From a virus: 25,786 nt of DNA. Positions 1 through 25,786 of the stretch are shown here, in pieces. The notes below the pieces were generated by a model. The model ran no database searches. It saw only the letters and a list, made by a program, of their open reading frames with translations, and was not told the origin of the DNA. Location of the stretch: the UHGV virus genome UHGV-1799016; one strand, 5' to 3'. The first letter of the stretch is position 1. Every line of letters begins with the position of its first letter. A program made the translations under genes and the position numbers.

Positions 1-17543: not shown

Positions 17544-17837
17544 ATGACAGAACCCAAGAAACGGAAGAAATATGGTGGTCGCACCAAGGGCACTCCCAAC
17601 AAGGTGACGGCCGATATGAGGGCAACCATCAAGTCGTTGCTCGATGAATATAGCGGCAGCGGCAAGATGACAGACGACTTTGGCCGACTCAAACCCAAAG
17701 AGCGTTTGGCCGTGGCCGAAAAGCTCATGCAATATGCCATTCCCAAACTGCAGGCCACCACGCTCGAGGTGAGCGAGGGTGCCACCAAAACCATTGAAGA
17801 CACGCTGCTCGAACTCTCTCGTTTGTCTGATGTGTGA
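17544..17837 (+). CDS. Hypothetical small protein with strongly basic N-terminus (KKRKKYGGRTKGTPNK); possible nucleic-acid-binding protein
   Basis: ATG-initiated 97-aa ORF directly after the giant gene; Lys/Arg-rich N-terminal 20 residues, then an acidic helical-looking remainder. Confidence 0.45.
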   Translation: MTEPKKRKKYGGRTKGTPNKVTADMRATIKSLLDEYSGSGKMTDDFGRLKPKERLAVAEKLMQYAIPKLQATTLEVSEGATKTIEDTLLELSRLSDV

Positions 17838-17877
17838 CTATTTAAGGGTGTCCACTAGCCGCAGAGTGCTATCTTTG
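17838..17877 (+). promoter_or_regulatory. Bipartite promoter-like motif, copy C (CTATTTAAGGG, then TATCTTTG 32 nt downstream)
   Basis: CTATTTA at 17838-17844 and TATCTTTG at 17870-17877, a perfect match to the Bacteroidetes -7 consensus TAnnTTTG; same spacing as copies A and B. Starts immediately after the stop codon at 17835-17837. Confidence 0.4.
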
Positions 17878-17926
17878 TGCCGAAGATGTGTGGGTGCACA
17901 CGTTTGAACGTTAATGAATAGGTTTG

Positions 17927-17968
17927 CTTCGCTCCGTCGACGGATGAGTCGGTGGGGCGAAGTTTTTT
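17927..17968 (+). terminator. Candidate intrinsic terminator (9-bp stem, one G-U pair, 18-nt loop, T6 tract)
   Basis: CTTCGCTCC (17927-17935) pairs with GGGGCGAAG (17954-17962), followed by TTTTTT (17963-17968). The loop contains the perfect palindrome CCGTCGACGG. Confidence 0.45.
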
Positions 17969-17996
17969 GTTGTCTCCCCGAGGAGCGTGCTTGGTG

Positions 17997-18051
17997 GTGT
18001 CTATTTATGGGTGTTGCGCGGTGTGTAAGTGCTATATTCGCGCAAAACAAC
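17997..18051 (+). promoter_or_regulatory. Bipartite promoter-like motif, copy B (GTGTCTATTTATGGG, then TATATTCGCGCAAAACAA 32 nt downstream)
   Basis: GTGTCTATTTA at 17997-18007 and TATATTCGCGCAA at 18033-18045; identical boxes and spacing to copy A; about 35 nt upstream of the ATG at 18081. Confidence 0.4.
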
Positions 18052-18080
18052 ACAGATACGCAACTCCAAACAAAATAGAG

Positions 18081-18821
18081 ATGGGAGACAATAAAACAGA
18101 AACGAAAAGCAAGCGCGAATCTTTTTTGTCGCGCATGAAGGAGAAGCACCCCGATGTGGACTTCGACGATGAGGACGCTCGCTATGGTCAGTTTACCGAC
18201 GACCTCGATGCGCTCGAAGCGGAAAACGGCGCGATGCGTGACCGCGAGGGCAAGCTCACCACTATGTTCAATTCTCACCCTCAGGCAGCAGCTATGATGG
18301 TAGACTGGATGGACGGTGGCGACCCAGTGGTAACCTTGGTGAAGCGTTTCGGACCCGAGCTTTCAGAAGCCTTGCAAGACCCCGAGAAGCAAGAACAGCT
18401 AGCAGCCGCGCAAAAGGATTATTTAGAGCGTGTGGCAAAGGAGAAAGAGCTAGAAGCGCAATATCAAGAAAATCTTTCTGCATCCCTCACAGAACTTGAC
18501 AAAGTACAGGAAGAACTTGGACTTACAGATGAAAAAGCTGACGAAGCTCTTAAGTTGATTATCAAGATAGCCAACGATGCTATTATGGGCATTTTCACTC
18601 GTGAGAGTTTAGAAATGGTGTTGAAGGCTATAAACTACGACACAGACGTGGCAGCGGCTGATTACGAAGGGGAGGTGCGTGGAAAGAATACCAAAATCAC
18701 GGAAAAACTCAGACAGAAAGGAGCAGGAGACGGAGTTCCTGTACTGGGTGGCAAGAGTGGTGGTGCGCTTAAGACGCAGCCCGTAGACGATATCTTTAGC
18801 GAAGCAGCAATGGCTCGATAG
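18081..18821 (+). CDS. Putative head scaffolding-like protein (acidic, helical/coiled-coil); start chosen at ATG 18081
   Basis: The ORF-track entry 17952-18821 begins at a GTG inside the promoter/terminator cluster; the first ATG (18081, MGDNKTETKSK) lies just downstream of promoter-like copy B. Acidic protein with long helical heptad-like stretches, sitting immediately upstream of a capsid-sized gene. Confidence 0.4.
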   Translation: MGDNKTETKSKRESFLSRMKEKHPDVDFDDEDARYGQFTDDLDALEAENGAMRDREGKLTTMFNSHPQAAAMMVDWMDGGDPVVTLVKRFGPELSEALQDPEKQEQLAAAQKDYLERVAKEKELEAQYQENLSASLTELDKVQEELGLTDEKADEALKLIIKIANDAIMGIFTRESLEMVLKAINYDTDVAAADYEGEVRGKNTKITEKLRQKGAGDGVPVLGGKSGGALKTQPVDDIFSEAAMAR

Positions 18822-18854
18822 TTTGGGATTTGTTTAATTGAAAATATATAGAGA

Positions 18855-20375
18855 ATGGCAGACAACATTAGCGTCAATGTAACAGAAAAGACATTGACAA
18901 CTCAACCTGGTTCAGCAGGCTTGAATACTCAAGTCCCTGGACAAGCGGCAACAGTCAGTGGTGCAGCGGAAGCCACTGGCGGAATTGGCGCAGGTCATTT
19001 TGTCGAACGTGACATTGACCAGAACCTATTTAATTTCCGTTGTGCCACACACTTGTATGATTTGTCTATTAAGGCTAAGAACGTGCCAGTTACTTCGCCA
19101 GAGGTAGAACATTATATGGTTGATGACCAGCGAGCATTCGTCACTGTAAAAACAGAACTAGCAGAAAGTGCTGCGTTCCAAACGACAATCCCCCTAGAAG
19201 CTAAAGATGCAAACTTTGCACGTCCATACTCCACGCTCCTAGTGTCAGGTGTTGCTGGTTACGCTCCTGATGGTAAAACCCAAACCCCTGGGCAGCCTTT
19301 GATGCTTCTTGTCACTGGGATTTCAGACGAAACAGGCAATCCTATTGTTCGAGCTATGAATGGTAAAAAGGCTAATCCTAGTGATGAGTTTGGGAATATT
19401 CCTACTATTCCTGCTGGTACAAAGATTTACCTTTTGGGCAATGCGCTTTATGAAACTCAGAAGGAAGTAGAACCCGACCTTTACTTGCCACAGCCAAGTG
19501 TTGTTTATTTGCAAAAGCGCGCTGTCAACAATGTTATCTCAGACTACTTTGAGTCTCAGAAAAAGCGCACTCCCTACTCAAAGGCACAAGTAGCAGAGCA
19601 AGCTATTACAAATTTCAAACGAAAAGGCAATCGTACGTATTGGGCGGGGCGTGCTGGTAAAATCAAAGTGGACACTAAGAAAGTTGGTATGCAGTATCTG
19701 TATACAACAGAGGGAATTCGTTGGCAGTTTAAGCGTGAATTGCGCCACGTAGGCAAGTGGGTTATCGAGGAACTTATTGCTCTTGCAAAAATGTTCTATA
19801 CTGGTAATGATAAGCCTTCTTCTTGTACGGCACTATTGGGCAAGAACCTATTGGAAAGTTTGCAGTGCATTGATTACTCCAAGCATCCAGAGGTGAAAAT
19901 CGATACCAAAGAAAATAAAATAGGTTGGTCGGTTGTGTCAGTGAAGACAGTGTTTGGTGATATTGATTTGCTTTATGAGCCAGCTTTGGATGAACTTGGT
20001 TGGGCAAATAGCGGTGCGTTGATGAGCTTAGACCACTTGGTGCGCTATGTACGTTCTAGCGAAAAGACCTTCAATGATGATATTGAGGGAGAAGAAGCGA
20101 AACGTAGTGGCGTTATCGTGTGGGATGCTGTAGCATTGAAGGGTAACTGTCATATTTGGATTGACGGTGAAGGAACTACAGCACCGATGACTGGTATTCA
20201 GAATATCGGAATTTGGAAAGAAAGCACAGCCCCAACAGGAAATGATTTGGTTGTGGGACGTATCTACTATCTTCAACAAGCTGTGACTAGCATTAGTGCT
20301 AATTCTGCTGAAGGTCAAATGTGGCAATGGGATGGTTCTGCTTGGAAAGAAGTGAAGGGCGACTTCCAAGGCTAG
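18855..20375 (+). CDS. Putative major capsid protein (506 aa)
   Basis: Assigned from position (directly after the scaffold-like gene, followed by a strong terminator hairpin), size and mixed alpha/beta character. No motif-level confirmation is possible by eye. Confidence 0.4.
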   Translation: MADNISVNVTEKTLTTQPGSAGLNTQVPGQAATVSGAAEATGGIGAGHFVERDIDQNLFNFRCATHLYDLSIKAKNVPVTSPEVEHYMVDDQRAFVTVKTELAESAAFQTTIPLEAKDANFARPYSTLLVSGVAGYAPDGKTQTPGQPLMLLVTGISDETGNPIVRAMNGKKANPSDEFGNIPTIPAGTKIYLLGNALYETQKEVEPDLYLPQPSVVYLQKRAVNNVISDYFESQKKRTPYSKAQVAEQAITNFKRKGNRTYWAGRAGKIKVDTKKVGMQYLYTTEGIRWQFKRELRHVGKWVIEELIALAKMFYTGNDKPSSCTALLGKNLLESLQCIDYSKHPEVKIDTKENKIGWSVVSVKTVFGDIDLLYEPALDELGWANSGALMSLDHLVRYVRSSEKTFNDDIEGEEAKRSGVIVWDAVALKGNCHIWIDGEGTTAPMTGIQNIGIWKESTAPTGNDLVVGRIYYLQQAVTSISANSAEGQMWQWDGSAWKEVKGDFQG

Positions 20376-20408
20376 TCACAATTTTCTTTACAGAGAGATA
20401 AAATTGGT

Positions 20409-20455
20409 GGCCGCGAGTTTGTGACAGAAAGAATCTAAACTCGCGGCCTTCTATT
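20409..20455 (+). terminator. Perfect 12-bp inverted repeat hairpin followed by a T-rich run; probable intrinsic terminator after the capsid-like gene
   Basis: GGCCGCGAGTTT (20409-20420) and AAACTCGCGGCC (20437-20448) are exact reverse complements around a 16-nt loop, followed by TTCTATT. Confidence 0.55.
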
Positions 20456-20467
20456 AAAGATTAAGAT

Positions 20468-20923
20468 ATGAAAGTATTAAAAGTATATGGTGCCCCAGGT
20501 CTTCAAGAATGGACGCTAGTGTTGGGGAATGGACCGCGCTTGCATTTGCATTTTGAACACGGCTCGCAGAATGCGTTTGGCGCAAGCCCAGCGGAATATC
20601 GCACCGATAATAAGTTTTTTCAGACGATCATTGAGCAGTCGAACTATTTCAAGGAGGGGCGCATTGTGCTTCTCGATGAGGTGGTGTTGGAGGGAGAGGA
20701 GGAAGACAAGGCTGTGTCTTCTGTTGCCGAAAGTGAAGAGCCTGCATCGGAAGCTCAAAAAGAAGCTCAGCCCGAGTTGGCTATGAAGATGGTGTTCACC
20801 TCTGTGGACGATGCACGAGAGTACGCTGTTGAAAAGCTGGGGGTTTCTGCAACTTCTGTGCGCGCTCGCGCGGCATTGGAAAAGACGCTTGCTGACGCAG
20901 GGGTGGTGTTTGAAATCCAATAA
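20468..20923 (+). CDS. Hypothetical protein (151 aa), acidic central region
   Basis: ATG-initiated ORF starting 20 nt after the terminator hairpin; same strand and spacing as its neighbours. Confidence 0.5.
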   Translation: MKVLKVYGAPGLQEWTLVLGNGPRLHLHFEHGSQNAFGASPAEYRTDNKFFQTIIEQSNYFKEGRIVLLDEVVLEGEEEDKAVSSVAESEEPASEAQKEAQPELAMKMVFTSVDDAREYAVEKLGVSATSVRARAALEKTLADAGVVFEIQ

Positions 20924-20935
20924 ATCTGACGATAT

Positions 20936-21667
20936 ATGCAGTTGAGCTTAAAAACGCTTGTCCGTGATGTTCGCGTGGCGATGGATGAAAATGTGACTGA
21001 CGATGGTTTGCAGCTTCTGCGTGAGGTGAACACACTGACGCTCGACGAACTGATTAGCCACCAAGTGGAGACGGCCGCACATTTGGTGCTGTCGGGGGCT
21101 AATGTTGAGCTTCTGGAAGGGGGCAAGTCGTTTTTGGGTTCTTCTGTGTCGCTGTTAGGTCGTGGCATTGGCAGGGTGCAGTTGCCTGCGGACTTCTTGC
21201 GATTTCTCTATTTCCGTATGTCGGATTGGGACTATGGTGTGGCAGACTACATTGTGCCAGAAGACCGGCGATATGCGGTGCAGTTTGGCCGATGGGCAGG
21301 ACTGAGGGGCAGTCCGCACCGTCCTGTTGTGGCGCTGGTGCCTAGCGATGGGGGGATGAGCCTAGAGTTTTTCTCTTCGAGTGGCAGCGTGGCGGAAGCT
21401 CGATATGTGGCGAAACCTAGACTGCAGGGTGCTGGCGACGACTGCGTGATGGATTTCCCCTTGATGCTGAAAGATGCCTTGGTGAACGAAGCGGCTGCGC
21501 TGGCTTGTCAGAAGTTGGGAGCGGTGAACGAGGCGTCTATGCTCGGTGGCACGGCAGCGGCCTTGATGAGAGGGGCTTCGCAGTTGAAGATGTCGCAACC
21601 TCCGTTGGTGCCGTTGGCTGGTGCTGAGCAGATGGAGGGTGCTAACGTGGCCGAAGGAGGGGCTTAG
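20936..21667 (+). CDS. Hypothetical structural-module protein (243 aa), GC-rich
   Basis: ATG at 20936, 12 nt after the upstream stop; first gene of the GC-richer segment. Confidence 0.5.
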   Translation: MQLSLKTLVRDVRVAMDENVTDDGLQLLREVNTLTLDELISHQVETAAHLVLSGANVELLEGGKSFLGSSVSLLGRGIGRVQLPADFLRFLYFRMSDWDYGVADYIVPEDRRYAVQFGRWAGLRGSPHRPVVALVPSDGGMSLEFFSSSGSVAEARYVAKPRLQGAGDDCVMDFPLMLKDALVNEAAALACQKLGAVNEASMLGGTAAALMRGASQLKMSQPPLVPLAGAEQMEGANVAEGGA

Positions 21668-21670
21668 CGC

Positions 21671-22387
21671 GTGGAGGAAGTTTGCGCAGTGGGAGGGGAA
21701 TGTAAGTGTCTAGACGCTAGAAAGACGTTCCCGAGCGAAGTGGGGGGCGATGTGGTGATTCGTGGCAACCTCACGGTGTTTGGAGCGGTGGGAGCTGCGC
21801 AGGTGCATTTGGTGAACACTGATGCCTACGGAAGACCTATTGTTTCGATTGTGGACCGAGGGGCTTGGCAGAAAGATGCGCTGTATTACCACGCCGCGAT
21901 GAACCCCGATAGTGGTGTGCTGGAAACATCGGACGTGTGGCACTATGGTTGTCGGTGGCGGTGTATGAAGACGGGCACGCGAACTGAGCCGAAGTGGAAC
22001 TCTCCAGACTGGCTGATGATTGAGGGAGATGCGCGCTTGGAGGTGGGATTTGAGGAGAAGGAACAACTCTACAATCTAGATGACTTCGAAGCACGGCTCA
22101 CGCTCTATGTGCGGCTCTATGGCAGAAACATTGTCGATGAGTTGCCAACGGGAGCCATCAGGTGGTCGCGCTATTCGGAGAGTTCGACCACTGGAGCACG
22201 CGAAGCGAGCGACGCAGCTTGGGCAGCGCGCAACGAGCATTCGGGAAAGTCGGTGCTGCTGAGGGTGGCTGACTTGGATTTGGAAGATGGACAGATACCC
22301 AAAACGGTGAGGTTTACCGCCACGGTGCGTGTGGACTTGGGCGATGAGGGGCGACCCGAGTTGAGAAGTGTGAGTTTCTTGTATTAG
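21671..22387 (+). CDS. Hypothetical protein (238 aa); probable GTG start 3 nt after the upstream stop
   Basis: Open frame from GTG at 21671 with no in-frame ATG near the 5' end; tight coupling to the upstream gene (stop 21665-21667). Confidence 0.45.
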   Translation: MEEVCAVGGECKCLDARKTFPSEVGGDVVIRGNLTVFGAVGAAQVHLVNTDAYGRPIVSIVDRGAWQKDALYYHAAMNPDSGVLETSDVWHYGCRWRCMKTGTRTEPKWNSPDWLMIEGDARLEVGFEEKEQLYNLDDFEARLTLYVRLYGRNIVDELPTGAIRWSRYSESSTTGAREASDAAWAARNEHSGKSVLLRVADLDLEDGQIPKTVRFTATVRVDLGDEGRPELRSVSFLY

Positions 22388-22396
22388 TAAAAGCAA

Positions 22397-23485
22397 ATGG
22401 CAGTACAACATTTTGACATAATAAGAAAGCCTTTCTCCTTTCGCGAGGGGATAGTGGTGACGAGCAGTGTGACCGATCAGCAGCTCTACGATGGCGCGGT
22501 GCACACTCCTGATTATACCCTTGCTCCGCTTGTGTTGTCTCCCTATGTGAATGTGAGCGACCAAGAGGGCGATGTGAGCGGTGATGCTTTGTCGCGCTTG
22601 ACCAACTTGAAGTGGACGCTTGTGGAGGTGGGTGGTCGCAAGCGCGATATTCCCTCGAGTGGCGATGCCGACTTTTCGTGGGTGGGTGCTGGCGACAAGA
22701 ATGCTGGTCGGCTCAAGGTGATGCGCAATGCGTTGCCCGAGGAGGCTATGACGCTGGTGTTTGAAGCCGACCACGTGGATATGCGCACGAAGGACGTGCA
22801 CCACGTGATGTTGTCGCACGTGGTGCGTTGTCGGAATGCTGCGGTGGCTCCTCCCACGTTGTTGCTGAGCATTGCTGCGCAGTCTTTCTTCAATCCATTG
22901 CGCGATGCTGCTGTGGTGGATGTGAGGGGCACGCTGGTGTTGAGTGGTCGTGAACTTCTGCCAGGCGAAGTAGACACGCAGTGGGAGGTGCAGGTGGCTG
23001 GCGCAAGAGCTGAAGATGCGCCTAGATTTGTGGCTTGGGATGATGCGTCTGTGAAGTCGGGTTTGGTGTCGGTGTTGGGTGATGGCACGCTGAGGTTAAA
23101 CCGCTCGAAGGTGAAGAAGGCGGTGACGGTGCGGTGTCGCAGTCGCAAGCGTGGTGCAGAGGTGTGGATAGAGGAAGTGTTTAGCGTGGTGCGCAGGATT
23201 CCATTTTTGAAAGACCCCTATTTCACATCTGTCCCGATGAATGTTAGTCGACAACAAGATTACATAAACCCTGTGGCCATTGTAGAGGATGTGTCGGGCA
23301 TTGTACCAGACCCTGATAGGGTATTAGCATTTGATTGGTGGACGCAGCGAGGCACTGCCGATGGTGGCGGTACATGGCAATTGCATAGCGAGCATAGCTC
23401 CTACGCCAAGATTTCAACGTCTTTTATTGACCCCGTGTATGGTGGTAACCTTCGTTTGGAGTGGCGCGACAAGGGTGCAGAATAA
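22397..23485 (+). CDS. Hypothetical protein (362 aa), beta-rich; possible tail or virion structural protein
   Basis: ATG at 22397, 9 nt after the upstream stop; Val/Ser/Thr/Gly-rich composition suggests beta-sandwich content. Confidence 0.5.
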   Translation: MAVQHFDIIRKPFSFREGIVVTSSVTDQQLYDGAVHTPDYTLAPLVLSPYVNVSDQEGDVSGDALSRLTNLKWTLVEVGGRKRDIPSSGDADFSWVGAGDKNAGRLKVMRNALPEEAMTLVFEADHVDMRTKDVHHVMLSHVVRCRNAAVAPPTLLLSIAAQSFFNPLRDAAVVDVRGTLVLSGRELLPGEVDTQWEVQVAGARAEDAPRFVAWDDASVKSGLVSVLGDGTLRLNRSKVKKAVTVRCRSRKRGAEVWIEEVFSVVRRIPFLKDPYFTSVPMNVSRQQDYINPVAIVEDVSGIVPDPDRVLAFDWWTQRGTADGGGTWQLHSEHSSYAKISTSFIDPVYGGNLRLEWRDKGAE

Positions 23486-23508
23486 GATAAAACGCAAAAG
23501 AAAAAGAT

Positions 23509-23877
23509 ATGGCATTTTACATCAAAGTTTCAAAAGCGGAAGCCGACAAACGCGGCCTTTGCGATTTGCGCAACACAACTTCTGATGGTTGTTATCTGTT
23601 GTGGCAAGAGGATTTTCGCGCGGATTGCCCTTCAATGGAGGAAGTGGAACTCCGCAAGGTTGTGAGTACGTTGGGTGGCTTGGTGCTTAACCCTCAAGAG
23701 GCGCGCGAGGAGCGCATGGGGACTAACAGTCGTGCTTTGCCCGAGGTGCATATTGAGACAGCTTCTCAGCCTAGTACGTCAGCGACTTCTGCGGAAGAGC
23801 ATCACGACACAGCTCTGCACGAAGTGACTGAAGGTGGAGAGAATGCAAACGAACACAAAAACGAGGAGGGACGATAA
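23509..23877 (+). CDS. Hypothetical protein (122 aa), acidic C-terminus
   Basis: ATG at 23509; its stop overlaps the next start by 1 nt (TAATG at 23875-23879). Confidence 0.45.
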   Translation: MAFYIKVSKAEADKRGLCDLRNTTSDGCYLLWQEDFRADCPSMEEVELRKVVSTLGGLVLNPQEAREERMGTNSRALPEVHIETASQPSTSATSAEEHHDTALHEVTEGGENANEHKNEEGR

Positions 23878-25001
23878 TGGCTACAGCGAGTGCATCAAGA
23901 ACAATTAAGGTGATAGACCGCGGTGCTACTTTCACTTGTTTCATTTACTCTCCATCTGGAGATGTATTTCAAGAGTATGATGGCGATGCTTGCTATCCCA
24001 ACTTTGAAGCGTCGAATTTGCGTGAGGAGGAAAAACCCAAGCTGATGTTGATAGTTACTTCTTCTCGTGCGTCCGAGGGGACAATCTCTGTGTCGCGAAA
24101 CGAAGCAGAGTTTTTCTTCAATGGTCAGAAGATTCAGTTTGGCAGCAACTTTGTGTCTTCAGGTCTTGTGGGTGCCAATATGTTGGACAACAGTGTGAGT
24201 GGTGCTTTTCAGTTGGTAGAAGAAGCCAACGAGCAAGGTAAACGCGTGGTGGGCTTGCGCATACTCAAGAACTTAGTTCCGCTGAGTGGTCGTGCGAGTG
24301 TGACCATCACGATGAAAGCTCGTGTGGTGGTGGGTACGCATGCGGATGTTGTACAAGCGTCTTATACAATCCCCATTACTCCTTATACAGGTGCTTCTTA
24401 TCGCGTGGTCATAGCCCCTGGCGACTTGGGGAACTATCTGATTACATCGAAGGGAGAGCGCTGTCGTCTTCGTGCTGTGGTGTATAAGCAAGGAACGGTG
24501 GTGAAGGATGGCGATTTCTTGTACACTTGGGAGCGTTTGACAGCAGACGGCTGGGCGACATTTAAGGGGTATGCAAAGACCCAAACAAAGGAAATCGAGG
24601 TGCAGGATTCGGATGTGGAGACGCAAGGAATGTTTCGTTTGTTGGTACATAAGGGTGCGAACTTGATTGGTAGTGACGTGGAAACGGTTCTCGATGTGAG
24701 TGACCCTTATGAAATAGTTTGCAATCCCAATCGAGATGAAACTATAGATATGTCAGACCCTACTAAACAGAAGATAGTATACAACCCTAAGGTGGTGACA
24801 CGTGGTAGTACGTCTGCGGTGTCGGGTTATACGTTTCGCTTTTTGTTGATGGATGGTTCGGGCAATGCACTGAACAAGGCGGATGATTCTATTCCTGATA
24901 CAGACTTCAGCAAACGTGCTAAAAGTTTTGAGGTGTTGTTGGCGCATGCGCAACAATCGGGTGGTGACATGGTGTTGAACATTACAGCAGAAAAAGAGTA
25001 G
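23877..25001 (+). CDS. Hypothetical beta-rich protein (374 aa); possible tail fiber or Ig-like structural protein
   Basis: ATG at 23877 coupled to the upstream stop; repeated Val/Thr/Gly strand-like segments. Confidence 0.5.
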   Translation: MATASASRTIKVIDRGATFTCFIYSPSGDVFQEYDGDACYPNFEASNLREEEKPKLMLIVTSSRASEGTISVSRNEAEFFFNGQKIQFGSNFVSSGLVGANMLDNSVSGAFQLVEEANEQGKRVVGLRILKNLVPLSGRASVTITMKARVVVGTHADVVQASYTIPITPYTGASYRVVIAPGDLGNYLITSKGERCRLRAVVYKQGTVVKDGDFLYTWERLTADGWATFKGYAKTQTKEIEVQDSDVETQGMFRLLVHKGANLIGSDVETVLDVSDPYEIVCNPNRDETIDMSDPTKQKIVYNPKVVTRGSTSAVSGYTFRFLLMDGSGNALNKADDSIPDTDFSKRAKSFEVLLAHAQQSGGDMVLNITAEKE

Positions 25002-25005
25002 GACT

Positions 25006-25786: not shown

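Follow-up and report, generated by a model that had tools for sequence, protein, structure and literature searches.

A Bacteroidota phage protein family with a conserved GGRxKGTPNK motif as a candidate for the small terminase subunit

Small terminase subunits (TerS) select the DNA that is packaged by a phage and thereby affect transduction and the mobilisation of satellites, and few phage genes are harder to annotate. A TerS is typically a ring-shaped homo-oligomer of 8-12 subunits with a helical core and a C-terminal end that binds the large terminase subunit (TerL). Phage satellites commonly carry a TerS of their own. Proteins of the DUF5681 family (PF18932), which is found in phages and bacteria and has no known function, carry an N-terminal motif of the G-R-P-K-G type that is comparable to the one described here. 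The core genes of the Vibrio PICMI satellites are int, alpA and prim, with no recognised terS among them (PMC10803314).

We analysed one stretch of 25,786 nucleotides from the virus genome UHGV-1799016, to which we refer as the window. It covers a block of late genes of a podophage-like element from Bacteroidota and encodes, among other genes, a protein of 97 aa (Table 1). Like the small terminases P22 gp3, Sf6 gp1, SPP1 G1P and T4 gp16, this protein is small and has a basic N-terminal part, a helical middle and a variable C-terminus, and many members of its family, in unrelated phages, directly precede and overlap the TerL gene. It differs from them in its arm, which is a short Gly/Lys/Pro motif, apparently extended in the predicted structure, and not a helix-turn-helix domain. 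Furthermore, the window gene lies about 20 kb away from TerL and its product shows no detectable sequence or fold similarity to those proteins. In the case of DUF5681 the connection consists of a family member that bears the name and of a weak structural neighbour, whereas the window protein falls below the Pfam model with no Pfam match even at E ≤ 10; the kinship, if there is any, is too distant for that model. On balance we consider it somewhat probable that the 97-aa protein is a TerS-type packaging specificity subunit, the DNA-recognition and regulatory partner of TerL.

Table 1. Features of the window and of the small gene, with positions counted from the first base of the window.
Feature	Position	Strand	Basis or remark
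UbiA-family (prenyltransferase) gene, probably host	896-1861	-	
Promoter-like box, copy 1	2098-2140	+	
T7 gp14-like gene	2163-2675	+	
499-aa ORF	2638-4137	+	
Giant polyvalent protein gene, 4441 aa	4150-17475	+	Pfam ddrB-ParB, MuF_C, ART-PolyVal, LPD38
Strong stem-loop between giant gene stop and small gene start	17479-17524	+	-29.8 kcal/mol, z = -6.0
Small protein gene, candidate TerS-like subunit	17544-17837	+	ORF, translation, homologues, pN/pS, upstream indel
Codons 11-22, GGRTKGTPNKVT, N-terminal motif, proposed DNA-contacting arm	17574-17609	+	Family alignments, AlphaFold2
Codons 20-70, three-helix unit, proposed oligomerisation core by analogy with small terminases	17601-17753	+	AlphaFold2, alignments
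Codons 71-97, variable linker and short acidic C-terminal helix, proposed TerL-binding end	17754-17834	+	Alignments, AlphaFold2
Promoter-like box, copy 2, CTATTTAAGGGTGT ... TATCTTTG	17838-17878	+	Begins one base past the stop codon of the small gene
Intrinsic terminator, 16-bp stem and T6	17926-17969	+	Stem 17926-17963
Promoter-like box, copy 3	18001-18043	+	
Scaffold-sized gene	18081-18821	+	
506-aa capsid-sized gene	18855-20375	+	
SU10 adaptor-like gene	20936-21667	+	

The initial annotation had placed a small ORF directly after the giant gene, and we found this ORF exactly as described: it starts with ATG, its translation of 97 aa agrees with the earlier one, and it follows the stop codon of the 4441-aa ORF after a gap of 68 nt. 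Compared to close relatives the gene shows a pN/pS of 0.13-0.15; it is conserved, under purifying selection and real rather than a chance ORF. A word-indexed search returned 59 homologues of the protein. With an exhaustive profile search (E ≤ 1e-3, clusters at 50% identity) we detected relatives in at least 8,825 cluster representatives, almost all of them 75-140 aa long. In the public data of close relatives the gene is called 19 codons longer (116 aa) and the extension crosses the stem-loop upstream of the small gene. In the loop of this hairpin the window and those relatives differ by a 5-nt indel that shifts the reading frame; the extension is hence non-coding and the ATG at 17544 is the true start. 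We therefore rejected the 116-aa call as a start-codon artefact produced by the indel. The stem of the hairpin is conserved and the indel is confined to the loop. As the hairpin lacks a T-run it is not a canonical intrinsic terminator.

The giant protein is probably an internal virion or ejection protein in the position of T7 gp16. It is modular: the window version carries a ddrB-ParB domain and lacks the WH_1, DUF8437 and SNF2-helicase N-terminal modules of the versions of 5738-5792 aa, which are found in phages that are otherwise near-identical to the window (L002, L005 and L093). At the left end the UbiA-family gene sits on the opposite strand just outside the first phage gene, from which the region 1862-2160 separates it. 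It is probably host DNA, in which case the boundary of the prophage would fall at about 1900-2100. A search of the window for tRNA genes gave no result.

The promoter-like box has the consensus CTATTTAWGGG - about 20 nt - TAT(A/C)TT(C/T)G and we counted three copies in the window, compared to 0.22 expected by chance. They precede the operon of the gp14-like and giant genes, directly follow the small gene and precede the scaffold and capsid operon, respectively; copies 1 and 3 have TATATTCGCGCAA in common. The spacing of the box exceeds that of the standard Bacteroides -33/-7 promoter, and the box may be a phage-specific late promoter. The terminator downstream of copy 2 ends either the transcript of the giant and small genes or a short transcript that starts from this copy. 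Folding of the positions 17880-17975 gave -38.3 kcal/mol (z = -4.5). A further hairpin at 17884-17905 lies between copy 2 and the terminator, and the stretch 17880-17969 in the spacer from the small gene to the scaffold gene could be a small RNA or a leader of about 85 nt. This spacer (17838-18080) differs from the relatives at one base, compared to about 4% of the positions in the small gene just upstream.

In the initial annotation the protein had been read as a histone-like basic tail followed by an acidic and helical remainder. The charge of the N-terminus was borne out, with 8 K/R against 1 D/E in the residues 1-20 (pI 10.7). The remainder is indeed helical, with predicted helices in the residues 20-65 and 84-95, but it is only mildly acidic (11 K/R vs 13 D/E and a pI of 5.0 for the residues 21-97). 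The comparison with histones had to be dropped: the N-terminus turned out to be an invariant motif, and no HU, IHF or histone-like family or fold was matched in Pfam, the PDB or the fold searches. Judged from the alignments, the basic N-terminus is a specific sequence motif and not a compositional histone-like tail.

We compared the family in alignments of 45, 82 and 13 members. The N-terminal motif K-x-GGR-x-KGTPNK-x-T is nearly invariant across the family. In both family alignments G12, R13, G16 and N19 are invariant and G11, T17 and P18 nearly so, and among the closer relatives the same is nearly true for K15, K20 and T22. The residues 1-10 ahead of the motif are basic yet variable. A second signature, L-x-P-K-E-R-L ... 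Y-x-I-P-K-L-Q ('EPKERL...Y.IPKLQ'), spans the third helix; D45, L49, P51, R54 and P67 are the conserved positions of the helical unit and the sequences diverge past P67-K-L-Q. The AlphaFold2 monomer model, for which 45 homologues were used as input, is only moderately confident overall (mean pLDDT 76, pTM 0.39). The residues 1-19 are non-helical in this model, with a pLDDT of 63 and 73 for the first two blocks of 10 residues, and the helices 20-39, 41-48 and 51-65 reach a pLDDT of 86-90. The poorly conserved codons 71-97, which include the C-terminal helix (residues 84-95), show values of 53-70. The relatives that adjoin TerL keep the motif and the helical core, and their C-terminal region instead contains short segments that resemble beta-strands, for example 'VIEVSWAG' and 'PIVFVKK'. 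Known small terminases also end in short beta-strand segments.

The database searches did not attach a name to the family. For the window protein and 45-82 of its relatives no named family was found in Pfam, NCBIfam and PHROGs, and none of the PHROGs that were matched (15261, 11043 and 8771) has a known function. A search of PDB sequences with the family profile returned noise only and three fold searches left the 97-aa protein unplaced. No similarity in sequence or fold to a solved or curated TerS was found across Pfam, NCBIfam, the PDB and the fold searches. In a large protein collection none of the homologues is named terminase by any database source. A second large protein search, seeded with the TerL-adjacent relatives, returned entries labelled 'hypothetical' except for two implausible 'minor tail protein' labels. 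Domain fusions in the longer family members were not informative, the extensions being low-complexity sequence or mis-called starts, and we found nothing on the 97-aa protein in the literature on DUF5681, BKO1-TP3 and Bacteroides satellites. The single annotation link is gp71 of the Bacteroides phage BF1-TP2, deposited as 'DUF5681 domain-containing protein', which matches the family profile with an hhalign probability of 99.6%. The weak structural neighbours from a viral structure library also included a DUF5681 protein (E = 2). The Pfam scan of 45 members matched 39 families, and DUF5681 is absent from the 25 of them that were listed. One locus (L011:2423-3029) holds two tandem paralogues of the family, with 85 aa and 108 aa, respectively. 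The second of these has a weak match to PHROG 1889, 'terminase small subunit' (E = 9e-4), and is the sole link of the family to a known TerS. The family is thus very large and so far unnamed.

To describe the gene context we took 80 loci from IMG/VR and 80 loci from GTDB genomes with 141 family genes in total, called the ORFs and labelled the neighbours by iterative searches that were seeded with Pfam-verified proteins. In 63 loci (class A) the gene stands alone on its strand, divergent from an operon of a gp14-like gene, a gene for a protein of about 400 aa and the giant gene. In 23 loci (class B) it is directly upstream of TerL and in 17 loci (class C) it directly follows a Rep gene in small islands. 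The order of the window, with the small gene between the giant gene and the scaffold gene (class W), was seen in 2 loci in addition to the window and near-identical contigs, and 36 loci were left unclassified. Bacteroidota make up almost all of the taxa (Bacteroidales, Flavobacteriales, Chitinophagales, Saprospiraceae and Cytophagales); one class B subfamily is also present in a Stenotrophomonas assembly.

Class A contains the closest relatives. Only about 70-180 nt separate the gene from the divergent operon, with about 100 nt as the typical distance, and a convergent tyrosine integrase gene usually lies 1-3 genes downstream; 12 of the 15 neighbours that we tested match integrase domains. Cultured phages of this class are BKO1-TP3, in which the member is gp58 and adjoins the integrase gp59, and BF1-TP2 (gp71). 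Several full-length contigs of class A (52-66 kb; L015, L018, L027, L037, L041, L045 and L048) end 12-550 nt past the family gene, and these ends could be genome termini, attachment sites or break points of the assembly. The position after the giant gene occurs only in the phage type of the window (window, L002-L006, L013/L014 and L093-L095). The wider distribution does not support the suggestion of the initial annotation that the protein could chaperone the giant protein, as the next closest relatives sit on the opposite strand ahead of the ejection operon and the distant relatives and the islands have no giant gene at all.

In class B the neighbour of the family gene is a large terminase. 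Among the 23 non-redundant downstream proteins Pfam detects Terminase_3 in 14 and Terminase_6N in 12, and 16 of the 23 cluster with one Pfam-confirmed TerL in the iterative search. The protein downstream in L083 matches Terminase_6N, and the pair L083/L086 is TerL by Pfam. The clearest case is a P22-like prophage (L185/L186), for which we used the gene calls of the collection itself and its precomputed Pfam assignments. Here a member of 107 aa overlaps a TerL with Terminase_3 by 20 nt, and the order is lysis genes, small ORFs, the member, Terminase_3, P22_portal, a scaffold-sized gene of 288 aa and the P22 coat gene. The corresponding genes of P22 are arranged in the order 3-2-1-8-5, which we take to be the layout of this prophage, with the family member in the position of gene 3 (TerS). 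Similar overlaps of the member with TerL were observed in L187 (4 nt), where a NinG-type early region precedes the member, and in GenBank MW202710 (11 nt, with a TerL that is annotated as such), where the record opens with the member. The packaging operons of L074 and L080 begin with the member and the genes upstream of it are on the opposite strand, so that there is no other same-strand TerS candidate before TerL. Class B proteins score about 54 bits against the window protein (BLASTP) and are thus its more distant relatives.

Where, then, is TerL in the phage type of the window? Near-identical contigs extend beyond the window with more structural genes, a membrane-like protein of 134 aa, a conserved protein of 895 aa, the portal and a protein of 695 aa. 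The P22-like portal has 652 aa, the gene of the 695-aa protein (L101:14706-16793) follows it directly after a gap of 6 nt, and then the genes change strand. The 695-aa protein is 59% identical to gp51 of BKO1-TP3 (L012:37872-39986), which was deposited as 'tail spike protein'. In tblastn the annotated TerLs that it matches come from Stx phages, cyanophages and an uncultured phage (E values of 1e-8 to 1e-14). Its sequence contains KARQWGGST (Walker A-like), YESTANG, VDIGG..D, IESN and GKHDD, which we take to be terminase motifs. With hhalign no link was obtained between the 695-aa protein and an alignment of Pfam-type TerLs. As far as these matches and motifs go, the 695-aa protein and gp51 are the large terminase and the label 'tail spike protein' is wrong. 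TerL of the window phage type is thus downstream of the small gene, and because it directly follows the portal gene the usual slot for TerS is empty.

The protein of 882-895 aa (BKO1-TP3 gp34 family) had come under suspicion of being TerL, as in L052 it comes directly after a family member and in the window type it lies just ahead of the portal. It was rejected: there is no Walker A motif and no match in Pfam or the PDB, and the real TerL was found adjoining. The gp34 family is conserved, with 880-950 aa, and corresponds to PHROG 32516 (L094:18070-20757, L012:16999-19647 and L052:6315-9173). A different family, that of BKO1-TP3 gp49, adjoins TerL in both phage types and is a second candidate for TerS.

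A role in packaging had been among the suggestions of the initial annotation, and the members that precede or overlap TerL favour it, though for a TerS-type subunit and not for a histone-like protein. We infer DNA binding, oligomerisation and TerL binding, and also that the window copy retains the function of a TerS. The conserved arm K-x-GGR-x-KGTPNK-x-T would contact DNA at or near the site of packaging initiation, the helical unit of the residues 20-65 would assemble the protein into an oligomer and the variable C-terminal segment would recruit TerL, so that phage DNA is selected for packaging by TerL. In the window phage type the gene has been parted from TerL and is the last gene of a late operon with the gp14-like, 499-aa and giant ejection proteins.

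TerS is the single function that best fits all four contexts. It fits class B as the member is translationally coupled to TerL. It fits the classes A and W as the gene is a late gene at the boundary of a morphogenesis module and the slot before TerL is empty, and it fits class C as satellites would carry such a gene to redirect the packaging of a helper. The position directly upstream of TerL is found in 23 of the 141 loci and not for the window gene. As the window copy and the 63 copies of class A lie away from TerL, this defining position is confined to the more distant relatives. At the N-terminus, where a TerS has the DNA-binding domain that recognises the packaging site, there is the conserved basic GGRxKGTPNK on a non-helical arm, and no helix-turn-helix was recognised. 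We put the TerS reading no higher because the window copy is away from TerL, homology to known TerS is lacking, the gp49 family stands beside TerL and the functions are predicted ones.

Among the other explanations the one that survives best is a DNA-binding regulator of transcription for the late or morphogenesis genes, which would act at the promoters of the ejection-protein and structural operons. The divergent arrangement in 63 relatives, with a short gap to the gp14-like and giant operon, is often seen for a regulator and its target, and the box that is repeated at three sites of the window could be the binding site. Late activators are often encoded just upstream of the packaging genes and satellites can carry regulators that activate the helper; the position before the packaging genes and the presence in satellite-like islands fit such activators. 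However, in class B the member and TerL overlap by 4-20 nt, so that a separate TerS has no place between them. The window gene closes an operon under the same box as its supposed targets, and the protein would hence be made simultaneously with them. Pfam and NCBIfam gave no match to a helix-turn-helix or to any other regulator family. We consider this explanation unlikely.

The tyrosine integrase 1-3 genes downstream in most of the relatives with the closest context raises the question of whether the protein is a recombination directionality factor, which, like an excisionase, would bend DNA near the attachment site for excision by the integrase. Excisionases are small basic proteins too, and the small islands are integrative. 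However, the gene is convergent with the integrase and not co-transcribed with it, the window type places it in a late structural operon with no integrase nearby, and in 23 loci the gene is coupled to TerL. The Xis and HTH_17 families were not matched in Pfam scans of the window protein and 45 relatives, and the islands already encode an excisionase-type HTH_17 protein. We hence regard a directionality factor as improbable.

About equally improbable in our view is a DNA-binding protein inside the virion that is packaged with the genome and the giant protein and is either ejected or acts as a partner in assembly. In the window the gene is co-transcribed with those of three likely internal or ejection proteins (T7 gp14-like, 499-aa and giant), and the closest relatives always adjoin the ejection module; the small protein itself shows no homology to an internal-protein family of the T7 gp14-16 type. 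The one experimental record of a DUF5681 protein that we found is its identification from two peptides in the virion proteome of a Salmonella phage (PMC8954984), which could indicate a virion protein. Against this, most of the wider family no longer has the link to the giant gene, including the TerL-adjacent and island loci that have no giant gene, and the orientation relative to the ejection operon varies between phage types. Another indication is that a short motif is strictly conserved and not the overall charge, which therefore favours a specific interaction over bulk condensation of DNA.

The islands of class C are about 5 kb long and were found in Bacteroidota genomes (L007, L010 and L139-L178, GTDB). 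By gene clustering their order is a tyrosine integrase of about 400-440 aa, a variable gene, a helix-turn-helix gene of about 95 aa, a gene of about 160 aa, a Rep or primase gene and the family member, after which one or two small ORFs and then the host genes follow. The helix-turn-helix protein has an excisionase/AlpA-type signature (Pfam HTH_17 in L007). As an excisionase-type gene is thus already present, the family member is unlikely to be the excisionase of the islands. The Rep is Phage_CRI-like with about 312 aa (Pfam in L010) or resembles a replisome organiser or a primase. The island copies score slightly closer to the proteins of the classes A and W than to those of class B.

With the satellites of the SaPI/PICI and PICMI types the 17 island loci share the general layout of int, an AlpA-like gene and a Rep or primase gene, and by this analogy they may be phage satellites. 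The window gene differs in that it belongs to a full-size phage and not to an island. In contrast to PICMI, with its lack of a recognised terS, the Bacteroidota islands carry a family member. One could go further and imagine that the islands of about 5 kb are minimal satellites throughout the phylum, which hijack the packaging of temperate podophages with giant proteins by means of a cognate TerS. The window gene would then be the copy of the helper, and an arms race over the specificity of packaging would lie behind the separation from TerL and the placement at a module boundary. We regard this scenario as conceivable but doubtful.

At present the family gene is labelled 'hypothetical', and TerL itself is mislabelled in the examples that we saw. 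If the TerS reading is true, the motif GGRxKGTPNK flags the missing TerS in thousands of gut and environmental phages of Bacteroidota and in some proteobacterial ones. The same motif would point to islands that are maybe the first satellite-type elements recognised in Bacteroidota. An ordinary functional slot is here filled by a sequence family that has no name in curated resources. The points of interest are the size of this unannotated family, the arm motif that is not a helix-turn-helix, the separation from TerL in Bacteroides phages with giant proteins and the candidate satellites. For the window itself the outcome is modest, as the small gene is an ordinary part of the late gene set rather than a histone-like oddity.

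Follow-up and report, generated by a model that had tools for sequence, protein, structure and literature searches.

The window analysed here, one strand of 25,786 nucleotides from UHGV virus genome UHGV-1799016, was found to be a podovirus-like phage or prophage stretch of Bacteroidales type. Its central feature for the present purpose is a gap of 243 nt between a small basic gene and a scaffold-like gene, flanked by the following genes.

2163-2675, plus strand: T7 gp14-like gene, the first gene after promoter copy A (see below)
Between the gp14-like and giant genes, plus strand: gene of 499 aa
4150-17475, plus strand: giant gene of 4441 aa
17544-17837, plus strand: small basic gene of 97 aa with a GGRTKGTPNK motif, closing the gp14-like/giant polyvalent-protein operon according to the list of open reading frames
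18081-18821, plus strand: scaffold-like gene of 246 aa (phrog_22323), the first gene of the capsid operon
18855-20375, plus strand: capsid gene of 506 aa, SU10_MCP/DUF5309-like, after the scaffold-like gene

The upstream operon, comprising the genes for the gp14-like protein, the giant polyvalent protein and the small basic protein, extends over 15.7 kb and closes with the TGA stop codon of the 97-aa gene at 17835-17837. On the other side of the gap, the capsid gene is followed by an SU10-adaptor-like gene and then by other structural genes. The giant protein, as encoded in near-identical contigs, was shown to carry SNF2/helicase, MuF_C, ART-PolyVal and LPD38 domains. The 246-aa product is probably a scaffold, and its homologs were assigned to Prevotella wherever a name is given. 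The 506-aa protein displayed a faint SU10_MCP match, and its sole match among GenBank phages was a DUF5309 protein of Bacteroides phage BF1-TP2 (27% identical). Homologs of the small basic protein were found across Bacteroidota; the protein matched no Pfam family, and its AlphaFold2 model, of mediocre confidence (pLDDT 71), matched no fold in the PDB. A blastn comparison of the region with GenBank phages returned no match. The phage is of the Prevotella/Bacteroidales type, and the locus examined here lies between its two structural-gene operons.

Two further hairpins were observed within these operons. A strong, G+C-rich hairpin without a T-tract occupies 17479-17524 in the 68-nt gap between the giant and small genes (-29.8 kcal/mol, z = -5.75) and recurs with an altered sequence in L001 and L002, two of the related phages. 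It could serve in transcript processing or stability, or act as a partial terminator by which expression of the small gene is set. In the 92-nt gap past the capsid gene, a perfect 12-bp hairpin (GGCCGCGAGTTT/AAACTCGCGGCC, 16-nt loop, 20409-20448) is followed by TTCTATTAAAG rather than a T-run, and may serve as a 3' stabiliser or a weak attenuator past the major capsid gene.

Directly past the stop codon of the small gene lies a promoter-like element, copy C, which belongs to a family of four copies.

2098-2137, plus strand: promoter copy A, CTATTTAAGGGG ... TATATTCG, 25 nt upstream of the ATG of the gp14-like gene
17838-17877, plus strand: promoter copy C, its first base directly past the TGA of the 97-aa gene
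17838-17851, plus strand: upstream element of C, CTATTTAAGGGTGT, common to copies A and B
17870-17877, plus strand: -7 box of C, TATCTTTG, without mismatch to the sigma-ABfr consensus of Bacteroidota, TAnnTTTG
18001-18040, plus strand: promoter copy B, CTATTTATGGGTGT at 18001-18014 and TATATTCG at 18033-18040, kept in relatives
20735-20772 of contig L463 and 20760-20797 of contig L464: promoter copy D, ATTTAAGGGTG...TAGATTTG, about 16.6 kb downstream of copy B

The original prediction had placed copy C, with a perfect -7 box, right after the small-gene stop codon and copy B past a terminator, and all of these placements were borne out. The upstream element of C contains the invariant core ATTTA (17840-17844, approximately -42 to -38 from the predicted start), and the distance from this core to the -7 box is exactly 25 nt. 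Among copies A, B and C, only C possesses the perfect TAnnTTTG, the shared box TATATTCG of A and B having one mismatch. The combined pattern ATTTA-N25-TAnnTTYG matched the window three times as against 0.01 expected from shuffles, and all three matches (A, 2100-2137; C, 17840-17877; B, 18003-18040) were intergenic and on the plus strand. Copy D was reached via two near-identical contigs of the window phage type, L463 and L464, which encode an identical downstream protein; an 895-aa gene stops directly before it, a P22-portal-like gene begins 15 nt past its end, and no terminator was found behind it in either contig.

Copies A, B and D lie 15-40 nt upstream of the first ATG of an operon (40 nt in the case of copy B and the scaffold-like gene), and C alone is without a gene. 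In Bacteroides, the commonest length of 5' UTRs is 23 nt and the median 32 nt (PMC7366714); because the distances from A, B and D to the ATG match these typical lengths, the motif behaves as a promoter. The spacing is unchanged in the homolog of copy A in an L001-type phage (L338), and in several distant relatives the ATTTA-N25-TAnnTTYG pattern also immediately precedes the homolog of the small gene. A scan of IMG/VR with the pattern ATTTAAGGG-N21-TAnnTTYG yielded at least 120 scattered single matches on unrelated contigs, none of which encodes a homolog of a window protein, and these were set aside as noise at that pattern strength.

Bacteroidota promoters are characterized by a -7 box TAnnTTTG, a looser TTTG at -33 and an A/T-rich spacer of variable spacing (PMC7366714). 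Copy C departs from this description in that its spacer is G+C-rich and no TTTG occurs near -33; the conserved upstream element is instead ATTTA(W)GGG, with its TTTA ending 25 nt before the box. With its upstream element near -40 and this G+C-rich spacer, the family is not of the textbook sigma-ABfr kind; a phage factor may be involved, and the activity of C could require such a factor or particular conditions. In the window lineage, C and B share the additional likeness CTATTTAWGGGTGT and AGTGCTAT.

Just left of promoter A, and separated from it by 1862-2097, the window carries a UbiA-prenyltransferase-family gene on the minus strand (896-1861, Pfam E = 9e-25). A different gene takes its place in L338, and for this reason a module or prophage boundary probably lies near 1900-2100.

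Past copy C, the gap contains a single hairpin of the terminator type.

17926-17968, plus strand: intrinsic terminator, a 16-pair stem (17926-17941 with 17948-17963) closed by the loop GGATGA and ending in T6 at 17963-17968

A 9-bp stem followed by T6 had been proposed at 17927-17968; its location was correct, and the stem proved to be longer, comprising 16 pairs from 17926, of which the proposed 9 bp, CTTCGCTCC (17927-17935) with GGGGCGAAG (17954-17962), form the outer part. With 9 G-C pairs among the 16, a 6-nt loop and a fold of -26.1 kcal/mol (z = -5.6), this element combines the hairpin and U-tract of an intrinsic terminator; no other terminator-like site in either half of the window comes near it in size. 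It certainly also serves the upstream giant-gene operon.

In order to follow the locus in relatives, the scaffold-like and small proteins were searched against a set of 5.8 billion proteins, and viral, metagenome and genome contigs were drawn on. The order giant gene, small gene, gap and scaffold gene was recovered by that search in only three sequence-distinct lineages.

Window type: the window, L004, L089-L091 and L463/L464
L001 type: scaffold protein 87% identical
L005 type: scaffold protein 78% identical

The gap is otherwise unalignable among these lineages. In each of them, however, ATTTA lies 2 or 3 bases past the stop codon and a -7 box follows 25 nt past ATTTA, namely TATCTTTG in the window, TATCTTCG in the L001 type and TACCTTTG in the L005 type. 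A MAFFT alignment of the intergenic regions mis-registered the -7 box of L001 and the hairpin of L005 and was dropped; invariant positions were therefore counted in an ungapped three-way comparison anchored on ATTTA.

ATTTA: 5/5 positions invariant in the three lineages
-7 box: 6/8 positions invariant
25-nt spacer: 0/25 positions invariant
Next 40 nt: 2/40 positions invariant

This footprint is the one expected where purifying selection acts on a promoter of two parts held at a constant distance, and neither a single protein-binding site nor a decaying duplicate would produce it. Within the window lineage, 13 positions of the gap are variable and none of them falls in the boxes of C. Taken together, the comparisons support C as a genuine, selectively maintained member of the promoter family of the phage.

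The terminator was conserved in a different manner. Only two substitutions in its stem were detected in the window lineage, both at the pair 17937:17952 and each one-sided, the U-G pair being converted to C-G in L004 and to U-A in L089, L090 and L463. In every lineage a stable hairpin is found 30-48 nt past the C box, and the stem sequences are unrelated. The L001-type hairpin has 15 pairs and a T-run of 6-8 depending on the variant. The L005-type hairpin, which consists of 12 G+C-rich pairs with a 15-nt loop and the tail CUCUUUCUUUGG with a broken T-tract, is non-canonical and was not called as a terminator by a simple scan. Because both changes at 17937:17952 give a Watson-Crick pair, the structure is maintained, and the relatives as a whole support a terminator kept by structure and not by sequence. 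A covariance model or an R-scape-type covariation test was ruled out by the number of lineages, three only.

Changes were also noted at the border between the small gene and the gap. The last ~30 nt of the small gene (17808-17833) are highly variable in comparison with L089-L091 and L464, with an indel and a different stop codon, and the adjoining gap is almost invariant among these otherwise near-identical phages, which points to a recombination breakpoint at the stop codon, just before C. In L091 (1-2809 of a JGI contig), the homolog of the small gene begins with a foreign N-terminus, and a 301-aa HTH_7/transposase-like gene together with a host-type Mfd (TRCF) gene replaces the giant-gene operon; the gap with C, terminator and B is still nearly identical to that of the window. 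L091 looks like a rearranged or degraded prophage.

Other motifs were found to accompany the homologs of the small and scaffold-like genes. The 9-mer CTACTTTAG, the core of a near-palindrome TCTA-CTT-TAGA, is tightly linked to small-gene homologs across Bacteroidota, occurring in the window at 2075-2085 (minus strand, ACTACTTTAGA), in L338 at ~533-545 and at many loci among L096-L335. It lies upstream of the small gene in 33 of 176 distinct loci (within 150 nt, mostly 10-46 nt), always on the minus strand, and downstream in another 21 of the 176 (within 150 nt, mostly 5-33 nt past the stop codon), always on the plus strand; elsewhere only 5 copies were counted in 740 kb, the chance expectation for those 740 kb as a whole being about 5.6. 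It has stayed beside promoter A in the window clade, with the small gene at the far end of the operon. The small protein may recognise this 9-mer as an operator or as a pac or cos-type site. A derivation of the upstream element of C from the copies that follow the small gene in distant relatives is at most conceivable, as the similarity is weak and no -7 box occurs at a fixed distance past the motif. Direct-repeat arrays, which look iteron-like or pac-like, lie ~100-330 nt past the small gene in L104, L190 and L101, and also occur in L191, L182 and L103 (examples in these distant relatives are TTTCCTCAAACTTAA..GGGGTTTTGTTTGAGGAAAC and ATTTCTTCCGAAGTTATAGCC). The small gene lies within 0-2 kb of the end of many IMG/VR contigs and, in L180 and L100, is convergent with a tyrosine-integrase-like gene. 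In ~77 distant relatives (L012-L088), a divergent gene stands before the scaffold-like gene, and a promoter ~60-70 nt upstream has a perfect TAnnTTTG 35-42 nt before the ATG and a conserved A-rich element, GTAAAAAGATAAA/GTTAATAGATAAAAG, ~23 nt upstream of this box.

The arrangement of C and the terminator delimits the following predicted transcript and its parts.

17882-17968, plus strand: predicted C-initiated non-coding transcript of ~85-87 nt, with its start derived from the position of the box and its end in the T-run
17884-17905, plus strand: 5' hairpin, a 9-bp stem AGAUGUGUG/CACACGUUU with the loop GGUG, window lineage only
17914-17926, plus strand: short conserved stretch ATGAATAGGTTTG, adjoining the terminator stem
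17919-17926: second -7-like box TAGGTTTG inside the conserved stretch, AAGGTTTG in the L001 type

As -7 elements are centred at -7 and starts prefer purines (PMC7366714), we infer that transcription from C would begin at the purines 17882-17885, 5-8 nt past the box. Because C is conserved as a promoter and the hairpin is of the terminator type, a C-initiated transcript of ~85 nt is a reasonable expectation. The predicted RNA folded with -38.1 kcal/mol (z = -6.6), and structure prediction of the interval, which had been suggested as a check, formed both the terminator hairpin and the 5' hairpin. The 11-codon frame that had been singled out at 17886-17921 (ATG to TAG, MCGCTRLNVNE) is indeed present; it is absent in the relatives, would be almost leaderless and finds no support. 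No conserved open reading frame was detected on either strand among the relatives compared, and a minus-strand frame of 146 codons was discarded as having no counterpart in them. Rfam returned chance-level matches only for 17300-18300 at E ≤ 10, and RNAduplex scores of the putative RNA against 12 start regions in the window were at or below background, a comparison that was set aside as uninformative. The predicted unit, having a promoter and a terminator of its own and being non-coding, corresponds by its sequence to a stand-alone intergenic sRNA gene.

The body of the putative RNA was poorly conserved between lineages. The 5' hairpin is absent from the folds of the L001-type and L005-type transcripts. 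On inspection, ATGAATAGGTTTG and its L001-type counterpart ATGAAAAGGTTTG were identical at 12/13 positions, and ATGAAWAGGTTTG is the sole stretch between C and the terminator that is common to the window and L001 types; of the conserved stretch, the L005 type retains AAGGT alone, in the loop of its hairpin. With no more than ~5-12 nt in common before the terminator, an RNA function that depends on sequence is weakly supported. The interval 17878-17936 contains no substitutions within the window lineage, where variable sites amount to ~5% overall, an invariance that is only weakly suggestive.

The original prediction had offered three roles for the interval, a small RNA, a leader/attenuator or a terminator with an overlapping promoter, and it is partly supported. 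All these features are brought together in the explanation that we prefer, which we hold with about even confidence: C would fire, the terminator would both end the upstream operon and define an ~85-nt non-coding RNA, and B would restart the capsid operon. The host sigma-ABfr-type -7 box and the ATTTAWGGG element near -40 would constitute a working promoter, from which RNA polymerase would start at ~17882-17885 and reach the terminator (17926-17968) ~45 nt on. In the RNA released, the 5' hairpin would be joined to the terminator hairpin by an A/U-rich single-stranded linker. The operon of the gp14-like, giant and small genes would be closed by that terminator as well, and copy B would restart transcription into the capsid operon. 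The firing of C, its start site and the arrest of most C transcripts at the terminator are inferences; our guess for the role is a small stand-alone transcription unit, a candidate phage sRNA expressed alongside the structural genes, with C taken as the ancestral capsid-operon promoter that the terminator and B now part from its operon. Counting against this explanation are the poorly conserved RNA body, the negative target search in the window, the departure of the promoter from the canonical host form and the non-canonical hairpin of the L005 type; transcription of the upstream operon may also occlude C.

This unit resembles the canonical intergenic sRNA genes of B. thetaiotaomicron, which possess a sigma-ABfr promoter and an intrinsic terminator and of which 49 are classed as 'high-confidence' (PMC7366714). 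Like them, it would be a stand-alone unit with a sigma-ABfr-type -7 box and a Rho-independent terminator ~85 nt on; it contains no conserved open reading frame, and a single-stranded stretch adjoins its terminator. Unlike them, it is phage-borne, lies between structural operons and shares its terminator with the upstream operon; moreover, this candidate has an unusual -40 element, a G+C-rich spacer and a poorly conserved body.

Among phages, the oop RNA of lambda and the sar RNA of P22 are ~70-90 nt long, are furnished with their own promoter and intrinsic terminator, and are antisense to a neighbouring gene. The predicted C RNA is similar to them in size, in its own promoter and terminator and in its position in a phage junction region. 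It differs in that nothing is encoded opposite to it, and any target would therefore have to lie in trans.

An explanation that we regard as doubtful is that no separate transcript exists and the locus is an ordinary junction, in which the terminator of the giant operon is followed by B and C is unused as a promoter, being either a recognition site (ATTTAWGGG) for a phage regulator or a packaging protein, or else a promoter silenced by occlusion from upstream. A terminator would be required in any case for an operon of 15.7 kb, and this one is the only strong terminator there; polymerases arriving from upstream cross C, as C begins directly past the stop codon. The upstream element differs from the canonical TTTG at -33, and the extra likeness of C and B in CTATTTAWGGGTGT and AGTGCTAT could stem from a protein-binding site common to both or from gene conversion. 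In distant relatives, the non-promoter motif CTACTTTAG is found past the small gene, showing that this position can host protein-binding sites. Yet a binding site alone leaves the kept -7 box and its exact 25-nt distance across a randomised spacer unexplained, and three paralogous copies all stand at operon starts. Occlusion, for its part, would not lift selection on a silent promoter for so long, and the L001 type keeps a second terminator past C.

The possible origin of C counts in favour of the preferred explanation and also bears on the remaining alternatives. In L008, a relative with 64% identity and without the small gene, one composite element lies directly past the stop codon of the giant gene. 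AAGGG and the box are spaced as in C, and the spacer accommodates a terminator hairpin whose T-tract runs into the -7 box TATTTTTG; 23 nt beyond lies the scaffold ATG. The junctions of L008 and the window are alike in lying past the stop of the upstream operon, in this spacing and in having the same capsid operon next; they differ in that the one element of L008 terminates, restarts and drives the scaffold gene, whereas the window clade has C, terminator and B in series, which leaves C without a gene. An embedded hairpin is strong in the C of the L001 type, with a U-rich tail (z = -6.6), weak in the L005 type and missing in the window. By this comparison, C looks like an ancestral capsid-operon promoter that is now split from its operon by the terminator and B. 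Because the L001 type keeps a second terminator even though its embedded hairpin could suffice, the arrangement suggests that C-initiated transcription itself is meant to be stopped, always or conditionally.

It is conceivable, and in our judgement unlikely, that the interval acts as a leader/attenuator or an antitermination gate. C would then be an extra, ancestral capsid promoter and the terminator a conditional or leaky one within a leader of ~200 nt; read-through from C, spontaneous or driven by a phage antiterminator, would add to the output of B, and the short RNA would be a by-product. The position of C directly upstream of a late/structural operon and its apparent homology to the sole capsid promoter of L008 are consistent with such a gate, as is the retention of a terminator behind C in the L001 type, where a terminator-like hairpin is already embedded. 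An unconserved body is expected if the RNA itself is unimportant, the -7-like box TAGGTTTG/AAGGTTTG before the terminator could in principle be a sigma-dependent pause element, and the L005-type tail CUCUUUCUUUGG suggests a leaky terminator. Against this, the conserved promoter B stands between the terminator and the operon, so that read-through from C is not needed, and the window and L001-type terminators, with 15-16 pairs and T6-T8, look strong. No antiterminator was recognised among the Pfam and PHROG matches of ten window genes. An attenuator, one of the roles proposed for the interval, found no support in its classical form: no conserved antiterminator pairing was present in the MFE and centroid structures of the three lineages, the only competing pairing being a 5-bp CGAAG/CUUCG possibility in the window alone.

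The late switch of lambda, in which the promoter PR' is followed by the terminator tR', yields the 6S RNA and is governed by Q antitermination. The C locus is comparable in that a promoter upstream of a virion-gene operon meets a terminator within ~100-200 nt, which would give a short abortive RNA, and in that a -7-like box lies in the early transcribed region. It differs in the sigma factor and promoter grammar and in its second conserved promoter past the terminator, and no Q-like gene or Q-binding element was identified in the ~36 kb of phage sequence covered, the -7-like box at 17919-17926 being the one hint of such a module; a lambdoid Q-type system would have no other late promoter, and here the capsid operon has B in front of it, past the terminator. 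We consider it very improbable that C and its terminator are the Bacteroidota-phage counterpart of the lambdoid switch, with initiation at a strong promoter of the phage's class, a pause at TAGGTTTG/AAGGTTTG and antiterminator-dependent release into the capsid operon, and to our knowledge no late-gene antitermination system of that kind has been described for Bacteroidota phages.

Phages of gut Bacteroidales (Prevotella/Bacteroides) are abundant, and their gene regulation is almost unstudied. The locus provides a promoter grammar for one group of them, ATTTAWGGG with a -7 box exactly 25 nt past the ATTTA core, in four instances, one of which is a clean, conserved promoter-plus-terminator unit without a gene. 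Should the ~85-nt RNA not exist, the locus would still illustrate the stacking and reshuffling of terminators and promoters where operons meet; if the RNA does exist, it would be a candidate phage-encoded small RNA, or the mark of a terminator gate before the capsid genes, in Bacteroidota.
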